Shown: piece by piece, positions 1-64,000 of the stretch | How positions within the stretch are numbered: position 1 is the stretch's first letter | How the letters are laid out: every line of letters begins with the position of its first letter | Origin: Cyclobacteriaceae bacterium | Lineage (GTDB): Bacteria > Bacteroidota > Bacteroidia > Cytophagales > Cyclobacteriaceae | Reading direction: 5' to 3' | DNA: 64,000 nucleotides | Assembly: GCA_019638395.1 (NCBI GenBank) | Contig: JAHBTX010000004.1 | Coordinates: forward strand, 306,411-370,410 | Notes under the pieces: generated by a model | Told to the model about the DNA's origin: nothing | Seen by the model: the letters and a program-made list of their open reading frames with translations, nothing else | The model's database searches: none | Translations under genes and position numbers: made by a program

Positions 1-2
1 AA

Positions 3-218
3 CAGGAAGTAGCCCAGGCGTTGAAAGCGTTAACCCTGCGCGAAGCAGAAGTGATTGTGGATTATTATGGCCTTAATGGTACCCATCCACTTACGCTGGA
101 AGAGATTGGTGATAAGTTTGAATTAACACGCGAACGCGTTAGGCAAATAAAAGAAAAAGCCACTCGCAGATTGCGTAATGCCAAGCGTAGCAAAAACCTG
201 AAGGCGTACTTAGGATAA
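3..218 (+). CDS. Sigma-70 family RNA polymerase sigma factor (RpoD/SigA-type), 3' fragment, truncated by window start
   Basis: Region 4.2 [32 protein letters not shown]; frame is open back to the window edge. Confidence 0.9.
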
Positions 219-237
219 CATTAAACCAAAAGTTTGA

Positions 238-582
238 ATGAGTCAGTTTTATAATCTTACGGACGAATATGCATCCATTTGGAATAAATACCGCCCGGCA
301 ATTTTAAGATGTATGGTGGATTGCGATACCGGGCCGCAGCAATATCAGTTTTATCAGCATGAGTTTAAAGCGCTTAACCCGAAGGAAAAAGGTAGTTATG
401 CATTTACATTACTAATAGCTGCGGCACGGCCACAAAAGTTAGCAAAGGAATCTCGCTTGGCGCATCAATTATTTTCGATGATCTCGCAGTCGAAACGCGG
501 TTCAGAATTATTAGCTGCCGCTGATTATAATTTTGAGTTAAGCAAAAACCTGTTACTTACTGTAAGCAAGGCACCAAATTGA
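238..582 (+). CDS. Hypothetical protein (114 aa)
   Basis: Clean ATG ORF filling the gap between the sigma gene and the convergent paaD; no recognised motif. Confidence 0.7.
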   Translation: MSQFYNLTDEYASIWNKYRPAILRCMVDCDTGPQQYQFYQHEFKALNPKEKGSYAFTLLIAAARPQKLAKESRLAHQLFSMISQSKRGSELLAAADYNFELSKNLLLTVSKAPN

Positions 583-606
583 GTAGTTGCATGCAACCAA
601 GTTAAG

Positions 607-1095
607 TTATATTGGCTTAAACTGCTCGAAGGCTTCCTTACACGTATGGCAATAGTATATAGCGCGGCAAAGTGTTGGGCCAAACGGAGTTTTTAGTTCG
701 GTGTGTGTGCCGTTGCAACGGGGGCAAGCAGTTTCTAAAATTTCAAGATCAGTAAATAAGGTACTATCAGGAGGAGGCGCAAGGCCATATTTTTTTAGTG
801 CGGCTTTACCTTTTTCTGAGATCAGGTCTGAACTCCACGGTTTCTCAAATGTAATTTCAACCCGAGGTTCATAGCCTTGTTGCTGCAATACCGTTTCCAC
901 TTCGGCTTTCATGTAATCCATAGCGGGGCAGCCGACAAACGTGGGCGTCATTTTTACAAGCACGGTGTTACCTTCAACGGTTACAGCCGTAATCACACCT
1001 AAATCCACCAACGAAAGCACGGGTATCTCCGGGTCTCTTACAGTTTCAAGTATGTGGAGAATTTGCTCGTTCATTTTATCTTTTAATACTGTCAA
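607..1095 (-). CDS. paaD: 1,2-phenylacetyl-CoA epoxidase subunit PaaD (DUF59-type)
   Basis: DPEIPVLSLVDLG, TPTFVGCPA, CPRC and GPTLCRAIYYCHTCKEAFEQFK motifs; lies downstream of paaABC. Confidence 0.92.
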   Translation of the reverse strand: MTVLKDKMNEQILHILETVRDPEIPVLSLVDLGVITAVTVEGNTVLVKMTPTFVGCPAMDYMKAEVETVLQQQGYEPRVEITFEKPWSSDLISEKGKAALKKYGLAPPPDSTLFTDLEILETACPRCNGTHTELKTPFGPTLCRAIYYCHTCKEAFEQFKPI

Positions 1096-1142
1096 TAGTC
1101 TTATGGCAGCTATGGACTATTGACTAAAAGGCTATCGACTAG

Positions 1143-1901
1143 TTACCATTCGGCAGAAGGATCAATCCGAAACACTTCGCTCATTTCGTCCAACAATGGT
1201 TGCAGATGTTCACTATGTTTTCCTTCGCGACCGCCATACACAGGCGTAATTGTTTTCCAGTCGGGCAGGTGGAGTTGCGTTTGGTTTAAAACCGATTCAA
1301 CTTTTGCCATCCATTTTTCTTTCAGTGCAACTTCGCCTGTAAATATTTTCTGATCGATCAGTTCGGCTTCGTAAGGGGAAGGTTCAAAAATTCCTAGTGC
1401 ATAGGGGAGTGCAATCTGTAATGAGTTTTGTAGTCGCGTGATGCTTTCTTCGGTAGCTGAACCGAGTTGTTTCATCCACGTGTTGGCGTGCAGCGTATGG
1501 TAACGGAGCTCACCGCGAATTTTTCGCGCTAGTTGAGCCAACGGTTCATAAGAAGAATTGCCCAAAGCTTCAAAGCGTAATGCTTCGGCTGTATCAAATA
1601 AGAAATGACGGATCAAACTAAAGTCGTATTCTTGATTAGGTAGTTCCACTAAAATGCAATTGTGAAACTGGTTGGCATTGCGGGTAAAGGCAACTGTATC
1701 GGGATCGCTTTCACCCAGTGTTTGCAACAATGTGTAAAGCGCTAAACTCTGACCTACTTTATCCTGCGCCATCGAAGAAAACGCGATGTCTTCTTCCAGT
1801 ATCGGGCCAAAGCCTGTCCATTCCGAATTGCGATGACCGAGTATCAATTGATCATCGGCCATTTTATAGAGGAGTTCTTTTAGTGCGAGGTTCATGGTCA
1901 T
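1143..1901 (-). CDS. paaC: 1,2-phenylacetyl-CoA epoxidase subunit PaaC
   Basis: ADDQLILGHRNSEWTG, LEEDIAFSSMAQD, ELRYH; start reset to the ATG at 1901 (or 1895) because the track's extension to 2060 reads through a repeat element. Confidence 0.92.
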   Translation of the reverse strand: MTMNLALKELLYKMADDQLILGHRNSEWTGFGPILEEDIAFSSMAQDKVGQSLALYTLLQTLGESDPDTVAFTRNANQFHNCILVELPNQEYDFSLIRHFLFDTAEALRFEALGNSSYEPLAQLARKIRGELRYHTLHANTWMKQLGSATEESITRLQNSLQIALPYALGIFEPSPYEAELIDQKIFTGEVALKEKWMAKVESVLNQTQLHLPDWKTITPVYGGREGKHSEHLQPLLDEMSEVFRIDPSAEW

Positions 1902-2097
1902 CAATTTTCTAACACAGCCTGTATTCGTTCTTTCATTAAACCTGGCACTTTTTTGTCTTGACACAAAAAGTACCCAAAAAAAGTCAAGACAAAAAGATGC
2001 TTCTTCCCGCTTGCCATCGCGCCCCCGCATTTTTGTCTGGCCATCGCACTTGAGTTTCAAAATAGATATTTGTGTAAACTTTAAACATTTGCACCAA

Positions 2098-2697
2098 CTA
2101 TCTCTTTTCCAAAAACTCTTTCAACTTATCACCGCCTTTATAATCACTTGCATCGCGGAATTTTTTTTCAGGCAAGGTTAGCCATAACTCTTTTTCTTCA
2201 TCGTTGGTAAACCGAATAGTATCAGTAGCAATGGCCCATACATTAAATACAACTTTGCCATTGTTAAATTGTTTGCCGGCCAGTTGCATGGCTTCCTGTG
2301 GTAACACCGCCTGTACCGTACCTACATGCACATGTTGCTTGCCCCTTTTTACCAGATGATAGATTTCAAAATTCTTTTTGCTTCCCGATTGTTCTGCTAC
2401 TTGTGGAAGTACATCATACACATTTTTATCGCCTTCGGTTAAGGGCGATACATACACATCGCGTGTATCCACTACATACAACGAAACACAAGTAAACCTG
2501 CGGGTAAAAGTTTCTTTTGCCAGCACCCATGCCAATTCAAGATTAGGTGCATGTACAATACCTTCGTGTTGAAACGGTTTGCCTTCTTTGGGTTGCACAA
2601 ATACTTCGTACGTGCCAAACTGATCTAACGGAGCTTTGGTTGAAATAGCTTCATTAAGTTGAGGAAGTCGGTTAACACGTGGATCGAGTGAATTCAA
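2098..2697 (-). CDS. paaB: PaaB-like epoxidase subunit with two tandem PaaB-type domains
   Basis: YEVF..K.G..(Q/V)H.G.V.A motif occurs twice; position between paaA and paaC. Confidence 0.8.
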   Translation of the reverse strand: MNSLDPRVNRLPQLNEAISTKAPLDQFGTYEVFVQPKEGKPFQHEGIVHAPNLELAWVLAKETFTRRFTCVSLYVVDTRDVYVSPLTEGDKNVYDVLPQVAEQSGSKKNFEIYHLVKRGKQHVHVGTVQAVLPQEAMQLAGKQFNNGKVVFNVWAIATDTIRFTNDEEKELWLTLPEKKFRDASDYKGGDKLKEFLEKR

Positions 2698-2801
2698 TAT
2701 TTCGGATTTTTATTTTATAATTTAGAATTTCGGATTTAACATTTCGGATTGATGGAAGAATCAAACCAATTCGAATTTTTAAATTTTCAATTTGAAATGA
2801 A

Positions 2802-3785
2802 CTAAGCTAAAGGTGTAGCGTAACTCATTTTAGGAGTCTTCAACGCTTCGCGTACCCACTTGCCTCTCGCTTCTGCAATTCTGCGTACTTCCAACCGTTC
2901 TTTGTTGCATGGGCCATCGCCATTAATCACGCGTTTAAATTCTTCCCAGTCTGGTTCGGTGTATTGCCACTTGCCGTTTTCATTTTTCTTCAGACTCGGA
3001 TCGGGAATGGTAAAGCCCAGTTCCCAGATTTTAGGAACATACATATCTAAAAACTGGTTGCGCATTTCATCGTTGGTGCCCATCTTCACTTTCCAACGCA
3101 TCAATACTTCTGTATGTGCCGAAATCTTATCAGACGGCCCAAAGAAGTGCATCATAGGCGGCCACCAGCGGTTCAATGCTTCCTGAAACATTTGGCGTTG
3201 TTTCGCGGTACCGCTGGCTAAGTAAATAACACAATGATGGCCATACTTCAAGTGAAAAGATTCTTCGGCACAGATTCTTTCCAGTGCGCGGCAGTAGGGG
3301 CCGTAACTTCCTTTTGCATTCGCCAACTGATTCACAATGGCACCCGCATCTACCAGCCAGGAGATAAAACAGCAATCGGCCCACGTAAAGGTGGGATAGT
3401 TAAAAATGTTGGAGTACTTTGATTTGCCGTTGATCAGGTCATCAACCATTTGCTCGCGCGATTTGCCAAGTGTTTCGGCAGCACTATAGAGTAACTGCGC
3501 ATGACCAACTTCATCTTGCACTTTGGCCATTAACGACATTTTGCGTTTAAACCCCGGAGCGCGTGTAATCCAGGTGCCTTCGGGTAATGCACCAATTATT
3601 TCACTGTGCGCATGTTGTTCGATCATGCGGATGAGTTGCTTGCGGTAAAGCTGCGGCATCCAATCGGTAGGTTCAATTTTTTCGCCTCTTGCAATGCGGG
3701 CTTCGAATGCAGCCAACCGTATTGGATCTTCCTGCGCCAGACTATCAGTCTTTAGTCCTTCAAATGTATTTCCCCCTCCGTACAT
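2802..3785 (-). CDS. paaA: 1,2-phenylacetyl-CoA epoxidase catalytic subunit PaaA
   Basis: [35 protein letters not shown] di-iron ligands; likely start is the ATG at 3785 (MYGGG). Confidence 0.95.
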
Positions 3786-3816
3786 AAAGCAGTTATTATT
3801 GCCTAACAATCGTTTG

Positions 3817-3824
3817 CAAATATA
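3817..3824 (-). promoter_or_regulatory. Bacteroidota -7 promoter element (TATATTTG) upstream of paaA
   Basis: Exact match to the TAnnTTTG consensus about 30 nt upstream of the paaA start. Confidence 0.6.
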
Positions 3825-3880
3825 AACAGGAATCCCGGCAGAAGGTTACTGAAAGTGAATAAAATGCAGGGTGAGCCTCC

Positions 3881-4465
3881 TTACTTTTTCAAGCCATTCA
3901 CCAGCATATCAGCCAGTTGCTGGCCTAAGTCCTGTGGCACAATTTTGCTGGAAGGGTCGTACCACATAGGCATCCAGTTGAGGGATGAAAACAACGTCAT
4001 TACCGCCAGTTTTTTATCGATGGAATCTTTGAACTCACCTTGTTTAGCACCGGCTTCAATAATGGACTTAAAGCGGTTTATGTAGTTGATGCGCAGTAAC
4101 AAAAAATCGCGCAAGTAAGGTTGGCTCAGGTGGCGATGTTCATTCATAAATACAGCCGAAGCCGTAAGGTCTTTAGCCATAACCTGTATGTGCCCGATGA
4201 TTCCGAGTTTCAGCTTTTCGGATGCCGTTACTTCTTTCTTTTCAACTTCGGCTAACGACTTACGAAACTCAGCAGCCATATCAAAACACAGGTGCTGTAG
4301 AATTTCTTCCTTCGATTTAATGTGCGAGTATAAACTGGCTGCTTCAATGCCCAGCTTCTGGGCAAGGTCGCGCATAGAAGATGCCGCATAACCTTTCTCC
4401 CGAAACAATTCGGCAGCGCTGCGGATTACTTGTTCTTTACGGGATAAATTGCCTAGTACTTCCAT
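3881..4465 (-). CDS. TetR/AcrR family regulator (PaaR-like)
   Basis: N-terminal HTH AAELFREKGYAASSMRDLAQKLGIEAASLYSH; directly upstream of paaA. Confidence 0.9.
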   Translation of the reverse strand: MEVLGNLSRKEQVIRSAAELFREKGYAASSMRDLAQKLGIEAASLYSHIKSKEEILQHLCFDMAAEFRKSLAEVEKKEVTASEKLKLGIIGHIQVMAKDLTASAVFMNEHRHLSQPYLRDFLLLRINYINRFKSIIEAGAKQGEFKDSIDKKLAVMTLFSSLNWMPMWYDPSSKIVPQDLGQQLADMLVNGLKK

Positions 4466-4529
4466 AGGTGGTAGAAATCACTGGCTAAGTTAATTAATTA
4501 AATTTGATTAAATTCATAACAGATAAAAA

Positions 4530-5027
4530 ATGAAATTCAACTCGGTTAAAGAGTATTTCTTAAGGCTAAACAATACCGGCTACCAACTGATGATGGTGCC
4601 CATGATCTTGTTTATCTATCATTATGCCAGCGTTTATGCATTTACAACTCGGGTATGGATAACCGATTTAGCGATTGTTCACTATTTATTAATTGGTGTG
4701 ATTACACTTTCGTTGATATCCCTAACGGTCGTTCATTTTTTTGTACGCTCGCGCGCGATAAAAATTTCCGTACAAACGGGACTTGGATTAAAACTTGAGC
4801 AGTTGGGAAGTGTGTTGATGCAACGGTTAATTGTACTTGCACTGATAACCCTGGCAATGCCAGTGGGATTGGTACTTACACATCACATCGGGTTTGCAAT
4901 TGGATTTGCTATGCTGTTAGTGTGGTTTTTTTTGCATTGGCCCACGCCCACTCAGGTTTGTAGTTTACTTAAACTGAAAGGTGATGAAAAGGAAATGGTA
5001 TTAAGTAAGGGGGAGGCGTTTAAATAA
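4530..5027 (+). CDS. Hypothetical multi-pass membrane protein
   Basis: About four hydrophobic segments; C-terminal WPT...LKL...E motif resembles that of 58186-58659. Confidence 0.75.
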   Translation: MKFNSVKEYFLRLNNTGYQLMMVPMILFIYHYASVYAFTTRVWITDLAIVHYLLIGVITLSLISLTVVHFFVRSRAIKISVQTGLGLKLEQLGSVLMQRLIVLALITLAMPVGLVLTHHIGFAIGFAMLLVWFFLHWPTPTQVCSLLKLKGDEKEMVLSKGEAFK

Positions 5028-5030
5028 ACC

Positions 5031-5285
5031 TTATTCTTCAGTTTTTTGTAAACTTCTTAATCGTTGATTCATTAAACCAAGCAGTGTAGTTGCACTACCA
5101 AACAGGATGATTGTTCGAACATAATGATCCCCTTTTACCAAAGATATGATAACTCCAATGACCACGCCTATTAATAAGTGGCCCAATAAGTCAGCAATTT
5201 TATTTTGTGAGAATTGAATTGCCCCGAAGTCATAATAGAATTTAAGAAGCTTTCTCATACTACAATATTTTAAGAAATTATTCAT
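5031..5285 (-). CDS. Small membrane protein, candidate immunity factor, downstream of the XRE gene
   Basis: AT-rich ORF with two hydrophobic segments including GVVIG; start may be the later ATG (MRKLL). Confidence 0.5.
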   Translation of the reverse strand: MNNFLKYCSMRKLLKFYYDFGAIQFSQNKIADLLGHLLIGVVIGVIISLVKGDHYVRTIILFGSATTLLGLMNQRLRSLQKTEE

Positions 5286-5352
5286 AGTAAATGTGGTTCT
5301 TTTTGGCCAGAACTCAAAAAATATTGATTACAAAATCGTGAGAAACTCCTTC

Positions 5353-5592
5353 TTATTTCTTTCTTAACTTCTGAGTTTGAAAATTGACAAGCTCTGGAAG
5401 TGTAATTTTTAACCCCATTGAAATAGATATAAGAACATCTATGGTTGCGCAGTATTTAGCGTTTTCAATACGCTGAATTGTGATTTTAGCTAAATCTGAT
5501 AAGTCAGCTAGTTCTTGCTGACTTAGTTTTTGAGCATCCCTCAACTGCCTTAGATGAGTTCCAAAAGCTTTAATGCCGGAGGGATTCTTCAC
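5353..5592 (-). CDS. XRE-family helix-turn-helix regulator
   Basis: LRQLRDAQKLSQQELADLSDLAKITIQRIENA is a typical Cro/C1 HTH. Confidence 0.9.
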   Translation of the reverse strand: MKNPSGIKAFGTHLRQLRDAQKLSQQELADLSDLAKITIQRIENAKYCATIDVLISISMGLKITLPELVNFQTQKLRKK

Positions 5593-5618
5593 AGAGCGAA
5601 AGTCGCTCAGTGAAAAAA

Positions 5619-5650
5619 TATTTTTGGATACACATGTGTATCCAAAAATA
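5619..5650. promoter_or_regulatory. Perfect 32-bp palindrome, putative XRE operator
   Basis: TATTTTTGGATACACA|TGTGTATCCAAAAATA, between the divergent XRE gene and precursor gene 1. Confidence 0.7.
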
Positions 5651-5657
5651 AAAATTA

Positions 5658-5665
5658 TATATTTG
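5658..5665 (+). promoter_or_regulatory. Bacteroidota -7 promoter element (TATATTTG) for the precursor operon
   Basis: Exact TAnnTTTG match immediately 3' of the palindrome. Confidence 0.6.
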
Positions 5666-5775
5666 AAAAGAAGGATATGTGCATACCAAGACTTCTAAAT
5701 ACTTTGATTGAGGATTCTTAGCAGATTGAAATAATAAATTCCAATTATAAATTTCTTAAACCTAAATCCAATTCT

Positions 5776-6126
5776 ATGAAAAGAAACAAACAGAGTATTA
5801 AAATACTAGCGTTAATGCTAGTTTTCACGTTTATGGTGGTAACATCCTTCAGAGTGAATGCTTCTTCAGCATTTGGCTCAACAAGCTCAAATGTCTATAA
5901 AACAACATCGAATGACAGCCAACAGATGAATGCGGTAGCTCCTAATGTCGTTGCAGCTGCATTAGTCGCGGGATTTGAAGTTGGAGTTGCTGTTGGTGCA
6001 GTTGTTGGTATAGTTTCGGGATTTGCATATCAAATGGTTACTAATTTTCTTCACGGTGTTGAGAGTATAGCATCTTTAGACTATTTGAATTATGATCCAA
6101 ATGATCTCTCAAAGTTTGATAATTAA
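5776..6126 (+). CDS. Secreted glycine-zipper peptide precursor 1 (putative SdpC/YitM-like toxin)
   Basis: Signal peptide ending RVNA; core GFEVGVAVGAVVGIVSG; tail LNYDPNDLSKFD; next to SdpA/SdpB-like genes. Confidence 0.7.
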   Translation: MKRNKQSIKILALMLVFTFMVVTSFRVNASSAFGSTSSNVYKTTSNDSQQMNAVAPNVVAAALVAGFEVGVAVGAVVGIVSGFAYQMVTNFLHGVESIASLDYLNYDPNDLSKFDN

Positions 6127-6150
6127 TAATTGACTAAACCCAAAAACAAA

Positions 6151-6480
6151 ATGAAAAATAGAAAAGTGTACTCTCTTTTGATTTTAGTTGCTATGTTAGG
6201 ATCAATAGCTATGCAGGCATCAGGAGCGTCAAGTGTTGGTTCTGTAGCGGTAAATAAGTACGATGTAAGTGCTGTTGGTACTATGAGTAAAGATGTTAAT
6301 CTCGCAGCAGCGGCAGCATTTGCTGTTGGATTTGTAACTGGACTGGCTGTTGGTGTAATTGAAGGATTTAATGTTGGAACTTACCTTGCTAATTTCTTAT
6401 ACGGTGGAGAACAATTAGCATCTTCTTTAGAGAATCTAGATTATTCTAAGAATGATCTCGCAAGATTTGATCCCAAGTAA
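6151..6480 (+). CDS. Secreted glycine-zipper peptide precursor 2, paralog of precursor 1
   Basis: Signal peptide; core GFVTGLAVGVIEGFNVG; tail LDYSKNDLARFD; ATG at 6151 preferred over TTG at 6130. Confidence 0.7.
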   Translation: MKNRKVYSLLILVAMLGSIAMQASGASSVGSVAVNKYDVSAVGTMSKDVNLAAAAAFAVGFVTGLAVGVIEGFNVGTYLANFLYGGEQLASSLENLDYSKNDLARFDPK

Positions 6481-7192
6481 TTTGACTGATCAAAAGCGAA
6501 GAGGTTCGAAATACGGTATTACCGTTTTTCGGGCTTCTTTGTATTTAGTAATTTTTCTTCATTTTTCAATTTTGACTTTGTATTTGGCTCCCTCTAATCC
6601 TGTAAACCACATTTTTAAAGTTGAGATAGGTTCTTATGTAAATCCTTTTTTTAGTCAAAATTGGAGCCTCTTTGCACCAGATCCTGTTTCAAGTAATCAG
6701 ACTTTACAAATTAAATTTATTGCTTTTAATAATGAGATCGAGAGTAAAACAGATTGGTTAGATTTAAAAGAGATGGTCCATGCAGAACGAGCCAAAAGCT
6801 TCTGGTCTCCGCTTCAAAGGTTAGAGAAATATCTTAGTGGTGTTACGCAATCTATTGTTACTGATCAAATCCACTTAAACAATTTCATAGAAACTCACTC
6901 AAACTTTAGCCAAGATTCTATAAGGGTGCTACAGGATTTATATAAAATGAATTATGGCCACAGAAGTCTTAAGTCTTATTCTCAAATCGTATTGTCAAAA
7001 TTAAACTTCGCCAAAGAATACGATAGCATAGCTGTAATGTATCGTATAGTTGATGCTAAGTTCCCACGTTTCTCCAAGCGCCATTTAGATTACCACGATT
7101 TGAATAACTATGAGATAACTTATTTTGAGTTAGACTTAGGGGTTATCAAATATAAAGATTTAGAAGATGACGGCCGAAGTTCAGAAAACTAA
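6452..7192 (+). CDS. DUF5819 / SdpA-like maturation protein
   Basis: N-terminal TM segment followed by YVNPFFSQNWSLFAPDP; precedes an HTTM gene; start may be the TTG at 6482. Confidence 0.75.
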   Translation: MISQDLIPSNLTDQKRRGSKYGITVFRASLYLVIFLHFSILTLYLAPSNPVNHIFKVEIGSYVNPFFSQNWSLFAPDPVSSNQTLQIKFIAFNNEIESKTDWLDLKEMVHAERAKSFWSPLQRLEKYLSGVTQSIVTDQIHLNNFIETHSNFSQDSIRVLQDLYKMNYGHRSLKSYSQIVLSKLNFAKEYDSIAVMYRIVDAKFPRFSKRHLDYHDLNNYEITYFELDLGVIKYKDLEDDGRSSEN

Positions 7193-8102
7193 CCAATTCA
7201 TCGGGCTATCAATTATCAGGTTCATTTTTGGCTTGATTATTTTAAAGAATATTATTTTTTATCTACCAACATCGGATTACTATTTCGGTAAAAACGGAAT
7301 TGTTCCTTGGGAGGATTTTCTGCTAATCTGCGGAACAATAAACATGTCGTTCATGACAATATTTTTTCAAAATGATTTAATGCTTAAAATTTACTTATTG
7401 TTGACAGTTGTGTTAGCATTTAATTTCTGTTTAGGAATAGGCTCAACCATAAATGGTGTAGCATTAACTATTTTTTTGTTTTTCTTAAAGTTAAGAAACG
7501 GATTAATACTTGATGGTTCTGACAATGTTATTTCAGTAGTATTGCCATTTTTAATATTTACCAATTGTTATCGTTTTTTCAATGTTCAATTGGCTTATGA
7601 TAAGTTGGAGCAAGTTTTGAGAAGTAAAGATTGGATGACAGTTGTGGACAGAGTATTTGTTTTAGCGATTAAAATTCAAGTGATCTTTGTCTATTTTTTT
7701 ACGGCTATTGCAAAATCTGGAGGAGTATTATGGCAAAATGGTACAGCTGTTTACTATACTATGCGCGTGAAGGAGTTTAATGCTACGTCATTGAATGTTC
7801 CCCTGACTCAGAATGTTTATTTTGTTGTATTTACAACTTATACTACTCAACTTATTGAAATAGCATTTGCCTTTTTAGTCTGGTTTAAAAAGACAAAATT
7901 CATAATTCTCACCATTACGGCATTATTACATGTTGGTATTTTTATCTTCATGAGAATTGATAACTTCTCTTGGGTGATGATAACCACGTATGCCGTGTTT
8001 ATAAATGATGATGAGTTTTTATCGATACATAAAGGCGTAAAACTAAGAATATCTTCTTTCTTACTCTGGAAGCAAAAAATATTAAACATAATCATCAAAT
8101 GA
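7167..8102 (+). CDS. HTTM-domain / SdpB-like membrane protein
   Basis: Multi-TM; DGSDN, YFFTAIAK..G.LWQNGTAVYYTM, LIEIAF and LHVGIFIFM.IDNFSWVM motifs. Confidence 0.8.
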   Translation: MTAEVQKTNQFIGLSIIRFIFGLIILKNIIFYLPTSDYYFGKNGIVPWEDFLLICGTINMSFMTIFFQNDLMLKIYLLLTVVLAFNFCLGIGSTINGVALTIFLFFLKLRNGLILDGSDNVISVVLPFLIFTNCYRFFNVQLAYDKLEQVLRSKDWMTVVDRVFVLAIKIQVIFVYFFTAIAKSGGVLWQNGTAVYYTMRVKEFNATSLNVPLTQNVYFVVFTTYTTQLIEIAFAFLVWFKKTKFIILTITALLHVGIFIFMRIDNFSWVMITTYAVFINDDEFLSIHKGVKLRISSFLLWKQKILNIIIK

Positions 8103-8617
8103 TTTCAATAAAGCGTCTATATGGACTAATAGTTATAGTTGCATTCTTCAATGTTGTTATTACTCGTTTTCTATGCTATTTAATAATCACAGATTATAAC
8201 GATTATTCAGCTATGGGAGAGTTCGCATTATTGAGTATCATCTTTTTTCCGGTTTGCTTAATGCTTAATACAGTAGGTTTACTTTACCTTATTCGTAATG
8301 AAGAAGTCGTGATAGATCGTAAGTTTAGGCCTGGTTTATTCTGGTTAATGGTGATCTGTTTTCTTATTTCATCTTGTGCTACATTCGGAATTGACTTTGT
8401 TTATGATCTAACTATTGAAAATAATGTATCAACATTCTTTGCTAATATGCTTTTAAACTCATTAAAAAATACTAATAGTGATGTTTCTGCTTTATTGCTG
8501 AGTACTCCATTTCTCCTTCAAAATTATATTTTTAATCTTTTCGCACTCTTATTAGCCTGGTTCATAACAGGAATGTATGTTAAGCGCATGCTGAGAAAGA
8601 GATTGACATCTGAGTAA
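8099..8617 (+). CDS. Multi-pass membrane protein, candidate immunity protein
   Basis: About four TM segments; ATGA overlap with the HTTM gene; last gene of the AT-rich island. Confidence 0.65.
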   Translation: MISIKRLYGLIVIVAFFNVVITRFLCYLIITDYNDYSAMGEFALLSIIFFPVCLMLNTVGLLYLIRNEEVVIDRKFRPGLFWLMVICFLISSCATFGIDFVYDLTIENNVSTFFANMLLNSLKNTNSDVSALLLSTPFLLQNYIFNLFALLLAWFITGMYVKRMLRKRLTSE

Positions 8618-8640
8618 GGTTTCTTGTAGAAAATACTAAT

Positions 8641-9645
8641 CTAGAAAGTTATTCCAAAACTAAACGCATTCAACTGCGGGCCTTTGTTTGCTACGAAGAG
8701 TTCGTTCAAATCGTAGTTGAAGAACAAATCAACATCATCAAAGCCAATTTGTGCGCGCAAACCGTAACGTAGGTTGTTCAGGTAAAAATTGTCGTGGTTG
8801 CGGGGTTTACGTTCAGCATCATTTTCTTTAAACACCTGTTTGCTGTAGCTGGCGATGCGGTAGCCCACATAAGGGCCAACACCTATGCGAAATGAATCGG
8901 CATTGTATCCATCAAAAAAACTAGGCTTATGTCGATTGCCTCCAAAGTCCAGCATAGGTACCAGCGATGCATTCAGGTACGTAGCCGTTAATTTACTTTT
9001 GATGAAATCTGCATCACGTGTGTCGGGCTGAAAGATTACACTATTATCATCTTTGCTCACCTGGGTTTGTGCATTTTGAAATTTGAAGTTATACCAGCTT
9101 GCGCCCAATGCCCACTCCATGTAAAACTTATTGGCGATGCGGGTACGTTGCACACTGTTAATACCCACGTACCACGATCCCCACGGTTTTACAGTGAACA
9201 AGCTATTATCCTGATCGGGGAAACCATTTTGGGTAATGTAGTTGTTGGTACCCAGATCGAAGTTCATAGAGTGATAGGTGCGTTTGCGAAACCTTTTGCT
9301 CTCTTTGTTATTGCTACTCCAATCTACACCCCAGTCTTCCTCTTTTTCGGCATCAACAGTTTCTTTGGCATCGGCAAGCCGAGCTGAATCTGTTTTTAAA
9401 TAGTCGATGGCTGCTTTTTGATGGCTGGTCGTATCTTCTTTTTCCAACTTGGCTATTAAATCTGCAATCAATTTCTGAAAATCATATTGTTTCATAGTCT
9501 CCAGATCTTTCTTGTCTTGCACGGCCAGAATCAGTTTACTGCCATTTCCTACTTTAATTACAACAGTATCGGCTGGTTTGGTTTGACTAAATCCAACCAC
9601 ACTTATCAAGGCAACCAAACAGGTCGTTATCATCTTACGCTTCAT
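8641..9645 (-). CDS. Outer-membrane beta-barrel domain protein
   Basis: Signal peptide, alternating beta-strand pattern, C-terminal FSFGITF. Confidence 0.75.
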   Translation of the reverse strand: MKRKMITTCLVALISVVGFSQTKPADTVVIKVGNGSKLILAVQDKKDLETMKQYDFQKLIADLIAKLEKEDTTSHQKAAIDYLKTDSARLADAKETVDAEKEEDWGVDWSSNNKESKRFRKRTYHSMNFDLGTNNYITQNGFPDQDNSLFTVKPWGSWYVGINSVQRTRIANKFYMEWALGASWYNFKFQNAQTQVSKDDNSVIFQPDTRDADFIKSKLTATYLNASLVPMLDFGGNRHKPSFFDGYNADSFRIGVGPYVGYRIASYSKQVFKENDAERKPRNHDNFYLNNLRYGLRAQIGFDDVDLFFNYDLNELFVANKGPQLNAFSFGITF

Positions 9646-9647
9646 AC

Positions 9648-10316
9648 TCAGTTTCTTTTTGTTTTGTCTTTTCTAAAATCGAGGGCGAACAATTCGTTCT
9701 TGGCATCGCGCAAGCTGCCCAATTCGCTTTCTCCGTTTTTAATATCGCGCGCTTTCTCGAGAATTTTTTGCAGGCCACTTTTATCATCGGCTGTGCTTGC
9801 CATGGCAATTACAGGTTCAGTCATGTTAATCGGCATCACGTCTAATGTAAACTCAATTACAATTGGTTTGCGGGCCGGAATGGGTTCAGTTTTATTTTCG
9901 GTGATCAATACTTCCGGTTGAACAACAATCGCTGGTTCTGGATTCACTTTTTCAGGTTCTTCTTTTTTTGTTTCTGATTGGATGATCGTTGATTTTTTCT
10001 TTTGCTTGGGTTGTTCTGTTTTCGTTTCAGCTACCAGATTCTGTTTCTGTTCTTCCGGTTGCACCACTACCGGAATTTCTTTTTGTGGTGAGGGCAAAGG
10101 TTGTTGTACTAATTCAGGTTGTACTTGGGTATGCTTGCTCCACCTATACCAGGCGCCACTCACCAATCCGAACAATACCAATGCAGCAGCCAGGCGCCAA
10201 ACCCACGCGTTATTTTTTTTTGTTAAACCAGCTTCTACTTTTTGCCACGCATCAGCCGAAGGTGGCACCGGGTGATTGGCTAGTTTGTTTTTGAAAAGCT
10301 CATCTATTCGGTTCAT
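9648..10316 (-). CDS. Putative anti-sigma factor (single TM, low-complexity linker)
   Basis: IDELFKNKL...PSADAWQKV followed by a TM segment; overlaps the ECF sigma stop; start reset to the ATG at 10316. Confidence 0.6.
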   Translation of the reverse strand: MNRIDELFKNKLANHPVPPSADAWQKVEAGLTKKNNAWVWRLAAALVLFGLVSGAWYRWSKHTQVQPELVQQPLPSPQKEIPVVVQPEEQKQNLVAETKTEQPKQKKKSTIIQSETKKEEPEKVNPEPAIVVQPEVLITENKTEPIPARKPIVIEFTLDVMPINMTEPVIAMASTADDKSGLQKILEKARDIKNGESELGSLRDAKNELFALDFRKDKTKRN

Positions 10317-10887
10317 ATCCTTTTTGTTTGTAGAGCAAGTCTTGCTCTGCTTCTTGTAAACTTTTTTGTAAGGCCACACGCGCCCGGCTCAATTGCGACT
10401 TCGATGTGTTTTCGCTGATGTTCAGTTGCTCGGCAATTTCTTTGTGCGAGTAGCCATCAATGGCATATAAGTTAAACACAATTCGATACCCGGCCGGCAA
10501 TGCTTCAATCATCTTCATCAGGTCTTCGGCCTCTAAGTGTGCCTCCAGGTTTTGATAGTCGGGTTCGTAATCGGCAGCTTCAATGTCGGTTTCGAGGTAC
10601 ATGTTTTTGTGCTTGCGCAGGTAGCTGAGCGATTCGTTCACTACAATCTTGCGCATCCAACCTTCAAAATTTCCTTCACCGGTGTATTGATCGATCTTGT
10701 TCAGGATTTTGGTAAAGGCTGTGATCCACACATCTTCTGCCTCCATTTTGTCTTTGATGTACCGGCAGCACAAGGCATAAAGTTTAGACGCATAGCGATC
10801 GTACAAACGTTTTTGCGCCTGGCGGTCGTTGCGCCTGCAACCTTCAATCAGTTCCATGTCTTTGGCCCGGTAAACCTCAAATTCCAT
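10300..10887 (-). CDS. ECF (sigma-70 group 4) RNA polymerase sigma factor
   Basis: AEDVWITAFTKI, FEGWMRKIVVN, YRIVFNLYAIDGYSHKEIAEQLNISENTSKSQL. Confidence 0.93.
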   Translation of the reverse strand: MEFEVYRAKDMELIEGCRRNDRQAQKRLYDRYASKLYALCCRYIKDKMEAEDVWITAFTKILNKIDQYTGEGNFEGWMRKIVVNESLSYLRKHKNMYLETDIEAADYEPDYQNLEAHLEAEDLMKMIEALPAGYRIVFNLYAIDGYSHKEIAEQLNISENTSKSQLSRARVALQKSLQEAEQDLLYKQKGYEPNR

Positions 10888-11060
10888 GTATAGCAGCTAA
10901 TCAATACCAAGATGCCACATGTAGTGCAGGGGTTGCATGGGGGGTTAGAATTTTTAAACCCCTGCCTGCAAGTGTATGCGGTAGCGGAAAGAAATTGAAT
11001 TAGCAATGCTTTTAATGCAGTTCTGCTTAATATTTTCGCTTTAACAACTGTTGTTCGCAT

Positions 11061-12461
11061 TTATATCCCGCTAAACAATTCAAACGTCTCCAGATAGCGG
11101 GGTATCACCGTATTCCAGTTCTTAGCTTTTAGTTTTTCGGCAAGTGTATTGGCACTGGCTGTTTCACCGTGCGTGATAAACGTTAACTTCGGACTTTCCT
11201 TGAAGTTATTGAGCCATTGCAACAGTTCCGCCTGATCGGCATGAGCCGATAATCCATTAACCGTTTTTACATGACACTTTACCGGAACTTGTTCGCCAAA
11301 AATTTTCACCATCGGTTCGCCATCCTGAATTCTTCGGCCGCGTGAACCTTCGGCCTGATAGCCCGCAAACAACACCGTATCATGTTCGTTGCGCAGCCGG
11401 TGAAACAAATGGTGCAGAATACGACCACCCGTTACCATCCCGCTCGCTGAAATAATAATGGCAGAGTTCTTCAAATCGTTCAAGGCTTTGGAGCTTTCGC
11501 GGGTTGTACAAAAATGAATATGGGGCGAATCGAAAATACTCATCAACTGATGGTGCATTCGTTCCACTTTTATTTTGTGATTGTAGCTGTGTTGTTCGTA
11601 TAAGTCGGTAACATTAATGGCCATAGGGCTATCGATGTAGATGGGAAGTTTCGGAATCCGCTTTTGTTCCATTAGTTGATGGAAATGATAAATAAGTGTT
11701 TGCGTTCTTCCAACCGCAAATGCGGGTACTACAATTACACCTTGATGCGCCACTGCTTCATTTATAAGCTGGCTCAGGTCGTTGTCAATCTGATCTACCG
11801 GATTTAAGCGGTCGCCATAGGTAGATTCAACTAACAGCACATCGGCATGTTCAACTGCTTCGGGTGGATACATAATGGCATCGTTGTATCGCCCCAGGTC
11901 GCCCGAGAACACAATTTTCTTTTCTTGCTTTTGCGAATTAAAAGTAAGCTCAACAATAGCAGCGCCAAGTATGTGGCCGGAGTTATAAAACCGAACTGAT
12001 GCATAGTTCAGAATTTTTACTTCTTTGTTAAACCGCACGCTACTCACCAACGGCAAAACTTCTATTACGTCCTTTTCTGAAAAGAGCGGTTCGGGCTTGC
12101 TATGTTTGGAGTAACCGCGCTTAAATGCAAATTCAGCTTCTTCTTCCTGAAGTTTGGCGGCATCCTGCAGCATAATCTTCATCAGGTCTTCGGTTGCATG
12201 GGTGCAGATTATCTTACCCCGAAATCCATCTTTCACCAATCGGGGCAAATACCCGATGTGATCGATGTGAGCATGTGTTAAAATAACGGTATGAATAGTT
12301 GCCGGATCTACCGGTAACCGTTCCCAGTTGCGCAGGCGTAATTCTTTTTGCCCTTGAAACAGACCACAATCAATCAAGATTTTTTGTTTATCAATTTCCA
12401 ACAGGTATTTGGAGCCTGTAACACTTTGTGCTGCACCCAGAAATTTTAACTTTACATTCAT
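11061..12461 (-). CDS. MBL-fold beta-CASP ribonuclease-type hydrolase
   Basis: THAHIDH, GHILG, SGDLG, ESTYG and SAHAD motifs. Confidence 0.92.
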   Translation of the reverse strand: MNVKLKFLGAAQSVTGSKYLLEIDKQKILIDCGLFQGQKELRLRNWERLPVDPATIHTVILTHAHIDHIGYLPRLVKDGFRGKIICTHATEDLMKIMLQDAAKLQEEEAEFAFKRGYSKHSKPEPLFSEKDVIEVLPLVSSVRFNKEVKILNYASVRFYNSGHILGAAIVELTFNSQKQEKKIVFSGDLGRYNDAIMYPPEAVEHADVLLVESTYGDRLNPVDQIDNDLSQLINEAVAHQGVIVVPAFAVGRTQTLIYHFHQLMEQKRIPKLPIYIDSPMAINVTDLYEQHSYNHKIKVERMHHQLMSIFDSPHIHFCTTRESSKALNDLKNSAIIISASGMVTGGRILHHLFHRLRNEHDTVLFAGYQAEGSRGRRIQDGEPMVKIFGEQVPVKCHVKTVNGLSAHADQAELLQWLNNFKESPKLTFITHGETASANTLAEKLKAKNWNTVIPRYLETFELFSGI

Positions 12462-12587
12462 TTCGATTTTGTCTTATCGAAATGTAGGGAAAAATGAAAG
12501 GCCATTTCTACTAATCAAGATAAAAGCATGAGGTATTTGCACAAAGTTATTATTAGTTCTACCTTGAAGGTCTAGGTTTAAACTTAG

Positions 12588-14411
12588 TTGATGAGAGTTA
12601 TTCTACTGCTGCTGCTTACCGCAGTATTGTTTACAACAGAAGCACAACAAGCGCGCATTCAGGAGTTATTAGATAGGGGTAATACTGTTTCTGAGTTTAA
12701 TCCCGATTCGGCCCTGTTGTTGTTTGAACAGGCACTGGCTTTGGCTAACGGTAAAGATACGCTGATGATACCGCGCATCTATAACCGCTTTGCCCAGGCC
12801 TATAGTATGAAGGGCAACTATACCGAGGCAGCCAAATTTCTGGTGCAGGCATTAACCTATGCTGAAGCACTGAAGGATACTGTGGCCCTGATTGACGGAA
12901 ACAATAACATGGGTATTGACTGGATGTATCAGGAAGAATATGAAAAAGCGTTAACCTATTTTAAGATTGCCGAACAATTAGCCTCTCAATCGCACGATTC
13001 GCTGCGTTGGGGCCATGCGCTTAACAACCTGGGGTTAACAGTAGGATATATGGGGCTTGCAAAAGAAGAATTACAATATTACAACCGGGCCGCAGCTATC
13101 TTTAAAAATATAAATGAGTTGGAAGGTTATGCCAACACGATATTAAATACAGCTACCTTGCTAACAGCCGAAGGAAAATATAAGGATGCAGAACGCCTGT
13201 ACCAGGAAGCCCTTAGTATTTATAAAGGAATGGATTATGCCAACGCACAGGGAATGGTTTACCAAAGCATGGCAGAAAATGCACGCGAAGGCGGGCACTA
13301 CAACCATGCCCTGAACTATATTCGGCAATCTTTAAAAATTGCTCATACCAATGGCTACACTACTGAAGAAGCCAGTGGCTTGCGGCTTGCCAGTACCATA
13401 TTTAAAGAGATGAAGCTCTTTGACAGCGCCTATTATTACCTGGATAAGCACCGCGAATTACGCAATACTATTTTTAACTCCGAGAAAAATAAAATCACTT
13501 CCGAGCTGGAAGCCCGGTATCAAACTGAAATTAAGGAACGAAAGATAAAATCGTTAGAACAAGAGAATACAATTAAAGACCTGCGCGCAACCACCGCCCG
13601 CCAATGGCAAATCAGTTTGGTGATATTAGTAATACTGATTACAGGTTTGCTTGGTGTACTCTACAACCGCTACCAGCTAAAGCAACGCACTGCTAAAGTA
13701 CTTGATGAAAAAAATACCGAATTGCAAAAACTAAATTCTTTCAAAGACAAAATGTTTGCGGTTATAAGCCACGATTTGCGCAATCCGGTTGATGCTTTCA
13801 GCACGCTGATGGAAAGCCTTACCCAAAATTTACAACATGCCAGCCCGGAAGAACTGAAAGAGTTTTTGGAAAGTATGCTGCACTCGGCTCGCGATTTAAA
13901 GAGTTTATTGGATAACCTGTTAGAATGGTCTATGGTGCAGATTGGTAAATTGCCATTTCATCCAAAAGCTTTTGCGGTAACGCAAGCTGTGCAGGAAAGT
14001 ATTGCCCACGTACATGCCATGGCTCATGTTAACAAGATTAACATTAAAACAGACGGCCCGGATGTTAGTGTGCAAGCAGATAAAAACATGGTGGTAATTA
14101 TTATCCGAAACCTGCTTACCAATGCCATAAAGTTCAGCCCTCCGGGTAAAACAATCAGCATTAGCACAACCCGCAATGCTAATACTGTTTTGTTGGCTGT
14201 ACGCGATGAAGGCATAGGCATGACTACCGAAGAAGTAGCAAAGCTCTTTAAAACTGCCGATGATGCCCGCACTGTTGGCGGCTCGCTAGCTAAAGGTGCC
14301 GGTATTGGGCTGCTGTTGTGCAAGGAGTTAACCGAGAAAAACAATGGAAAAATTTATGCTGAGAGTGTACCCGGATCGGGAAGTACTTTCTATCTTGAAC
14401 TTCCGCAATGA
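12588..14411 (+). CDS. TPR-containing membrane sensor histidine kinase
   Basis: Signal peptide, TPR-like helices, TM segment, SHDLRNP H-box, NLLTNAIKF N-box, DEGIG and GAGIGL. Confidence 0.92.
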   Translation: MMRVILLLLLTAVLFTTEAQQARIQELLDRGNTVSEFNPDSALLLFEQALALANGKDTLMIPRIYNRFAQAYSMKGNYTEAAKFLVQALTYAEALKDTVALIDGNNNMGIDWMYQEEYEKALTYFKIAEQLASQSHDSLRWGHALNNLGLTVGYMGLAKEELQYYNRAAAIFKNINELEGYANTILNTATLLTAEGKYKDAERLYQEALSIYKGMDYANAQGMVYQSMAENAREGGHYNHALNYIRQSLKIAHTNGYTTEEASGLRLASTIFKEMKLFDSAYYYLDKHRELRNTIFNSEKNKITSELEARYQTEIKERKIKSLEQENTIKDLRATTARQWQISLVILVILITGLLGVLYNRYQLKQRTAKVLDEKNTELQKLNSFKDKMFAVISHDLRNPVDAFSTLMESLTQNLQHASPEELKEFLESMLHSARDLKSLLDNLLEWSMVQIGKLPFHPKAFAVTQAVQESIAHVHAMAHVNKINIKTDGPDVSVQADKNMVVIIIRNLLTNAIKFSPPGKTISISTTRNANTVLLAVRDEGIGMTTEEVAKLFKTADDARTVGGSLAKGAGIGLLLCKELTEKNNGKIYAESVPGSGSTFYLELPQ

Positions 14412-15043
14412 ATCCAGTAAAAATTTTTTTGGTTGATGATCATAAGCTGGTTCGCGATGGAATACGCGCCATGTTGTTAAGTAATATAAGTTTTAAAGTA
14501 GCTGGTACTGCGGGTACTGCGGCAGAGTTATTTAGCCAGCTGAACGAAGTACAACCGGATATTTGTGTTTTGGATATTCAGTTGCCCGGTAAAAATGGTG
14601 TAGAAATTTCCAGGCAGTTAAAAGATCAATATCCGCAAATCAAAATCCTGATTCTTACCGCTATGAAAGACGATGCACCTGTTAAGGAGTGTCGCAACAT
14701 CGGGGTAGAAGGTATGATCTCGAAAGACTCAGGTAAAGAAACCTACCTGGAGGCACTGGAAGCTTTGAAAGCAGGTCGCACCTTTTATGCCGGTCAGTTT
14801 ACCGAGTTATTACTAAAAGCCACCCAGGGTAAAAGCGATAAACTGAAGATGTTAAGTGAACGCGAACTGGATTTTGTAAAAGCCTTCGCAAAAGGATTGT
14901 CGCACAAAGAAATTGCCGATCACCTTCACATCAGTCCCCGCACGGTGGAAGTGCACAAGAAAAACGTAATGGATAAACTTCAACTCAGGAACGATGTTGA
15001 CTTGGTGAAGTTTGCGATCAAAGAAGGCCTCACGTTAATTTAA
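14408..15043 (+). CDS. NarL/LuxR-family response regulator
   Basis: LVDDH, LDIQLPG receiver domain; LSERE...GLSHKEIA...ISPRTVEVH HTH; ATGA overlap with the kinase. Confidence 0.95.
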   Translation: MNPVKIFLVDDHKLVRDGIRAMLLSNISFKVAGTAGTAAELFSQLNEVQPDICVLDIQLPGKNGVEISRQLKDQYPQIKILILTAMKDDAPVKECRNIGVEGMISKDSGKETYLEALEALKAGRTFYAGQFTELLLKATQGKSDKLKMLSERELDFVKAFAKGLSHKEIADHLHISPRTVEVHKKNVMDKLQLRNDVDLVKFAIKEGLTLI

Positions 15044-15046
15044 AAA

Positions 15047-15106
15047 GTAGGCAGTAGGCAGGTTGCAGTTGGCAGTCCTGCCTACTGTTTACTGACTACT
15101 GCCAAC
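15047..15106. repeat. Heptamer-periodic inverted repeat
   Basis: GTAGGCA GTAGGCA GGTTGCA GTTGGCA - GTCC - TGCCTAC TGTTTAC TGACTAC TGCCAAC. Confidence 0.8.
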
Positions 15107-15107
15107 T

Positions 15108-15149
15108 TTTACGTAAAACCCCTCATCTCTTTTACGGGCAATCCCTAAT
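15108..15149 (+). promoter_or_regulatory. Two imperfect 19-bp direct repeats, putative NarL/LuxR-type boxes
   Basis: TTTACGTAAAACCCCTCAT (15108) and TTTACGGGCAATCCCTAAT (15131); 14/19 identical, 23-nt spacing. Confidence 0.45.
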
Positions 15150-15211
15150 ACTCTGCTGCGTGTGCTAAGGCCATTTTTACAGCGCCTTATTCATTAAACT
15201 ATTTAACCCCT

Positions 15212-18200
15212 ATGAAAATTGATTCAACTTTTACCAAACCGCGTTGGCTTTACTATGGCCAATGTTTGCTAAGCACGTTGCTATTGATGGTAGCAATGGG
15301 CACATTGACAGCTCAACCACTTACACCCGCTGCATACTATCCAGCCATTGGGTCAACCGTTGCAACAACCAGTGGAGTTTCACTTCGGTACAATACAATG
15401 GCTACTATGGGCAAAGGCTCAGGCAACATCACGGTGTTTGCCGGTGGCCTCTGGCAAACCATACCGGTGTCCAGTTCAAATGTAACTATTCAACCGGTCA
15501 GTAGCCCAGCCGGCTATTGGTTGTCGATTAATTTTACTAATGGAAGGCCATTGCCCGATGGTACAGCGATAACAGTGAATGTGCCGGCATCGGCAATTAA
15601 TACCAACTGGTCGCAAGGCTTTTCCGAACTTAATAATACCTGGAATTTCAATACCTTACCATCAGGCCCTATCTTATTCAGCCGAACACCGGCTGTGGGG
15701 TCGGCCATCAACTCTTCCACAACAACTTTTTCGTTGGAGTTTCACGAAAATATTTCGAAAGGTAGCGGCTCCATTATTTTTAAAAACAAAGACACCAATG
15801 CCGTGTTGCATTCCATTGATGTTAACTCATCAGCCGTGAGCATACTCAGTGGCCGGATCGCATCCATAAGTTTACCCTCGGCATTACCACAGGGTGTTAA
15901 TGTAATGCTGGAAATGGCTTCGGGAGTATTTAAAGATTCGGGCAACACTAACTCAATAACCATCAATGATACTAACACATGGTTTACAGTGGTAGATAAC
16001 ACAGCTCCTCAATTGGTTTCAACAAACCCAGCCCATCAATCTACGATCAATGTGGCCGATCGCACCGTTACACTCACGTTCAATGAACCCGTTGTAAAAG
16101 GAACGGGAGCAATTACTTTCGTTAATCAAAGCAACGGGTCAACAATTTTCAATGCGTCACTTTTTGGAGGCGATGTAACGTATGCCGGTAATACCATAAC
16201 TATTGTAAAACCAACAAACTGGCCATTCAATACGCAGTTGGGCGTAACCATACCAGCTACAGCTGTAAAAGATGGTGCCGGAAATTTTTGGCCTGGCATC
16301 AATGGTGCAAATTTTACTTTCAGCACGTGTTCATCGGCTACGCCTACGGTTTCAATTGCCGTAACGGGAGGGACAAACCCGACCTGCGCGGGTCAGTCCA
16401 TCACCTTTACGGCTACGCCCGGTAACGGAGGATCAGCACCTGTTTACCAATGGCGTGTAAACGGTGCTAATGTGGGAACCAACAGTTCTACCTTTACTTC
16501 TTCTACCTTAACCAACGGTCAGGTAGTAAGTTGCGTACTTACGAGCAATGCAACCTGCACTACGACTGCGACAGCAACCTCCAATAACATTACTGTAGGA
16601 GTTACGCCAGTGGTTACTCCCACCGTAACCATTACCGGCAGTACTACAACCTGTTCCGGAAATTCAGTAACGTTTAATGCTGCGGTAACCAATGCCGGCT
16701 CAAACCCAACCTATCAATGGAAAGTGAATGGTGCCGATGTGGGAAGTAATCAAAATTTTCTCATCACTAATAGCCTTACCAACGGGCAGGTTGTAACGTG
16801 CCAGATCACACGCGATAATTCAGGTTGCATATCAACCACAACGGCTACTTCCAATGCACTCACCATGTCCGTGGGCACTATGCCGGCACAACCCTCTGCC
16901 ATTACAGGCAATGCTACTGTTTGCCAGGGAACAACTGTAACATACAGTGTTACCAATGTAGCAGGTGTAAACTATTCGTGGGATGCAGGAGGTGGTGGCA
17001 CCATTTCCGGTAGTGGAAATTCAGTAAGCGTTACCTGGCTATCCACAGGCACCAAAACATTATCGGTATATCCAAGCAATAGCTGTGGTACTGGTACACC
17101 TTCTACTTTATCTGTAACCATCAATGCTACGCCATCAGCGCCCGGTACTGTTGCCGGTGCCAACGCTGTGGGACAAAATCAAGCCAACCAATATTCGGTT
17201 ACCAATCAACCCGGTGTTACGTACGCATGGAGTGCCGGGGCTGGCGGAACGGTAACCGGCAGTGGCAATTCGGTTAGTATTACCTGGACTACCGCAGGTA
17301 GCAAAACAATTACAGTAACACCATCTAATAGTTGTGGAACCGGTGTTGCGAGCACACTTGCTGTAACTGTTGGTTCATGCGCGGCTCCGGCTCAACCCAG
17401 TACCATTAGTGGTGCAGCAACAGCTTGTGTGGGTGGTAGTGGCACGTATAGTGTTACAAGTGTTGGCGGTGTTAATTATGCGTGGGATGCCGGATCAGGT
17501 GGGAATGTTTCTGGCTCCGGAAATTCAGTTACCCTTACTTGGTCAACGCCTGGTACTAAAACAATTACCGTTACACCTTTTACTGATTGCGGTATGGGTA
17601 CACCTCGCACCACTACTGTTGTTGTTTCAACATTGCCCGATCAACCGTCAATCATTACTGGTAATACCACATCCTGTATCAGTTCTACTGTTGCATACAG
17701 TGTTACCAATGTGCCGGGCACTACTTATACGTGGGATGCAGGTGGTAAAGGAACCGTTACCGGCACAGGCAATAGTATCACCGTTCAATGGACTGCTGCA
17801 GGCAGCAATATTTTAACGGTTACACCTTCCAATAGCTGTGGTACGGGTTTAGCCAGAACACTATCGGTTGTTGTAAATAATGTGCCACTTGGCACAAGTG
17901 CAATTACCGGAGCTAATTTAATGTGTACCGGTACGTCATCAACTTATTCGGTTACCAATACAAGTGGGGTAACGTATGTGTGGAGTGCGGGGGCAGGAAG
18001 CACCATAACGGGAACAGGTAATTCCGTTTCCATTACCTGGTCAACCGGAGGTGAGAAGGTAGTGCAGGTTACACCATCTAATGCTTGTGGTAACGGTGTT
18101 GCTACAACCTTTACTGTTTCCGTAACACAAGCTGCTGCACAGCCGGGCACCATCACAGGCTCCACTTCCGTGGATGCAGGTACAACCAACACGTATTCCG

Positions 18201-21200
18201 TGCCCAATGTTGCCGGAATTAATTACGCCTGGTCAACCAATGCAGATGGTGTGATTATAGGCAGTGGAAACTCCGTTCAGGTTTCATGGTCGGCTGGAGG
18301 TACAAAAACTCTTACTGTTATACCATCCAATGCGTGTGGAAATGGGCCTGCGCGCAACCTTACTGTTAACGTGGCTACGCCTTGTGTTATTCCAGCTACC
18401 CCATCGGTTATAATTATGAGTGGTTCGGCTAATACAACGGTAAATCAAACGTTACGTTTTCAGGTAACATTTTCGGCAGGGGCTACTTCCAATGATCTTA
18501 CGGTTGTTCCTTTAACCGGAGTTACACTTACTCCCGTTTCCGGGAACACGTGGGACGCCACCTTTGCTACAGCTGGAAAATATACCGTTGTGGGTAAGGG
18601 TGTAAGCGCTTGCGGTAGCAGTGGACCTGCTACGCTGGATGTTAATGTGTGTGCACTTTCGGTGGATCCTCCGGCATCTGTAACCGGGCCAACCGATAAT
18701 GTTTGTCCAGGTTCAACCACACGCTATGTTGTAAACAATCCGGTAGAAGGGTATTCATATGACTGGAGTTTTAGTTTTGCACCCGGCCTTGTTACGTATT
18801 TAAATGCACAGCGAACAATTGCGGATATTACCTGGACGATAAGCGGTGCCAACGTAACCGTTCGTTCGCGCAATGCCTGTAATAACACCAGTACATTTGG
18901 AACCACCGTTTCCGTTGGGCTGGCTACACCTCCAATAACACCATCTTTGAATGTATCACCGGCAGGCGGAATATGCACGGGTAATACTGTAACCTATACA
19001 ATTACAAATCCGGAAGCCGGAGTAGATTATAACTGGAATTTGAATGGAGCCGGCACCGTAGCCGGAAATAAACTAAGTGCCACCGTATTGGCCGATGGTC
19101 AAGCCAGAACAATTAAAGTATTGGCTACAAAGTCTTGCTTTGTAAACCAGGAAGTAAACAGCATTAGTTTTGGTGGTGGTACTCCCACCCCCGTACAACC
19201 CAGTCCGGTAAACGGGCCCGCTACCTTAAACTTTAATACGGATGGTACATTTACTGTAGAAGCGCAACCGGCTGGTGTTAGTTTTAATTGGAGTGCCGGT
19301 GGCGATGCTACCATTACCAATACCGCTTCCCCAAATTCAAAATTAATCCGCTGGTCAACCGGAGGTACCAAAACGATTGGCATAACCACCTCCAACAGTT
19401 GCGGCATTAGCACAGCAAGAACCTACTCGCTATTTGTGTTTGGCCCGTGTGAGGCTCCTGCTATTCCAGATCCCATTACTGGCCCTTCATCGGGTTGTGC
19501 TAATCTTGAATACACTTTTTCGGTTCCCTTTCAACCCAACACTACGTATAACTGGAGTGCCGGTGGCGATGCTACCATTACAGGCTCTGGAACAACGCGT
19601 ACCATTAAATGGTCAACACCGGGCTCAAAAACAATTTCGGTATCGGCAACCAATGGGTGTACTACATCGGCAGCACAAACTAAGGGCTTTGTTATTATTT
19701 CCGTTCCGGCACAGCCTGCGGCTCTTACCGGTGGTTCATCTGCTTGCGCGGGTGCAACGGAAGAATTTTTGGTGAATCCTACTGTGGGTGGTGTTACCTA
19801 TGCATGGGAAGTTGAAGGGGGTACGTTTACTACATCTGGTGCACAAAGTGAACGCATCAACATCACTTGGTCTTCGGCAGGAACTAACGTGATAAAGGTT
19901 AAAGCTTCCAACAGTTGTGGTTTCGGGCCGGAACGTTCTATAACCCGCGTAATTGAAACAACACCCTTGCAACCCTCAGTCATAACTGGCGAGCAAGAAG
20001 TTTGTACAGGAACCTTAAGAACTTATAGCATAACGAATGTGCCCGGCACAACCTATGTCTGGAATGGCGGGGCAGGAGCAACGGTAACGGGTTCAGGCAA
20101 TGCCGTAACAATTTCGTGGAGTACAACCGGAGCAAAAACAATAACTGTTACTCCCTCCAATGCCTGCGGCAACGGCTCGCCTCGCACTTTAAGTGTGAAT
20201 GTAATTGGTGTACCTTCCCAACCTTCTGCAATTTCAGGATCTTCAACTCCTGTTTTGGGTAATGTTGTAGCATATTCTGTAACCAATGTAACTGGTGTAA
20301 ACTATACTTGGGCTTTGTCTGACAAAGGGGTGCTTACTGCCAGCGGCAATACTTCTGCTGTTACCTGGAGTACCACCGGCAGTGCTACTCTTTCTGTAAC
20401 GCCATCCAATCAATGCGGAGCCGGCACCATTCGATCACAAGCAATTACCATCAATAAAATACCACAACTAATCACTTTTACATTGGCAAGCCCGGTGTTA
20501 GCCGATGCTAACATTTCTTTGAATAGTGTTTCCGATTCCGGATTGCCAGTGAGCTATTCCAGTTCTAATACAACCATTGCCGAAGTTGCCGGCAACCAGT
20601 TGATCATTAAAGGCACGGGTACCGTTAACATCACAGCTTCGCAAGGTGGCGATGCCGTTTATGCTGCGGCAACCAATGTGGTGCGTTCGCTTACCATCAA
20701 CAAAGCTTCGCAAACCATTACGTTTGCAACTCCTGCTGCAAAAGTGTTTACAGATGAACCTTTCGATGCTGGGGCCTCGGTTAACTCACCGTTAGCATTA
20801 ACCTATTCCAGTTCTAATACAGCAGTAGCTACTGTTACCAATAATGGAACCGTTACCATAACAGGAGTTGGCACTACTTCTATCACAGCTTCACAGGGAG
20901 GAGACGCTTTATACAATGCCGCCACTCCGGTGTCGCGTACACTAACAGTGAATAAGGCTGCTCAAACAATTGCGTTTGAAGCAATTCCGGCAAAAAGTTT
21001 AAGCGATCCTCCCTTCCAACTAAACGCCACTGCATCTTCGGGCCTGGCAGTTACCTATAGCAGTTCAAACCCGGCTGTTGCTGAGGTAATTGGAAACACG
21101 GTTATCGTGTTGGGTAATGGTAGCACCATTATTACGGCCGCTCAAACCGGTAATGCAAATTACCTGGCTGCTACCCCGGTGGCACAAACACTTGTTGTAT

Positions 21201-21928
21201 CCGATAAGCAAAATCAAACCATTAGTTTTGCACCCCTCACTTCTAAAACAGTGGACGATGCACCGTTCGTGCTGAATGCTACAGCCTCATCGGGTTTGGC
21301 AGTTACCTACACCAGTTCCAATACCAGCATAGCTACTGTAAGTGGAAATACGGTAACACTCTTAAGTGCAGGAAGTGTAACCATTCACGCTAATCAAACT
21401 GGTAATGCAACATTTAATGCAGCTCCTCAGGTTAGTCAAACATTTTGTGTTAATCCGGCTAAACCAACTATTACCGCTTCGGGTTTAAATACCACTACGC
21501 CAATACTTACATCCAGCAGCGTAAATGGAAATCAATGGTATCGAAACAATGAGTTGATAGCAGGCGCAACTGGTACAACTTTAACTATTGATGAGCCTGG
21601 CGTATATAAAGTGCAGGTAAGTGCCGGTACTTGTACCAGTGCATTCTCAGAAGATTTTGCATTGATTGTAACTGGAGATTTAAACAGCACGGTACTGCCA
21701 GTATCGGTTTATCCAAACCCGACAACAGACAGAATTCAGATTGATTTGCCCAACGATGATCAACTTCGGGATGTGGCTATTCTGAACCTGCAAGGGCAAC
21801 CCATTAGTGTGCAACAATCCCGAAATGCGAGTCTGCAGTTGGATGTGACATCGTATGCACCCGGAACATACATTGTGCGGGTAATAAGCGGTAAGCAGCA
21901 ACAGGTAATCCGATTCATTAAAAAATAA
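15212..21928 (+). CDS. 2238-aa T9SS-secreted multi-Ig/PKD-repeat surface protein (putative adhesin)
   Basis: Signal peptide; three SbsA/Big_5-like units; two Ig-like units; 14 PKD-like repeats; four QTITF...SSN repeats; CTD VYPNPT...YAPGTYIVRV...RFIKK. Confidence 0.88.
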   Translation: MKIDSTFTKPRWLYYGQCLLSTLLLMVAMGTLTAQPLTPAAYYPAIGSTVATTSGVSLRYNTMATMGKGSGNITVFAGGLWQTIPVSSSNVTIQPVSSPAGYWLSINFTNGRPLPDGTAITVNVPASAINTNWSQGFSELNNTWNFNTLPSGPILFSRTPAVGSAINSSTTTFSLEFHENISKGSGSIIFKNKDTNAVLHSIDVNSSAVSILSGRIASISLPSALPQGVNVMLEMASGVFKDSGNTNSITINDTNTWFTVVDNTAPQLVSTNPAHQSTINVADRTVTLTFNEPVVKGTGAITFVNQSNGSTIFNASLFGGDVTYAGNTITIVKPTNWPFNTQLGVTIPATAVKDGAGNFWPGINGANFTFSTCSSATPTVSIAVTGGTNPTCAGQSITFTATPGNGGSAPVYQWRVNGANVGTNSSTFTSSTLTNGQVVSCVLTSNATCTTTATATSNNITVGVTPVVTPTVTITGSTTTCSGNSVTFNAAVTNAGSNPTYQWKVNGADVGSNQNFLITNSLTNGQVVTCQITRDNSGCISTTTATSNALTMSVGTMPAQPSAITGNATVCQGTTVTYSVTNVAGVNYSWDAGGGGTISGSGNSVSVTWLSTGTKTLSVYPSNSCGTGTPSTLSVTINATPSAPGTVAGANAVGQNQANQYSVTNQPGVTYAWSAGAGGTVTGSGNSVSITWTTAGSKTITVTPSNSCGTGVASTLAVTVGSCAAPAQPSTISGAATACVGGSGTYSVTSVGGVNYAWDAGSGGNVSGSGNSVTLTWSTPGTKTITVTPFTDCGMGTPRTTTVVVSTLPDQPSIITGNTTSCISSTVAYSVTNVPGTTYTWDAGGKGTVTGTGNSITVQWTAAGSNILTVTPSNSCGTGLARTLSVVVNNVPLGTSAITGANLMCTGTSSTYSVTNTSGVTYVWSAGAGSTITGTGNSVSITWSTGGEKVVQVTPSNACGNGVATTFTVSVTQAAAQPGTITGSTSVDAGTTNTYSVPNVAGINYAWSTNADGVIIGSGNSVQVSWSAGGTKTLTVIPSNACGNGPARNLTVNVATPCVIPATPSVIIMSGSANTTVNQTLRFQVTFSAGATSNDLTVVPLTGVTLTPVSGNTWDATFATAGKYTVVGKGVSACGSSGPATLDVNVCALSVDPPASVTGPTDNVCPGSTTRYVVNNPVEGYSYDWSFSFAPGLVTYLNAQRTIADITWTISGANVTVRSRNACNNTSTFGTTVSVGLATPPITPSLNVSPAGGICTGNTVTYTITNPEAGVDYNWNLNGAGTVAGNKLSATVLADGQARTIKVLATKSCFVNQEVNSISFGGGTPTPVQPSPVNGPATLNFNTDGTFTVEAQPAGVSFNWSAGGDATITNTASPNSKLIRWSTGGTKTIGITTSNSCGISTARTYSLFVFGPCEAPAIPDPITGPSSGCANLEYTFSVPFQPNTTYNWSAGGDATITGSGTTRTIKWSTPGSKTISVSATNGCTTSAAQTKGFVIISVPAQPAALTGGSSACAGATEEFLVNPTVGGVTYAWEVEGGTFTTSGAQSERINITWSSAGTNVIKVKASNSCGFGPERSITRVIETTPLQPSVITGEQEVCTGTLRTYSITNVPGTTYVWNGGAGATVTGSGNAVTISWSTTGAKTITVTPSNACGNGSPRTLSVNVIGVPSQPSAISGSSTPVLGNVVAYSVTNVTGVNYTWALSDKGVLTASGNTSAVTWSTTGSATLSVTPSNQCGAGTIRSQAITINKIPQLITFTLASPVLADANISLNSVSDSGLPVSYSSSNTTIAEVAGNQLIIKGTGTVNITASQGGDAVYAAATNVVRSLTINKASQTITFATPAAKVFTDEPFDAGASVNSPLALTYSSSNTAVATVTNNGTVTITGVGTTSITASQGGDALYNAATPVSRTLTVNKAAQTIAFEAIPAKSLSDPPFQLNATASSGLAVTYSSSNPAVAEVIGNTVIVLGNGSTIITAAQTGNANYLAATPVAQTLVVSDKQNQTISFAPLTSKTVDDAPFVLNATASSGLAVTYTSSNTSIATVSGNTVTLLSAGSVTIHANQTGNATFNAAPQVSQTFCVNPAKPTITASGLNTTTPILTSSSVNGNQWYRNNELIAGATGTTLTIDEPGVYKVQVSAGTCTSAFSEDFALIVTGDLNSTVLPVSVYPNPTTDRIQIDLPNDDQLRDVAILNLQGQPISVQQSRNASLQLDVTSYAPGTYIVRVISGKQQQVIRFIKK

Positions 21929-21939
21929 TTTTTATACTT

Positions 21940-22383
21940 ATGAAACTTCAATTGATAAATAAATTCTTAGCGCTGGCAACCCTTGTTGCTTGTATTTTCC
22001 TGATGGCTTGCGGGGGCGATGAACCAACAGAGCCGACACCCGCTGAACAAGTGCGCGCTCTATTAATTACAAGCGAATGGCGCATGCAGCGTGTACAAGT
22101 AGATGGCGTTGACAAAACAGATGTTTACAATGGTCTTAAACTGCAGTTTAGTACAACTGGTTTTACTGCTACTTCCGGTAAAGCTATTTGGCCTGCCACC
22201 GGCACATGGAGTTTTACGGACGATACTGCTACCAAATTGAAGCGGAACGATGGGCTTGAAATACGCATCAAAAATATAACGGCTGCTCAACTGGAATTAG
22301 AACTTAACTGGACAACGACTACGCTTGGCTCGGGCCGGGTTGGTTCAGTAGCGGGCACACATGTTTTTACATTTGTAAAGTAG
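21940..22383 (+). CDS. Lipoprotein, lipocalin-like
   Basis: Lipobox FLMAC; EWRM and GTWSF beta motifs; 11 nt after the adhesin stop. Confidence 0.75.
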   Translation: MKLQLINKFLALATLVACIFLMACGGDEPTEPTPAEQVRALLITSEWRMQRVQVDGVDKTDVYNGLKLQFSTTGFTATSGKAIWPATGTWSFTDDTATKLKRNDGLEIRIKNITAAQLELELNWTTTTLGSGRVGSVAGTHVFTFVK

Positions 22384-22411
22384 GGTAGTAAAGCCTGCCA
22401 TGATTTGGAAA

Positions 22412-22447
22412 AAACCGAAACGAAGTATTCTGATTTCGTTTCGGTTT
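22412..22447. terminator. 13-bp stem hairpin, probable terminator
   Basis: AAACCGAAACGAA-10 nt-TTCGTTTCGGTTT. Confidence 0.55.
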
Positions 22448-22611
22448 CGCCAAAACAAAAGTCTTATGAAAGCAAACTGGTTTAGGTAACACACATGCCT
22501 CAACTTTTTTGGAAATATATTTATTTCAAAGTATGCACTTGTGATTTAATGAAGTAAGCAGCCGTTGTGATGGTAAAATCTGGAAACGAAAATTTCTTAA
22601 CTTTACCTACC

Positions 22612-23187
22612 ATGTCGGCACCGAATCAAAAAAACCGAAAATACACTCCACAAGAATACCTGGAGTTGGAGCGTAAGGCCGAACACAAGAGTGAATATTT
22701 TAAGGGCGAAATATTTGCCATGTCGGGAGCTACGCGACAGCACAATGTGATAAGTGGTAATTTTTATGCGTTCTTACACCAAAAGTTAAAATCCGAAGGG
22801 TGCCGGCCTTATGGATCTGACATGCGGATTCACATTCCCATTAATTCACTTTATACATATCCGGATATCAGCGTAGTGTGTGGCAAAGAAGAGTTTCTCG
22901 ACAACGAATTTGATACGCTGCTGAATCCAACTTTTATCTGTGAGGTACTTTCTACTTCTACTGCCGACTATGATACCGGTGGCAAGTTTACGTTGTATCG
23001 TTCCATTGAATCCTTAAAAGAATATTGGGTTGTCTCATCGCTGGAGTATCGTCTGTTAAAATTTGTACGCCAACCCAACAACGATTGGCTGATGTCTGAA
23101 ACAGTGAATGTGAATAACACGGTGTCGATTGAAACAATTGCGGTGGAGGTTCCTTTGAAAGAGATTTATCTGGATCTGGAGTTTTAG
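22612..23187 (+). CDS. Uma2-family PD-(D/E)XK endonuclease-like protein
   Basis: YTPQEYLELE...KSEYFKGEIFAMSGA...HN, YPDISVVC, EVLSTST, LKEY; start likely the ATG at 22612. Confidence 0.9.
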   Translation: MSAPNQKNRKYTPQEYLELERKAEHKSEYFKGEIFAMSGATRQHNVISGNFYAFLHQKLKSEGCRPYGSDMRIHIPINSLYTYPDISVVCGKEEFLDNEFDTLLNPTFICEVLSTSTADYDTGGKFTLYRSIESLKEYWVVSSLEYRLLKFVRQPNNDWLMSETVNVNNTVSIETIAVEVPLKEIYLDLEF

Positions 23188-23295
23188 GGATAGGTGATCT
23201 TTCAAGTGATGGCTTCTCAGCAGGGTCTTCCGCTGGAAATAAGTACTTAAATAATCGCAGGGTCACGAAGCGGAGACCCTTTGCAGAAATTGATC

Positions 23296-25179
23296 TCAAT
23301 ACGCCCGCACCAACTTTCCATCCATATAATTCAAATATGAACGGTTTACCACGCGCATGCCGCCCGGTGTAGGGTAGTTGCCGGTAAAGTACCAATCGCC
23401 ACTATGATTCGGAATAGCTTTGTGCAGGTTGTCAACTGTTTGAAAAATTACTTCCAGTTCAGCTTTCATATCGGCAGGCCGCACAATGTCGGTTATCTTT
23501 TCAGATATTTCTTCGTAGGTATATTGTCCGTACAGTTTCTTCACATGATTTACAGGCTCACCATTCAGCCATGCCTGCTGACATTGTTCATACACTTCGC
23601 CCAACAGATAATCTTTCCCTTGCTCTTTCAATAATTGAATAACAGCTCTGAAGGCTACAAACTCACCCATCTTACTCATGTCGATACCATAACAATCCGG
23701 GAAGCGGATTTGTGGTGCAGACGATACCACTACAATCTTTTTCGGTTGCAGCCGATCGAGCATTTTCAAAATACTTTTCTCTAAAGTAGTTCCGCGCACA
23801 ATGGAGTCGTCAATTACAACCAACGTGTCTTTACCTTTGTTCACCACCTCGTAGGTCGTATCGTACACATGGGCCACCATGTCATCGCGGTTGGAGTCGT
23901 CCGTAATAAAGGTGCGCAGTTTTACATCTTTGATAACAATCTTTTCGATGCGGGGCCGGAATGAAAGTAAATCATCCAGCGAATCAACAGTAGGCTTCGA
24001 ATCAATAATAATATCTTTCTGTTTGGCAATGAGGTAATCTTCAATACCCGACATCATACCCATAAAAGCGGTTTCGGCCGTGTTGGGTATGTACGAGAAG
24101 ATGGTATTCTTTAAATCGAAGTTAATGGCTTTCAGAATCTGGGGCACCAATAGTTTGCCTAACTGCTTTCGCTCCTGGTAAATTTCCGGATCGGTACCAC
24201 GCGAGAAATAAATGCGTTCGAAGCTACACGAAGTTTTAGTAAGCGGTTTTAGAATTTCCTGGTGATGAAAATCGCCAGCTTTGTTAACAACCAACGCATG
24301 CCCTGGCTGAATTTCTTTTATCTGCGAATAGTTGACATTAAAGGCCGTTTTAATAGCTGGCTTTTCTGATGCCACCACCACCACTTCATCATCGGCATAA
24401 TAATAAGCCGGACGAATGCCCGAAGGATCGCGTACTACAAATGCCGAACCCGATCCGGTTAAACCGGCCATGGTATAACCGCCATCAAAATCTTTGCAGG
24501 CGCGTTTTAATACGCGCGCCAGGTCCAGTTCGCGTTCAATAATTTCCGATACTTCTTTATTTGAAAACTGCTCCTTATACTTTTCGAATAGTGATTGCAC
24601 TTCCAAATCGAGAAAGTGCCCGATCTTTTCCATCACGGTAACGGTGTCAACTTTATCTTTTGGATGTTGGCCCAATTCTACCAGCACGTTAAACAACTCA
24701 TCAACATTGGTCATGTTAAAGTTGCCGGCCATAACCAAGTTGCGGCTTCGCCAGTTGTTCTGGCGTAAAAACGGATGCACATTTTCAATGCTGTTCAGGC
24801 CGTGTGTTCCATAGCGCAGGTGTCCTAACCATAACTCGCCACTAAAGGCTACATTATCCTTCAGCCACTCTTCGTTTTTAAATTTCTCTTTGCCTTCCTT
24901 CTGAGCCTTTTGATATTTCTTGCCAATCTTTTTGAAGAGGTGTGCCACCGGTTGACTTTTAACGGATCGGTAGCGGCTAAAGAATCTGCTGCCGGGTTTG
25001 TTATCAATTTTAATGTTGGCGATACCTGCGCCATCCTGCCCGCGGTTGTGCTGCTTTTCCATCAGGATGTACATCTTGTTTATGGCATACATAGGGCCAT
25101 ACTTATCGATGTAGTAGGAAAGGGGCTTTCGCAATCGAATGAGGGCAATGCCGCACTCGTGAAGGATGGAATCGCTCAT
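23296..25179 (-). CDS. purF: Amidophosphoribosyltransferase, Bacteroidota type
   Basis: HECG N-terminal nucleophile, QHNRGQDGAG, GHLRYGT, SCSFERIYFSRG, VIDDSIVRGTT. Confidence 0.9.
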   Translation of the reverse strand: MSDSILHECGIALIRLRKPLSYYIDKYGPMYAINKMYILMEKQHNRGQDGAGIANIKIDNKPGSRFFSRYRSVKSQPVAHLFKKIGKKYQKAQKEGKEKFKNEEWLKDNVAFSGELWLGHLRYGTHGLNSIENVHPFLRQNNWRSRNLVMAGNFNMTNVDELFNVLVELGQHPKDKVDTVTVMEKIGHFLDLEVQSLFEKYKEQFSNKEVSEIIERELDLARVLKRACKDFDGGYTMAGLTGSGSAFVVRDPSGIRPAYYYADDEVVVVASEKPAIKTAFNVNYSQIKEIQPGHALVVNKAGDFHHQEILKPLTKTSCSFERIYFSRGTDPEIYQERKQLGKLLVPQILKAINFDLKNTIFSYIPNTAETAFMGMMSGIEDYLIAKQKDIIIDSKPTVDSLDDLLSFRPRIEKIVIKDVKLRTFITDDSNRDDMVAHVYDTTYEVVNKGKDTLVVIDDSIVRGTTLEKSILKMLDRLQPKKIVVVSSAPQIRFPDCYGIDMSKMGEFVAFRAVIQLLKEQGKDYLLGEVYEQCQQAWLNGEPVNHVKKLYGQYTYEEISEKITDIVRPADMKAELEVIFQTVDNLHKAIPNHSGDWYFTGNYPTPGGMRVVNRSYLNYMDGKLVRAY

Positions 25180-25243
25180 AATTAGCTTTTTCGGGTTTCC
25201 TGTCTAAGCGGTCTCCGTGGGTAAAGCCCCCATCGGTTTGCTT

Positions 25244-26707
25244 TTACAGCACAAAGGTAATCCGATTTATCCAACCCATCAACAACCCGGGGTTGAGGAA
25301 GAGCCAGATAATTGCTACAACCAAAATCAATAACAAAAGATTGCCGGTAATGGAAATTTTTATGGATGCTGTTCCGGGGGGTGTTTCTTTCAGAAAAAGA
25401 TAATACGGGATTTTGAGATAGAAATATAAGGCAACTACGGTATTGAGTAGTCCTACAATAAAGAGTATCAGCATCATGGTTAACCCGCTATCGGTCCATG
25501 CACTCCACAGCGAACTAAATACCAGTAACTTGGCAGTGAACCCGGCTGTGGGTGGTAATCCGGTTAATGCAATCAAACCGGTAACCAATGCTAACGCGGG
25601 TATAAAAGCCACGCGACCAAGGCCAGAAAAATCGGCCATGGATGGAAGTTCTTTCCACCGCTCAAAGAAGTGCAAAGCAGTAAAGGTGAGCAGGTTCATG
25701 ATTAGAAAAACAACGGCATAAAATAATGTGGCATGAATGCCGGCAAGGTCTAATGTAGCAACACCAGCCAATAAAAATCCTGCTTGCGCAATGGAAGAAT
25801 AGGCCAGCATCCGTTTGGGGTTGGTTTGTGCTAATGCTGAAAGATTCCCAACAACAATCGATAAAATAGAAATGACCGCTATCATCACGCGCCAGTCAAC
25901 CGATGCCTGACCAAACAAATTAAACGCGAGTATAATTTTGATTAGCAGCACCAGCCCGGCTAGTTTAGGCACCACCGAAAGAAATGCCACCACCGGGGTA
26001 GGGGCACTTTGATAAACATCAGGTGCCCATAAATGAAAGGGTACTGCACTTAGCTTGAAGAGTATAGCGGACAGAATTAAAAAAGCAGCAATCAATACCA
26101 ATATTGAATGCGATTGGAGTAATACATCCACAAATTGAGTAGATGAAAAATGCAGCGTTCCGGCAATACCGTAGATAAGCGATACACCATATACCAGGCA
26201 GGCGGTTGCCACTGTGCCCATCAAAAAATACTTCAGGCTTCCTTCCGAACTTTGTTTGTTGAAGGCAAACCCTGCCAGTACGTAGCCACTTAGCGAAACC
26301 AATTCAAGTGAAACGAGTACCGTAGCAAAGTGCATGCTCATGGCTACTAAACAAGCACCTACTACAATTGCCTGAATTAAAATAACATACTCGGTAGCGC
26401 TTTCTTTTTGTAACGAAATAAAAAGCGTGAATAAGCCGCCTGCTAAAAAGAGTAATCGGAAGAATGCTGAGAAATCGTCAGCGCGGAGTGTGCCGGAAAA
26501 AATTTCCTGTGGTTTAGAAGGCCAGTTAAATACGATAAAACAAAAGGCGAGTAATAACGCTAACGCTGTAACCGATGCCAGCAACAGCGATTTATTTTTT
26601 TTAATAAACAAACCAATCAGCAAGGTAATGCATATGGAAACAACCAGAATAATTTCTGGTATTACCTGTAGAATATGATTGCCAACATGGAAGATGGGTT
26701 CGCGCAT
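25244..26707 (-). CDS. nuoN: NADH-quinone oxidoreductase subunit N
   Basis: LELVSLSGY, EGSLKYF, FKLSAVPFHLWAPDVY, KRMLAYSSIAQAG; start likely the ATG at 26707. Confidence 0.93.
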   Translation of the reverse strand: MREPIFHVGNHILQVIPEIILVVSICITLLIGLFIKKNKSLLLASVTALALLLAFCFIVFNWPSKPQEIFSGTLRADDFSAFFRLLFLAGGLFTLFISLQKESATEYVILIQAIVVGACLVAMSMHFATVLVSLELVSLSGYVLAGFAFNKQSSEGSLKYFLMGTVATACLVYGVSLIYGIAGTLHFSSTQFVDVLLQSHSILVLIAAFLILSAILFKLSAVPFHLWAPDVYQSAPTPVVAFLSVVPKLAGLVLLIKIILAFNLFGQASVDWRVMIAVISILSIVVGNLSALAQTNPKRMLAYSSIAQAGFLLAGVATLDLAGIHATLFYAVVFLIMNLLTFTALHFFERWKELPSMADFSGLGRVAFIPALALVTGLIALTGLPPTAGFTAKLLVFSSLWSAWTDSGLTMMLILFIVGLLNTVVALYFYLKIPYYLFLKETPPGTASIKISITGNLLLLILVVAIIWLFLNPGLLMGWINRITFVL

Positions 26708-26711
26708 GCCG

Positions 26712-28289
26712 TTACGGATTTGCATTTAACCCAAGCGAAAACCACAACCCGGTAAAGTTTTCGGCAAACGGATTGATAAAGTTGAGCAAGAACTGAGGCA
26801 GAATACCAAACAGAAAGGCAAGAACAGCCAGTGGCAAAAGCATGGAATACTCACGGGCTGAAAGATCGGGTAGTTCGGCATAGATTGTTTTGGTAGCGAA
26901 TGGCCCAAAGAACATGCGTTGAATAGTCCATAAGTAGTAACCAGCACCCAGCAACAAACCTAACGTAGCTACCAATGGCATCCAAAGCGGTACCAGGTTG
27001 TTAAGTGAGTGCGATTGAAAAGCTCCAAAGAAAATTAATACCTCGCCAATAAAACCAGAGAAGCCGGGTAACCCCAACGATGCAAAGAATGCAATGAGGA
27101 CAAATGCGGTATAGTGTTTCATCTTCAACGCCAGTCCCGAATAGTTTTCAATTAACCGGTCGTGTGTGCGATCGTTCAGCACACCGGCAATTAAAAACAA
27201 CATGGCCGAAATTATTCCATGACTTACCATTTGATAAACTGCTCCGGCAATTCCTTCGGTAGTGGCCGATGCAATACCCAACAACACAAAACCCATGTGC
27301 GATACTGACGAGTAGGCAATTAATCGTTTCAGGTCTTTGCTCGCCAATGCATTAAATGCACCATAAATAATGGATACTACACCAACACCGGCCACCCAAT
27401 CGCTGAAGTAAACGGCACCATCCGGAAATACAGGGTAAACGAAACGTAAAATTCCGTACCCGCCAATTTTTAAGAGTAGTGAAGCGAGAATAACTGAGAT
27501 GGCAGTGGGTGCTTCTACGTGTGCATCGGGCAACCAGGTGTGAAAGGGTACAGCCGGTAACTTAATGGCGAAACCGATAAACAAAATCGCGAAAGCCCAC
27601 AAACGCCACGTGCCTGAACTTGCTGCATCCAACACCGAACCGGGAATGAGGTTCTCTGCGTTTTGCATGTGTAAAACATTAAAGGTGTGCACCACGTTTG
27701 AACTTTCGGGCGATTGAACGGACAGGTATAAAGCTACCATTACAATCAAAATAAATATTGAGCCCAGTAAAGTGTATAGAAAAAATTTAATGGAAGCGTA
27801 TTCGCGTTTGGGGCCACCCCAGATTCCGATCAGGAAAAACATGGGCAACAACATAAACTCGAAGAAGACATAAAACAACAAAAAGTCAAGCGCACAAAAA
27901 CTTCCGATGATGGCACCATTCAGCAGCAGCAATAACGAAAAATAACCTTTCCTGCTTTTTGAAACCTGCCACGAAGAAATCGTAGCAATAAGCATAATCA
28001 CCACACTTAAACCAACCAATGGAAAGCTTAATCCATCAACCGCCACCAGGTAATTGGCCTGAAGCTGACCCCAGTTGCCCAAAGAAAGTGCGATCCACGA
28101 TTTTTGTTCGGTTGCTTGCAAACCTGTCTCGGGTTGGTAACCAACTGCCAGCAGAATGAAAATGATTAGTTGCAAAATGTTAGTGCCTAACGTAAGCCAC
28201 CGGAACACGCGCACGTATCGGGCTGGTATTGCCAATGCTACCAGCGCAGCCACAACAGGAATAAATATGAGTAACGATAGGTATGGCAT
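26712..28289 (-). CDS. nuoM: NADH-quinone oxidoreductase subunit M
   Basis: VDGLS, FYVFFEFML, KFFLYT, AIKLPAVPFHTWLPDAHVEAP; TAATG overlap with nuoL. Confidence 0.93.
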   Translation of the reverse strand: MPYLSLLIFIPVVAALVALAIPARYVRVFRWLTLGTNILQLIIFILLAVGYQPETGLQATEQKSWIALSLGNWGQLQANYLVAVDGLSFPLVGLSVVIMLIATISSWQVSKSRKGYFSLLLLLNGAIIGSFCALDFLLFYVFFEFMLLPMFFLIGIWGGPKREYASIKFFLYTLLGSIFILIVMVALYLSVQSPESSNVVHTFNVLHMQNAENLIPGSVLDAASSGTWRLWAFAILFIGFAIKLPAVPFHTWLPDAHVEAPTAISVILASLLLKIGGYGILRFVYPVFPDGAVYFSDWVAGVGVVSIIYGAFNALASKDLKRLIAYSSVSHMGFVLLGIASATTEGIAGAVYQMVSHGIISAMLFLIAGVLNDRTHDRLIENYSGLALKMKHYTAFVLIAFFASLGLPGFSGFIGEVLIFFGAFQSHSLNNLVPLWMPLVATLGLLLGAGYYLWTIQRMFFGPFATKTIYAELPDLSAREYSMLLPLAVLAFLFGILPQFLLNFINPFAENFTGLWFSLGLNANP

Positions 28290-30160
28290 TAGTATAATAT
28301 CCAAATTATAAAAGTAAGTAAGCCAGCTATAGCCCACAGTAAATAACTTTGAATTTTTCCATTTACAACCGAGCGCGTTACTCCGCCTAACCCGCGGGCT
28401 GCCCAGGATATGCTCCATACGGTTCCATCCACCACATATTTATCGGTCCAACCTGCAATATGTGCAAGCACCACCTTGCCGTAAGCCAACGCGTGAATAA
28501 ACCGATCAATCCATTTTTTATCGAAAGTGCTTGTTCGTGTACCCAGCGAGGTTGCCAGACGAATTAGCGCGGCATTACTATCATCCAGAAAACTTTGAAT
28601 GATGAAGGTGTTTGCTGCATTTCTGTTTCGAATAGACCAACCAACCAGTACTGCAAGAGCGGTAACAGCAATAGACCCGATTATGATTACTACGGGTATA
28701 GTACTTTGCGTTTGCATAACCACGGTAGCGAAAGAATTCAGGTGGCCATCATAAAATAAAAATGTAATTGATCCTGCAGCCAATGCGATAACCGGTATGC
28801 GCATAATCCACGGTGCTTCTTCAACCGTGTACCCGTGAGTTGCTGGTTTTAAGAAAGCAAACCAGAACAACCGAAAAATATAAATAGGGGTTGCAAATAC
28901 AATTACCCAAACCGCTAATTCTAGCCACCAGATATTTTGCTTATGTACGGCTGTAAGAATAATTTCTTTTGAAAGATAACCAGTGGTACCGGGAATCCCT
29001 GCTAGCGCTGCTGCTGCTATAGCAAAGCCAATAAAGGTAAACGGCATTTGCTTGCGCAGACTTCCCAGATTGCGAATATCCTGTACATCAAACCCGGGTT
29101 GATGATGCGTTGCCTGATGCATGGCATGAATGATTGCACCAGCACCTAAAAATAAACCAGCTTTAAAAAATGCATGATGTAACAGATGACTAAACGCGCC
29201 TGCAACTTCGCCTAACCCAAGGGCCAGAATCATAAAACCTAATTGCGATATAGTTGAATAAGCAAGAATTTTTTTGATGTCGGTAACCAGCCACGCGCCC
29301 ACCGCACCCATTAATGCCGATGCTATGCCCACATAAGTCATCAGCCATAGCGTATCGGGTGTAAAAGCCGGTACTAAGTGAACAAGTAAAAAAATACCTG
29401 CGGCTACCATAGTGGCGGCATGTATCAATGCCGACACCGGTGTTGGTCCCTGCATGGCATCAGGCAACCAGTTGAAGAGCGGAAACTGTGCCGACTTACC
29501 CACTACACCTATAAAAATACAAATGCCGGCAAGGGTGCTGATGCCTCCGGTTGTGGTAAGTGTTGTAAACGCCAGCGTGCCGGTTTGTACCCATAGCAGC
29601 AACAGCCCGATTAAAAACCCAACATCGCCAGCTTTTGTGATTAAGAATGCTTTTGTAGCAGCAAGCGATGCAGCGGGGTTATGTTGGGAATGAGCAATAA
29701 GCCGGTACGAACAAAAACCAACTAACTCCCAGAAGCAAAACGTAATCAACAGGTTGGTACTATACACCAGCCCCAGCATGGCAAATGTAAATACACCCAA
29801 GAAACCAAAATAACGATCGGTATTTTTTTCATTGGCCATGTAGCCCATTGAAAAAATATGAACCATGGCAGAAACAAACAGTACTACTGCAGCCATCATG
29901 CGTGTAACGGGCGTAGATAAAATTCCTATTTCTATAGAAGTTGTGCCTAACGATAACCACGGGGTTGAGTACGTTTCACTTAAATTATAATCGGCTAACA
30001 GCGGGAATAAAATGGCAATGGCTGCTGCAAGCATGAGTGCAGCGCTAAGGATCGGGATGAGCCAACTGAATTTTTCTTTTACCGAAAATGCAATACCGGC
30101 CGATGCCAGCGGCATAATAAGTGTAGCGAGCAAAACAAAAAATGTATTGCTGTCGCTCAT
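28289..30160 (-). CDS. nuoL: NADH-quinone oxidoreductase subunit L
   Basis: FWELVGFCSY, KAGDVG, GKSAQFPLFNWLPDAMQGPTPVSALIHAATMV, DIKKILAYST. Confidence 0.93.
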   Translation of the reverse strand: MSDSNTFFVLLATLIMPLASAGIAFSVKEKFSWLIPILSAALMLAAAIAILFPLLADYNLSETYSTPWLSLGTTSIEIGILSTPVTRMMAAVVLFVSAMVHIFSMGYMANEKNTDRYFGFLGVFTFAMLGLVYSTNLLITFCFWELVGFCSYRLIAHSQHNPAASLAATKAFLITKAGDVGFLIGLLLLWVQTGTLAFTTLTTTGGISTLAGICIFIGVVGKSAQFPLFNWLPDAMQGPTPVSALIHAATMVAAGIFLLVHLVPAFTPDTLWLMTYVGIASALMGAVGAWLVTDIKKILAYSTISQLGFMILALGLGEVAGAFSHLLHHAFFKAGLFLGAGAIIHAMHQATHHQPGFDVQDIRNLGSLRKQMPFTFIGFAIAAAALAGIPGTTGYLSKEIILTAVHKQNIWWLELAVWVIVFATPIYIFRLFWFAFLKPATHGYTVEEAPWIMRIPVIALAAGSITFLFYDGHLNSFATVVMQTQSTIPVVIIIGSIAVTALAVLVGWSIRNRNAANTFIIQSFLDDSNAALIRLATSLGTRTSTFDKKWIDRFIHALAYGKVVLAHIAGWTDKYVVDGTVWSISWAARGLGGVTRSVVNGKIQSYLLWAIAGLLTFIIWILY

Positions 30161-30462
30161 TGTTCTTTCAGGTTGTTGATGTTATCGGGTACAGCCGATT
30201 TATAATAATGATACACGCGCAGAATAATGGCAATACCTACTGCAGCTTCGCATACCGCCACCAGTATTACAAACAAAGCAAACAGTAGCCCATCCATACC
30301 TGCTTGTTGTTTATTGAATAAAACCAGGTTCAGGTTGGCAGCATTCAGCATGAGTTCGATGCCCATTAATACCAGCAGCGCATTTTTTTTAGTGAATACA
30401 ATTAATAGTCCGCAACTAAACAGCAATACACCCAAGTAAAACAGAAAATCAGTTTCAGTCAT
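30157..30462 (-). CDS. nuoK: NADH-quinone oxidoreductase subunit K
   Basis: LMGIELMLNAANL, VAVCEAAVGIAI; start likely the ATG at 30462. Confidence 0.93.
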   Translation of the reverse strand: MTETDFLFYLGVLLFSCGLLIVFTKKNALLVLMGIELMLNAANLNLVLFNKQQAGMDGLLFALFVILVAVCEAAVGIAIILRVYHYYKSAVPDNINNLKEQ

Positions 30463-30955
30463 GTACAGATTTTTTGAACGATGAAGCGGTGAGTGCTGCC
30501 CCAATCAGGCACACTAATAGCAACACACCCCCTATTTCAAAAGGTGCGGCATAGTCGGTAAAAAGTGCTATACCCATTGGTTTTAATTCTCTAAATGCTG
30601 ACAAGCTTGTATTTACAAAATTAGTTTGATGATACCCGAACACTAACATTTGCACCATAACAGCCGCTACCAGCAAGCCCCAAAACCGGTTATGCGATTC
30701 AACTTGCAATGGTTTACCTTGTAAGCGATTAGTAACCACAATGGCAAATACAATCAACACTAATACCCCGCCAGCATAAATCAAAATTTGTGTTATAGCC
30801 AAAAAGCCGGCTTGCATAATTCCGTAAATACCTGCTAATGCCATTAAACAAGAAAGCAAACATAACGCTGCGTAAAAGACCTGCCGAACAAAAATGATGG
30901 CGAGTGCACTGGCAGCAGCAATTCCGGTTAATATGTACAACACCACTTGTTCCAT
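30455..30955 (-). CDS. nuoJ: NADH-quinone oxidoreductase subunit J
   Basis: QILIYAGGVLVL.VFAI, PFEIGGVLLLVCLIGA. Confidence 0.9.
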   Translation of the reverse strand: MEQVVLYILTGIAAASALAIIFVRQVFYAALCLLSCLMALAGIYGIMQAGFLAITQILIYAGGVLVLIVFAIVVTNRLQGKPLQVESHNRFWGLLVAAVMVQMLVFGYHQTNFVNTSLSAFRELKPMGIALFTDYAAPFEIGGVLLLVCLIGAALTASSFKKSVHD

Positions 30956-31602
30956 TATGAGTTGGGTTGTGCGGGTGGAGTTGGTTTAAACTTTGGTTTC
31001 ATAGCCACAACTGGCTTTGTACCTTCTGTAGTGGTAGTTGGTGATTTGGTTTGCTGATGTGTAGCCCACTCTTTTTTTCGTTGTTCAATTTCTGCTACGC
31101 TCATATTACCGAAACCAAAGTTGTGTGTCGTTATATCAAACGTAGAAAAATCATATTCTTTTGTCATGGTAAGGCACTCGGTAGGGCACACGGTTGTGCA
31201 TAATCCGCAAAAGCAACACTTAGCCATGTCAATATCAAATACAGCTGCATAAATCCGTTTGGAAGTTCCGTCTGATGTTTTTCCAAATTCTTCGGGCGAG
31301 CGGATGGGTTCTATGGTTATGCAGTTTACCGGACATACCTTAGCACACTTATCACATACAATACAATCGTCAATTTCATTGTGTAATTTATACCTGCCAT
31401 TATCCGGCACGGGAATGGTTTCGTGCGGGTATTGAACGGTTGTAATGCCTTGTTGTGCTTCGAAGTATCCGGATTCCGCAATTGCAAATGACTTAACACT
31501 TTTGCGCGATTTTATAAGGTGCTTGAATGTTAAAGACAGACCGTGCGTTAAGGATTTAACAGCTCTGCTAATATTACTCCAATACGACTGTTCCTTTTGC
31601 AT
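30955..31602 (-). CDS. nuoI: NADH-quinone oxidoreductase subunit I
   Basis: Two 4Fe-4S motifs, CIVCDKCAKVCP and CCFCGLCTTVCP. Confidence 0.9.
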   Translation of the reverse strand: MQKEQSYWSNISRAVKSLTHGLSLTFKHLIKSRKSVKSFAIAESGYFEAQQGITTVQYPHETIPVPDNGRYKLHNEIDDCIVCDKCAKVCPVNCITIEPIRSPEEFGKTSDGTSKRIYAAVFDIDMAKCCFCGLCTTVCPTECLTMTKEYDFSTFDITTHNFGFGNMSVAEIEQRKKEWATHQQTKSPTTTTEGTKPVVAMKPKFKPTPPAQPNS

Positions 31603-31700
31603 GGGGCGTTAATGCTTTCCGCGAATAGATCTCGATAACCGAGGTAATTTCGAGTAGCTTAGTTCAAGTAACAAAAATAGAGGTAAAAAGATTATCCCAA

Positions 31701-33722
31701 CTATGCTTTGGGTAATGTAAAGTAAAAAGTGCTGCCTTTACCGGCTTCGCTTTCCAACCAAATAGTACCTCCGTTTTTTTCTACAAACTCTTTACAGAGA
31801 ATAAGACCCAGGCCGGTACCTTTTTCGTTGGCGGTGCCGCGGGTGCTGTAACCCATTGTTTTCTCAAACAAAATCTTTTGAACTTCGGGCTGAATGCCTA
31901 CTCCAAAATCGCGGATGGCCATGGTAATAAAACCGTCTTTTTCGGTTGCAGAAATTTCTATATCGCCACCAGCTTTGGAAAATTTGATGGCATTCAGAAT
32001 GAGGTTGCGCAGCACCAGGTTTACCATGTTCAGATCGCCCCAGCCATAGGTGTTGGCAGGTACTTTGTTAACCAGCTTCATTTCCTTCAGGTGCATGGAC
32101 GATAGCAGGTTGAAGTTTTCATTCACCAATCCGGAGAGTTCAATTTTTTCGGGTTGGATTTTAAGTTTATCCATTTGAAACAGTGCCCAATCCAACAGGT
32201 TATTGATGAGCGTGCGCGTATGGTTAAATTGAGTTCGAAGTTCTTTGGTTAGGTTTGAAAACTCTTCGCGCGAAACGTTGTCGCGTTCCATCAGGTTCAA
32301 AACCCCCGAAAGGGCATTCATGGGCGAACGTAGATCGTGTGATATAATGGAGAAGAATTTGTCTTTAACCTGATTGAGTTGTTCCAGTTCGTCTTTTCGT
32401 TTTTTGATTTCTTCCTGGTGCTCCATCAGCAATTTGTTGATCTGAATTCTGCGCTGTCCGCTTCTGTAAACCGTAAACAACATAATGGCGGTTAAGGCTA
32501 CCACCACTACCAGTATATTTCTTAAAAACTCCTCGCGTTTAATTTCTCCTTGTTGATCGGAGCGGGCTTTACTTAAAGTAGCAATTTCATAATCTTTTGT
32601 TTCGGTTTTAAACCGCAGTTGATCCTGGAATATTTTTTCCAACATATCTATGCTGAATAATGAATCTTCCAGTTGCTTGTAGTTTTTATAATATTCGAGC
32701 GACACTTTAAAGTCTCCTTTCCGTTCGGCCAGGTTCGATAAAAGTTTGTAACAGTCGATACTCATTTTATCGGCATTGAAACTTTTGGCCGTTGCCAGGC
32801 TGCTTTCAATTTTTTTCTGGGCCTCGGCAAATTTTCCCTGCTCCATTAAAATTTCACTCTTACCCAGATTTACTTCGGCAACACCAAATTCGTTGCTGTT
32901 ATGCTCGTATATGCGGGTGGCCGAATCGTACATGGCCAGAGCTTTATCAAATTGTTTGGTTTCAAAATAGAGTTTGGCCAGGTGTTTCAATATACGCGGC
33001 TCTAAAACTGTTATTTTTCTGGCTTTGGTATTCTTCAAGGCTTTGGTCAGGTTTTCTTCGGCTTTCCCATAATCTTTCTTCCGTAAGAAAACATCGCCAA
33101 CAGCATCTTGATTGTAGGGCAATCCGTCCAGATCGTTACTGGCTTCACTAAGTTTTATAGCTACCGAAAAATGATCTAACGCCAGGTCGTATTGGCCAAG
33201 CTCGGTTAACACAGTGCCGGTGTTAAACATAGCAACTGCCATAGCCAGGGTATCGTTAATGGCGCGGGCAACCCGGTACGATTGTGTAAAGTAATAGTAG
33301 GCCTCATCGTATTTGCCCAGGTCGCTATAATCATTACCCAAATAGTTTAGCGTTTCGGCAATGGCCGCACTATCGCGTTTACTAATAACCAATTGCAGGT
33401 TCAGGTTGTCGTATTTTATTGCACTGGTATAATCGCCACTAATGGTTGCCAGAAATCCTTCTTGCGAGTAGGCCGAAACTTTTCCCCATACCCAATTTTT
33501 GTCTTCGGCCAAAGCCAGGGCCTGATCAGAAAATTGTTTGGCTCTTGCAAAATTTTTGTATTGATATTTTTTGGAGAGTTCAATCATAAGCCTTAGCCGA
33601 ACAGAATCGGTTGTGGTATTGCGCAGCACACTTTCTAAACTATCCAGGTTTTGACGTGCAAACGTTACTCCGGTTAGTAATAACCCACAACACAGAAATA
33701 CAGATGTAAAAAAATACTTCAT
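31701..33722 (-). CDS. Orphan TPR sensor histidine kinase inside the nuo cluster
   Basis: Signal peptide MKYFF, TPRs, TM segment, SHDLRSP, NLILNAIKF, DFGVG and GTGLGL; ATG at 33722 is 4 nt after the nuoH stop. Confidence 0.9.
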   Translation of the reverse strand: MKYFFTSVFLCCGLLLTGVTFARQNLDSLESVLRNTTTDSVRLRLMIELSKKYQYKNFARAKQFSDQALALAEDKNWVWGKVSAYSQEGFLATISGDYTSAIKYDNLNLQLVISKRDSAAIAETLNYLGNDYSDLGKYDEAYYYFTQSYRVARAINDTLAMAVAMFNTGTVLTELGQYDLALDHFSVAIKLSEASNDLDGLPYNQDAVGDVFLRKKDYGKAEENLTKALKNTKARKITVLEPRILKHLAKLYFETKQFDKALAMYDSATRIYEHNSNEFGVAEVNLGKSEILMEQGKFAEAQKKIESSLATAKSFNADKMSIDCYKLLSNLAERKGDFKVSLEYYKNYKQLEDSLFSIDMLEKIFQDQLRFKTETKDYEIATLSKARSDQQGEIKREEFLRNILVVVVALTAIMLFTVYRSGQRRIQINKLLMEHQEEIKKRKDELEQLNQVKDKFFSIISHDLRSPMNALSGVLNLMERDNVSREEFSNLTKELRTQFNHTRTLINNLLDWALFQMDKLKIQPEKIELSGLVNENFNLLSSMHLKEMKLVNKVPANTYGWGDLNMVNLVLRNLILNAIKFSKAGGDIEISATEKDGFITMAIRDFGVGIQPEVQKILFEKTMGYSTRGTANEKGTGLGLILCKEFVEKNGGTIWLESEAGKGSTFYFTLPKA

Positions 33723-33726
33723 ACTA

Positions 33727-34809
33727 TTACAATAGCCATAGTTTCCACAAAGCACAGATCAAAAGTAACACAAAAGCCAATGGAGTAAGAAATTTCCAGC
33801 TTAAAGATGTTAGCTGGTCTATGCGAATACGCGGGTACGTCCAGCGTACCCAAATCTGGATGGCCACCAGCGTAAAGGTTTTGAACACCAGCCAAAAAAT
33901 TCCCCACACGTGTATCGCTAATGTTCCTGGTTGCCCGGTTGTCCAATCGGCCAAAGCAACTGTTCCGATGTTGGGCAATGGAGTATTCCAACTGCCCCAA
34001 AAAAGAATTACGCCTACAAAACTTACCAGCAACATCATGGCATATTCGGCCAGCATAATCACTGCCCACCGAAAGCCGGAGTATTCGGTTTGATAACCGG
34101 CCACTAATTCCGATTCGGCTTCGGGTAAATCGAAAGGTGCGCGGTTGCTTTCGGCTAATGACGCGATGAAGAATATAATCCATACAAAAAATAAAGCCGG
34201 CATGCGAAACACATTCCAGGTAAGAAAGCCACCCACCGCAGCTACATCGGGTAAACCTTTTATACCGAAAAGTGGAGTTACACTTTCTGTATTAAGAATG
34301 CTTTGCTGATAGGAAATCTCCTGCAAGTCGAGTGATTGCGTGAACACGCAAACACAAAGTACTGCCAGGCTGAGCGGAACTTCGTATGAAATAATTTGTG
34401 CAACCGAACGCATGGTGCCCAACATGCTGTACTTGTTGTTGGAAGCCCAACCCGCAATTACAATCCCGATTACATCCAACGAAATAATGGCCAACAGAAA
34501 AAAGAGAGCCGATGAAAAACCAAAACTCCATTCTGCCGAAAGGGGCAGTACACTAAACCCTAAAAAGATGGGGATAAAGATGAGCAGCGGTGCAGCTTTG
34601 AAAAGAAATTTATTTGCCTGCGCGGGCACGAGGTCTTCCTTTTGCAACAACTTTAACAGATCGGCAACAGTTTGCAGCATGCCGTAATAGCCTACTTCCA
34701 TGGGGCCGAGGCGATCTTGCATAAAGGCCGAGATCTTACGCTCGGCATACACCGCCACAATGGTATAGAATACCAGAAAGGGTAATATGAATAGCAACGT
34801 GGTAAGCAC
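33727..34809 (-). CDS. nuoH: NADH-quinone oxidoreductase subunit H
   Basis: ERKISAFMQDRLGP, ADLLKLLQKE, QIISYEVP, ESNRAPFDLPEAESELVAGY. Confidence 0.95.
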   Translation of the reverse strand: MLTTLLFILPFLVFYTIVAVYAERKISAFMQDRLGPMEVGYYGMLQTVADLLKLLQKEDLVPAQANKFLFKAAPLLIFIPIFLGFSVLPLSAEWSFGFSSALFFLLAIISLDVIGIVIAGWASNNKYSMLGTMRSVAQIISYEVPLSLAVLCVCVFTQSLDLQEISYQQSILNTESVTPLFGIKGLPDVAAVGGFLTWNVFRMPALFFVWIIFFIASLAESNRAPFDLPEAESELVAGYQTEYSGFRWAVIMLAEYAMMLLVSFVGVILFWGSWNTPLPNIGTVALADWTTGQPGTLAIHVWGIFWLVFKTFTLVAIQIWVRWTYPRIRIDQLTSLSWKFLTPLAFVLLLICALWKLWLL

Positions 34810-35328
34810 AAGCCTTTGGTTAAAGGGCTAAATTTCTGCTTTTATTTGAGATATAAACGCCACAAAGTGAAAAAATCCTACGTGTGAGAGGATTGAGGGT
34901 GGGTTGAGATAAGTTGTGATTGGCTGAACTTCTGGGCTCAATGAAACTTTAAAAGTGCATTGGAACAGACATGAGCGTCATTCTTATTGGATACATTCAT
35001 AAAAATGTGAGGAAGTATATCAACTATTTGAACGAAATCTTATACTGCGATTGAAAGTTTAAAATCGACTTCATAGATTTCTAAGTATAACCTGAATGAA
35101 AAGTGTTTCCCAATTACTGTAAGGCTTGATTCTATAAATCTTCATTTTCGCTAAGAATAACTCGAAACTTGTTTGGGCCTGTTGGACTATCTGGTATTTC
35201 CATTTGGTAAATAAATTTATAAATATACTTGTTATCATTCTTCGCGTGGCTATACTCGAGGTAATCCAGAAACCACCAAGAATCTATTATGTTTCTTTAA
35301 TTCTTTAAATACATATGCTGGTGCAGGA

Positions 35329-35865
35329 TTATCGTTCAAAAAATCTATATTCCATGATATGACTTCCGTTAGGTTTTAAAAGGAAATTGAATTTTGATAT
35401 GACATAATTGGAATTAGAATTAGGGAATCTTTTGGTAAGATCTTTATTCCTATCGGAAGGGTGAATAAAATCAACATACAACTTGCTTTCACCAACCTTG
35501 ATTGGATAATCACTTACATTGGAGAATTCGCACCTGAATACAACAGGCTGTTTTTCAAGTTCAGGCCATACATTAGTAAGGGAAATTAAAGGACGTTCAT
35601 TTCTTCTTTTTTCATTCAAATCCTCCATTGACTTGAGTGAATCTGCCACCTGCCTGTTCTTCTTTATCACGAGTTCTATATTGTTGATCTTGGTATTCGC
35701 ATAAAAACTTATAAGTCCACCGACAAATGTAAGCGTAATTGGAGCAAGCCATAAAATGTATTTCCAAAACATTAGATCTCCTTCGTTATTCATAGTTATA
35801 TTCTGGATGATATTCCAGATATAGCTTAAAGAAAAGAACATCTTCCTAAGGTGCTGGTTCTTCAC
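35329..35865 (-). CDS. AT-rich hypothetical protein with an N-terminal TM segment
   Basis: Long ORF in an AT-rich islet; hydrophobic YILWLAPITLTFVGGLISF; start uncertain. Confidence 0.55.
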   Translation of the reverse strand: MKNQHLRKMFFSLSYIWNIIQNITMNNEGDLMFWKYILWLAPITLTFVGGLISFYANTKINNIELVIKKNRQVADSLKSMEDLNEKRRNERPLISLTNVWPELEKQPVVFRCEFSNVSDYPIKVGESKLYVDFIHPSDRNKDLTKRFPNSNSNYVISKFNFLLKPNGSHIMEYRFFER

Positions 35866-35937
35866 CAGCTTGAACTGGCTTTAAATAGCAAGGTATTTTA
35901 GCGACTCAATCAGGACTATTTTTCGTAAATTTAAACT

Positions 35938-36402
35938 GTGAAGCAAAGAATATATATTGATACATCAGTATTTGGTGGTTATTTTGATGAAGAGTTCGCT
36001 GAACACACAATTCCTTTATTCGAAAGATTTAAGAATGGAGAGTTTAAATTACTGTTTTCAACAGTTACACAAGATGAACTTGAAAGTGCTCCAGAACAAG
36101 TAAGAGAATTAGTGAAAAGCCTTAAAGTGGAATCAACTGAGTTTCTTGATACTGTGGATGACGCGGTAAATTTGGCCACAGAGTACATAAACGAAGGCGT
36201 AGTTGGGCAAACAAGTTACGCTGACTGCTTACATATAGCTTTAGCAACAATTAACCGGGCTGATTTTCTGGTTAGTTGGAACTTTAAACATATTGTTAAC
36301 GTACAACGAATACGAGGATACAACTCCATTAACATAAAAAATGGCTATAGGCAACTGGAGATTCGTTCACCAAGAGAATTTGAAAGATATGAAGACGATT
36401 GA
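35938..36402 (+). CDS. PIN-domain (VapC-like) protein
   Basis: IYIDTSVFGG, DCLHIALA and LVSWNFKHIVN acidic PIN motifs. Confidence 0.88.
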   Translation: MKQRIYIDTSVFGGYFDEEFAEHTIPLFERFKNGEFKLLFSTVTQDELESAPEQVRELVKSLKVESTEFLDTVDDAVNLATEYINEGVVGQTSYADCLHIALATINRADFLVSWNFKHIVNVQRIRGYNSINIKNGYRQLEIRSPREFERYEDD

Positions 36403-36541
36403 AAAAAAATTTGATGCTGTTAATTTCATGAGGCAACAGCGCGATAAACTCAGTCATAAGTTATCAAAGATGACTAAGGCCGAAGTGATTGAATATTTTA
36501 AAATGCGTAAGAAGGAAACGACAACTAGACCTTCTGCATAA
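36389..36541 (+). CDS. Small basic protein, putative antitoxin partner of the PIN protein
   Basis: 50 aa MKTIEKKFDAVNFMRQQRDKLS..., overlapping the PIN stop. Confidence 0.65.
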   Translation: MKTIEKKFDAVNFMRQQRDKLSHKLSKMTKAEVIEYFKMRKKETTTRPSA

Positions 36542-36552
36542 AGCAATAAATC

Positions 36553-37383
36553 TCAATTCCACAACGGATGATGCCTCAACTCTACCTGGCTCTTAAAAAA
36601 TAATTTGGTGGCAGCTTCAAAAGCTTCGGTATAATCGGAAACAAAGAATTGATGGGTAGCCGCAGTTGTGTTCAGCAAGCGGTGGGCTGCTAAGTATTGA
36701 TGTAAAGCTTGTGCTACAATCGCAGCTGAGTCGAGAATAGCAATTTTGTTTTGATAATATTGGTTAATCTCAGGTTTGATCAGCGGATAATGTGTACACG
36801 CCAATACGAGTGCTTCAATATCATTCAGCGTTGGATCGGCTAAATATTGTGCAATAATTTCATGACTGATCTGGTTATTAAAAAAACCTTCTTCAATCAT
36901 GGGTGCCAATAAAGGGGTGGCCAATGTTTTTAGTTTGATGGTGTTGTCGGCTTCTTCCAGCTTACGCGTATATACACTTGAGTTTATGGTGCGTTTGGTG
37001 CCAATCAACCCAACCGTTTTGCCGGGGTAGTATTCGGCAATGTAATCCACCATCGGGTCGATTACATTAATAATGTGTGCATCGTGGCGCACATATTCTT
37101 TCAACAACTCATAAGCGGCAGAGCTGGCCGAGTTACATGCAATCACAATTACTTTGCAGCCTTGCTTCAACAACACATCGGCAATCTTAATCGAGAAAGC
37201 CTGAATGGCAGCTTCCGATTTATCACCGTAAGGGAGGTGCGCGGTATCGCCAAAATAAATCAGGCTTTCGTTCGGTAATTCCTGTTGGATGGCATGGGCT
37301 ACGGTAAGTCCGCCAATGCCACTATCAAAAACCCCAATGGGTGCTGTCGGTTGCTTTTTCACAGAGCGCAAAAATAGGCGCAA
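36553..37383 (-). CDS. murI: Glutamate racemase
   Basis: IGVFDSGIGGLTV, GDTAHLPYG, IACNSAS, LACTHYP; exact start uncertain. Confidence 0.95.
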   Translation of the reverse strand: MRLFLRSVKKQPTAPIGVFDSGIGGLTVAHAIQQELPNESLIYFGDTAHLPYGDKSEAAIQAFSIKIADVLLKQGCKVIVIACNSASSAAYELLKEYVRHDAHIINVIDPMVDYIAEYYPGKTVGLIGTKRTINSSVYTRKLEEADNTIKLKTLATPLLAPMIEEGFFNNQISHEIIAQYLADPTLNDIEALVLACTHYPLIKPEINQYYQNKIAILDSAAIVAQALHQYLAAHRLLNTTAATHQFFVSDYTEAFEAATKLFFKSQVELRHHPLWN

Positions 37384-37431
37384 TGCGCAGGAAATTTGTA
37401 ATATTGCTCAAACTTTTAAATCGCACTTCAC

Positions 37432-38241
37432 ATGGCCAATCTGCTTAAAGGAAAAAAGGGAATCATATTCGGAGCGTTAGATGAAAATTCTATTGCCTGG
37501 AAAACAGCATTGAAAATAAAAGAAGAAGGTGGTGAGTTTACATTAACCAATGCCCCCATCGCTATGCGGTTGGGCACCATCAACAAACTGGCTGAAGCCT
37601 GCAACGCGCAGGTAATTCCGGCCGATGCTACTTCCGAACCCGACCTGAATAACTTGTTTACCAAATCGATGGAAGTATTGGGTGGAAAACTGGATTTTGT
37701 ATTGCACTCGATTGGTATGAGTCCTAACATCCGCAAAGGCAAAGAGTATGGCGATATGAACTACGAATGGTATTTGAAGACGCTCGATATTTCTGCGCTG
37801 TCGTTTCATAAAGTATTGCAGACTTCAGAAAAATTAGATGCGATGAATGAGTGGGGTTCGGTAGTAGCATTAAGTTACATTGCTGCACAACGCGCTTACC
37901 CCGATTACACCGATATGGCACAAGCCAAAGCCATGTTGGAATCCATTGCGCGTAGTTATGGCCAGCGGTATGGCACCAAAAAGAAAGTACGCGTCAATAC
38001 GATTTCACAATCACCAACCAAAACCACAGCCGGTACCGGCATTTCAGGTTTCGATGTGTTCTTTGATTTTGCTGATATGATGTCGCCTTTGGGTAACGCT
38101 TCCGCAGAAGATTGCGCCAACTACATTGCCGTTATGTTTTCGGATTACACCCGCATGGTTACCATGCAAAACCTGATGCACGATGGTGGATTTTCATCAT
38201 CGGGTATTACCAATAATCTGATTGAACGGTTATCCAAGTAA
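37432..38241 (+). CDS. fabI: Enoyl-ACP reductase
   Basis: GKKGIIFGALDENSIAW, LHSIGMS, YTDMAQAKAMLES, RVNTISQSP. Confidence 0.92.
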   Translation: MANLLKGKKGIIFGALDENSIAWKTALKIKEEGGEFTLTNAPIAMRLGTINKLAEACNAQVIPADATSEPDLNNLFTKSMEVLGGKLDFVLHSIGMSPNIRKGKEYGDMNYEWYLKTLDISALSFHKVLQTSEKLDAMNEWGSVVALSYIAAQRAYPDYTDMAQAKAMLESIARSYGQRYGTKKKVRVNTISQSPTKTTAGTGISGFDVFFDFADMMSPLGNASAEDCANYIAVMFSDYTRMVTMQNLMHDGGFSSSGITNNLIERLSK

Positions 38242-38253
38242 TTTAAATTTAGT

Positions 38254-38312
38254 ATCTGGTTAAGATTGTTGGGTGTGTAACATCAGCAACCAGTAATCGG
38301 TAACCAGTAACT
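38254..38312. repeat. Degenerate heptamer-periodic element (GTAACCA family)
   Basis: GCAACCA GTAATCG GTAACCA GTAACTG, with a weakly complementary left arm (ATCTGGTT). Confidence 0.55.
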
Positions 38313-38318
38313 GTCTAA

Positions 38319-39128
38319 ATGGTAACCTTTCCGCATTGTAAAATCAACCTTGGCCTGCACGTTGTAGCGAAGCGAGGCGATGGCTATCATAACATTGAAA
38401 CATGTTTTTATCCCGTTCCCCGTACTGATATTCTGGAAGTAATTAAAGCTAATACATTTGCCTTCACCACTTCCGGTTTACCCGTGGCCGGTTTGCCCGA
38501 ACAGAATTTATGTGTGAAGGCATATCATTTCTTAGCCAATGAATTTAGATTAGGTTCTGTAAAAATTCATTTGCATAAAATATTGCCGATGGGTGCAGGC
38601 GTGGGTGGTGGCTCAGCCGATGCCGCATTTATGGTGCGTTCGCTTAATACACTTTTTCAACTGAAACTTTCGCCCGAACAATTAAAAAGCTACGTGGTTG
38701 AATTGGGTAGCGATTGCGCTTTCTTTTTGCAAGACCAACCCATGTTGGCCGAAGGCCGGGGCGAAGTACTTACTGCTGCACCCGTTAGTTTGAAGGGCAA
38801 GTACCTGGTGTTGGTAAAACCCGATGTACATGTAGCTACAGCCGATGCGTATGCAGGAGTAGTGCCCACTAAACCGGTTAACAACTTAAAAGATATTTTA
38901 CAATTGCCCATTACAAGCTGGCGTGAAAAACTGGTGAATGATTTTGAACCTTCGGTGTTTAAAAAGTTTCCGGTAATAGGCGAATTGAAAAAACAACTGT
39001 ATGCCAACGGTGCGCTTTACGCGAGCATGAGTGGCTCAGGTGCTTCGGTGTTTGGAATATTTGATGCACCGGTTAATCTGCAAAGTAAGTTTAGCGATGT
39101 AGATTATTGGGCTGGAGTACTCAGTTGA
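38319..39128 (+). CDS. ispE: 4-diphosphocytidyl-2-C-methyl-D-erythritol kinase
   Basis: KINLGLHV, KILPMGAGVGGGSADAA, LGSDC, SMSGSG. Confidence 0.95.
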   Translation: MVTFPHCKINLGLHVVAKRGDGYHNIETCFYPVPRTDILEVIKANTFAFTTSGLPVAGLPEQNLCVKAYHFLANEFRLGSVKIHLHKILPMGAGVGGGSADAAFMVRSLNTLFQLKLSPEQLKSYVVELGSDCAFFLQDQPMLAEGRGEVLTAAPVSLKGKYLVLVKPDVHVATADAYAGVVPTKPVNNLKDILQLPITSWREKLVNDFEPSVFKKFPVIGELKKQLYANGALYASMSGSGASVFGIFDAPVNLQSKFSDVDYWAGVLS

Positions 39129-39150
39129 GTTATACGCATGAATTGGAACA

Positions 39151-40050
39151 CTAAAGACTTTCAAGTCGCCTGGCCTGCGTTTTTTTTAAGATAGGATAAA
39201 TAATAACGGCACTTAACACAATGGAAGTGCCCATATAAAATTGCCAGTTCATTACTTCTTGTTGCCCGAATACAAGTAAGGCTAATACAATTCCATAAAG
39301 TGGTTCGAGGTTTAGCGCAAGCTGAATCATAAACACGCTTATTTTTTTGGAAAGATTAATTGAGGCTGAGAAGGCATATACCGAGCAAGCCCACGCCATA
39401 ATGGCAATGTAAAACCAATCGCTAACAGTAGGTATCAGGTTGAGTTGATCTACGGTAGGAAGTTGTAGGTATAGTGGCATGAATAACAAAATCAGTAAAC
39501 ACGCTCCCAGCATTTCGTAAAATGTAATTGCATACGCATTTACCTGGTGTACCAGTTTTGAGTTGATAATGCTGAACCATGCTGCGGTTAAACCCGAGAT
39601 TATACCTAATAATAAACCGAGCGGGTGTTTAAAGTCAAAAGCTAAAATAATTCCCAACCCAATAAGCACTACCACGCCCAACGCTATTTCAACACCGGCA
39701 ATTTTTTTTCTTTTCAGAATTGGTTCGAGTATAGCGGCCCAGAACGAACATGTGGCAAAGCCAACCAAACTGGTGGAGGGGTTTGAAATTTTTCCGGATA
39801 CAAAAAATGTAATCCAATGAATGGCAACAATTACACTGGTAGCCACCACTTTTACCAGTAGCGAGCCCGAAATTTGAAACGATTTACGAAGCAACAGCAT
39901 AATTGCACCCATGCCCATAGCAGCCAGCAACGTGCGGTAAAAAACCATTTCGACCGATGGAATTGAAATGAGTTTACCCAATACAGCCGTAAAGCCCCAT
40001 AAAAAGACGAGCATGTGCAGGTGTATATAATCTCGTGTTGTGGCAATCAC
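39151..40050 (-). CDS. DMT/EamA family transporter
   Basis: About ten TM segments; LWGFTAVLGK and NLEPLYGI. Confidence 0.88.
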   Translation of the reverse strand: MIATTRDYIHLHMLVFLWGFTAVLGKLISIPSVEMVFYRTLLAAMGMGAIMLLLRKSFQISGSLLVKVVATSVIVAIHWITFFVSGKISNPSTSLVGFATCSFWAAILEPILKRKKIAGVEIALGVVVLIGLGIILAFDFKHPLGLLLGIISGLTAAWFSIINSKLVHQVNAYAITFYEMLGACLLILLFMPLYLQLPTVDQLNLIPTVSDWFYIAIMAWACSVYAFSASINLSKKISVFMIQLALNLEPLYGIVLALLVFGQQEVMNWQFYMGTSIVLSAVIIYPILKKTQARRLESL

Positions 40051-41147
40051 CGTGGAACGTATTTATACATACCCAGTGAGATTATGATAAACGCACCATT
40101 TGGCAACCAGGCGGCCAGAAATGGAGGAAGTGCTCCCGTTTCGGCAAAAGTGCGTGTCATCGTAAAAAATAAAATGAAGATGAAAGAAAGTAAGAAGCCA
40201 AGTGCAATCTGAAATCCGGTTCCACCTCTGCTTTTGCGCGATGAAACCAGCACACCCATAAATACCAACACAAAAATGGTAAAGGGTATTGCATAGCGAA
40301 TTTGTTTTTCGGTTTCATATACTTCTACTCCTGTGCTTCCGCGAAAGCGCATCTTTTCAATTTGTTCGGTAAGCTCATGAATGGTCATGCCATCGTACCC
40401 GCGGTCGGTGGCATCAAAATCTTTTGGGGTGACGGTAAGGGTGGTATCCAGCGCATCCCCGTGCGAAGCCAGGTCGATAACCGCACCTTTTGACCGTATT
40501 CTGAAAATACTATCGATTGGTTTGTGTTTCCAATAGCGGAGTGTCCATTTACGTTTGGCAGTATCCCACTGAATATTTTCGGCCGTTAATTTTTCTACCA
40601 ACCGGTTGCTGTCAAAACGTTCTAACGTAAACTGGTGGCCCACTTGCGATTGGCTGCTGAAGTTTTGAATAAACAGATATACGTTGGGCTCAACTTGCAT
40701 GTGTATGTTCGATCGGTTGGTTATGTTGGCTTTTTTAAAATATTGCAGTTCAAATTCAATTCGCTCGCGGTTCGATTTGGGTATAACCCAGCCATTCAGG
40801 TAAAAGCTGATTCCACCAATTATCATGGCGGCAATAAAATAAGGCAATAGTAACCTTTTGAAACTAACGCCACTGCTGAGGATGGCGATAATTTCGGTAT
40901 GGGCAGCCATACGCGAGGTAACATAAACAATAGTTATAAAAACGGTAATGGGTGAAATAAGACCTGCAATCCATGGAATAAAGTCGGCATAGTAACCCAA
41001 TATGCGGGCCGTGTTCAGGTTGTTGACAACAAACTTGTCTATTTTTTCAGTAACATCAATTACAGTAATAATTGCAACCAGAATCAGCACCACGTAAAAA
41101 AACGTAGTTAGAATTTTTTTTATGATATACCGATCCAGAATGGTCAT
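40047..41147 (-). CDS. LptF/LptG family LPS export permease
   Basis: ILDRYIIKK, TEIIAILSSGVSFKRL, FLAAWLPN. Confidence 0.9.
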   Translation of the reverse strand: MTILDRYIIKKILTTFFYVVLILVAIITVIDVTEKIDKFVVNNLNTARILGYYADFIPWIAGLISPITVFITIVYVTSRMAAHTEIIAILSSGVSFKRLLLPYFIAAMIIGGISFYLNGWVIPKSNRERIEFELQYFKKANITNRSNIHMQVEPNVYLFIQNFSSQSQVGHQFTLERFDSNRLVEKLTAENIQWDTAKRKWTLRYWKHKPIDSIFRIRSKGAVIDLASHGDALDTTLTVTPKDFDATDRGYDGMTIHELTEQIEKMRFRGSTGVEVYETEKQIRYAIPFTIFVLVFMGVLVSSRKSRGGTGFQIALGFLLSFIFILFFTMTRTFAETGALPPFLAAWLPNGAFIIISLGMYKYVPR

Positions 41148-41156
41148 TCAAAAAAA

Positions 41157-42287
41157 TTACAAGCGTTGCGAAACGATTTTTATCATACGGTTTTTCCAGC
41201 CATAAAAAGTACCTGCTAAGATTTGTTGCCGGGCTTGCTTTACCAACCAAAGGTAAAATGCAAGGTTATGGATAGAAGCAATTTGTGCGCCTAAAATTTC
41301 CTTGGCAATAATCAGGTGCCGCAGGTATGCTTTTGAATAAAAAGAACTTACATAATCGCCCAGCTCCGGATCGATGGGTGAAAGATCGTCTTTCCATTTT
41401 TCGTTGCGGATGTTAATAATGCCTTGTGTGGTAAATAGCATACCATTGCGTGCATTGCGTGTGGGCATTACACAATCAAACATATCGATGCCAAGTGCAA
41501 TGCATTCCAGAATATTTTCAGGTGTACCCACACCCATCAGGTATCGTGGTTTATGTTCAGGCAAAATGTTGCATACCAGATCGGTCATTTCATACATCAT
41601 CTCGTGTGGTTCGCCAACTGATAACCCACCTATGGCATTACCGGGTTGATCCTGCGAAGCAATAAACTCAGCCGATTGTGTGCGCAAATCTTTATAGACA
41701 CTGCCTTGCACAATGGGAAACAACGCCTGCGAGTAGCCATACTTTCCTTCTGTTTCGTTTACCCGTTTTACGCATCGTTGCAGCCAGCGGTGTGTAAGGC
41801 CCATCGATTTTTTGGCATAGGCATATTCGCACGGATAAGGTGTGCACTCATCAAACGCCATAATAATATCAGCCCCAATAGTGCGCTCAATATCCATTAC
41901 GCCTTCGGGTGTAAAAACATGTTTTGAGCCATCGATATGAGATTTAAAGATTACGCCTTCTTCGGTAATCTTGCGGTTATCGCCCAACGAATAAACCTGG
42001 TAGCCACCGCTATCGGTAAGTATAGGTCGTTGCCACCCGATAAACTTGTGCAATCCACCGGCTTGCTCTAACAAACCAAGTCCCGGCCGTAAATACAAAT
42101 GGTAGGTGTTTCCTAAAATAATTTTTGCATCAATATCGGTTTCAAGCTCACGCTGATGTACGGCTTTTACTGAACCTGCAGTACCCACCGGCATAAAAAT
42201 AGGTGTAGGTATTTCGCCATGATCGGTAAGAATTACACCGGCTCGTGCTTTGCAATCCGGATTGGTAGCTGAAAGTGTAAATTTCAT
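41157..42287 (-). CDS. tgt: tRNA-guanine transglycosylase
   Basis: TPIFMPVGT, GNTYHL, TDSGGYQ, DMFDCVMPTRNARNG; start likely the ATG at 42287. Confidence 0.95.
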   Translation of the reverse strand: MKFTLSATNPDCKARAGVILTDHGEIPTPIFMPVGTAGSVKAVHQRELETDIDAKIILGNTYHLYLRPGLGLLEQAGGLHKFIGWQRPILTDSGGYQVYSLGDNRKITEEGVIFKSHIDGSKHVFTPEGVMDIERTIGADIIMAFDECTPYPCEYAYAKKSMGLTHRWLQRCVKRVNETEGKYGYSQALFPIVQGSVYKDLRTQSAEFIASQDQPGNAIGGLSVGEPHEMMYEMTDLVCNILPEHKPRYLMGVGTPENILECIALGIDMFDCVMPTRNARNGMLFTTQGIINIRNEKWKDDLSPIDPELGDYVSSFYSKAYLRHLIIAKEILGAQIASIHNLAFYLWLVKQARQQILAGTFYGWKNRMIKIVSQRL

Positions 42288-42393
42288 TTCGGGCCGCAAG
42301 TTAGGTGTAGGCTTTTGGGCGTGCAAATACTTAACACTATCGCTTTTTAGTTCGGGTAAGTTTAGGGATATGCCTCTCATTCCAGTGAAGCCT

Positions 42394-42401
42394 TTATCTT
42401 T
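42394..42401 (+). promoter_or_regulatory. Bacteroidota -7 promoter element (TATCTTTG)
   Basis: TAnnTTTG match 21 nt before the GT2 start. Confidence 0.55.
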
Positions 42402-42422
42402 GTCGGGCTTAAAAAATTTTCA

Positions 42423-43520
42423 TTGGCGGTAATAGCACTCGTTTTTCTGGCGGCAGTTGGTGTACAGGTAGTTTACTTAAGCTTGTTACTGATAGCCTTT
42501 TTCAAAAACCGCCAATCTGCTGCCGGTGTTCCTCAACCGGTATCGATTATAGTTTGCGCCCACGATGAGGAAGAAAACCTGCGCGAGTTAGTGCCGTTAT
42601 TGCTTGCACAAGATCATCCTGAGTTTGAAGTAATTGTGGTGGAAGACCGCTGCAACGATGGCACCTTCGATTACCTGCGCGAAACAAGTCAGCAGCATAA
42701 TCATCTGCGCCTGGTGCGGGTTCAACACAAGCCCGATCACATCAGTGGAAAGAAATATGCATTAACGCTCGGCATTAAAGCAGCCAAATACGAACATCTT
42801 TTGTTTACCGATGCCGATTGCCGGCCGGCCAGTAACCAATGGGCCAGGGTAATAACTTCTTCGTATCAGCCGGCAACAGAGATGGTATTGGGTTTTTCGC
42901 CTTATCAAAAAACGTCCGGTTGGTTAAATGCCTTTATCCGGTTCGAGGCATTGCTTACGGCTATTCAATACCTGGGCTTTGCCTGGCTGGGTAATCCCTA
43001 CATGGGTGTGGGCCGAAATCTTTCGTATAAGAAGTCGAAGTTTTTATCGGGCAAAGGCTTCATATCACATCAGCATGTTACCGGTGGCGATGATGACTTG
43101 TTTGTAAATCAATATGCTAAAAAGAGTAACACGGTGGCAGTTGCTTCTGCCGATAGCCTGGTTTTTTCAAAATCTGCATCGGGCTGGAAACAGTTTCTGC
43201 ACCAAAAACGCAGGCACCTGGCAGCAGGAAAGTATTATCGGCTGGGCGACAAGGTTTTACTGGGTTTGTTTATGCTTAGCTGGCTGGCAAGTTGCTTTAT
43301 GTTGGTGCCCGCATTATTCAGTACACTTATGTATTATGTGGCCGGTGTAATTTTACTCAGAATACTGATACTCATGCTATTGTTTAAAGCACTTGCGCGC
43401 AAAACAGGTGTGCATTTTGAAATGTGGGAAGTGCCGGTTTTAGATTTTATTTTTGCCTTTTACTATCTTGTAACCGGCCTGCGGGCGTTAGTTGCGAAAC
43501 AATTACGATGGAAGAATTAG
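42423..43520 (+). CDS. GT2 family glycosyltransferase, membrane-bound
   Basis: SIIVCAHDEE, FTDADC, GDDDL, QKRRH; C-terminal TM segments. Confidence 0.9.
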   Translation: MAVIALVFLAAVGVQVVYLSLLLIAFFKNRQSAAGVPQPVSIIVCAHDEEENLRELVPLLLAQDHPEFEVIVVEDRCNDGTFDYLRETSQQHNHLRLVRVQHKPDHISGKKYALTLGIKAAKYEHLLFTDADCRPASNQWARVITSSYQPATEMVLGFSPYQKTSGWLNAFIRFEALLTAIQYLGFAWLGNPYMGVGRNLSYKKSKFLSGKGFISHQHVTGGDDDLFVNQYAKKSNTVAVASADSLVFSKSASGWKQFLHQKRRHLAAGKYYRLGDKVLLGLFMLSWLASCFMLVPALFSTLMYYVAGVILLRILILMLLFKALARKTGVHFEMWEVPVLDFIFAFYYLVTGLRALVAKQLRWKN

Positions 43521-44122
43521 AAGAAAACCGGTTTTCATCCAAGGCGCTGGAAGATTTTAAGCTGATTGACATGGCTGTAGGCGGTGATGATAAAGCCTAT
43601 GCCAAGCTTTTGCAGCGCTATAAGCGCCCGGTTTATCACATGATATTGAAAATGGTGCGCAACATAGACGATGCCGAAGACCTTACCATGGAATCGTTCT
43701 CGAAAGCCTTTCGCAGCCTGGCCCGGTTCAAAAAAGATTTTACTTTTAGCACGTGGTTATTCCGCATTGCCACCAATAACACCATCGATTTTATCCGCAA
43801 GAAAAAACTCAATACCCTCAGCATTCAAAATACCTTTACGGATGATGATGGACAGGCAGTGAGTATTGATGTAGAAGATGACGGTAACCTGAACCCACAG
43901 GATGAAGCCATCAAGGCGCAAAAAGAAGAGTTGATTCAGGTATTTGTGAACATGCTTCCCGGCAAATACCAGAAACTGGTGCGGCTGCGCTATTTTAACG
44001 AACTGAGTTACGAAGAAATAGCCGTTGAGTTAGATGCTCCGCTGGGTACTGTTAAGGCCCAGTTGCATCGTGCCCGCGAGCTGATGTATGACCTCGTGAA
44101 GAATAAAAAAGAGCATATCTGA
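43508..44122 (+). CDS. ECF RNA polymerase sigma factor
   Basis: DAEDLTMESFSKAF, FSTWLFRIATN, LSYEEIA...GTVKAQLHRAR; ATG at 43508. Confidence 0.92.
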   Translation: MEELEENRFSSKALEDFKLIDMAVGGDDKAYAKLLQRYKRPVYHMILKMVRNIDDAEDLTMESFSKAFRSLARFKKDFTFSTWLFRIATNNTIDFIRKKKLNTLSIQNTFTDDDGQAVSIDVEDDGNLNPQDEAIKAQKEELIQVFVNMLPGKYQKLVRLRYFNELSYEEIAVELDAPLGTVKAQLHRARELMYDLVKNKKEHI

Positions 44123-44259
44123 ACAGCAACTTAAGGCTGTAAAAATTCATTAAATTCTGAGGCAAACAAAGCTGTTTTCGTATCTTAGAATACGGTAAAA
44201 CGATCTGTATCAACATGCCCCGATTTTGACATTTCAAACATTTCTTTACCTTTATTCTT

Positions 44260-44799
44260 GTGAAAAGAAGTTTTGCCCTATTTATGATGCTTTTGTTCCT
44301 GCTAAACGTGCTGGGATATTATGGCGTTTTGGTAGGCTTACAACTCAAAAACAAACAAAACTTGCAAGCTCAGTTCGATTCTGATGAATATGAGCGCCAG
44401 CACGAGGTAACAATCAAGGTTCCGCTTACAATTCCCTACGCCACCGATTCAAAGGAATATACCCGCGTAGATGGTGAGTTTGAGCACGAAGGCGAAGTTT
44501 ACCGAATGGTAAAACAGAAATTGCAAAGCGATACGCTGTACATTGTTTGTGTAAAAGATGCTACTTCAAAAGACATTAAACAGGCTTTAGCCGAATACGT
44601 AAAATCGTTTACTGATAAACCCGCATCGGAAAAAAGCCAAACCAAAACGCTTCAAAATTTTAGTAAGGACTATATTAATACAACAACCAGCTTGCAAAAC
44701 AAAACAGTTGGCTGGAACAACGCGGTAACGCATGGCGAAAGGGTAGTTGCATATCCAACCCGCATCGCTGACACAACCAGTCCACCTCCTAAAGTTTAG
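44260..44799 (+). CDS. Hypothetical protein with an N-terminal hydrophobic segment and a C-terminal SPPP motif; possible regulatory leader ORF
   Basis: GTG start; ends ADTTSPPPKV; heads the TonB-receptor operon. Confidence 0.7.
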   Translation: MKRSFALFMMLLFLLNVLGYYGVLVGLQLKNKQNLQAQFDSDEYERQHEVTIKVPLTIPYATDSKEYTRVDGEFEHEGEVYRMVKQKLQSDTLYIVCVKDATSKDIKQALAEYVKSFTDKPASEKSQTKTLQNFSKDYINTTTSLQNKTVGWNNAVTHGERVVAYPTRIADTTSPPPKV

Positions 44800-44944
44800 T
44801 CTCTTAATTTAAATCCAGTACCGGATTTAGCCATTCTGATTTTTTCAGGATGACAGGCGTATGCATTTGATCCCGTGTTTCATCGCGGTATTTTGTATGC
44901 CAGCAATTGAACCAATACTCTAAAAACAACAAATTAATTTCTGC

Positions 44945-45862
44945 ATGAAAAAAATTCTACTGTTACAGGCATGCTGTATCGGTTTGGTTACAACCGTAGT
45001 TGCCCAAACCTATACCGATGCCATTATGATGAAAAAGAAAGAAATATGTTTTGCCATGATGTACGATCAGGGCTCCTGGGATGAATACTGGGAAGGCACC
45101 AACCTGATTTCAAATGCGAACATTGGCACATTTACACGAACTACCTACATGCCGATGATCGCCTATGGCATTACTAATAAATTAAATGTGTTGCTATCAA
45201 CACCGTATGTAAGCACTAAGTCCGATGGCGGCCAGTTGGCGGGCGTAAAAGGTTTTCAGGATGTAAACCTGGCTTTGAAATACGAGGCTATAAAAAAAGA
45301 TTTTGGTAAACACCGGGTTTCTGCGTTGGCGGTTGCACAATTCGGCACTCCCATGAGTAACTACTTATCAGATTACATGCCCTACAGTTTAGGTTTGGGC
45401 ACACAAGAACTTACGGGCCGGGTAATTGGCCAGTACGAATTCAATAAAATGATTTATGTGCGCGCAACAGCAGCCTATGTGTGGCGCGGACAAACGGAAG
45501 TAGAGCGACCATATTATTACAACAACGGAAGTTACTATACCACGTTTATGGATGTGCCCAGCGCGGTTAACTACCAGGCGGTTTTAGGGGGCTGGGCACT
45601 GAAGCACAACCTTCGTATCGAAGCATCCTATTCAACACTTAATTGCATTGATGGCGATGACATTCGCAGATGGAATATGCCCCAGCCTACCAATAAATTT
45701 GAAGTTACACAGGCTGGCTTCTTTGCACAATATTATTTCAAGTCCATTCAATCCATAAAAGGCTTTAGCCTGATGGCATCATACAACCAGGTTTTAGAAG
45801 GACGAAATATGGGTAAAGCCACGGGAGTAGGTGGAGGTATTACGTATCAGTTTACATTTTGA
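44945..45862 (+). CDS. Outer-membrane beta-barrel protein (transporter-like)
   Basis: Signal peptide, amphipathic strands, terminal GITYQFTF. Confidence 0.75.
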   Translation: MKKILLLQACCIGLVTTVVAQTYTDAIMMKKKEICFAMMYDQGSWDEYWEGTNLISNANIGTFTRTTYMPMIAYGITNKLNVLLSTPYVSTKSDGGQLAGVKGFQDVNLALKYEAIKKDFGKHRVSALAVAQFGTPMSNYLSDYMPYSLGLGTQELTGRVIGQYEFNKMIYVRATAAYVWRGQTEVERPYYYNNGSYYTTFMDVPSAVNYQAVLGGWALKHNLRIEASYSTLNCIDGDDIRRWNMPQPTNKFEVTQAGFFAQYYFKSIQSIKGFSLMASYNQVLEGRNMGKATGVGGGITYQFTF

Positions 45863-45872
45863 TTTACATTCT

Positions 45873-47417
45873 ATGAAAAAGATAATAGCAATTAGTTTAA
45901 GCCTGGTGTTGATCATTGCATCTGTAACCAGTTGTGAAAATGAACTTCCTACTTTTTTTAAATATACAGCCTACGAATTTTCAACGCTGGATAGTGACGG
46001 TGGCACTTGGCAACCCATCTTGTTTTCAAGTGCAACTGACATTGCGGTTGCTCCTCCTGCTGCCGTAGGTTCGCCCGCTTACCAGGCCGAATTAGCGACT
46101 TTAAAAACAGCCACTCAAAACCTTACAAATAAACAACGCGAGGCAATTACGTACTGGACTAACAACCCAGTTTTAAGATGGAATGAAATTGCCCTTGAAC
46201 TGGCCGCTAAATATAATCTTATACCGCCTCCCAATCCGGATGGCACCTATACGTTACCTTCTGCTGCTAATCCGGCAGGGCCACCACCGTTTCCGTTTGC
46301 GCATCCGCCCTATACCAGCCGCATGTTGGCATACTTAAGTGTAGCACAATATGATGGCTTGATAACCGCCTGGCATTATAAGTATGCCTACAATCGCCCG
46401 GCACCGTACATAACGGATGCATCAATTGAATATGCCTATACAAAAAATTCGTTGCCTGCTTATCCAAGCGATGGTGCCGTAATTGCAATAGTATCGCGCG
46501 ATATATTGAAGGCAATGTTTCCGCTGGAACACGATTACCTGAATGCCCGTGCCGAAGAACATGTTAGTAGCCTGATGTGGTCTGGTTCAAATACAACCAG
46601 TGATATTGAAGCGGGAACAGCTATTGCAACCGCGGTAAAAACAGCAGCATTAGCGCGCGCTTCAACCGATAAAATGGGTGCGGCCCAAACCCCGAAACCA
46701 GTTTCGGATCAGATTAAACAAGAGGCATTCGATCGCTTCGGATGGTCGTGGGATAATCAGGAAACCCCTGTGCGCCCGGTTGGGTTAACACCCCGCTTTG
46801 GGCAAGTAAACATGTGGAATGTTCCTGATGTGGTAGCTGTGCGACCGGTTCCACCTCCTGCACCAGGCTCGGCAGAGTTTGAACGCGATGCAAAGGAATT
46901 ACGCGACATTGCTAAGAACTTAACCACCGAACAACGCAAAATTGCCAACTGGTGGTCGGATGGTTTAGGAACCTATACACCTCCCGGCCATTGGAATCGC
47001 AGAACGAAAGAATACATTGTTAAATACAATATGAACCCGCTGCGGGCAGCCCGCACGTTTGCCTATTTAAACATGGCCGTTATGGATGCCGGTGTAGCCT
47101 GTTGGGATGCTAAATATTATTATCACTACCCACGGCCTATTCAAACCATGAATGGCTTTAAAACTATTTTGGGTACACCCAATTTTCCAAGTTACACATC
47201 GGGGCATAGTACATTTTCGGGTGCTGCTGCCGAAGTGTTAGCATACATATTTCCTCAAGAAGCAAGTGCTGTACGGGCGTGGGCAATTGAAGCTGCAGAA
47301 TCCAGAATTTATGGAGGCATTCATTATCGATTTGATTCAGAAGCAGGTTTAACTCAAGGACGTGCCGTTGCCGCATATACTATTGCACGGGCGCAAGCTG
47401 ATGGTGCGGATGATTAA
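45873..47417 (+). CDS. PAP2 / vanadium-dependent haloperoxidase-like lipoprotein
   Basis: Lipobox VTSC; KYYYHYPRP, PSYTSGHS and SRIYGGIHYRFD are the three PAP2 motifs; ATG at 45873. Confidence 0.85.
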   Translation: MKKIIAISLSLVLIIASVTSCENELPTFFKYTAYEFSTLDSDGGTWQPILFSSATDIAVAPPAAVGSPAYQAELATLKTATQNLTNKQREAITYWTNNPVLRWNEIALELAAKYNLIPPPNPDGTYTLPSAANPAGPPPFPFAHPPYTSRMLAYLSVAQYDGLITAWHYKYAYNRPAPYITDASIEYAYTKNSLPAYPSDGAVIAIVSRDILKAMFPLEHDYLNARAEEHVSSLMWSGSNTTSDIEAGTAIATAVKTAALARASTDKMGAAQTPKPVSDQIKQEAFDRFGWSWDNQETPVRPVGLTPRFGQVNMWNVPDVVAVRPVPPPAPGSAEFERDAKELRDIAKNLTTEQRKIANWWSDGLGTYTPPGHWNRRTKEYIVKYNMNPLRAARTFAYLNMAVMDAGVACWDAKYYYHYPRPIQTMNGFKTILGTPNFPSYTSGHSTFSGAAAEVLAYIFPQEASAVRAWAIEAAESRIYGGIHYRFDSEAGLTQGRAVAAYTIARAQADGADD

Positions 47418-49578
47418 AATACCGATCATAATTTTTTTTGTGCTAGTAACTTTTTCGGTAATAGCACAAGAAGATTCATTGCGTGCGCACAAGCTGAATG
47501 AGGTAGAAATAAAGAGCAATCGCCTTTATGATATTTACCGGCTTTCGGAATCATCGGGCACCAATCTTTGGTCGGGAAAGAAAAACGAAGTGATTAGCCT
47601 AAACGCAACCAATGCTAACATTGCTGAAAAAACAGGGCGACAAATTTTTGCAAAGGTTCCGGGTGTATTTGTGTATGATATGGATGGTAGCGGAAATCAA
47701 ATGAATATTTCCACTCGTGGGCTTGATCCGCACCGGGGGTGGGAGTTTAATATTCGCAGAAATGGTTCGATCACAAATTCGGATATCTATGGGTACCCGG
47801 CTAGTCATTATAGCATTCCTATGGAAGCAGTTGAACGAATTGAATTAGTGCGAGGCACCGGCTCGTTGCAATACGGAGCACAGTTTGGTGGTATGTTAAA
47901 TTATGTAACCAAAGCACCCGATAGCACAAGAGGCTTCAGTCTTGAAAGCATTACTTCAGTTGGCTCATACGGATTAGTTAGTTCTTACTTGGCAGCAAGC
48001 GGCACAATTGGTAAGTTTCAATATGCCACTTATTATTCAAAACGCGTATCAGATGGGTATCGAACCAACAGCCAGACTCACTACGATGCTCAATCCATTC
48101 AACTAAGCTATGCGCCAACCTCAGTATTAAAGTTTACGGCCGAGTTAAGCCGATCAAATTATATCTATCACATTCCAGGCGCATTAACCGATGCACAATT
48201 CGCACAAGACCCACGTCAATCTACCCGATCGCGTAATTATTTCAATCCGGAAATATATGTACCATCGTTTACTATAGACTGGCAACTTGGACAAAACACA
48301 AAATTAACATGGTTAACATCGGCCGTATTAGGGTATCGAAATAGTGTAATGTTCGATAAGCCTGCCGATGTTCAAGACGTGCCTGACCCAGCAACCAATC
48401 AATATGCACCCCGTCAGGTCGATATAGATAATTTTAACAGTTACACTTCGGAGTTACGGTTGTTGCATAGCTATAGTTTGCTTGGATTTGGAAACAAACT
48501 TGTAGTGGGTTTGCAATACTTTAATAACGATTTGCATCGCAGGCAGCAAGGTAAAGGAACAACCGGTACCGATTTTGACCTTTCACTTACCTACCCGGTG
48601 TTTGGTCGCAACATGCATCTAAAGTCCACCAACGTGGCAGTTTTTTTAGAGAACAAATTTCAACTTACAAATAAATTATCAGTAACACCGGGCTTCCGGT
48701 ACGAGTCGGGGCAATCCCGAATGACGGGCTTTATTTCTTACTATGATGCAAACGACCTTCCGAATACAATAGTTCACAAATTTCCATTACTCGGATTAAA
48801 TGCCCAGTATGCCTTAAAATATGGATCGCTGTATGCCGGTTGGTCGCAAGCTTACCGTCCTGTAATCTTCAAAGATATCGTTCCAGCTTCGGCTTACGAA
48901 CAAGCAGACAAAAATCTAAAAGATGCTTATGGGTATAATGCAGAGGCAGGTTTTCGCGGTAGTTCAAAATACCTGCGTTGGGATGTAGGCGTGTTTCACA
49001 TTCAATACAATAATCGGTTAGGTACACAAGCCATGCGCAATGAGTTAGATCAGTTCTATCTCTACCGTACCAACATAGGTAATTCGGCTACTACAGGGGC
49101 AGAAATTTATACCGAGTATGTTGCCCCGCTTCGTAAACGGTTAGCATTTTCTGTTTTTACTTCCACTGCTTTGTTTAATGGAAGATACACCCAGGCACAA
49201 ATTCGGGTGGCGGAAAGTAATGTAAACATTTCCGGAAACAAGCTGGAGAGTGTTCCAAACATAATAACCCGAAATGGTATAACAGTGCGATCTGCTGCAG
49301 GAAGCATTTCACTTTTATATAGCTATATAAGCGATACCTTTGCCGATGCCTTAAATACTGTTACACCTTCAGCTAATGGTGCCGTGGGTTTGGTACCTGC
49401 CTATGGTCTGCTTGATCTCAATTCCACTTTTACAATTCGGCAAGTTACCATCAGGGCAAATATTAATAATGTTACCAACTGCATGTACTTTACCAAACGG
49501 CCTTCCTTTTACCCAGGGCCGGGTATCTGGCCTTCAGATGGTCGCTCGCTGGTAGTTTCAGTTGGGTTTAAGGTATGA
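47410..49578 (+). CDS. TonB-dependent receptor (FecA-like)
   Basis: Plug motif RGLDP...ERIELVRGTGSLQYG; terminal NNVTN.MYF and VSVGFKV; ATG at 47410 overlaps the upstream stop. Confidence 0.9.
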   Translation: MIKIPIIIFFVLVTFSVIAQEDSLRAHKLNEVEIKSNRLYDIYRLSESSGTNLWSGKKNEVISLNATNANIAEKTGRQIFAKVPGVFVYDMDGSGNQMNISTRGLDPHRGWEFNIRRNGSITNSDIYGYPASHYSIPMEAVERIELVRGTGSLQYGAQFGGMLNYVTKAPDSTRGFSLESITSVGSYGLVSSYLAASGTIGKFQYATYYSKRVSDGYRTNSQTHYDAQSIQLSYAPTSVLKFTAELSRSNYIYHIPGALTDAQFAQDPRQSTRSRNYFNPEIYVPSFTIDWQLGQNTKLTWLTSAVLGYRNSVMFDKPADVQDVPDPATNQYAPRQVDIDNFNSYTSELRLLHSYSLLGFGNKLVVGLQYFNNDLHRRQQGKGTTGTDFDLSLTYPVFGRNMHLKSTNVAVFLENKFQLTNKLSVTPGFRYESGQSRMTGFISYYDANDLPNTIVHKFPLLGLNAQYALKYGSLYAGWSQAYRPVIFKDIVPASAYEQADKNLKDAYGYNAEAGFRGSSKYLRWDVGVFHIQYNNRLGTQAMRNELDQFYLYRTNIGNSATTGAEIYTEYVAPLRKRLAFSVFTSTALFNGRYTQAQIRVAESNVNISGNKLESVPNIITRNGITVRSAAGSISLLYSYISDTFADALNTVTPSANGAVGLVPAYGLLDLNSTFTIRQVTIRANINNVTNCMYFTKRPSFYPGPGIWPSDGRSLVVSVGFKV

Positions 49579-49623
49579 GATACTAAAAGAAATTGTTGTT
49601 TAGTTTTTTTTGTTGTTTAAGTT

Positions 49624-49657
49624 GAATGCCGGGTAGGGGTACCCGGCATTCTGTTTT
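49624..49657 (+). terminator. Rho-independent terminator
   Basis: 12-bp stem GAATGCCGGGTA/TACCCGGCATTC, 4-nt loop, followed by TGTTTTT. Confidence 0.75.
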
Positions 49658-49744
49658 TAGAGTGCAACCGTTTTCAGCCGCTGGCGGCAAATTACTTGGG
49701 GTTGCACTTATTGCTTACTTCAACAGCATTAGTATATTTAAGCA

Positions 49745-51190
49745 ATGTCTTTTGCTTCCCTCCTCACAGAATATACCACCCGCCCCAACATCTGGGATGA
49801 AATGTGTGTACAAGGCGAAATCAGAAATCATTATCAATTGTTTTTTGATTCCCTAAGCCAGGTTTCGCCAGCAGAGTTAACCCGCAAGGACGAATTAGCC
49901 AAAAAGCTATTCATGAGCCAGGGTATAACTTTTACTGTTTATAGCGATGGCGAAGGCATTGAAAAAATTTTTCCATTTGATATTATTCCGCGCATTATTA
50001 CTGCGGCTGAGTGGCAACACATTGAAGCCGGAATTAAACAACGAATCAAAGCATTAAATATCTTTCTGAAAGATATTTACCACGATCAGTTTATTATAAA
50101 AGATGGTGTAATTCCGGCATCGCTTGTACACTCTTGCCCCAATTTTTTACGCGAAATGGTGCATGTAGATGTTCCCTTCAATATCTACACACATATTTCC
50201 GGTATTGATCTTATCCGCGATAGCGATGGATCGTTTTATGTGCTGGAAGATAACCTGCGCACACCATCGGGGGTTTCGTACATGTTAGAGAACCGAAACA
50301 TGACCTACCGCGTATTTCCTGGTTTGGTGCCGCGCAATAATGTTCGTTCCGTTAAAGACTATCCCGACATTTTACTTAAGAATCTATTAGCAATCAGTAA
50401 TCAACAAAAGAGCCAGCCTACGGTGGTATTGCTTACACCCGGCATTTTTAATTCTGCTTATTTCGAACATACTACGCTTGCCCGGCTAATGGGTGTAGAG
50501 TTGGTGGAAGGTCGCGACTTGGTTGTTGATAATGCCAAGGTTTATATGAAAACCACTGCGGGCTTAAAACAAGTAGATGTTATCTATCGCAGGGTTGATG
50601 ACGATTTTATCGATCCGCTTATATTCAATCCCGGAAGTATTTTGGGTGTGTCGGGTTTGTATTATGCTTTTCGAAAAGGTAATGTAGCTATTGTAAATGC
50701 TCCTGGTAATGGCGTTGCCGATGACAAGGCCGTTTATCCATTCGTGCCCGATATGATTAAATATTATTTGAACGAAGAACCAATTTTAAAAACGGTGCCC
50801 ACCTATGCCATGGATAATCCTGAACATTTGAAGCATGTGTTTGAAAATATTGGTAAGATGGTTATCAAAAAAACAAACGAAAGTGGTGGATATGGTATGT
50901 TGATGGGCAGTGCTTCCACCGAACAACAAGTAATGGATTATAAAAAAGAAGTGGCTAAAAACCCACGCCAGTTTATTGCGCAGCCCATCATTAGTTTATC
51001 GTCAGTGCCTTGTTATATAAATGGTAAAATACAACCCCGGCATGTGGACTTGCGGCCATTTGCTTTGTATGGCCCGCATGGTATTGAGATTGTACCGGGT
51101 GGATTAACCCGCGTGGCATTGCGCGAAGGATCGTTGGTTGTTAACTCTTCGCAAGGTGGTGGTAGTAAAGACACGTGGATTTTAAGTTAA
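49745..51190 (+). CDS. Circularly permuted type 2 ATP-grasp protein
   Basis: QGITFTVY, FPFDIIPR, VLEDNLRTPSGVSY, VDVIYRRVDD, GGLTRVAL, VNSSQGGGSKDTW. Confidence 0.93.
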   Translation: MSFASLLTEYTTRPNIWDEMCVQGEIRNHYQLFFDSLSQVSPAELTRKDELAKKLFMSQGITFTVYSDGEGIEKIFPFDIIPRIITAAEWQHIEAGIKQRIKALNIFLKDIYHDQFIIKDGVIPASLVHSCPNFLREMVHVDVPFNIYTHISGIDLIRDSDGSFYVLEDNLRTPSGVSYMLENRNMTYRVFPGLVPRNNVRSVKDYPDILLKNLLAISNQQKSQPTVVLLTPGIFNSAYFEHTTLARLMGVELVEGRDLVVDNAKVYMKTTAGLKQVDVIYRRVDDDFIDPLIFNPGSILGVSGLYYAFRKGNVAIVNAPGNGVADDKAVYPFVPDMIKYYLNEEPILKTVPTYAMDNPEHLKHVFENIGKMVIKKTNESGGYGMLMGSASTEQQVMDYKKEVAKNPRQFIAQPIISLSSVPCYINGKIQPRHVDLRPFALYGPHGIEIVPGGLTRVALREGSLVVNSSQGGGSKDTWILS

Positions 51191-51197
51191 TTAAACT

Positions 51198-52118
51198 ATG
51201 TTAAGTCGCGTTGCTGATGCTGTTTTCTGGATGGCCCGCTACATGGAGCGTACGGATAACATACTGCGTGCACTTCGCACCAACTATATTGCATCGCAAG
51301 ATGAGATTCAGAATTTCGATTGGCAACTTTGGATGGATGGCCTGGGGGCAGCGGCACAAAAATCCGAAACCAAAATTGCCTATCGCGATGCATTATACCA
51401 GCTTTTGCTGGATAAAGAGAACGACACGGCTGTGCTAACCAACATTGTACGGGCCCGCGAAAATGCCCGATCGGTACAGGATTATGTTACTAAAGAAGTG
51501 TGGCAATGCATGAATGATTATTATCACCTGATTCGTGAAAAGCACACCGAGTATTTGATTTTGCATGGCGACCCGGTAACAGCATTTGACAATCTGCTTC
51601 GCGAAAGCACCTTGTTTTATGGTACCGTTGATATAACCATGAATAGGGGTGAGGGTTACACTTTTTTAAACCTGGGAAAATATGTAGAACGAATGCTACG
51701 CAGTTTGGATATTCTGGAATTAAAAATTAAAGAACTGGGTAAACAGGGTAATGAATTGGTGCAATGGAAATACTTGCTGTATTCACTATCAGGCTATGAG
51801 TTCCATACCAAATTTTATCGCAATACACTATCAACTGAAAACGTAATTCACCAGATTATTATGAATGTTCAGTTTCCGCACTCGGTGTTGTATTGCTTGT
51901 TGCAGGTGGAGCGCTACTTTAAAAGACTGGATACAATTTCATTACCCGAACATTTTAAAGAGATGGAATTTTTATTGGGCCGGGCCATTAGCAACCTTCG
52001 GTACGGTGCACCCGCTAAACCCACTGTTGAAAACATTGTGCCACTGATTGAAAGCACACGCACCGAAATAAAATCACTCAGTCAGAAACTGGCTGCCTTA
52101 TACTTTGGATATTCTTAA
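51198..52118 (+). CDS. Alpha-E domain protein
   Basis: MLSRVADAVFWMARYMER, ARENAR, G.YVER, FPHSV. Confidence 0.92.
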   Translation: MLSRVADAVFWMARYMERTDNILRALRTNYIASQDEIQNFDWQLWMDGLGAAAQKSETKIAYRDALYQLLLDKENDTAVLTNIVRARENARSVQDYVTKEVWQCMNDYYHLIREKHTEYLILHGDPVTAFDNLLRESTLFYGTVDITMNRGEGYTFLNLGKYVERMLRSLDILELKIKELGKQGNELVQWKYLLYSLSGYEFHTKFYRNTLSTENVIHQIIMNVQFPHSVLYCLLQVERYFKRLDTISLPEHFKEMEFLLGRAISNLRYGAPAKPTVENIVPLIESTRTEIKSLSQKLAALYFGYS

Positions 52119-52128
52119 CCGATACGTT

Positions 52129-53091
52129 ATGCCGTTGTTTTATATCCGACACCGAACGCATTACCTCTACTCAGGCCTGGTAATAGATTCTGCCAATCAA
52201 ATAAAACTTTACCCGGTTAACGATGAGTTTCAACGTGTAAGTGAACATCGGCTGGTTATCTCTTCCAATCCAACGGTAACTACCATTCGCGATTATTTTG
52301 GTAACACAACCGGTTTTTTTACAGTGCTGGCGCCACATTCGCAACTGGCTATAGACAACATGTTGGCGGTAGAAATGCTTGCTAAACCTGATCCGGTAAA
52401 AACACTTTCGCCATCCGAAGTCTGGAAGCAGGTTACCAATTCTGAAAATCAGTTGCGTTTCCACGACTTTATCAAAGCCGAAGAAGCACGTGCGCAGCAG
52501 GAAATTCAACAAGCCGTGCATGAAATTTTAAGTAAGGTACAACACCCACTCGATACTATTGTTGACTTATCAAATTACATCTACGAAAACTTTACCTATA
52601 AAAAAGGTATAACCAATATCGAAACCAGTGTGGATGAATTATGGAACCTGCGTGCAGGTGTATGCCAGGACTTTGCACATTTATTATTATACATGTTGCG
52701 CTTAATGGGTGTGCCAGGCCGTTACATAAGTGGCTACATTTGTCCGGGTAGTAGCGAGTGGCGTGGTGAAGGTGCTACGCATGCCTGGGCTGAAGCCTGG
52801 CTGCCCGATACGGGTTGGGTGGGTATCGACCCAACCAATAAATGTATTGCAGGCGAGCGCCATGTGCGCCTGGCTTCTGGAAGAAATTTTAGTGATTGTA
52901 CTCCGGTAAAGGGAACCTATAAAGGTTCTACCGAACATCGGCTGGAAGTTACCGTTCAATTTGGTACTCAGGCTTTTTCAGACGATCAATTGGCAAACTC
53001 AACGCCCACTTTTAGCAGCGGTAGTAACGTGGAGGAAGGAGTGCCTCGTAACTCGTACATGGCCTACATGCAAATGCAGCAACAGCAATAG
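52129..53091 (+). CDS. Transglutaminase-like protein with a C-terminal Gln-rich tail
   Basis: GVCQDFAH, RYISGY, HAWAE, DPTN (Cys-His-Asp triad); ends MQMQQQQ; start likely the ATG at 52129. Confidence 0.92.
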   Translation: MPLFYIRHRTHYLYSGLVIDSANQIKLYPVNDEFQRVSEHRLVISSNPTVTTIRDYFGNTTGFFTVLAPHSQLAIDNMLAVEMLAKPDPVKTLSPSEVWKQVTNSENQLRFHDFIKAEEARAQQEIQQAVHEILSKVQHPLDTIVDLSNYIYENFTYKKGITNIETSVDELWNLRAGVCQDFAHLLLYMLRLMGVPGRYISGYICPGSSEWRGEGATHAWAEAWLPDTGWVGIDPTNKCIAGERHVRLASGRNFSDCTPVKGTYKGSTEHRLEVTVQFGTQAFSDDQLANSTPTFSSGSNVEEGVPRNSYMAYMQMQQQQ

Positions 53092-53164
53092 TATTGTATT
53101 GCGTCAACCAAACTCAGGCAGTACGAATGGTTACGCGTTTATTTTCAAATTAGCACACGTGTAA

Positions 53165-54637
53165 TCATTCCAGGCGCAAACCAAAGCTATCATAAATTTT
53201 TGCCCGCGCCTCTTTATTATCAGCCAATATAAGTAAGTGGTCATTCGCTTGAATTTCGGTTTCACCATTAGGTGTAACATATTCGTTTTGCCGGTGAATC
53301 AAAACAATCAACGATGACTTGGGGAGTTTTAGTTGAACAATCTGTTTGCCTACAGCTTCTGAGTTTTCGGGAATATCTAACTCAATTAGTTCTGATTTCG
53401 ATCCATCTTTCAATTCAAGATCGAGCGGAAATTTTCGTTTCACTTTTGCGGGCACACCTACATGCAGCCATTTGGCCATAAGCGATAGTGTAGAACCCTG
53501 CAATACCACCGATGTTACTGATATAAAAAATACCAGGTTAAAAATAGTTGCGGCTGAATGTACACCGGCAATTAATGGATAGGTTGCAAACACAATAGGC
53601 GCGGCACCACGCAAGCCAACCCAGGAGATAAATAGTTTTTTTCTGAAGTTGAGATCCTTTGAGCGAATAAGCATCAGAAATACCGCTGCGGGTCGGGCCA
53701 CTACAATCAGGAACAAGGAAATTAAAATACCTTCGCCAATGATAGGTGTTATTTTAGAGGGATACACCAGTAAGCCCAGTGTTAAAAACATTACAATCTG
53801 CATGAGCCAGGCAATTCCATCAAAAAATTTAATTAAACTTTTTTTATGAATGATGCTGGCGTTACCCAATATTATACCGGCACCATAAATGGCCAGAAAT
53901 CCATTACCGCCTATGGCATCGGTAAACGAAAATGTGAAGAACATGAGCGAGATCAGCAACACGGGGTAAAGTCCGGCAACATCCAGGCTGATACGATTGA
54001 TGACATAAACCATCAGACGGCCACCGCCATAGCCACACACCGCACCCAGAACCATTCCTTTTATAAACTTTGGGATCATAATAACAATGGAGGCTTCGGG
54101 CTGCATTACCAGATCAATGAAGCTTACGGTTAGAAAATAGGCCATCGGGTCGTTACTACCACTTTCAAATTCCAATAAAGGCCGCAGATTTCCTTTAAGA
54201 CCAATATTGCGGGTTCGTAGAATTGAGAATACCGCTGCAGCATCGGTTGATGAAACGATGGCACCCAGTAACAATCCTTCCATCATTGATATACCAAGAA
54301 TGTAGGACGTAAATAACCCTACCGTAACAGCAGTAATAAGCACACCAACTGTGGAGAGTGCTAATCCGTTTTTCAAAACAGGTCTCACACTTTCAAGCTT
54401 GGTTTCTAACCCGCCAGAGAAAAGGATAAAAGTTAATGCCACCACGCCCATAAACTGGGCAATTTTCGGATCGTCAAAATAAATCTTCCCAGGCCCTTCC
54501 GATCCGGCCAGCATACCCACAATCAAAAAGAGAATGAGCGTAGGCACGCCAAACTTAAAGGAAGTTTTACTGGCGATGATGCTTGCAAAAAGCATAATCG
54601 ACCCTAATAACAGGATATTTTCGGCCGTTAAGATCAA
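53165..54637 (-). CDS. Potassium/proton antiporter (CvrA/NhaP2 type) with a C-terminal TrkA-C domain
   Basis: GMLAGSEG, STDAAAVFS, ESGSNDPMA, WVGLRGA; C-terminal LKLP...I.R...PNG.T.I..ND. Confidence 0.9.
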   Translation of the reverse strand: MILTAENILLLGSIMLFASIIASKTSFKFGVPTLILFLIVGMLAGSEGPGKIYFDDPKIAQFMGVVALTFILFSGGLETKLESVRPVLKNGLALSTVGVLITAVTVGLFTSYILGISMMEGLLLGAIVSSTDAAAVFSILRTRNIGLKGNLRPLLEFESGSNDPMAYFLTVSFIDLVMQPEASIVIMIPKFIKGMVLGAVCGYGGGRLMVYVINRISLDVAGLYPVLLISLMFFTFSFTDAIGGNGFLAIYGAGIILGNASIIHKKSLIKFFDGIAWLMQIVMFLTLGLLVYPSKITPIIGEGILISLFLIVVARPAAVFLMLIRSKDLNFRKKLFISWVGLRGAAPIVFATYPLIAGVHSAATIFNLVFFISVTSVVLQGSTLSLMAKWLHVGVPAKVKRKFPLDLELKDGSKSELIELDIPENSEAVGKQIVQLKLPKSSLIVLIHRQNEYVTPNGETEIQANDHLLILADNKEARAKIYDSFGLRLE

Positions 54638-54727
54638 ATTCGTTATGTGTAATTTCTGTTAAGGATGATGCTGTCTTTCATGGGCGAAATCATCACACAC
54701 GAAAGACAGCCCATCACCAGCTTTTCT

Positions 54728-54823
54728 CTAAGAGAGTTTCAAGATAATGAAAAGCGCCAACAGGAGCACACCCATTAAAATGATAAACCAAAGTCTTTTA
54801 ATGTGTTCAAAAAATTCTTTCAT
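54728..54823 (-). CDS. Unannotated 31-aa single-TM peptide MKEFFEHIKRLWFIILMGVLLLALFIILKLS
   Basis: Translated by hand; ATG 54823 to TAG 54728; A/T-rich upstream context; below the ORF-track length cutoff. Confidence 0.5.
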   Translation of the reverse strand: MKEFFEHIKRLWFIILMGVLLLALFIILKLS

Positions 54824-54940
54824 ATAAATAATACGTAGCGAGCCGTTGCAACGCATGCAGCACGTGCTCAGGTTAAATAAACAAATGGAGAAAACTCACC
54901 GAAGAAACCCGATGATCAAAAGAGGATGTAGTTGCGCTCG

Positions 54941-55273
54941 CTAAGGAGCATGAATGGTAATGAGTGAATAGAATACATTAAAAACATGAGCCGGAATGTG
55001 CAAGGCTGCATGCTGGCTAACTTTTGAATTAAGCTGAAGGCTGGCTTGCTGCCAGTTGGCTTCCATAAATTCAGGAATCCGAACCGGATGTACGGAGTCA
55101 CTTTCTATATGCTCACGAATGGCAATAGCAGTAGCCTGACTAATGTGAATTACCGGTTTGCCGGAATTGATTTTTCTTTCAGCCTGTTGCGTGGCGGAAA
55201 ATGCAACCAGAAAAAGAACCACCGGCAGCAAGAAACTTGCAAATAGTTGTTTTGTATGCCGGATGATTTCCAT
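54941..55273 (-). CDS. Hypothetical protein with an N-terminal TM segment ending ITIHAP; possible regulatory leader ORF
   Basis: 110-aa ORF upstream of the peptide/antiporter genes; its stop codon lies in an inverted repeat. Confidence 0.6.
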   Translation of the reverse strand: MEIIRHTKQLFASFLLPVVLFLVAFSATQQAERKINSGKPVIHISQATAIAIREHIESDSVHPVRIPEFMEANWQQASLQLNSKVSQHAALHIPAHVFNVFYSLITIHAP

Positions 55274-55364
55274 TTTTTCAAAAATACTGACAAAAATACA
55301 AACAGATTCTGAAACTTTAAGAAGTGGGTTTCAAACGGTTGCTTAACTTCTTAAAACTGTAACC

Positions 55365-55372
55365 TATCTTTG
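55365..55372 (+). promoter_or_regulatory. Bacteroidota -7 promoter element (TATCTTTG)
   Basis: TAnnTTTG match just upstream of rsmG. Confidence 0.55.
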
Positions 55373-55381
55373 GAGGCTTAA

Positions 55382-56023
55382 ATGAATTTGAATATGATTG
55401 GTGTTGAAATTATCAACCACTACTTTCCGGAATTAACATCTTCGCAGTATAAGCAGTTTGAGAAGATGAGCGGGTTGTATCAGGAGTGGAATGAAAAAAT
55501 CAATGTAGTGTCTCGCAAGGATATCGAGAACATATATATCAACCATATTTTGCATTCGTTGGGCATTGCAAAAGTAATTTCATTTAAACCAGGTGCTGAT
55601 GTGCTGGATGTAGGAACGGGTGGCGGTTTTCCGGGAGTTCCATTAGCTGTGTTGTTTCCGGAAACACATTTCCACCTGGTTGATTCAATCGGCAAAAAAA
55701 TTACAGTTGTTACCGAAGTAAGCAAAGCATTGGGTTTAAAAAATGTAATGGCAGAGCAAGTGCGGGCCGAGCAATTAAAAGGAAAATATGATTTTATTAT
55801 AAGCCGCGCAGTTACGCGCATGAAGGAATTTCATGGTTGGATACACAATAAGGTGAAAAAAGAATCGGTACACACGTTAGATAACGGCATACTTTATCTG
55901 AAGGGAGGTGATCTGGATGAAGAGATGAATGAACTAAAACGGCCGTACAGTGTGTATAATTTACCTGATTACTTTCAGGAAGAATTCTATGAAACAAAGA
56001 AGGTAATTTATGTGCCCTTATAG
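55382..56023 (+). CDS. rsmG: 16S rRNA (guanine527-N7)-methyltransferase
   Basis: WNEKINVVSR, HILHSL, LDVGTGGGFPG, DSIGKK, SRAV. Confidence 0.95.
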   Translation: MNLNMIGVEIINHYFPELTSSQYKQFEKMSGLYQEWNEKINVVSRKDIENIYINHILHSLGIAKVISFKPGADVLDVGTGGGFPGVPLAVLFPETHFHLVDSIGKKITVVTEVSKALGLKNVMAEQVRAEQLKGKYDFIISRAVTRMKEFHGWIHNKVKKESVHTLDNGILYLKGGDLDEEMNELKRPYSVYNLPDYFQEEFYETKKVIYVPL

Positions 56024-57469
56024 TTTGCTTCCAAAGAAAAGCCCATCCACCCGCTCGCCAATAGCTAAACTGGTAACCACCACCTCAACCGTATCGCCTG
56101 CATTAAGTTTATAAATATTGGAGTCGTAATAATTAATAATCGTTACCACCGGGTATGCCTGGGTGCGCTTAATTTCATACAAAGTGGTACTGCCGGAAGT
56201 AATACGAAGTTTAATCGGAATACCACCCAGGCTTGAACTGCCTGTAACTGTAAAGGAATAAACTCCGGCAGCAGGTGCTGTAAATCGGTTTGTGGCTACA
56301 ACATTAAAATCATCAAACACATCGGTAAGTGCAACAGGCGAATCGTTGAAAACACCAAGCAGGTTTTGAAAGCTAAAGCTTGACTTAAAAGCATAGTTGG
56401 TTGCGATGGCTGTAGCAATAGCAGTGTCCACATATCCTTTGGTGGTAGCATCGGTAGCTGCAGTAGGTGCACCTACATTTTGAATACGAATACCACTTGC
56501 ATTTGGATTGTTAGTAAGTGTTTGAGCAAGCGTGGTAGTAATGTTTACACTGTTACCACCCGAAATAGCCAAACTGTTGGTGCCGGCAGTATAAGTAAGC
56601 GTTTGTTTATAAGGTGTTAAATCAACCGGGGTAGCATCGTTGGTCAGGCTCAACTGGTTAGTAGCAGCATTCAAACTCAAATCCTGAATTTCGTTGGTAA
56701 TGCTGTTGTCATTATCGGCAACATCCAGTGTTACGGGTGTTCCGTTTGAAATATTAATAGTGCGATTAGTACCGCTTACTGCACCCAACGATAGATTTTG
56801 ATTATCGGTATTTACGGAACCTATGTTTACACTATTGCCACCGCTAATGGATAAGGTTGTTCCGCTTAACGTTAGGCTTTGATTCGCAACGGGAGCCAGA
56901 TCTACTTCTTTGGTGCCACCGGCATCAGTTATGCGTAATTTTTTATCAGCTGTTAATAAAGCGCCCGTTATTAATTCATTGGTTATGCTGTTGTCGGCAT
57001 CACCGGTGTTGGTAATTACTCCGTTATTAATAGCAATGCCGGTTCCGGCACTTAAACTGTTGTTACCAGAAAACTCAGCATAAAATGCATACGGTACGCT
57101 CATCAATTGCTGGCTGCCGGCCAGTTGGTAAGACGATCCTCCGGCAGGGTCAATCTCAATTTGCAACCATTTATTGCCGATGGCCCAGCTTACAAATGCA
57201 AAGTTGCCGCTTGTTACAGTACCTTGGCCAATTACCAATGTAAACAACCCAAACGGATTGGTAAGCGGATTGTGCGTTTCGCTATACTCAACGTTTCCTT
57301 GAGCGGAGTTTTGCAAAATGCTGATGCGCACCGAAATGGTTTTGGATGCAATAGGTTTACCTTCGTTATCGCGGGCTACACCCTGGTAATTAATGCCTTT
57401 GGGTGCTTGCGCAGAAGCGGATGAAAAGATTAATAAAGCCAGAACTGAGGGGAGTAAAAGTCTAATCAT
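56018..57469 (-). CDS. Secreted repeat protein with a C-terminal C1q/TNF-like domain
   Basis: INYQGVARD N-terminal domain, D.DNSITNE repeats, RFTAPAAGVYSF. Confidence 0.7.
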   Translation of the reverse strand: MIRLLLPSVLALLIFSSASAQAPKGINYQGVARDNEGKPIASKTISVRISILQNSAQGNVEYSETHNPLTNPFGLFTLVIGQGTVTSGNFAFVSWAIGNKWLQIEIDPAGGSSYQLAGSQQLMSVPYAFYAEFSGNNSLSAGTGIAINNGVITNTGDADNSITNELITGALLTADKKLRITDAGGTKEVDLAPVANQSLTLSGTTLSISGGNSVNIGSVNTDNQNLSLGAVSGTNRTINISNGTPVTLDVADNDNSITNEIQDLSLNAATNQLSLTNDATPVDLTPYKQTLTYTAGTNSLAISGGNSVNITTTLAQTLTNNPNASGIRIQNVGAPTAATDATTKGYVDTAIATAIATNYAFKSSFSFQNLLGVFNDSPVALTDVFDDFNVVATNRFTAPAAGVYSFTVTGSSSLGGIPIKLRITSGSTTLYEIKRTQAYPVVTIINYYDSNIYKLNAGDTVEVVVTSLAIGERVDGLFFGSKL

Positions 57470-57932
57470 AGTCGGTACCCACTTTTATTATTTTAATAGT
57501 TTTAGTCTCGTAGTTATTCAGGAACACCTTCATGAAAAACACACCGGCACTTAAATCGCCTAAAGGCACTATGTGGCTGGCGTTGGGTTTTGCGGTTGTA
57601 ATGTATCGTCCAAACGTATCGTACAATTCCATGTGCGAAATCTTTACATCGCAACCTTTGGCCGTAATAGTTATCTCGCTTTTAACCGGGTTAGGGTAGT
57701 ACTCAAATTCCAACTCTTTACAGGGCAGTAACTCCGGTTGTAAAAAGCCTTGCGTAAGTATTACCTCTGCATTTTGAAGGGTAATAATGGCAGGTTCGCC
57801 AATCGAACTTGTTAAAATGAAATTAGTAACGGAGATATCGAAACCAGCCATGTTGGTGACTTGTTGCCGGGCTTGGGCAAGACCCAAAACGGGTGCCAAA
57901 AGAAGTAAGAAGCAGGTAAGTTTTAATCTCAT
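57462..57932 (-). CDS. Small T9SS type A sorting-domain protein
   Basis: Signal peptide, SSIGE, TQGFLQP, YYPNP...L.AGVFFMK...IKIIK. Confidence 0.8.
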   Translation of the reverse strand: MRLKLTCFLLLLAPVLGLAQARQQVTNMAGFDISVTNFILTSSIGEPAIITLQNAEVILTQGFLQPELLPCKELEFEYYPNPVKSEITITAKGCDVKISHMELYDTFGRYITTAKPNASHIVPLGDLSAGVFFMKVFLNNYETKTIKIIKVGTDYD

Positions 57933-58185
57933 AACTGTTTAGAGAATAGAAACTTACAACATTTGGTTAAATATTCAATTAAAGTGTAATTTTTTAATGA
58001 TTTTTTTGTTTTTGGCAGGGTTCGGAACCAGCCAGTGTGCGCGCAGATGTCAACAATTTTAGATTGGAAGGGTGTAATCTAAAATATTGATTGCCATGCC
58101 GATAGAACAAGTAGAGCCACTCAGGCGCATAATTACAACAACTGTTAGGGAAGCAGGCCTGTTTTATCGGTTTGTAAACGGTTGG

Positions 58186-58659
58186 TTATGCCTCCAACTC
58201 GCTTCTTTCGGTGGCAGTTAGCTGCAGGTCGTTAGTAATGGCACTACTGGTAGGCCTGAAAAGTAGAAACAAAACAATTATCACGGCAGTGAATAGAAGG
58301 AATGCGGTATTATTTGTAATAAACGCTGCCACCGCAGCAAACATGCCGGGCATTTCGAAGCCGGCAGCACGGATTAAAACCGCACTTTGATAGCGTTGCA
58401 ATTTAGAAGTTAATGGCAACTCCGGGTTAATTCCTTTCAATACAGCTTTGAAGGCTATATAACTAATGCTCAATCCGGCAGGCACGGTGGCGATAACAAG
58501 TATCTGTAGCAGGCTTTCAAAATCAGCATCAACCGGGGGCATCGCTTCTCCTAAGTAAATCCGCACATACACAAACAGTGCAAAGCCAGCCATTACTACG
58601 GGTAATGCAAAATAAACGAGATTGAGCGTTGTTACTATTTGCTTTGCAGATGGTGTCAT
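58186..58659 (-). CDS. Hypothetical four-TM membrane protein
   Basis: Hydrophobic segments; C-terminal FRPT...LQL...E motif. Confidence 0.75.
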   Translation of the reverse strand: MTPSAKQIVTTLNLVYFALPVVMAGFALFVYVRIYLGEAMPPVDADFESLLQILVIATVPAGLSISYIAFKAVLKGINPELPLTSKLQRYQSAVLIRAAGFEMPGMFAAVAAFITNNTAFLLFTAVIIVLFLLFRPTSSAITNDLQLTATERSELEA

Positions 58660-58683
58660 ATCTCGATGGTTAAAGCCGAATAG

Positions 58684-59409
58684 TTATTGTTTCAACATTC
58701 CTTCTAATATCGCAAAAGTTTTTTCTTTTAACAGGCGTGTGTCTTCATCGGCACTTACTGGAATTTCTGCACCCACCATAATTTTTATTCTGCCTGGGCG
58801 CAGGCGAATGGTGCCTGGTGGCATTAGTTTACCAGCACCAATCACTACCATTGGCAATAATGGTTTTTGTGTATCGGCCGCAATGCGAAACGCACCATCT
58901 TTAAAAGGCTGTAATAATTCTTTAGTCCGGTTTTGTGTTCCTTCCGGGAATACCAGAATGTTGATACCCATGTTGAGTATTTCTTTGAGACGCTCCAGGC
59001 TCTTCTTCCTGCTTTCATTGCTGCTACGATCAACCACCACACAGGTAGCACGCGTAATCCAACCAAATACCGGCAACTTCAGTAATTCTTTTTTGGCAAG
59101 CGGGCGAAACTGCCCCCGGATAGTCATAGCAATGCCGGGCAAATCGAGAAACGATGTATGATTACTTACATAGATATAAGCTTTACCAGGCACAATATTT
59201 TCACGCCCAACCATATCATACCGGATAAACGTAAGCATGCTAAACACCCAACTCCAGGCTTTCATAAAAAAGTAGGTAACGGCTACTGCGTGCTGTCCAA
59301 AAAAGGCAGGAATAATAATGCCCGGAAGAAACAACAGCATGAATACTGTAAAAACCAGAAACACCCAGAAGATGTATAATACCGAAAAGAAGGCAGCGAT
59401 ATACTTCAC
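58684..59409 (-). CDS. plsC: 1-acyl-sn-glycerol-3-phosphate acyltransferase
   Basis: NHTSFLD (HX4D), FPEGT, FKDGAF. Confidence 0.88.
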   Translation of the reverse strand: MKYIAAFFSVLYIFWVFLVFTVFMLLFLPGIIIPAFFGQHAVAVTYFFMKAWSWVFSMLTFIRYDMVGRENIVPGKAYIYVSNHTSFLDLPGIAMTIRGQFRPLAKKELLKLPVFGWITRATCVVVDRSSNESRKKSLERLKEILNMGINILVFPEGTQNRTKELLQPFKDGAFRIAADTQKPLLPMVVIGAGKLMPPGTIRLRPGRIKIMVGAEIPVSADEDTRLLKEKTFAILEGMLKQ

Positions 59410-59464
59410 GTGATACTTAAAATAAAAACTCCCGAAAGGTGCGAATCTTTCGGGAAACGGAATT

Positions 59465-59510
59465 AAACCTTGCAGATCTTTTTGTCAAAATAAAAAGACC
59501 TGCAAGGTTT
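59465..59510. repeat. REP-like inverted repeat
   Basis: AAACCTTGCAGATCTTTTT / AAAAAGACCTGCAAGGTTT, one mismatch. Confidence 0.7.
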
Positions 59511-59541
59511 TAAGTAGTAAAATGACAACACCTTACTTGTA

Positions 59542-60867
59542 TCACAAGTTATAGTTGGTAACCCCGGGCACCGCAACCGGATACAAACCATCCGCATCAG
59601 GAACAATGGGAGGCAATGCATTAAAATCAAACTGTGTTGGCATAATACTTATTCCCGAATTCAACGCTTTATCAAACTCAACTACATTACCCGAGTAAGT
59701 GGCCATACGACCGAGTATGGCCGTCATGGTGCTGCGTGCTCCGTTTTCGGTATCATCAAATTTGTATTCTTTTTTAGCGATGGCTGCAAACAACTCATCG
59801 TGCTCGGTTTGGTACGGGTTGTTTTCTTTGGTACGATCGTATTGATACAATACTTTACCTTTTCGATCAACCATGTTGGCGGCACCGAAATAAATGTTGC
59901 CTTTGGTACCCATAATAAATTCGTCCACTTTACTCATGGTGCCTTTTATGTGGCGGCATTGACTATTCAACACGGTTCCATCGGCATAGGTAAATTCTAC
60001 ATAGTGATGATCGAAGATTTCGCCATACTCTTTGCCTTTGCGTACTTCGCGGCCACCCATACCCTGGGCTTTTACAGGGTAGCCACCTTTAAACCAGTTG
60101 ATCACATCTATGTTGTGAATATGTTGCTCCACAATATGATCGCCACACAACCAATTAAAGTAATACCAGTTGCGCATCTGGTATTCCATTTCAGTTTGAT
60201 TGTATTTGCGATGATTTACCCAAACGCCCTCATTGTTCCACCACGCCTGCGCGGAAACAATATCACCAATCACGCCATCTTTAAACTTCTTGTATAACTC
60301 GCGATAGGAGTTTTGATAATGGCGTTGTAAACCAACCACTACATTCAGTTTTTTCTGGCGTGCTATAATAGCTGCATCCAGAACGCGCTTAATTCCAGCC
60401 GGATCAGTTGCCACCGGCTTTTCCATAAATACATGTTTGCCTAAACGCACGGCTTCTTCAAAATGAATCGGACGGAAGCCAGGTGGTGTGGTTAAGATGA
60501 CTACATCGGCTAAAGCAATTGCATTTTTGTAACCTTCAAAGCCCACAAATTTATTCGCTTCAGGTACAGCCACGCGCCCCGATACATTACCTTCTTCATT
60601 GTCGGCATCGGTAAGCGCATTAAAACATTGATCAATGCGATCGCGGAAAGCATCGGCCATCGCCACCAGCTTTACATTTTGTTTGGTAAGTAAAGCCTGC
60701 ATAGCGGCCCCGGTGCCCCGCCCACCACAACCAATCAATGCAATTTTTATTGCATCATCTACAGAAGTGTTAACGGCTTGCGATTTTGTAACAAAGGGTA
60801 ATGCGGCAAGACTGCCGGCAATGAGTGAGGTTTTTTTTACGAACTCTCTGCGTGTGTGTGATTTCAT
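59542..60867 (-). CDS. Gfo/Idh/MocA oxidoreductase with a Tat signal
   Basis: TRREFVK Tat motif, IGCGGRG, EKPVA, EQHIHNID. Confidence 0.92.
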   Translation of the reverse strand: MKSHTRREFVKKTSLIAGSLAALPFVTKSQAVNTSVDDAIKIALIGCGGRGTGAAMQALLTKQNVKLVAMADAFRDRIDQCFNALTDADNEEGNVSGRVAVPEANKFVGFEGYKNAIALADVVILTTPPGFRPIHFEEAVRLGKHVFMEKPVATDPAGIKRVLDAAIIARQKKLNVVVGLQRHYQNSYRELYKKFKDGVIGDIVSAQAWWNNEGVWVNHRKYNQTEMEYQMRNWYYFNWLCGDHIVEQHIHNIDVINWFKGGYPVKAQGMGGREVRKGKEYGEIFDHHYVEFTYADGTVLNSQCRHIKGTMSKVDEFIMGTKGNIYFGAANMVDRKGKVLYQYDRTKENNPYQTEHDELFAAIAKKEYKFDDTENGARSTMTAILGRMATYSGNVVEFDKALNSGISIMPTQFDFNALPPIVPDADGLYPVAVPGVTNYNL

Positions 60868-60870
60868 AAT

Positions 60871-60935
60871 TGGTTACTGGTTATTGGTCACTGGTTCTGT
60901 TACTGCAAGTAGCCAGCAACCAGTAACCAGTTACT
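60871..60935. repeat. Heptamer-periodic inverted repeat (TGGTTAC/GTAACCA)
   Basis: TGGTTAC TGGTTAT TGGTCAC ... GCAACCA GTAACCA GTTAC. Confidence 0.75.
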
Positions 60936-61869
60936 ACTTTAGGTACAAGTTATAAAACTTTTCAATTTCTTCCTTTGAAGGTTGTACGAGTGGTCGCACC
61001 ACACGAAAGCCTACAAACATGCCATCGGTAAGCCACCATTTACTTTTTGGAATTTGCGGATCGCGAATGTTCCAGTTGCTGTGCGAGGCAATCCGATTGG
61101 CGCATCGCAGTTCGCTGGCATCATCTAAATAAGAACCGCCCTTTACGGTTTTGGGATGTTTGGATGCCGGAATAGTTATAGGATTCCTATCTGCAGCTTT
61201 GGTGTAATAAGTTACATCGTACTGATCGATTGTCCACTCGCTTAAGTTCCCCAACATATCGTACAAACCCCAGGCGTTGGGTTTAAGTTGTTTTACGTGG
61301 TGAAACTTTCCGTTGCTGTTATCTTTAAAGTATCCATACTCGCGCAAACTGGCAGCATCATTACCAAAAGGATATACGGTTTCACTTCCGGCCCGACAGG
61401 CATATTCCCATTCCGCTTCGGTTGGTAAGCGATAGAAAAAACCGGTTTTGGTATAAAGCCATTTACAATACATCATCGCTCCCGTGTGACTCATACTATT
61501 AGTAGGATGTTTACCATCACGACCCATGCCCCATGTTAAGTCAATGTATTGTGGGGTGGCGCGCGTTACACCATCAATGGTTTTGCTTTGCGGAAGTGCG
61601 TTGTCTTTAAAATATAAATCCCATTCGGCAAATGTTACTTCGTGTTCGCCCATCCAAAAAGCACTTAGGGTTATTTCTTTCTGCGGACCTTCATCTTCGT
61701 TGCGACCACGTTCGGTAATGGCACTTCCTATTATAAATTTTCCTGCCGGAATAGCCACCATCTTAAATGTAACATCGGTACCAGGAATTGTTTGGTTATA
61801 CGTTTTGAGATCCTGAGCGATTGTTGCACCGGACAAAGCGAGAGAAAAAAGAAACAAAATGAATTTCAT
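60934..61869 (-). CDS. Formylglycine-generating-enzyme (SUMF1) family protein
   Basis: F.MG, E.T..EW, RLPTEAEWEYACRAG, PNAWGLYDMLGN, KGGSY, GFRVVR; start likely the ATG at 61869. Confidence 0.9.
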   Translation of the reverse strand: MKFILFLFSLALSGATIAQDLKTYNQTIPGTDVTFKMVAIPAGKFIIGSAITERGRNEDEGPQKEITLSAFWMGEHEVTFAEWDLYFKDNALPQSKTIDGVTRATPQYIDLTWGMGRDGKHPTNSMSHTGAMMYCKWLYTKTGFFYRLPTEAEWEYACRAGSETVYPFGNDAASLREYGYFKDNSNGKFHHVKQLKPNAWGLYDMLGNLSEWTIDQYDVTYYTKAADRNPITIPASKHPKTVKGGSYLDDASELRCANRIASHSNWNIRDPQIPKSKWWLTDGMFVGFRVVRPLVQPSKEEIEKFYNLYLK

Positions 61870-61903
61870 GCCGGACTTGAAACTTGATTTTTTAATAGCA
61901 GCT

Positions 61904-61949
61904 AAGCCTGTAAGGTTTATCAATCTAAAGTAGTAAAACCTTACAGCTT
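61904..61949. repeat. Second REP-like pair related to 59465-59510
   Basis: AAGCCTGTAAGGTTT ... AAACCTTACAGCTT. Confidence 0.55.
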
Positions 61950-61958
61950 TTAAAGCTT

Positions 61959-63146
61959 TTAACTTTTTTTAATTCTTGCCATAAAAAATCCATCAAAGCC
62001 TTCCGATGGTCGCACCACGCGCTGATCGAGTAATTCAAAGTTAGAATGTGATTGCAAAAACTGTTGCACTTGCTTTTCGTTTTCGGATGGAAACAAGCTA
62101 CACGTTGCATAAACCATAAGCCCACCCGGTTTTAACATGGTACTGTAATCAACCAGAATGTGTTGCTGCAACTCTTTTACGCGATTAATAAAATCGATGC
62201 TAAGTTTCCATTTGGCATCGGGGTTACGCTTTAACACACCCAATCCCGAACACGGCACATCCAATAATAGCCGATCAGCGGAATTTTCTAACCGCTTAAT
62301 TGTTTTGGAAGATTCAATAATCCGCGTTTCAATATTTCCGGCACCGGCTCTGCGTGCACGTTTTTTTAGTTCTTCCAGCTTCCAGTCTTCAGTATCCATC
62401 GCAATAATGCGCCCTTTGTTTTGCATAAGCGATGCGAGGTGTAATGTTTTTCCACCACCACCGGCACAAGCATCAATTACACGCATGCCGGGTTTTACTT
62501 GTAAATAAGGTGCGATTAATTGCGAACCGGCATCTTGCACTTCAAACAACCCATCTTTAAACGCTTGTCGCGTAAAAATATTCTGACGTTGTTCCAACAG
62601 AAGTGCATCTGGAAATTCGGGTGGTGCATCGGTAGCGATATCTTCTTCGTCCAGTATTTGTTGTAATTCCTTGCGGGAAGTCTTTAATGTATTCACCCGC
62701 AGCACCACCTTAGCTTCTTCATTCAATGCGGCTAATTCTTTTTCCCATGCAGTGCCTAATTCAGATTGACCCAACTCGTCTAACCAATCGGGAATAGATT
62801 CCCGTAGCACGCGATTATTTTTTAATTGTTCATAGCGGGCTTCAATCCAGGCGCGGTTAATTCCTTTTAACTCGTCCCACTCTGGCAGTTCGGCCCGGCT
62901 CCACACACACCACACCCCTAATAATTTCCAGAAGTCGTGTTCTTGTGCTTCGGTTAATTCGCTAAAAAGCCGGTACCAACGCACAATATCATAAGTGGTT
63001 TCGGCAATAAATCGCCTGTCGCGTGCGCCCCACTTGGGGTTGGCCTTCAGCACTTTTTCAATCACCTTATCGGCATATTTCTTGTTTACAAAGATTTCGC
63101 CCAAGGCATCAACAACGGCTACGGATAAATTACGGTATAACTTCAT
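61959..63146 (-). CDS. RsmB/NOP-family RNA m5C methyltransferase
   Basis: FEVQDAGSQ, DACAGGGGKT, DVPCSGLG, YATCS; start likely the ATG at 63146. Confidence 0.92.
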   Translation of the reverse strand: MKLYRNLSVAVVDALGEIFVNKKYADKVIEKVLKANPKWGARDRRFIAETTYDIVRWYRLFSELTEAQEHDFWKLLGVWCVWSRAELPEWDELKGINRAWIEARYEQLKNNRVLRESIPDWLDELGQSELGTAWEKELAALNEEAKVVLRVNTLKTSRKELQQILDEEDIATDAPPEFPDALLLEQRQNIFTRQAFKDGLFEVQDAGSQLIAPYLQVKPGMRVIDACAGGGGKTLHLASLMQNKGRIIAMDTEDWKLEELKKRARRAGAGNIETRIIESSKTIKRLENSADRLLLDVPCSGLGVLKRNPDAKWKLSIDFINRVKELQQHILVDYSTMLKPGGLMVYATCSLFPSENEKQVQQFLQSHSNFELLDQRVVRPSEGFDGFFMARIKKS

Positions 63147-63230
63147 GGTAATAAAGGGTAGCAAGTTAGCTGCTCCTTATTAATTAAGAGACATTATTTG
63201 ATGGAATGTTTTTAACTTGTGGCGCAAGTT

Positions 63231-63292
63231 GTAACTGGTTACTCGCTGCTGGTATCTGGCAGGGCACTACCAGTAACAAGGAACCAGTAACC
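63231..63292. repeat. Heptamer-periodic inverted repeat (TGGTTAC/GTAACCA)
   Basis: TGGTTAC TCGCTGC TGGTATC ... GTAACAA GGAACCA GTAACCA. Confidence 0.7.
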
Positions 63293-63304
63293 ATCCACCG
63301 ATTT

Positions 63305-64000
63305 ATGAAATCCACACAATCGCGCAGAGAATTTGTTAAGCAAACATCTTTACTAACTGCACTTACAGCTTTAGCGGGCTCCACATTTGGTACTACAAAA
63401 ACCAATACTGCGGCCGGTAAACCGTTTAAATTAAACTATGCACCGCACGATGGTATGTTTAAGAATCATGCCGGTGCCGATTTTATCGATCAGATAAAAT
63501 TTATGGCCGATCAAGGCTTTCGTTCTATTGAAGACAATGGGTTACTCGGCAGGCCAGTTGAATACCAGGAACGCATTGGCAAAACACTGGCACAATTAAA
63601 TATGACCATGGGGGTGTTTGTAGTAGATGGTGGCGATAACTGGAAAGTTTCGCTCACCACAGGCAAACAAGAGTTTAAAGATAATTTTGTAAAAACGTGC
63701 AAGGCATCGGTAGAAGCTGCCAAACGCGTTAATGCAAAGTGGATGACTGTGGTGCCCGGATTTTATGATCGAAAGTTACCGATTGGTATTCAAACCAGTA
63801 ACGTAATTGATGCACTGCGCAGAGGAGCCGAAATTTTTGAGCCACACGGGTTGATTATGGTGCTGGAACCTTTAAGCGATACGCCAGAATTGTTTATGCG
63901 TTATTCCGATCAAACGTATGAGTTGTGCAAAGCAGTGAAGAGTCCGGCTTGTAAAATATTATACGATGCGTATCACATGCAACGCAACGAGGGCAACCTG
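63305..64000 (+). CDS. Hydroxypyruvate-isomerase-family TIM-barrel protein with a Tat signal, truncated by window end
   Basis: Translated by hand (absent from the track): MKSTQSRREFVK..., FKLNYAPHDGMF, MVLEPL, KILYDAYHMQRNEGNL. Confidence 0.88.
   Translation, partial: MKSTQSRREFVKQTSLLTALTALAGSTFGTTKTNTAAGKPFKLNYAPHDGMFKNHAGADFIDQIKFMADQGFRSIEDNGLLGRPVEYQERIGKTLAQLNMTMGVFVVDGGDNWKVSLTTGKQEFKDNFVKTCKASVEAAKRVNAKWMTVVPGFYDRKLPIGIQTSNVIDALRRGAEIFEPHGLIMVLEPLSDTPELFMRYSDQTYELCKAVKSPACKILYDAYHMQRNEGNL

Follow-up and report, generated by a model that had tools for sequence, protein, structure and literature searches.

The locus raises the question of what is encoded by an AT-rich block in the window (the whole stretch of 64,000 nucleotides that was analyzed), and whether its genes work together. 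The sequence-only reading had taken the block for a toxin-maturation-immunity-regulator cassette analogous to the SDP and YIT systems of Bacillus subtilis, in which toxin production needs SdpAB and YitPO (PMC6818787).

The island and its regulatory end

The block is a 3615-bp AT-rich island at positions 5027..8641, and its GC content is 0.328 compared with 0.427 for the window. The GC profile bore out the AT-richness noted earlier, running at 0.29-0.36 over 5000-8750 and at 0.42-0.47 in the flanks on both sides. In the congener G035 the site is free of the island; that is, only 86 bp separates the counterparts of positions 5026 and 8642, and the island flanks are 81-83% identical between the two genomes. 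Since the flanks join in this way in G035, the segment 5027..8641 is a discrete insertion, and it was acquired horizontally. Two other genomes (G011 and G021) carry different cargo at the same site. All elements listed in the sequence-only reading were found where it had placed them, and the features are as follows.

5027..8641, no strand: AT-rich island, horizontally acquired (empty site in G035, GC profile)
5031..5285, minus strand: 84-aa orphan protein with two transmembrane (TM) segments (ORF list, hydrophobic segments)
5353..5592, minus strand: 79-aa HTH regulator of the XRE family, facing away from the precursor operon (PF01381 HTH_3, E=2e-12)
5619..5650, no strand: perfect 32-bp palindrome with arms TATTTTTGGATACACA and TGTGTATCCAAAAATA (repeat search, 16+16 nt, 100% complementary)
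5658..5665, plus strand: putative -7 promoter element TATATTTG of the precursor operon (read from the sequence)
5776..6126, plus strand: preA, a 116-aa pro-peptide (ORF list; best match of the family profile, P0012)
6151..6480, plus strand: preB, a 109-aa pro-peptide paralogous to preA (ORF list, comparison with preA)
6452..7192, plus strand: DUF5819 protein with an N-in single TM helix and a periplasmic domain (PF19136, 68.9 bits)
7167..8102, plus strand: HTTM-domain polytopic membrane protein (PF05090, 31.5 bits)
8099..8617, plus strand: 172-aa protein with four TM segments (ORF list; homologues 3' of HTTM elsewhere)

The island thus consists of an operon, preA-preB-DUF5819-HTTM-4-TM, and of two genes read the other way, for XRE and the orphan 2-TM protein, with the palindrome at the promoter. 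The operon genes overlap by 29 nt (preB/DUF5819), 26 nt (DUF5819/HTTM) and 4 nt (HTTM/4-TM), the last overlap (ATGA) coupling the 4-TM gene translationally to the HTTM gene. Other genomes have this gene set as well, which is far more than chance would give. The island ORFs encode no protease, exporter or outer-membrane route but only Sec signals, and in a diderm host this makes a diffusible toxin harder to explain.

The XRE protein is similar to the control proteins of restriction-modification systems (PADLOC E=7e-12). The palindrome is 26 nt away from the XRE start, immediately upstream of the -7 box, and is a candidate XRE operator. The -7 promoter consensus of Bacteroidota is TAnnTTTG; the box at 5658..5665 fits it, and we take this box to be the putative promoter of the precursor operon. 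The 2-TM gene lies downstream of the XRE gene on the same strand. Its product, which is 75 aa long if counted from the database start, matched no Pfam or NCBIfam family and had zero relatives among 5.8 billion proteins, and the gene was absent from the other loci compared. It may encode an SdpI-like immunity or signaling partner. The XRE and small membrane genes had been counted among the parts of the system. Both are present, but they are specific to this island rather than conserved parts, although a divergent XRE gene is seen again in one metagenomic locus (L049) and not in the genome loci.

A precursor family co-inherited with DUF5819 and HTTM

PreA consists of a Sec signal (predicted cleavage near VNA|SS), a polar linker, a (GxxxG)4 hydrophobic core of the glycine-zipper type and the C-terminal tail LNYDPNDLSKFDN. 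PreB, whose database start is M8 of a longer ORF (P0001), has the same architecture with the tail LDYSKNDLARFDPK, and its core as read from the sequence has five Gly at i+4 spacing. The two are paralogues with 31% identity (E=3e-11). Neither matched a Pfam or NCBIfam family, and neither matched the SdpC model TIGR04032, in line with the earlier remark that these precursors are unlike SdpC.

A family profile was searched against 1.84 billion cluster representatives and gave 105 matches, 104 of them genuine. Nearly all are 95-124 aa long and aligned end to end. This sequence comparison places preA and preB in a hitherto unnamed family of proteins about 110 aa long, which we call the FD-tail family. 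Its members share a Sec signal, a hydrophobic Gly/Ala core (not in all members) and a near-invariant C-terminal tail, Y-x-x-x-DFSxFD. The motif [FY]D occurs within the last 10 residues of 104/104 members, and the conservation is 90% for F(-4), 94% for F(-1) and 100% for D(0). Between these constant ends the cores are hypervariable, and each locus carries one to five precursors in tandem, with the alpha-then-beta order kept across loci. The hydrophobic core is missing in the five precursors of G818 and in the third ORF of L053, which rules out pore formation as the function of the family at large.

Wherever the contig was long enough, one to five precursor genes lay directly upstream of DUF5819-HTTM. 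This was so in the window, at two loci of G028, at L007, Runella L008, G394, G818 and G1122, and further at Terribacillus L010, two loci of P. alvei L011 and Eremiobacterota L014. The same synteny was seen in metagenomic loci that were found through the precursor profile only (L046-48, L050, L052 and L053). An adjacent precursor was not visible at the DUF5819-HTTM pairs L012, L013 and L017-19. DUF5819 is rare in Bacteroidota (5 of 401 genomes), and among 401 Cytophagales genomes the precursors were confined to the four with DUF5819; by profile alone, the co-occurrence in three of four DUF5819 genomes gave p=3.75e-7. DUF5819 and HTTM are co-inherited with the precursor family. The expected association of such pairs with such precursors was thus found across genomes and phyla.

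The DUF5819-HTTM pair and its relatives

The DUF5819 protein, which carries the FSQNWSLFAP motif and a K/R-rich N-terminus ahead of its TM helix, and the HTTM protein both pass the Pfam cut-offs (27.1 and 27.7 bits, respectively), so the two family assignments made earlier are real. In profile-profile comparison (hhalign), DUF5819 aligned with SdpA at 91.6% (E=8e-7) over the N-terminal 59 columns only, and HTTM aligned with SdpB at 99.6% (E=6e-24). The NCBIfam SdpA model had no match in the island, and the SdpB model (TIGR04033) gave 43.6 bits, under its cut-off of 178. That is, the proposed SdpA/SdpB-like pair stands as remote homology but not as membership of the NCBIfam families. DUF5819 is a remote SdpA homologue and the partner of HTTM, and HTTM is a remote homologue of SdpB that is also related to human GGCX.

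Compared with sdpABC-sdpRI and yitPOM-yitQ, the island similarly has a pro-protein that is exported by Sec and contains a hydrophobic stretch, an "A" protein whose one TM helix is followed by a Q-x-W motif, and an HTTM "B" protein of the type required for maturation. A repressor and a separate membrane immunity gene (here a candidate) are further likenesses (PMC6818787 for the biology), as are hypervariable toxin cores borne on an island. In contrast, the island precursors are about half the size of SdpC; there are two of them (alpha and beta), placed upstream (C-C-A-B vs A-B-C), with the near-invariant FD tail and without the Cys pair. Moreover, the regulator is XRE instead of the ArsR-type SdpR, no SdpI-family protein is encoded, and the host is a diderm. 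Mature SDP is not known to be carboxylated.

A search of the PDB with the HTTM profile found GGCX (E=3.6e-10), K183 falling opposite K218 in the alignment. In the residue map, K183, W189, H255, F267 and E231 of HTTM are the equivalents of K218, W223, H287, F299 and D263 of GGCX, whose roles have been described (PMC12647623). By this alignment HTTM retains the quinol-activating residues found in vitamin-K-dependent carboxylase, and two Bacillota homologues have Q in place of the K218 equivalent. The Glu-binding pair N159/H160 of GGCX is not conserved in HTTM, which has an invariant DG[SG]DN motif instead, and the lumenal domain of GGCX is replaced by the separate DUF5819 protein. GGCX receives its substrate on the extracytoplasmic side and recognizes it via a docking peptide that is separate from the region to be modified, and we propose a similar arrangement for the island. 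The residue that MloH carboxylates is an aspartyl, and the precursor tail is Asp-rich, although carboxylation in the island is hypothetical. MenA is found in the host genome.

An AF3 model describes DUF5819 plus HTTM as a split GGCX, and the same preprint names no substrate for DUF5819 with HTTM(-DCC1) (bioRxiv 10.64898/2026.08.19.745780). The island pair belongs to the same two Pfam families in adjacent genes, and K183, W189 and F267 are the counterparts of the Lys, Trp and Phe that lie close to the quinone pocket in the model. DCC-family CxxC oxidoreductases (DCC1) are fused to or adjoin HTTM in many related loci; the island has no DCC gene, and one lies elsewhere in the genome. Also unlike the preprint, Foldseek with the DUF5819 monomer (AF2 model, pLDDT 77) did not recover GGCX or reproduce the resemblance to its clamp, and the island pair has a precursor family beside it. 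This family offers the first candidate substrates for the DUF5819-HTTM enzyme pair. We think that a split GGCX-like enzyme with FD-tail substrates is a sharper frame than that of the sequence-only reading.

The 4-TM protein has a conserved PFLxQN motif, and its homologues lie downstream of HTTM at L006, L008, L009, G394, G818 and L046. It had no Pfam or NCBIfam family match and no structural neighbour, and similarity to SdpI, YitQ or other known immunity proteins was not detectable. It is a candidate for an immunity protein or an accessory subunit.

The product of the cassette

That the island holds an enzyme together with its substrates is, in our view, highly probable. The small proteins could instead be membrane subunits or regulators, with a lipid, a quinone or an unlinked protein as the substrate of DUF5819-HTTM, as the pairs lacking an adjoining precursor would suggest. 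We consider this improbable, because a copy number of one to five, strongly divergent cores and invariant ends form the pattern of substrates and not of stoichiometric subunits; furthermore, a cleavable Sec signal and an acidic tail would put the tail on the side of the GGCX-type active site (topology by homology). Unlikely, but deserving serious weight, is a product of this same cassette that is not a weapon: periplasmic or inner-membrane proteins with a carboxylated or otherwise modified FD tail and a housekeeping-type accessory role (cation binding, envelope stabilization or signaling), the 4-TM protein being an enzyme subunit. The lack of outer-membrane export and protease genes, the non-hydrophobic cores of some members, the coupling and conservation of the 4-TM gene alongside HTTM and the retained quinol-activating residues agree with it. 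However, the sporadic, island-borne distribution is typical of competition or RiPP loci, and the hypervariable cores between constant ends in tandem copies also speak against it, as do a linked bacteriocin-type LytTR regulator (G818), ABC transporters (L014, L015 and G818) and the toxins made by the closest characterized homologues.

Two other explanations concern the class of the system. In linaridin synthesis, LinG is an HTTM protein (PMC9927463), LinG acts with LinL on ribosomal peptides, and LinG/LinH-LinL-LinE likewise needs both an HTTM membrane protein and a protein of unknown function for maturation of the peptide. A minimal cluster of this type, with HTTM as LinG, DUF5819 as LinL and dehydro-amino acids installed, is nevertheless very doubtful: the island has no LinE alpha/beta-hydrolase, methyltransferase or decarboxylase, its precursors carry Sec signals and not a cytoplasmic PxxxTP leader, their cores are Thr-poor, and known linaridins are almost exclusively actinobacterial, that is, of another phylum. 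We find it hardly credible that the island is a lysis cassette of phage origin or a module for anti-phage defence or abortive infection. The island is small and mobile, encodes membrane-active small proteins and has an XRE protein like those controlling restriction-modification, but the PADLOC/PHROGs matches are limited to the generic HTH, neither the island nor its relatives have phage genes, and the partners that are conserved are membrane enzymes of biosynthetic type.

The best reading is therefore an SdpABC-like peptide-maturation cassette, possibly menaquinone-dependent. We lean, without strong conviction, towards a mobile XRE-controlled operon whose product is one secreted peptide or two, modified or processed, and this estimate takes in the antimicrobial and immunity roles that we infer for it. 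Sec would export preA and preB, and their signal peptides would be removed. The Y-x-x-x-D-F-S-x-F-D tail and a conserved motif at the mature N-terminus may dock the precursors on the periplasmic face of the DUF5819-HTTM complex, which, by menaquinol/O2-driven base chemistry or SdpAB-like processing, might modify them and/or free the (GxxxG)4 cores. The alpha and beta cores together could act as a membrane-active two-peptide agent. Protection of the producer would fall to the 4-TM protein translated together with HTTM, to the 2-TM protein linked to XRE, or to both, and XRE bound to the palindrome may silence the operon until induction.

In class IIb two-peptide bacteriocins, too, a pair of neighbouring, differentiated small genes with GxxxG motifs precedes a gene for a small membrane protein, and the conserved alpha-then-beta order is a further likeness. 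In contrast to their double-glycine leader and C39 ABC exporter, the island precursors have a Sec signal, and their pro-forms are much longer, with a conserved C-terminal follower and a dedicated HTTM enzyme.

As a separate observation, metagenome runs labelled "RNA-Seq" resemble DNA, with equal low depth on the island and its flank and contigs of up to 50 kb.

Gene content and boundaries of the AT-rich island

The sequence-only reading had described an AT-rich block with two secreted precursors, an enzyme pair, two membrane protein genes and a divergent regulator gene, and both the block and the places of the genes were borne out by a GC profile and ORF calling. The GC content was 0.29-0.36 over about 5000-8750 and 0.42-0.47 on either side. 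That of 5027-8641 was 0.328, and that of the whole window was 0.427. All of the ORFs were present as described, and the five plus-strand genes are tightly packed, with overlaps of 29, 26 and 4 nt.

Genes of the island (window positions)
5031-5285, minus strand: 84-aa protein with 2 TM segments (ORF)
5353-5592, minus strand: 79-aa XRE regulator (HTH_3, E=2e-12)
5776-6126, plus strand: preA, putative precursor (ORF)
6151-6480, plus strand: preB, putative precursor (ORF)
6452-7192, plus strand: DUF5819 protein (PF19136, 68.9 bits)
7167-8102, plus strand: HTTM protein (PF05090, 31.5 bits)
8099-8617, plus strand: 172-aa protein with 4 TM segments (ORF)

The block is a sharply bounded, horizontally acquired island in a Cyclobacteriaceae (Cytophagales) genome. 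Both of its flanks recur in the congener G035, the left one ending at 5026 and the right one starting at 8642, with 81-83% identity and just 86 bp between them. At the same site, G021 has 362 bp with repeats similar to those of G035, and G011 has a gene for a 369-aa beta-lactamase-like protein bordered by repeats of the same kind. When direct repeats or tRNA-type boundaries were sought at the flanks of the window's island, none were found.

The 86-bp spacer of G035 is hairpin-rich and full of GAATCTTGAATTTTGAA-type inverted repeats, and the comparison of G035, G021 and G011 marks the 5026/8642 junction as a variable insertion hotspot. The flanking core genes are kept in the congeners. Those on the left (2802-4465) encode a PaaA-like subunit of a phenylacetate-CoA oxygenase, a regulator of the TetR type and a membrane protein of 165 aa, and those on the right (9648-10887) encode a secreted protein of 334 aa, a putative anti-sigma protein and a sigma factor of the ECF type.

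DUF5819 was found in just 2 of the 37 genomes in the genus, and in just 5 of 401 from Bacteroidota and 4 of 401 from Cytophagales. The other congener possessing it, G028, carries the cassette at a different site, within a beta-lactamase-like serine-hydrolase gene. Besides a DCC gene, this homologous cassette (locus L004, G028:C101) has one for an additional membrane protein. On either side of it lies a direct repeat of 149 nt (5228-5376 and 9235-9383, 94% identical), which duplicates part of the beta-lactamase-like gene.

The FD-tail precursor family and its linkage to DUF5819-HTTM

preA and preB encode paralogous proteins (31% identity, E=3e-11). Neither matched the SdpC model TIGR04032 at E<=1, in agreement with the earlier statement that these precursors are unlike SdpC in sequence. 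No Pfam or NCBIfam model covers their family, and a word-based homologue search with preB recovered only itself. The loci retrieved through DUF5819 possessed one or two small ORFs directly upstream, whose products have a signal of the Sec type, a hydrophobic core rich in Gly/Ala and an ...FD tail at the C-terminus. Such ORFs were seen in G028 (two loci), a Cyclobacteriaceae MAG, Runella, the genome G394, Terribacillus, Paenibacillus alvei (two loci) and an Eremiobacterota MAG. That is, the gene-neighbourhood check that the sequence-only reading had proposed showed precursors directly 5' of DUF5819-HTTM recurring across genomes.

A precursor profile was built from nine proteins and used in an exhaustive search of 1.84 billion representatives. 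It gave 105 matches, nearly all of 95-124 aa and aligned end-to-end, among which preA was the best and preB the sixth best. One match (P0086) was dropped as a spurious repeat protein, leaving 104 for the statistics. All 104 members had [FY]D within the last 10 residues, and in 71 of them exactly one residue followed the Asp of the tail. The tail consensus (n=104) was Y(-9) 79%, D(-5) 78%, F(-4) 90%, S(-3) 75%, F(-1) 94% and D(0) 100%. The N-terminus was signal-like in 100/104 members, and a hydrophobic core was found in 94/104.

We define the FD-tail family by a Sec signal, a hydrophobic or variable core and a C-terminal Y-x3-[DN]-F-S-x-F-D, encoded directly upstream of DUF5819-HTTM; both preA and preB belong to it. 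The members reached only by the profile were encoded in the same cassette wherever the contig was long enough (metagenomic loci L046-48, L050, L052 and L053). The cores come in two flavours, alpha (AAGYxxG[RT]..HH) and beta (VGVxDGWNS), and the order, alpha before beta, is conserved. Among 401 Cytophagales genomes, the profile matched 3, all of which are among the 4 with DUF5819 (p=3.75e-7). In the remaining one, G818, five precursors in tandem share the tail but have weakly hydrophobic cores. The FD-tail family and its strict linkage to DUF5819-HTTM are new here, and the conservation of the family excludes chance ORFs as the origin of preA and preB.

Several loci deserve separate mention. In G818 (L054, G818:C16, 4719-6563, minus strand), the five precursors are of 96-99 aa, all end in Y-x-x-x-DFSxFD and lie 5' of DUF5819-HTTM-4TM-ABC ATPase, with a LytTR response regulator gene upstream of them. 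Paenibacillus alvei TS-15 (L011) has two DUF5819-HTTM pairs within 6 kb (750-2883, minus strand, and 5556-7645, plus strand), each with its own upstream secreted precursor ending in ...IFDK or ...IVFDH. L046 and L047/L048 share an identical cassette (same precursor protein) in two left-flank contexts, an LpxB side and a DprA side, and come from metagenomes of related samples. No adjacent precursor was visible at some of the more distant DUF5819-HTTM pairs (L012, L013 and L017-19). In L017, L018 and L019 (Bacteroidota family f49), an HTTM protein of 286-300 aa is paired with a DUF5819-like protein that is more distant and has the motif HQNWKLFAPD or HQGWQLFAPD, and the flanks of about 1.5 kb contain no recognisable precursor.

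The enzyme pair compared with SdpA/SdpB and GGCX

The family assignments made earlier for the two enzyme genes held. The DUF5819 protein matched PF19136 with 68.9 bits (gathering cut-off 27.1; E=1.1e-18; profile positions 1-154 of 169), as did all 10 relatives, and the HTTM protein matched PF05090 with 31.5 bits (gathering cut-off 27.7; positions 8-258 of 259). The pair had also been called SdpA/SdpB-like. Here the window HTTM protein reached 43.6 bits against the NCBIfam SdpB model TIGR04033, whose cut-off is 178.4, and all 9 relatives were likewise below this threshold (best E=1e-19). The window DUF5819 protein had no match to the SdpA models TIGR04034/PF17418 at E<=10 (curated cut-off 53.1 bits), and one of 10 relatives matched them (E=0.023 and 0.24).

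We then compared profiles built from the loci fetched with the DUF5819 alignment and from genuine SdpA/SdpB loci of Bacilli. With hhalign, HTTM matched SdpB with a probability of 99.6% (E=6e-24, 215 columns), and DUF5819 matched SdpA with one of 91.6% (E=8e-7), a match confined to 59 columns, which comprise the TM helix at the N-terminus along with the Q-x-W-x-[LF]-[FY] motif. The DUF5819-HTTM pair is therefore remotely related to SdpA/SdpB and lies outside those families. Thus the likeness stood as remote homology, but not as membership by the NCBIfam cut-offs.

A single paper in the literature that we searched mentions DUF5819. A 2026 preprint models DUF5819+HTTM(-DCC1) as a split GGCX, a vitamin-K-dependent carboxylase, in which DUF5819 replaces the lumenal clamp (AF3 complex), and names no substrate (bioRxiv 10.64898/2026.08.19.745780). 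In our search of the PDB, an HTTM profile made from 9 relatives found human GGCX structures (E=3.6e-10). The profile was required for this result; phmmer with the single HTTM sequence found nothing in the PDB. The residues below follow the catalytic residues defined by structural work on GGCX (PMC12647623).

GGCX residues and their counterparts in the window HTTM protein
K218: K183, conserved
W223: W189, conserved
D263: E231, conserved
H287: H255, conserved
F299: F267, conserved
N159/H160 (Glu-binding): G117/S118, in an invariant D-G-[SG]-D-N; not conserved

The catalytic Lys (K218) and the residues W223, H287 and F299 of the quinone/CO2 pocket are matched, but the Glu-binding pair of GGCX is not conserved. 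The residues W, H and F at the W223, H287 and F299 positions were invariant in 17/17 bacterial sequences. Lys occupied the K218 position in all Bacteroidota members, and Gln or Arg in four others; two Bacillota homologues have Gln there and Lys at the D263 position. Both HTTM copies of the P. alvei locus are of the type with Gln at K218 and Lys at D263. The AF2 monomer of DUF5819 (pLDDT 77) had no significant neighbour in the PDB by Foldseek, with no match better than E=0.16, and the clamp assignment is therefore not independently reproduced here.

A route to a naphthoquinol cofactor exists in the host genome (MenA, TIGR00751, 275 bits). DCC-family CxxC proteins are fused or adjacent to HTTM in Runella, G028, G394, Terribacillus and several metagenomic loci; the window's island has no DCC gene, and one lies elsewhere in the same genome. 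This fusion or adjacency suggests that the DCC protein serves, in analogy to VKOR, as a redox partner dependent on thiols. An HTTM protein with a fused C-terminal DCC1-like CxxC domain is encoded in Runella (L008, 6651-7856), L046 (6397-7602) and L052 (3560-4684), and DCC is a separate neighbouring gene in G028, G394, the Terribacillus locus L010 and L053.

Proposed product and mode of action, and related systems

The above results show a co-inherited enzyme pair and candidate substrate family. The N-terminus of DUF5819 is basic, and the precursor tails are net-acidic. From this basic N-terminus, DUF5819 would be oriented N-in with a periplasmic domain, and by homology the GGCX-type active site would be extracytoplasmic. 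If both placements hold, the Sec-exported, acidic-tailed precursors would meet the enzyme in the periplasm. There the enzyme might perform a quinol-driven carboxylation, another base-catalysed change, or processing and release of the SdpAB kind. The constant ends, hypervariable cores and one to five precursors per locus would fit a RiPP-like leader/follower logic.

We favour as the product a membrane-active pair of peptides, against which the 4-TM and/or the 2-TM protein may protect the producer. We favour it because preA and preB have (GxxxG)4 cores, the alpha and beta flavours are paired, the island is mobile, and SdpAB-type homologues produce toxins (PMC6818787). Against it, the island offers no way of exporting a product across the outer membrane, and a hydrophobic core is missing from some family members. 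The GxxxG feature is shared with class IIb two-peptide bacteriocins, whose double-glycine leader and C39-peptidase ABC exporter are not found in the island; the N-termini here are Sec-type (K/R, a hydrophobic stretch and an AxA-like site). The linaridin LinG/LinL/LinE system is among the closest systems, as are GGCX and MloH, the split-GGCX model of DUF5819-HTTM and these class IIb bacteriocins. We rejected a linaridin reading because the island has no gene for LinE (an alpha/beta-hydrolase) and the precursors have Sec signals instead of the PxxxTP leader motif. Defence and phage readings were also rejected, since the PADLOC and PHROGs matches were only to generic HTH domains.

The comparison with sdpABC/yitPOM, on which the idea of an SDP/YIT-like cassette had been based, gave a divided result. 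The remote A/B homology and the co-occurring precursors agree with that idea, and the cassette may work alike, but it falls short of the family cut-offs, and it has another precursor family, another gene order, a two-component nature and another regulator. In place of the sdpABC-sdpRI architecture (A-B-C, SdpI-family immunity and ArsR-type SdpR), the order here is precursor-precursor-A-B-4TM with an XRE/HTH_3 regulator.

We consider it possible, but rather unlikely, that a bacterial split enzyme resembling vitamin-K-dependent carboxylase has its first ribosomal substrates in the FD-tail proteins. DUF5819-HTTM would then make a strong base from menaquinol and O2, and this base would carboxylate or otherwise alpha/beta-functionalise Asp residues of the invariant C-terminal D-F-S-x-F-D motif. 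Alternatively, core residues might be the target, with the precursor docked through that motif. The quinone epoxide would be recycled by DCC-family CxxC proteins, as VKOR does. If true, this would be a new Sec-dependent, periplasmic RiPP-like class.

The biochemical part of SdpA/SdpB-type and LinG-type HTTM proteins in peptide maturation has been unexplained since these systems were described, and DUF5819-HTTM has only recently been proposed, by structure prediction, to form a bacterial complex resembling vitamin-K carboxylase, for which no substrate is known. A concrete, compact test case is offered by this locus and its relatives, with a defined substrate family, an invariant docking or modification motif, one to five natural substrate variants per locus and an operon whose five genes are few enough to be reconstituted heterologously. 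The action of a bacterial HTTM enzyme on a peptide thus becomes directly testable by mass spectrometry, and a candidate antimicrobial-peptide class would be added for environmental Bacteroidota.

As to the accessory genes, homologues of the 4-TM protein sharing a PFLxQN motif are encoded 3' of HTTM in G028, Runella, a Saprospiraceae MAG, G394, G818 and L046. The 4-TM protein had no family match, its model had no significant PDB neighbour by Foldseek, and neither membrane protein matched the SdpI family. A word-based homologue search with the 84-aa protein recovered only itself. The divergent XRE gene and the small membrane gene had been counted as cassette parts; both are present, but they are not shared with the loci of other genomes, and yet L049, a short contig, shows a divergent XRE gene. 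The XRE protein resembles R-M control proteins. Between its gene and preA lies a perfect 32-bp palindrome (5619-5650), which ends 7 nt before a TATATTTG element read from the sequence at 5658-5665; we take this element to fit the Bacteroidota -7 box. Elsewhere, the regulators are LytTR in G818 and a kinase with a LuxR-type regulator in G028.

Five mud-metagenome runs (X1-X5) labelled 'METAGENOMIC RNA-Seq' contained fragments that match the island and its flank (5673-9700) at 100% identity. The depth of the flank was as low as that of the island and 50-kb contigs were assembled, so we treated these runs as DNA and not as evidence of expression; the label is probably wrong. Since the fragments are 100% identical, the window strain or a very close one lives in the mud samples.

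What the first reader, a model, noticed from the sequence alone, without database searches (positions are those of the whole stretch)
5971..6378. Two paralogous precursors with identical five-glycine zippers: possible two-peptide pore former
Seen: precursor 1 G66-G82 (GFEVGVAVGAVVGIVSG, nt 5971-6021) and precursor 2 (GFVTGLAVGVIEGFNVG, nt 6328-6378) each have five Gly at exact i+4 spacing, preceded by Ala runs and followed by NFLxG. Neither has a Cys, unlike disulfide-containing SDP. Established: GxxxG zippers drive helix pairing in class IIb two-peptide bacteriocins and in the Caulobacter CdzC/CdzD contact-dependent toxin. Inference: the two products act together as a heteromeric membrane-disrupting toxin, or as surface aggregates.
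Basis: partly seen in the sequence, partly recalled or inferred. Interest (0 to 1): 0.78.

Follow-up and report, generated by a model that had tools for sequence, protein, structure and literature searches.

The report
Paired secreted peptide precursors beside carboxylase-like enzyme
Two neighbouring genes encode secreted, glycine-zipper membrane peptides that are kept as an ordered pair next to a split relative of the vitamin-K-dependent carboxylase, so they are probably a two-part bacterial toxin and are the best candidate substrates yet for that unexplained enzyme.

Summary
Both 116-aa proteins (5776-6126 and 6130-6480) have five Gly at exact i+4 spacing at the stated coordinates. Both have Ala runs before the zipper, NFLxG after it, and no Cys. 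This is far beyond chance.

They head a tightly coupled, AT-rich operon: precursor A, precursor B, DUF5819, HTTM, and a 4-TM protein, with a divergent XRE gene. DUF5819 plus HTTM is a split relative of vitamin-K-dependent carboxylase, and the catalytic Lys is kept.

The precursors belong to a rare, unnamed family: 30 representatives among 1.84 billion proteins, and 2 of 401 sampled Bacteroidota genomes. In 17 of 20 loci of this family there are exactly two precursors. An "A-type" always comes first and a "B-type" (G-h-h-D/E-G-aromatic) second. This supports a two-component product.

The five-Gly zipper itself is limited to a small Cyclobacteriaceae-like subclade. Only one GxxxG per peptide is invariant. 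More distant DUF5819/HTTM loci (Myxococcota, Bacillota, Actinomycetota) usually carry one precursor.

The best-conserved feature is a C-terminal Y-x3-D-[LF]-x2-F-D tail. Killing, pore formation and heteromer formation are untested.

The parts
5353..5592 (-). Divergent XRE-family HTH regulator (79 aa)
   Evidence: Pfam HTH_3 E 2e-12. A divergent HTH_3 gene is also found upstream of precursor A in L093, L094 and the P0006 contig.
5619..5650 (.). 32-bp perfect palindrome between the XRE gene and precursor A; candidate operator
   Evidence: Reported as a 14-pair stem in the terminator scan and read directly. The operator function is inferred.
5776..6126 (+). Precursor A (P1, 116 aa): signal peptide res 1-29, xFGS motif, polar linker, hydrophobic helix res 56-93, C-terminal tail
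   Evidence: It is A-type by alignment A6. No Pfam or NCBIfam family matches.
5971..6021 (+). Five-Gly i+4 zipper of precursor A (G66-G82); G74 and G78 are invariant in all 14 A-type sequences
6091..6120 (+). C-terminal tail of precursor A, Y106-D-P-N-D110-L-S-K-F114-D115
   Evidence: D115 is invariant. Y106, D110 and F114 are at least 90% conserved in A6.
6130..6480 (+). Precursor B (P2, 116 aa from TTG 6130, or 109 aa from ATG 6151): signal peptide, xVGS motif, linker, helix res 55-91, C-terminal tail
   Evidence: It is B-type by alignment A7 and carries the GVIEGFN signature. The database gene call is the 109-aa form, P0004.
6328..6378 (+). Five-Gly i+4 zipper of precursor B (G67-G83); G75 and G79 are invariant in all 13 B-type sequences
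6442..6471 (+). C-terminal tail of precursor B, Y105-S-K-N-D-L-A-R-F-D114
   Evidence: Y105 and D114 are invariant in A7.
6452..7192 (+). DUF5819 protein (246 aa): one N-terminal TM helix plus an extracytoplasmic domain with the QNWxLFAPxP motif. Its start overlaps the end of precursor B by 29 nt.
   Evidence: Pfam PF19136, 68.9 bits against a cut-off of 27.1. Alignments A2 and A5.
7167..8102 (+). HTTM-domain polytopic membrane protein (311 aa), related to vitamin-K-dependent carboxylase. It overlaps the DUF5819 gene by 26 nt.
   Evidence: Pfam HTTM, 31.5 bits against 27.7. TIGR04033 (SdpB) scores 43.6 bits, below its cut-off of 178.4. The profile hits human GGCX at E 7e-6. The near-invariant K183 lies in the stretch that aligns with GGCX's VKKLD-ADW segment. 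I take that segment from memory to hold the catalytic Lys218. W189 is invariant.
8099..8617 (+). Conserved 172-aa four-TM protein with a PF[LF]xQN motif; candidate immunity or escort protein. Its ATGA start overlaps the HTTM stop.
   Evidence: It is syntenic in L007, L009, L011, L091, G394 and L012. No family matches. The function is inferred.

Best explanation
Window 5353-8617 is a horizontally acquired peptide-toxin module.

Shown:
- The operon runs precursor A, precursor B, DUF5819, HTTM and a 4-TM protein, with overlapping reading frames. It sits in an AT-rich island with a divergent XRE regulator.
- Both precursors carry Sec signal peptides, a disordered polar linker, one hydrophobic helix of about 37 residues with an invariant GxxxG (extended here to five Gly), and a conserved tail Y-x3-D-[LF]-x2-F-D.
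- A-type and B-type precursors are kept as an ordered pair across the family.

Inferred:
- After Sec export, both peptides stay at the outer face of the inner membrane, held by their hydrophobic helix.
- There the HTTM/DUF5819 complex recognises the conserved tail. This complex is a split homolog of the vitamin-K-dependent carboxylase and would use menaquinone.
- The complex modifies the peptides and/or licenses their processing, as SdpA and SdpB do for SdpC.
- The released hydrophobic cores A and B pack through their GxxxG faces into a heteromeric, membrane-disrupting toxin.
- The 4-TM protein protects the producer.
For: Operon anatomy and composition:
- Reading frames overlap by 29, 26 and 4 nt.
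- GC is 0.30-0.35 over about 4800-8700, against 0.41-0.47 in the flanks.
- The locus is sporadic: 3 of 61 relatives carry the DUF5819 gene.

Enzyme pair:
- Both Pfam DUF5819 and HTTM score above their cut-offs.
- The HTTM profile hits human GGCX at E 7e-6. A near-invariant Lys and an invariant Trp lie in the stretch that aligns with GGCX's active-site segment.
- A preprint models DUF5819 plus HTTM as a split GGCX-like complex with a menaquinone pocket.
- HTTM proteins take part in maturing SDP and YIT toxins (PMC6818787) and occur in linaridin gene clusters, where a maturation role is assumed.

Precursor family:
- Thirty full-length representatives were found among 1.84e9 proteins.
- Family loci whose downstream DNA could be read are each followed by DUF5819 and HTTM.

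Pairing:
- 17 of 20 loci have exactly two precursors.
- The B signature G-h-h-[DE]-G-aromatic occurs in the second gene of 12 of 13 tabulated loci. Similar motifs were read by eye in four more loci. It occurs in none of the 15 first genes.
- In a sample of 401 Bacteroidota genomes the family occurs twice, each time as a tandem pair.
- GxxxG is invariant in both types.
- Zipper length co-varies between partners. A has 5-6 and B has 4-5 Gly in the window, L010, L126 and L128. Both have 2 in most other loci.

Toxin-like context:
- A conserved small multi-TM gene lies downstream.
- ABC ATPase and permease genes follow in L008 and L012.
- The helix is TM-competent.
Against: - No functional data exist for any member.
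- The exported proteins are acidic (net about -5 and -3) and 86-87 aa long, unlike typical cationic pore-forming peptides.
- In a diderm, Sec export reaches only the periplasm, and no outer-membrane exporter is in the locus.
- The five-Gly zipper is not conserved outside one subclade.
- Distant DUF5819/HTTM loci mostly have one precursor. Hymenobacter L013 has five and L098 has three, which fits a one-enzyme, many-substrates logic as well.
- A and B of the Cyclobacteriaceae clade group together in a weakly supported tree. Signal-peptide DNA is identical between A and B in L099. Concerted evolution could therefore mimic co-variation between partners.
- DUF5819 shows no sequence link to SdpA models, so the SDP analogy rests on HTTM alone.
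- The structure models have low confidence (pLDDT about 60).
Confidence: 0.5

Rival explanations
1. Parallel substrates rather than partners. A and B are two alternative cargoes of one maturation enzyme, as in multi-precursor RiPP loci. Each would be active alone, perhaps with a different target range.
For: Copy number varies: 3 in L098, 5 in L013, and 2 near-identical copies in Streptomyces L031. About 27 distant loci carry one precursor. The enzyme pair clearly works with a single precursor in other phyla. L100 and L101 keep only B after an IS insertion.
Against: The A-first, B-second order and the type-specific signatures persist at 20-30% identity. Simple redundancy would not keep them. 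In Hymenobacter the copies still fall into two alternating types.
Confidence: 0.2
2. Cell-associated glycine-zipper aggregates. The two proteins are not released. They assemble on the producer's envelope and kill on contact, as CdzC and CdzD do.
For: The hydrophobic glycine zippers are long and aggregation-prone. A diderm producer has no dedicated exporter for them. Cdz systems carry one to three small glycine-zipper proteins plus a small TM immunity protein, and they lie on islands.
Against: The locus has no type I secretion genes. The exhaustive profile search found no Cdz relatives. The extended zipper is absent from most family members. Cdz proteins need no modifying enzymes, whereas these are always followed by HTTM and DUF5819.
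Confidence: 0.12
3. Not a weapon. A and B are envelope or membrane proteins of the producer, for example carboxylated metal-binding or signalling peptides. Their C-terminal tail would be a modification or sorting signal read by HTTM and DUF5819.
For: The best-conserved feature is the acidic tail ending in hydrophobic-Asp. It is shared even with non-homologous precursors in Myxococcota, Bacillota and Actinomycetota. The exported proteins are acidic. No known immunity family is present.
Against: The locus is island-borne, sporadic and rare. A small multi-TM gene is tightly linked, and some loci add ABC transporter genes. The characterised HTTM-dependent peptides, SDP and YIT, are toxins, and linaridins (whose clusters also carry an HTTM gene) are bacteriocins.
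Confidence: 0.13

Closest known systems
Bacillus subtilis sdpABC and yitPOM (SDP and YIT toxins)
   Same: A Sec-exported precursor with a hydrophobic segment is encoded beside an HTTM-domain membrane protein and a small partner protein that are needed to produce the toxin. The SDP product is a hydrophobic, membrane-active peptide (PMC6818787).
   Different: The gene order is reversed, with precursors first. The partner is DUF5819, with no detectable similarity to SdpA models. The HTTM protein scores far below the SdpB cut-off, 43.6 against 178.4 bits. The precursors are unrelated to SdpC, lack Cys, number two rather than one, and have a conserved C-terminal tail. There is no SdpI or SdpR. The host is Bacteroidota.
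DUF5819 + HTTM(-DCC1) pairs modelled as a split bacterial vitamin-K-dependent carboxylase (bioRxiv 10.64898/2026.08.19.745780)
   Same: The same two Pfam families are encoded by adjacent, coupled genes, and the conserved Lys and Trp of the quinone pocket are kept.
   Different: That work names no substrate. Here the pair is preceded by two conserved candidate substrates. The window locus lacks the DCC1 domain or gene found in relatives.
Class IIb two-peptide bacteriocins (e.g. lactococcin G, plantaricins EF and JK)
   Same: Two different peptides are encoded by adjacent genes of one operon. Each has GxxxG motifs in a helix that can span a membrane, and a small membrane protein gene follows.
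   Different: These precursors use Sec signal peptides rather than double-glycine leaders with a PCAT transporter. They are longer and acidic, are accompanied by putative modifying enzymes, and come from a Gram-negative producer.
Caulobacter CdzC/CdzD contact-dependent glycine-zipper toxins (PMC5380434)
   Same: A pair of proteins of about 85 aa carries extended GxxxG zippers. The locus is island-borne and includes a small TM immunity protein.
   Different: Cdz uses type I secretion and no modifying enzymes. No sequence relationship was detected.
Linaridin clusters with an HTTM protein (LinG/CrdG)
   Same: An HTTM-domain membrane protein of unknown mechanism is encoded in a bacteriocin gene cluster and is assumed to take part in maturation.
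   Different: Linaridin precursors are cytoplasmic leader-core peptides, and their clusters include an alpha/beta hydrolase. Pfam found no hydrolase among the locus ORFs and nearest neighbours that were scanned.

Membership tests
HTTM + DUF5819 split carboxylase-like pair | A Pfam DUF5819 (PF19136) protein encoded next to a Pfam HTTM (PF05090) protein | tested here: met
   68.9 bits against 27.1, and 31.5 bits against 27.7. The genes overlap by 26 nt.
HTTM + DUF5819 split carboxylase-like pair | The GGCX catalytic Lys and neighbouring Trp are conserved | tested here: met
   The profile-to-GGCX alignment (E 7e-6) lays the family's conserved Lys-containing segment on GGCX's VKKLD-ADW segment. 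I identify that segment from memory as the site of catalytic Lys218. K183 is at least 90% conserved and W189 invariant across 10 loci. Catalysis itself is untested.
sdpABC / yitPOM toxin operons | An SdpB-family HTTM protein (TIGR04033 above cut-off) | tested here: not met
   43.6 bits against a cut-off of 178.4.
sdpABC / yitPOM toxin operons | An SdpA-family partner protein | tested here: not met
   Seven DUF5819 proteins, including the window's, gave no NCBIfam SdpA hit at E up to 1.
sdpABC / yitPOM toxin operons | An SdpC/YitM-like precursor and SdpI/YitQ-type immunity | tested here: not met
   No family hits for the precursors or the 4-TM protein. Only the general architecture is shared: a signal peptide plus a hydrophobic segment.
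Class IIb two-peptide bacteriocins | Two different peptides from adjacent genes, each with GxxxG | tested here: met
Class IIb two-peptide bacteriocins | A double-glycine leader cleaved by a dedicated ABC (PCAT) transporter | tested here: not met
   The N-termini are Sec-type, and the window locus has no ABC transporter.
Class IIb two-peptide bacteriocins | Activity needs both peptides in about equal amounts | not testable with these tools
   This needs purified peptides or single-gene deletions.
Cdz contact-dependent glycine-zipper toxins | Type I secretion genes (cdzAB) and homology to Cdz proteins | tested here: not met
   None in the locus. The profile search returned only the family itself.
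New A/B precursor family (this report) | Signal peptide, xGxY motif, linker, GxxxG helix, and a Y-x3-D-[LF]-x2-F-D C-terminus; encoded as an A-then-B pair upstream of DUF5819 and HTTM | tested here: met
   Alignments A3, A6 and A7. Locus survey.

The most novel reading that the evidence does not exclude
A and B are the first ribosomal peptide substrates of a bacterial vitamin-K(menaquinone)-dependent carboxylase-like enzyme. HTTM/DUF5819 would carboxylate a conserved acidic residue on the periplasmic face of the membrane. Candidates are the invariant C-terminal Asp of the F-D tail and the Glu or Asp kept inside the helices. This modification would control the processing and assembly of a heteromeric A:B membrane toxin. 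It would define a new RiPP-like class matured outside the cytoplasm. It would also explain what HTTM proteins do in SDP and linaridin biosynthesis.
Probability: 0.2. Interest if true: 0.85.

Novelty: new variant of a known kind. Interest (0 to 1): 0.62.

Why it matters
HTTM proteins are needed to make the Bacillus toxins SDP and YIT and are encoded in linaridin gene clusters. Bacterial DUF5819/HTTM pairs look like a split vitamin-K-dependent carboxylase. What these enzymes do to peptides is unknown, and no substrate has been named for the DUF5819 type.

This locus and its relatives supply small, alignable candidate substrates. They have an invariant C-terminal hydrophobic-Asp tail and an invariant GxxxG, and in this clade they come as a conserved A/B pair. 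That makes two questions directly testable with a five-gene operon. What chemistry does the enzyme perform? Mass spectrometry of A and B with and without the enzymes would answer this. Does a Gram-negative Bacteroidota bacterium make a true two-peptide membrane toxin?

The survey also shows that the eye-catching five-glycine zipper is a lineage-specific elaboration, not the core of the system.

Tried and rejected
1. A word-seeded search of 5.8 billion proteins with P1 found only P1 itself. The exhaustive HMM search was needed.
2. Pfam and NCBIfam scans of the window precursors and of ten precursors from other phyla gave only sub-threshold noise such as Romo1 and Gly-zipper_YMGG. No known family fits.
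3. A link between DUF5819 and SdpA was sought through NCBIfam at E up to 1 for seven proteins and not found. I therefore do not call the partner 'SdpA-like'.
4. TMcins (PMC13712780) were checked as a possible match. They are matured within the membrane, but the paper does not mention HTTM, so I use them only as a conceptual parallel.
5. A tree of 33 precursors did not cleanly separate A from B. Signal-peptide DNA is homogenised within loci, so I relied on motif signatures and gene order instead.
6. AlphaFold2 monomers of P1 and P2 came out with low confidence (pLDDT about 60, pTM 0.23). I took only helix boundaries from them and ran no fold search.
7. Laying public 'RNA-Seq' mud-metagenome runs on the locus gave 2-5x contigs over precursor B, DUF5819 and parts of HTTM. 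It is unclear whether the libraries are RNA, so this is not evidence of expression.
8. Homo- versus heterodimer prediction could not be run because the tool folds single chains only.

Full report
**The observation.** The window holds two tandem 116-aa ORFs at 5776-6126 (P1) and 6130-6480 (P2; an ATG at 6151 is the start used by the database gene call P0004).
- P1 has Gly at 66/70/74/78/82, which is nt 5971-6021. P2 has Gly at 67/71/75/79/83, which is nt 6328-6378.
- The preceding Ala runs, the following NFLHG and NFLYG motifs, and the absence of Cys are all correct.
- The proteins are paralogs at 31% identity, E 3e-11. Within the 17-residue zipper, 8 residues are identical, so 'identical' describes the spacing and not the sequence.
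- A run of five or more Gly at i+4 arose in about 1e-5 (P1) and 3e-4 (P2) of 200,000 shuffles.
- Only 8 of 7,493 ORFs of at least 80 aa in the genome have such a run, and two of them are these neighbours.

**Anatomy of each protein.**
- Each begins with a Sec-type signal peptide. I read cleavage after VNA29 and MQA30 by the AXA rule.
- A short xGS(Y) motif follows, then a polar Ser/Thr/Asn-rich stretch of about 25 residues that AlphaFold2 leaves disordered.
- Next comes one long helix (P1 56-93, P2 55-91; helix pLDDT about 63-74, whole models only about 60), then a tail ending Y-x3-D-L-x2-F-D.
- The helix core is hydrophobic enough to span a membrane (Kyte-Doolittle 19-residue mean about 2.2).
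- The exported proteins are acidic, net about -5 and -3.

**Surroundings.**
- The two genes head an operon with overlapping frames. A DUF5819 gene (6452-7192; Pfam 68.9 bits) starts 29 nt inside P2. An HTTM gene (7167-8102; Pfam 31.5 bits) overlaps it by 26 nt. A 172-aa four-TM gene (8099-8617) overlaps by ATGA.
- An XRE-family regulator is divergent (5353-5592). A 32-bp perfect palindrome (5619-5650) lies between it and P1.
- GC falls to 0.30-0.35 over about 4800-8700, against 0.41-0.47 outside.
- The DUF5819 gene is present in only 3 of 61 related genomes.
- The closest relative is a Cyclobacteriaceae MAG, so the host is a Cytophagales bacterium.

**The enzyme pair.**
- A profile of ten HTTM proteins from such loci matches human vitamin-K-dependent gamma-carboxylase in the PDB at E about 7e-6. 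The family's near-invariant Lys (K183 in the window protein) lies in the stretch aligned with GGCX's VKKLD-ADW segment. I take that segment from memory to hold the catalytic Lys218. W189 is invariant.
- A 2026 preprint models a DUF5819 protein plus an HTTM-DCC1 protein as a split GGCX-like complex. It notes that the related MloH carboxylates an aspartyl residue.
- HTTM proteins are also required, by an unknown mechanism, for producing the Bacillus SDP toxin (PMC6818787). They also occur in linaridin clusters (PMC9927463).
- The window HTTM is far below the SdpB family cut-off, 43.6 against 178.4 bits.
- DUF5819 proteins show no detectable similarity to SdpA models.
- The locus is therefore analogous to sdpABC but is not a member of that family.

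**The precursor family.**
- No Pfam or NCBIfam model fits P1 or P2.
- An exhaustive HMM search with the two window proteins and their two orthologs from the Cyclobacteriaceae MAG found only 30 representatives among 1.84 billion proteins. All are 97-118 aa and match over their full length.
- All share the same plan: signal peptide, [SA]xG[ST]Y, linker, an Ala/Gly/Val-rich helix, and N-Y-x3-D-F-[ST]-x-F-D-N at the C-terminus.
- Two subtypes are evident. A-type helices read ..A-Y-x-A-G-Y-x-x-G-T-x-A-H-H-x-Y-D.. . P1 and its close relatives have ..GAVVGxxxGxAY.. . B-type helices end in G-h-h-[D/E]-G-[W/F]-N. P2 has GVIEGFN.

**Precursors per locus.** I read 20 loci of this family from genomes, MAGs and metagenome contigs.
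- Seventeen have exactly two precursor genes: the window, L010, the P0006 contig, L126, L128, L091, L093, L096, L097, L099, L103, L104, L105, L106, L110, G394 and L012.
- One locus has three (L098) and one has five, in two alternating types (Hymenobacter L013).
- One contig family (L100/L101) has only B, with an IS4-like transposase gene where A should be.
- The B signature is in the second gene of 12 of 13 tabulated loci. Similar motifs were read by eye in L093, L126, L128 and G394. It is in none of the 15 first genes.
- In an even sample of 401 Bacteroidota genomes the family occurs twice, each time as a tandem pair.
- An ordered, differentiated pair that persists at 20-30% identity is what a two-component product predicts.
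- The tree of all precursors is poorly resolved, and A and B of the Cyclobacteriaceae group fall together. Within L099 the signal-peptide-coding 80 nt of A and B are identical. Concerted evolution therefore blurs the history.

**How general is the zipper?**
- Gly-only i+4 chains of 4-6 occur in both partners in the window, L010, L126, L128 and the representatives P0005-P0009. L098 has chains of 4.
- In most other members the longest Gly chain is 2 (3 in L013_1), although small-xxx-small chains (Gly, Ala or Ser) of 3-8 are common.
- Across 14 A-type and 13 B-type sequences, exactly one GxxxG is invariant in each: G74/G78 in P1 and G75/G79 in P2.
- The five-glycine zipper is thus a lineage-specific extension of a conserved GxxxG helix. 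It is extended in both partners together, which fits mutual packing but could also come from gene conversion.

**The wider enzyme-defined family.**
- Among 78 genome loci found through DUF5819, about 27 have one secreted precursor directly upstream of DUF5819. These come from Myxococcota, Oligoflexia, Paenibacillus, Bacillaceae, Streptomyces, Knoellia and others.
- These precursors are Gly/Ala-rich (WTWxDFG...YYAGTQAWNY...ALD) or Ala/Arg-rich (...ATVFDR) and are not alignable with P1 and P2.
- Only Streptomyces L031 has two, and they are near-identical.
- Nearly all of them end in hydrophobic-Asp within six residues of the C-terminus. That is the one feature shared with P1 and P2.

**Mechanism.**
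- What is shown: the gene organisation, the export signals, a TM-competent GxxxG helix, the conserved tail, the conserved A/B order, and homology of the enzyme to GGCX with its catalytic Lys.
- What is inferred: both peptides are exported by Sec and held at the outer face of the inner membrane. The HTTM/DUF5819 complex, whose active site should face the periplasm as that of GGCX faces the ER lumen, reads the tail and modifies them or licenses trimming. The hydrophobic cores then pair through their GxxxG faces into a membrane-active heteromer. The conserved 4-TM protein (PF[LF]xQN motif) gives immunity.
- A DCC1-like thiol oxidoreductase is present in related loci, and fused to HTTM in L091. 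It is absent here, and one unlinked copy exists in the genome. Because the precursors lack Cys, its role may be quinone recycling rather than disulfide formation. This is inference only.
- Against the toxin model: the precursors are acidic, there is no route across the outer membrane, copy number varies, and there are no experimental data.

**Comparison with known systems.**
- The locus works like sdpABC and yitPOM (HTTM-dependent hydrophobic secreted toxins) and like class IIb or Cdz two-protein GxxxG toxins.
- It fails the membership tests of each. It has no SdpA, SdpC or SdpI. Its SdpB score is below threshold. It has no double-glycine leader or PCAT transporter. It has no type I secretion genes.
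- It is a clear member of the DUF5819/HTTM pair family, for which no substrate has been described.
- I file it as a new variant of a known kind.

**Earlier notes from this scan.** Other notes had independently flagged the island, the C-terminal tail, the palindrome, and a hydrophobic-Asp tail in other genomes. My own surveys reproduce these points and add the A/B order rule and the limited range of the five-Gly zipper.

Noticed in passing
window 5619-5650: A 32-bp perfect palindrome (TATTTTTGGATACACATGTGTATCCAAAAATA) lies between the divergent XRE gene and precursor A. It is probably the XRE operator. Divergent HTH_3 genes recur upstream of precursor A in other loci (L093, L094, the P0006 contig).
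   Followed up: partly
own genome G000:C1 ~561.9-563.2 kb (L090 5904-7242, minus strand): A second HTTM gene (275 aa, Pfam 34 bits) is translationally coupled to a 174-aa one-TM partner with no Pfam hit. No precursor-like gene lies beside it, and it sits between housekeeping-looking genes. This is a different HTTM pair of unknown role.
   Followed up: partly
L100 135-1334 and L101 (metagenome variants of L099): An IS4-like transposase gene occupies the place of precursor A, so only precursor B remains upstream of DUF5819. These are natural single-precursor derivatives of a two-precursor locus.
   Followed up: partly
L099 1009-1700: About 80 nt encoding the signal peptides of precursors A and B are identical within this locus, while the rest has diverged. 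This indicates gene conversion between the paralogs.
   Followed up: no
window 6121-6876, 7047-7272, 7935-8260: Four mud-metagenome libraries labelled RNA-Seq hold 100%-identical contigs at 2-5x over precursor B, DUF5819 and parts of HTTM, but none over precursor A. The organism, or this island, lives in mud. Whether these reads are transcripts is unclear.
   Followed up: partly
L007 8372-8764; L091 1500-2741; L130 1504-1896 (minus strand): A DCC1-like thiol-disulfide oxidoreductase is linked to related loci, or fused to HTTM, although the precursors have no Cys. The window locus lacks it, and one unlinked copy is at G000:C1:843354-843683. It may have a quinone-recycling role.
   Followed up: partly
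L008 2505-6573 (same MAG as L007) and L012 7344-9054: Some DUF5819/HTTM loci are followed by ABC ATPase and permease genes. The MAG G028 carries two different systems: one with the A/B pair, and one with a single 144-aa Gly/Ala-rich precursor.
   Followed up: partly
window 4530-5285: Two small membrane-protein ORFs without any family hit (165 aa on the plus strand, 84 aa on the minus strand) lie at the low-GC left edge of the island. Their relation to the operon is unknown.
   Followed up: no

Follow-up and report, generated by a model that had tools for sequence, protein, structure and literature searches.

A near-invariant C-terminal Phe-Asp tail on predicted exported precursors encoded beside DUF5819 and HTTM genes in Cyclobacteriaceae and other bacteria

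In a 64,000-nucleotide stretch of a Cyclobacteriaceae genome (the whole of which is referred to as the window), two tandem genes encode small precursors, A and B, which end in the same acidic tail. This tail is the signature of an uncatalogued family of predicted Sec-exported precursors of ~110 aa. Cargo genes bearing the tail are tightly linked to genes of a DUF5819 protein and an HTTM membrane protein in Bacteroidota, Bacillales and Eremiobacterota. Taken together, the DUF5819 and HTTM proteins are a bacterial relative, split over two genes, of the vitamin K-dependent carboxylase, with the putative catalytic lysine kept. Because the precursor family almost always adjoins this split carboxylase relative, the tail is probably a tag recognised or acted on by the enzyme. 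With some reserve, we lean towards the tail being a docking tag for a periplasm-facing DUF5819-HTTM complex that is probably removed afterwards, as in SdpC.

The features of the locus are listed below, with positions counted from the first letter of the window.

5353..5592, minus strand: divergent XRE-type HTH regulator (Pfam HTH_3, E 2e-12)
5619..5650, no strand: 32-nt perfect palindrome, candidate operator; two 16-nt arms, 100% complementary, no spacer (repeat search)
5776..6126, plus strand: precursor A, 116 aa (ORF; best match of the family profile)
5776..5877, plus strand: predicted Sec signal peptide of A, residues 1-34; N-terminal K/R, then a hydrophobic helix
5941..6054, plus strand: Gly-zipper hydrophobic helix of A, residues 56-93 (helix 56-93 in the AF2 model)
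6076..6123, plus strand: tail of A, residues 101-116, LDYLNYDPNDLSKFDN (translation checked); core motif Y106-D115 at nt 6091-6120
6151..6480, plus strand: precursor B, 109 aa from ATG (BLASTP against A; family profile match P0013, E 2.4e-24)
6424..6477, plus strand: tail of B, residues 92-109, SLENLDYSKNDLARFDPK (translation and alignment checked); core motif Y98-D107 at nt 6442-6471
6452..7192, plus strand: DUF5819 protein (Pfam PF19136, 68.9 bits against a 27.1-bit cut-off)
7167..8102, plus strand: HTTM membrane protein (Pfam HTTM PF05090, 31.5 bits, above the 27.7-bit gathering score)
7713..7715, plus strand: Lys183 codon of the HTTM protein, invariant in the ortholog alignment and aligned with human GGCX K218
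8099..8617, plus strand: 172-aa polytopic membrane protein, translationally coupled (ORF overlapping the HTTM stop)

The overlap between the precursor B and DUF5819 genes measures 29 nt, and that between the DUF5819 and HTTM genes 26 nt. Neither a protease gene nor, by the ORF list and Pfam, an ABC/C39 gene is present in the operon. The product of 8099-8617, which gave no Pfam or NCBIfam family match at E <= 0.1 except one noise match, is a candidate immunity or accessory protein; membrane proteins of 166-180 aa are also encoded 3' of the HTTM gene in related loci (L010, L015, L029, L034, L035, L041). Accessory membrane proteins vary by phylum, a transglutaminase-like protein being the Bacillales example. 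The palindrome lies between the HTH regulator gene and the precursor genes, and the same divergent HTH gene has been found in the related loci L013/L014 and L016 and on one further contig.

The precursors, for which no family exists in Pfam or NCBIfam, are built of four parts; (i) a signal peptide; (ii) a variable polar spacer; (iii) a long Ala/Gly/Val-rich Gly-zipper helix; (iv) a variable linker with the acidic tail. In the AF2 model of A, helix 5-27 is followed by disorder at 28-55, helix 56-93 and the tail as an exposed coil. G34, at the end of the predicted signal peptide, is kept in 96 of 98 family members with A/S at -3, which suggests signal peptidase cleavage near this residue. The Gly-zipper helix, presumed to be the active core of A, carries glycines kept in 97/98 (G74) and 94/98 members (G78). 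The region after the core holds on average 5.8 D+E against 2.4 K+R, and the net charge of the tail has a median of -3. Precursor topology is uncertain because the core helix is only marginally hydrophobic on a crude scale. Since the family consensus opens with MK and the database copy (P0013) is 109 aa long, B most likely starts at the ATG at 6151 rather than at the TTG at 6130. The initial annotation had held the signal and pro regions of the two precursors to be unrelated; residues 9-115 of A nevertheless align with residues 5-107 of B at 32% identity (BLASTP, E 4e-11), and the two are therefore full-length paralogs. It had also proposed a single Glu in each zipper as a possible modification site, a suggestion that does not fit the family, since the E68 column is A/G/V in most members; the column matching IEGFN in B is the only zipper column that is often acidic (D in 29/98). 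The precursors are probably two-peptide membrane toxins in Bacteroidota.

Recovery of the precursor family required an exhaustive search of representatives. A profile search over 1.84 billion proteins yielded 98 representative clusters of ~110 aa each, with a mean column identity of ~24%. A word-indexed protein search with precursor A alone returned only A itself, and one with the 97-member precursor alignment returned 4 proteins only, probably because low-complexity words saturated the prefilter.

The endings of the two precursors are YDPNDLSKFD-N in A and YSKNDLARFD-PK in B, at the positions first assigned to them, and the family consensus is Y-x3-[D/N]-[F/L]-[S/T]-x-F-D followed by 0-6 residues, which together make up the C-terminal 10-16 residues. 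Conservation of the tail in homologous precursors, on which its proposed role had been made to depend, is borne out: apart from the start Met, the tail columns rank highest in conservation among the 98 representatives. F114 reaches 4.56 bits and D115 4.06 bits (96/98 each), position 111 reaches 3.93 bits (86 F, 10 L), and Y106, D110 and S112 follow with 3.57, 3.10 and 2.68 bits, against less than 0.9 bits for linker positions 86-105. One residue follows F-D in 65/98 representatives; two family members carry F-N in its place. When the profile and the targets were both cut before the tail and E <= 1e-3 at library size was required, 36 of the 98 members were still significant, and because all 36 carry the tail, the motif is not an ascertainment artefact. 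The likeness of the two tails far exceeds chance: across the six-frame ORFs of at least 80 aa of the whole 4.78-Mb genome, the pattern Y...[DN][FL][STAE].[FY]D.{0,8}$ occurs in 2 of 5709, precursors A and B, while [FY]D by itself, anywhere in the final 8 residues, is found in 2.0%, which serves as background.

The tail is found on divergent cores (alpha-like, beta-like, the third ORF in L041 and the Bacillales core). Tail similarity is 0.545 between the two precursors of one locus and 0.39-0.41 across loci (permutation p = 0.001); this effect may partly reflect shared history, because core similarity within a locus is slightly raised too (0.31 versus 0.27). Differences between alpha- and beta-type cores across and within loci are small (0.27-0.31), and no strong claim is therefore made for ancient alpha/beta subtypes or, past what the permutation test gives, for tail-specific concerted evolution.

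The link of the tail to HTTM genes, a further part of the initial annotation, has been recovered from both directions. The precursor genes mostly form a tandem pair directly upstream of the DUF5819 and HTTM genes, and precursors found by the profile stand upstream of these genes in 5 of 6 decidable contigs: both genes follow in G528, L034, L035 and L041, and L037 was scored on the DUF5819 gene downstream of its precursor. In the sixth, L040, the tail-bearing pair is followed by a MatE transporter, with no DUF5819 or HTTM gene within 2.9 kb. A search starting from DUF5819, with a 2-sequence DUF5819 alignment as query, gave 4 loci. In the five close Bacteroidota loci of the DUF5819-first analysis the tail is present on all 10 precursors, and in Bacillales 6 of 8 cargo ORFs beside DUF5819 end in F-D (AELAFD, VVFDR, ESFD, ESFDLQ, ESFDN, QVFDQ), the remaining two having F-R or F-G instead. 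Together, [FY]D occurs in 16/18 of these close Bacteroidota and Bacillales cargos against the 2% background (P about 1e-25), a count that excludes four distant Bacteroidota loci, which are counted as evidence against. Two cargos of Eremiobacterota end in L-D. DUF5819 and HTTM genes are also present without a tail-bearing neighbour in L032, L033 and L008, and beside a cargo with another ending in L007, L051 and L053.

The kinship of the HTTM protein to the vitamin K-dependent carboxylase, stated for HTTM domains in the initial annotation, is supported by profile comparison. A profile of 9 HTTM orthologs matched GGCX chains only in the PDB (E 2.5e-5), while phmmer with the single HTTM protein gave no match there. 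HTTM Lys183, invariant among the aligned orthologs, is aligned with the second K of the GGCX segment ...GVKKLD..., that is K218, the catalytic base of human GGCX (PMC12589487). In an approximate alignment, N159/H160 of the GGCX Glu pocket are replaced in the HTTM orthologs, which read LDGSDN there. The DUF5819 protein, modelled by AF2 with pLDDT 79, shows an N-terminal TM helix 12-45 and an extracytoplasmic domain, and is a candidate for the small subunit of a split carboxylase-like enzyme with the HTTM protein. Its surface residues include a conserved FPRFSKR patch. An AF3 model in a preprint places DUF5819 at the GGCX clamp position (bioRxiv 10.64898/2026.08.19.745780). When the PDB was searched by Foldseek with the DUF5819 monomer model, E was 0.5 at best and GGCX was not among the matches, a single chain against a 758-aa target being a weak test; the top matches were ribosomal proteins and MHC-like folds (probability <= 0.2, TM <= 0.19). 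Because nothing significant was found in the PDB, the clamp analogy lacks confirmation here, and neither a GGCX clamp-like nor an MHC-like fold is claimed for DUF5819.

The sdpABC/yitPOM systems of B. subtilis and the present locus have in common a precursor that is exported by Sec and has a hydrophobic domain near its C-terminus, a polytopic HTTM-family protein with a small partner, and a membrane immunity protein (a candidate here). In contrast to them, the precursors described here are about half the size of SdpC and usually paired, and their genes stand upstream of the enzymes. Neither SdpC nor YitM is known to end in a conserved Phe-Asp tail. In the B. subtilis systems the small partner is required for maturation. 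Mature SDP comprises residues C141-S182 of the 203 residues of SdpC, 21 C-terminal residues being lost (PMC6818787). The SdpC model TIGR04032, which matches the B. subtilis control, had no match in the whole genome, and NCBIfam gave none for A and B. The HTTM protein scored 43.6 bits with the SdpB model TIGR04033, below its cut-off of 178.4 bits, which places its kinship with SdpB at the superfamily level only. DUF5819 is the only Pfam match of the small partner, which has none in NCBIfam and was not assigned to the SdpA family; PF19136 in turn had no match in the B. subtilis control genome. Pfam and NCBIfam did not assign the 8099-8617 protein to the SdpI-type immunity/signalling proteins. 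The initial annotation had taken the tail for the signal of an SdpA/SdpB-like pair: conservation and linkage to DUF5819 and HTTM speak for such a signal, whereas membership of the pair in the SdpA/SdpB families did not hold. As in RiPP-like follower peptides, a conserved sequence stands C-terminal to a more variable core and is linked to candidate modifying enzyme genes; removal of the tail, which would make it a follower, is suggested by analogy only.

GGCX and the HTTM protein described here share the HTTM membrane core, catalytic Lys included. GGCX captures its substrates through a short conserved docking peptide, a Phe of which is inserted in an exosite pocket (PMC12589487). GGCX substrates carry this peptide at the N-terminus, whereas the candidate tail is C-terminal; the lumenal binding domain lies within GGCX, whereas a separate DUF5819 protein would supply one here; and the Glu-pocket residues differ as described above. 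The split-carboxylase model of Melghirimyces thermohalophilus, DUF5819 + HTTM(-DCC1), involves the same two families in adjacent genes (bioRxiv 10.64898/2026.08.19.745780). The conserved L73-F74 in the DUF5819 loop FSQNWSLFAPDP of the window corresponds by position to Leu59/Phe60, which lie at the vitamin K pocket in that model. The preprint names no substrate, whereas the tail-bearing precursors are candidate substrates here, and the HTTM gene of the window is without a DCC1 fusion, the genome's only DCC1-like gene being on another contig; DCC1-like genes or fusions have been found in relatives of this locus.

MloH of malonomycin biosynthesis is a fused HTTM/DUF5819-like carboxylase with an aspartyl substrate (PMC12186529). 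It belongs to the same superfamily, is bacterial and targets Asp, which is also the residue found invariant in the tail, but it is a single fused protein and its substrate is a PKS-NRPS intermediate, not a ribosomal protein (PMC12186529). Linaridin clusters, too, are ribosomal peptide clusters with an HTTM-domain membrane protein, LinG/CrdG, of unknown mechanism (PMC9927463); linaridin precursors, in contrast, have N-terminal leaders, Thr-rich cores and other partner enzymes, with no Sec signal and no Phe-Asp tail. Class IIb bacteriocins resemble the locus in two small tandem genes for GxxxG-type hydrophobic helices and a membrane immunity gene (a candidate here). They differ in double-glycine leaders and ABC/C39 exporters and have neither an HTTM enzyme nor a C-terminal tail, whereas the N-termini of A and B are Sec-type (K/R-rich n-region and hydrophobic helix) and the locus has no ABC/C39 gene. 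Among known C-terminal signals, that of T1SS is ruled out by the Sec signals and the absence of ABC/MFP/OMP, the LPXTG, PEP-CTERM and GlyGly-CTERM sorting signals by the wrong order of motif and helix and the lack of a basic end, and the T9SS C-terminal domain by its size, the tail being far too short.

Taken from the conservation of the tail, its linkage to DUF5819 and HTTM, and a GGCX-like HTTM protein with the Lys kept, a recognition role is the most economical reading. In the proposed sequence of events, the precursor would be exported by Sec and cut by signal peptidase near G34, and the acidic C-terminal region would, judging by its charge, stay on the periplasmic side. The tail would then dock on DUF5819-HTTM via the anchors Y106, F/L111 and F114, flanked by Asp, a step suggested by conservation and linkage and parallel to the propeptide of GGCX substrates, but C-terminal. 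The complex would act on the tethered precursor, and removal of the acidic tail would, by analogy with the conversion of SdpC to SDP, set free a membrane-active peptide made up of the hydrophobic helix or helices, while the downstream membrane protein may shield the producer. Any removal of the tail must be the work of a host protease, as none is encoded in the operon. A more far-reaching reading, which we regard as doubtful as a whole, would make the tail-bearing precursors the first ribosomally made proteins to be identified as substrates of a bacterial homologue of the vitamin K-dependent carboxylase: in the periplasm, DUF5819-HTTM with menaquinol and O2 would deprotonate, carboxylate or otherwise transform the invariant tail Asp, this transformation would license maturation of the two-peptide membrane toxin, and the same logic would explain the role of SdpAB-type proteins.

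The main rival to a docking tag is that the near-invariant Asp after Phe is itself modified, for example carboxylated, by the HTTM enzyme, with the modified tail staying on the product and Y...DFS serving only to position the Asp. The residue before D115 is aromatic or hydrophobic in every case, with F-D in Bacillales and L-D in Eremiobacterota as further instances, the distance of F-D from the C-terminus is constrained to 0-6 residues, and the HTTM protein keeps the catalytic Lys. The two HTTM-family carboxylases that have been characterised both target an acidic side chain, Glu in the case of GGCX and Asp in that of MloH (PMC12186529; bioRxiv 10.64898/2026.08.19.745780). We nevertheless consider this rival rather unlikely: the Asp is replaced in the two F-N members and in the two Bacillales cargos with F-R or F-G, and the residues aligned, approximately, with the GGCX Glu pocket are not kept. 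To our knowledge, no modification beyond a disulfide fits the mass of SDP. SDP is, moreover, an internal fragment of SdpC, C141-S182 (PMC6818787).

The tail might also work independently of the enzyme, as an acidic cap with a solubilising or auto-inhibitory effect, as a determinant of topology by which the C-terminus stays outside the cytoplasm, or as a contact to the partner peptide or immunity protein, with the linkage due to operon inheritance. Its acidity after a hydrophobic helix and the L040 pair lacking an adjacent DUF5819/HTTM would suit such a role, and the tail variants shared by the two peptides of one locus would also agree with contacts between these peptides or with the immunity protein. 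However, a charge or solubility function does not call for an invariant Phe-Asp together with Tyr, Phe and Ser at set distances, and the same ending occurs on unrelated cores in three phyla in which DUF5819 and HTTM are the only shared neighbours, which makes this account improbable. Still less probable, to a marked degree, is a signal for another machine (a C-terminal processing protease, outer-membrane export or a sortase-like system), with the HTTM pair doing something else. The motif does resemble many sorting or degradation tags in its position at the very C-terminus, in an operon that lacks a protease gene, yet known signals run motif, TM helix, basic residues, whereas here the helix precedes an acidic tail; no matching machinery is conserved across the loci, and diderm Bacteroidota and monoderm Bacillales share no export machinery of this kind. 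That the tail is a functionless residue of a recent tandem duplication, as the full-length paralogy of A and B could suggest, is already refuted by its near-invariance across 98 clusters with unconserved linker and spacer, by the endings in other phyla and by the tail-removal test.

The bacterial HTTM proteins (SdpB, YitO, LinG and those of the DUF5819-partnered pairs) are kin to the human vitamin K-dependent carboxylase. The precursor family of about 100 sequence clusters is unannotated, without an entry in Pfam or NCBIfam. A near-invariant C-terminal sequence on neighbouring cargo genes in three phyla offers a concrete, mutable handle on HTTM proteins. It points to residues F114, D115 and Y106 of the precursor and K183 of the enzyme, indicates the region to be targeted by mass spectrometry, and may double as a motif for cargo-gene searches in genomes.

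The locus that carries the two tandem precursors, A and B, is organised as follows:

5353-5592, minus strand, divergent XRE regulator
5619-5650, perfect 32-nt palindrome (TATTTTTGGATACACA/TGTGTATCCAAAAATA) between the XRE gene and precursor A, a candidate operator
5776-6126, precursor A, 116 aa
6151-6480, precursor B, 109 aa counted from the ATG
6452-7192, DUF5819 gene (PF19136, 68.9 bits)
7167-8102, HTTM gene (PF05090, 31.5 bits)
8099-8617, translationally coupled gene for a 172-aa polytopic membrane protein

Related loci also keep a divergent HTH gene. The operon sits within an AT-rich island, at about 4500-9000, whose GC content is 31-36% compared with 41-46% on either side. The DUF5819 gene is found in only 4 of 201 genomes of the family and in none of the sampled same-genus genomes; the precursors occur in 2 of 401 genomes of the phylum and in no same-genus genome of the sample searched with the precursor profile. 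This composition and the sparse occurrence among the sampled genomes suggest horizontal acquisition.

Translation places the acidic C-terminal tail of A, LDYLNYDPNDLSKFDN, at 6076-6123 and that of B, SLENLDYSKNDLARFDPK, at 6424-6477, as in the initial annotation. The remainder of the two precursors, described there as unrelated, is in fact alignable end to end by BLASTP (32% identity, E 4e-11). The pattern Y...[DN][FL][STAE].[FY]D.{0,8}$ matches A and B only among the 5709 six-frame ORFs (80 aa or longer) in the 4.78-Mb genome, 2.0% of which have a bare [FY]D in the final eight residues.

Neither A, B nor any of 97 family members matches a Pfam or NCBIfam model. Homologous loci were first reached via the DUF5819 protein, in Rhodonellum psychrophilum (L006/L010), a Cyclobacteriaceae MAG (L009) and metagenome contigs (L013/L014, L016), and each possesses two tandem precursors with the same type of ending. 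A search of 1.84 billion representative proteins with a profile of seven precursors (E <= 1e-3) gave 99 matches, of which 98 are proteins of 85-146 aa aligned full-length through the C-terminus. The initial annotation would have counted a tail not conserved in homologous precursors against its proposal; F114 and D115 are each kept in 96 of these 98 members.

Conservation (column information content, 98-member alignment, precursor A numbering)
F114, 4.56 bits, F in 96/98
D115, 4.06 bits, D in 96/98
Position 111, 3.93 bits, 86 F and 10 L
G74, 3.74 bits
G34, 3.67 bits
Y106, 3.57 bits
G78, 3.54 bits
D110, 3.10 bits
S112, 2.68 bits
Linker 86-105, below 0.9 bits

Between 0 and 6 residues follow F-D, exactly one in 65 of the 98 members, and the median net charge of the tail is -3. 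Since the query profile had included the tail, both profile and targets were truncated before it and rescored; 36 members still reached E <= 1e-3 at library size and all 36 bear the tail, so its conservation does not arise from the way the members were selected. A second conserved motif, [A/S]-[V/I/F]-G-[S/A]-[Y/F], is located just past the signal h-region (5866-5886, covering residues 31-37 of A, and the corresponding segment of B), with G34 in 96/98 members and Tyr/Phe two residues on in 71/98; with A/S at -3 and G at -1 it is probably where signal peptidase cuts, though unusually conserved for such a site.

The AF2 model of the precursor (97 sequences) predicts a signal helix (5-27), a disordered spacer (28-55), one continuous helix (56-93) and a tail that is coil apart from two short helical turns (pLDDT 76-80). 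Past the hydrophobic core the precursors average 5.8 D+E to 2.4 K+R; under the positive-inside rule this acidic character argues against cytoplasmic retention and fits a post-core region that reaches the periplasmic DUF5819 domain. The N-terminus of DUF5819 is K/R-rich ahead of its TM helix. Since a crude scale gives the core helix no more than marginal hydrophobicity, the topology of the precursor stays presumptive.

The linkage of the tail to HTTM genes, proposed from the window, was recovered with the precursor profile. G528, one of the two positive Bacteroidota genomes, encodes successively a precursor pair, DUF5819, HTTM, two membrane proteins and a DCC1-like protein, and DUF5819+HTTM also lie downstream of P0097 (L034), P0028 (L035, with HTTM fused to DCC1) and P0049 (L041). 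The Bacillota-type P0100 (L037) precedes DUF5819 and two short ORFs without Pfam match, with no HTTM gene called at this locus, and P0077 (L038) runs into the contig edge. The only decidable exception is P0109 (L040), whose tail-bearing precursor pair (1359-2164) precedes genes for a MatE transporter and a Y1 transposase; DUF5819/HTTM are absent from its 5-kb contig. The L041 MAG carries three tail-bearing ORFs (3096-3449, 4001-4360, 4377-4724, ending SMDFTSFDN, STDFSKFDI, SMDFESFDI); the core of the first is quite unlike the other two, and the tail therefore behaves as a portable module.

When DUF5819 loci were chosen without reference to the tail, it was present in 10/10 precursors of close Bacteroidota loci, and 6/8 upstream secreted ORFs (cargos) of Bacillales end in AELAFD, VVFDR, ESFD, ESFDLQ, ESFDN or QVFDQ, the exceptions being two G772 copies (AFRR, KFGR). 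In Eremiobacterota the endings of two copies are SLDH and QLDQ. The close Bacteroidota and Bacillales cargos amount to 16/18 against the 2% background (P about 1e-25), a count that omits four distant Bacteroidota DUF5819+HTTM loci: L008, L032 and L033, with no adjoining tail-bearing ORF, and L007, whose cargo has another ending. The tag thus belongs to a large clade of DUF5819+HTTM systems, not to all. The tails of the two peptides of one locus are more alike than expected (0.545 vs about 0.40, p = 0.001), and their cores follow the same direction with a weaker trend.

A profile of nine HTTM orthologs retrieved only GGCX chains from the PDB (E 2.5e-5), and the invariant K183 (AIAK-SGGVLWQNGTAVYY, codon 7713-7715) aligns with human GGCX K218, the base deprotonating vitamin K hydroquinone; GGCX holds its substrates through a propeptide, the Phe of which enters a pocket of a lumenal exosite (PMC12589487). 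In a 2026 preprint a DUF5819+HTTM pair is modelled as a split complex resembling GGCX, in which DUF5819 takes the clamp position and its Leu59/Phe60 lie at the vitamin K pocket (bioRxiv 10.64898/2026.08.19.745780). These correspond by position to L73/F74 of the window DUF5819, in its most conserved loop FSQNWSLFAPDP. The clamp analogy rests on the preprint, since Foldseek of our DUF5819 AF2 model (pLDDT 79; TM helix, helices, four-stranded sheet) against the PDB gave no significant match.

In the monomer model pLDDT falls below 50 over the most conserved DUF5819 stretch, FFSQNWSLFAPDP (6647-6685, residues 66-78; 18 sequences share an invariant F67, Q69, W71, F74, P76 and P78), as would fit a loop that orders only against its HTTM partner. 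Speculatively, the acidic tail could be complemented by FPRFSKR, a conserved basic patch at residues 204-210. Many DUF5819+HTTM loci are accompanied by a DCC1-like gene or fusion (CxxC thiol-disulfide oxidoreductase, PF04134), possibly a quinone or epoxide recycling partner: L029 of G528 (2004-2396), L035 (1500-2741), L041 (7555-7971), L011 (6833-7270), L012 (2102-2620) and one further related contig. The window's genome has a single copy, on a contig other than that of the operon (C1:843354-843683). In Bacillota-type loci (L011 5637-6800, L037 2372-3616) the DUF5819/HTTM genes are followed by one for a membrane protein with a transglutaminase core (papain-like fold), a candidate for the protease that would remove the leader or tail; Bacteroidota loci lack it. 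Downstream of the operon, some relatives encode the ATPase and permease of an ABC transporter together with a LytTR response regulator (L015 2298-3855, 4331-4812; L034 8113-8360), as bacteriocin loci typically do for immunity and regulation.

The locus, whose enzymes were initially described as an "SdpA/SdpB-like pair", would work like sdpABC/yitPOM without belonging to that group: the genome has no match to the SdpC model, the HTTM protein falls below the SdpB cut-off and the small partner is DUF5819, whose PF19136 model has no match in B. subtilis. The locus is also distinct from class IIb bacteriocins, whose leaders are of the double-glycine type and which lack a Sec signal, and from linaridins, in which the HTTM protein occurs in a different context (PMC9927463). 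The tail is a variation on an already known type of system, and the literature search turned up no description of the precursor family or of the tail.

The initial observation of a shared tail is real, and the family and linkage data extend it strongly. Its most economical reading, plausible but unproven, is a tag by which the cargo would be recognised by the DUF5819-HTTM complex, because (i) its motif involves several residues, aromatic anchors flanked by acidic ones; (ii) it is portable across unrelated cores and phyla; (iii) it is tied to the sole gene pair common to those loci; (iv) peptides of one locus share tail variants more than expected. The tail would then be removed, by analogy with SdpC, in which SDP is C141-S182 of 203 residues (PMC6818787), and from the expected hindrance of membrane insertion by an acidic cap. 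In the main competing model the modified residue would be the tail's invariant Asp itself; modification of acidic residues has precedents in Glu for GGCX and Asp for MloH (PMC12186529; bioRxiv 10.64898/2026.08.19.745780), and the two models are not exclusive of each other. Through the tail, the substrates of bacterial carboxylase homologues become a directly testable question.
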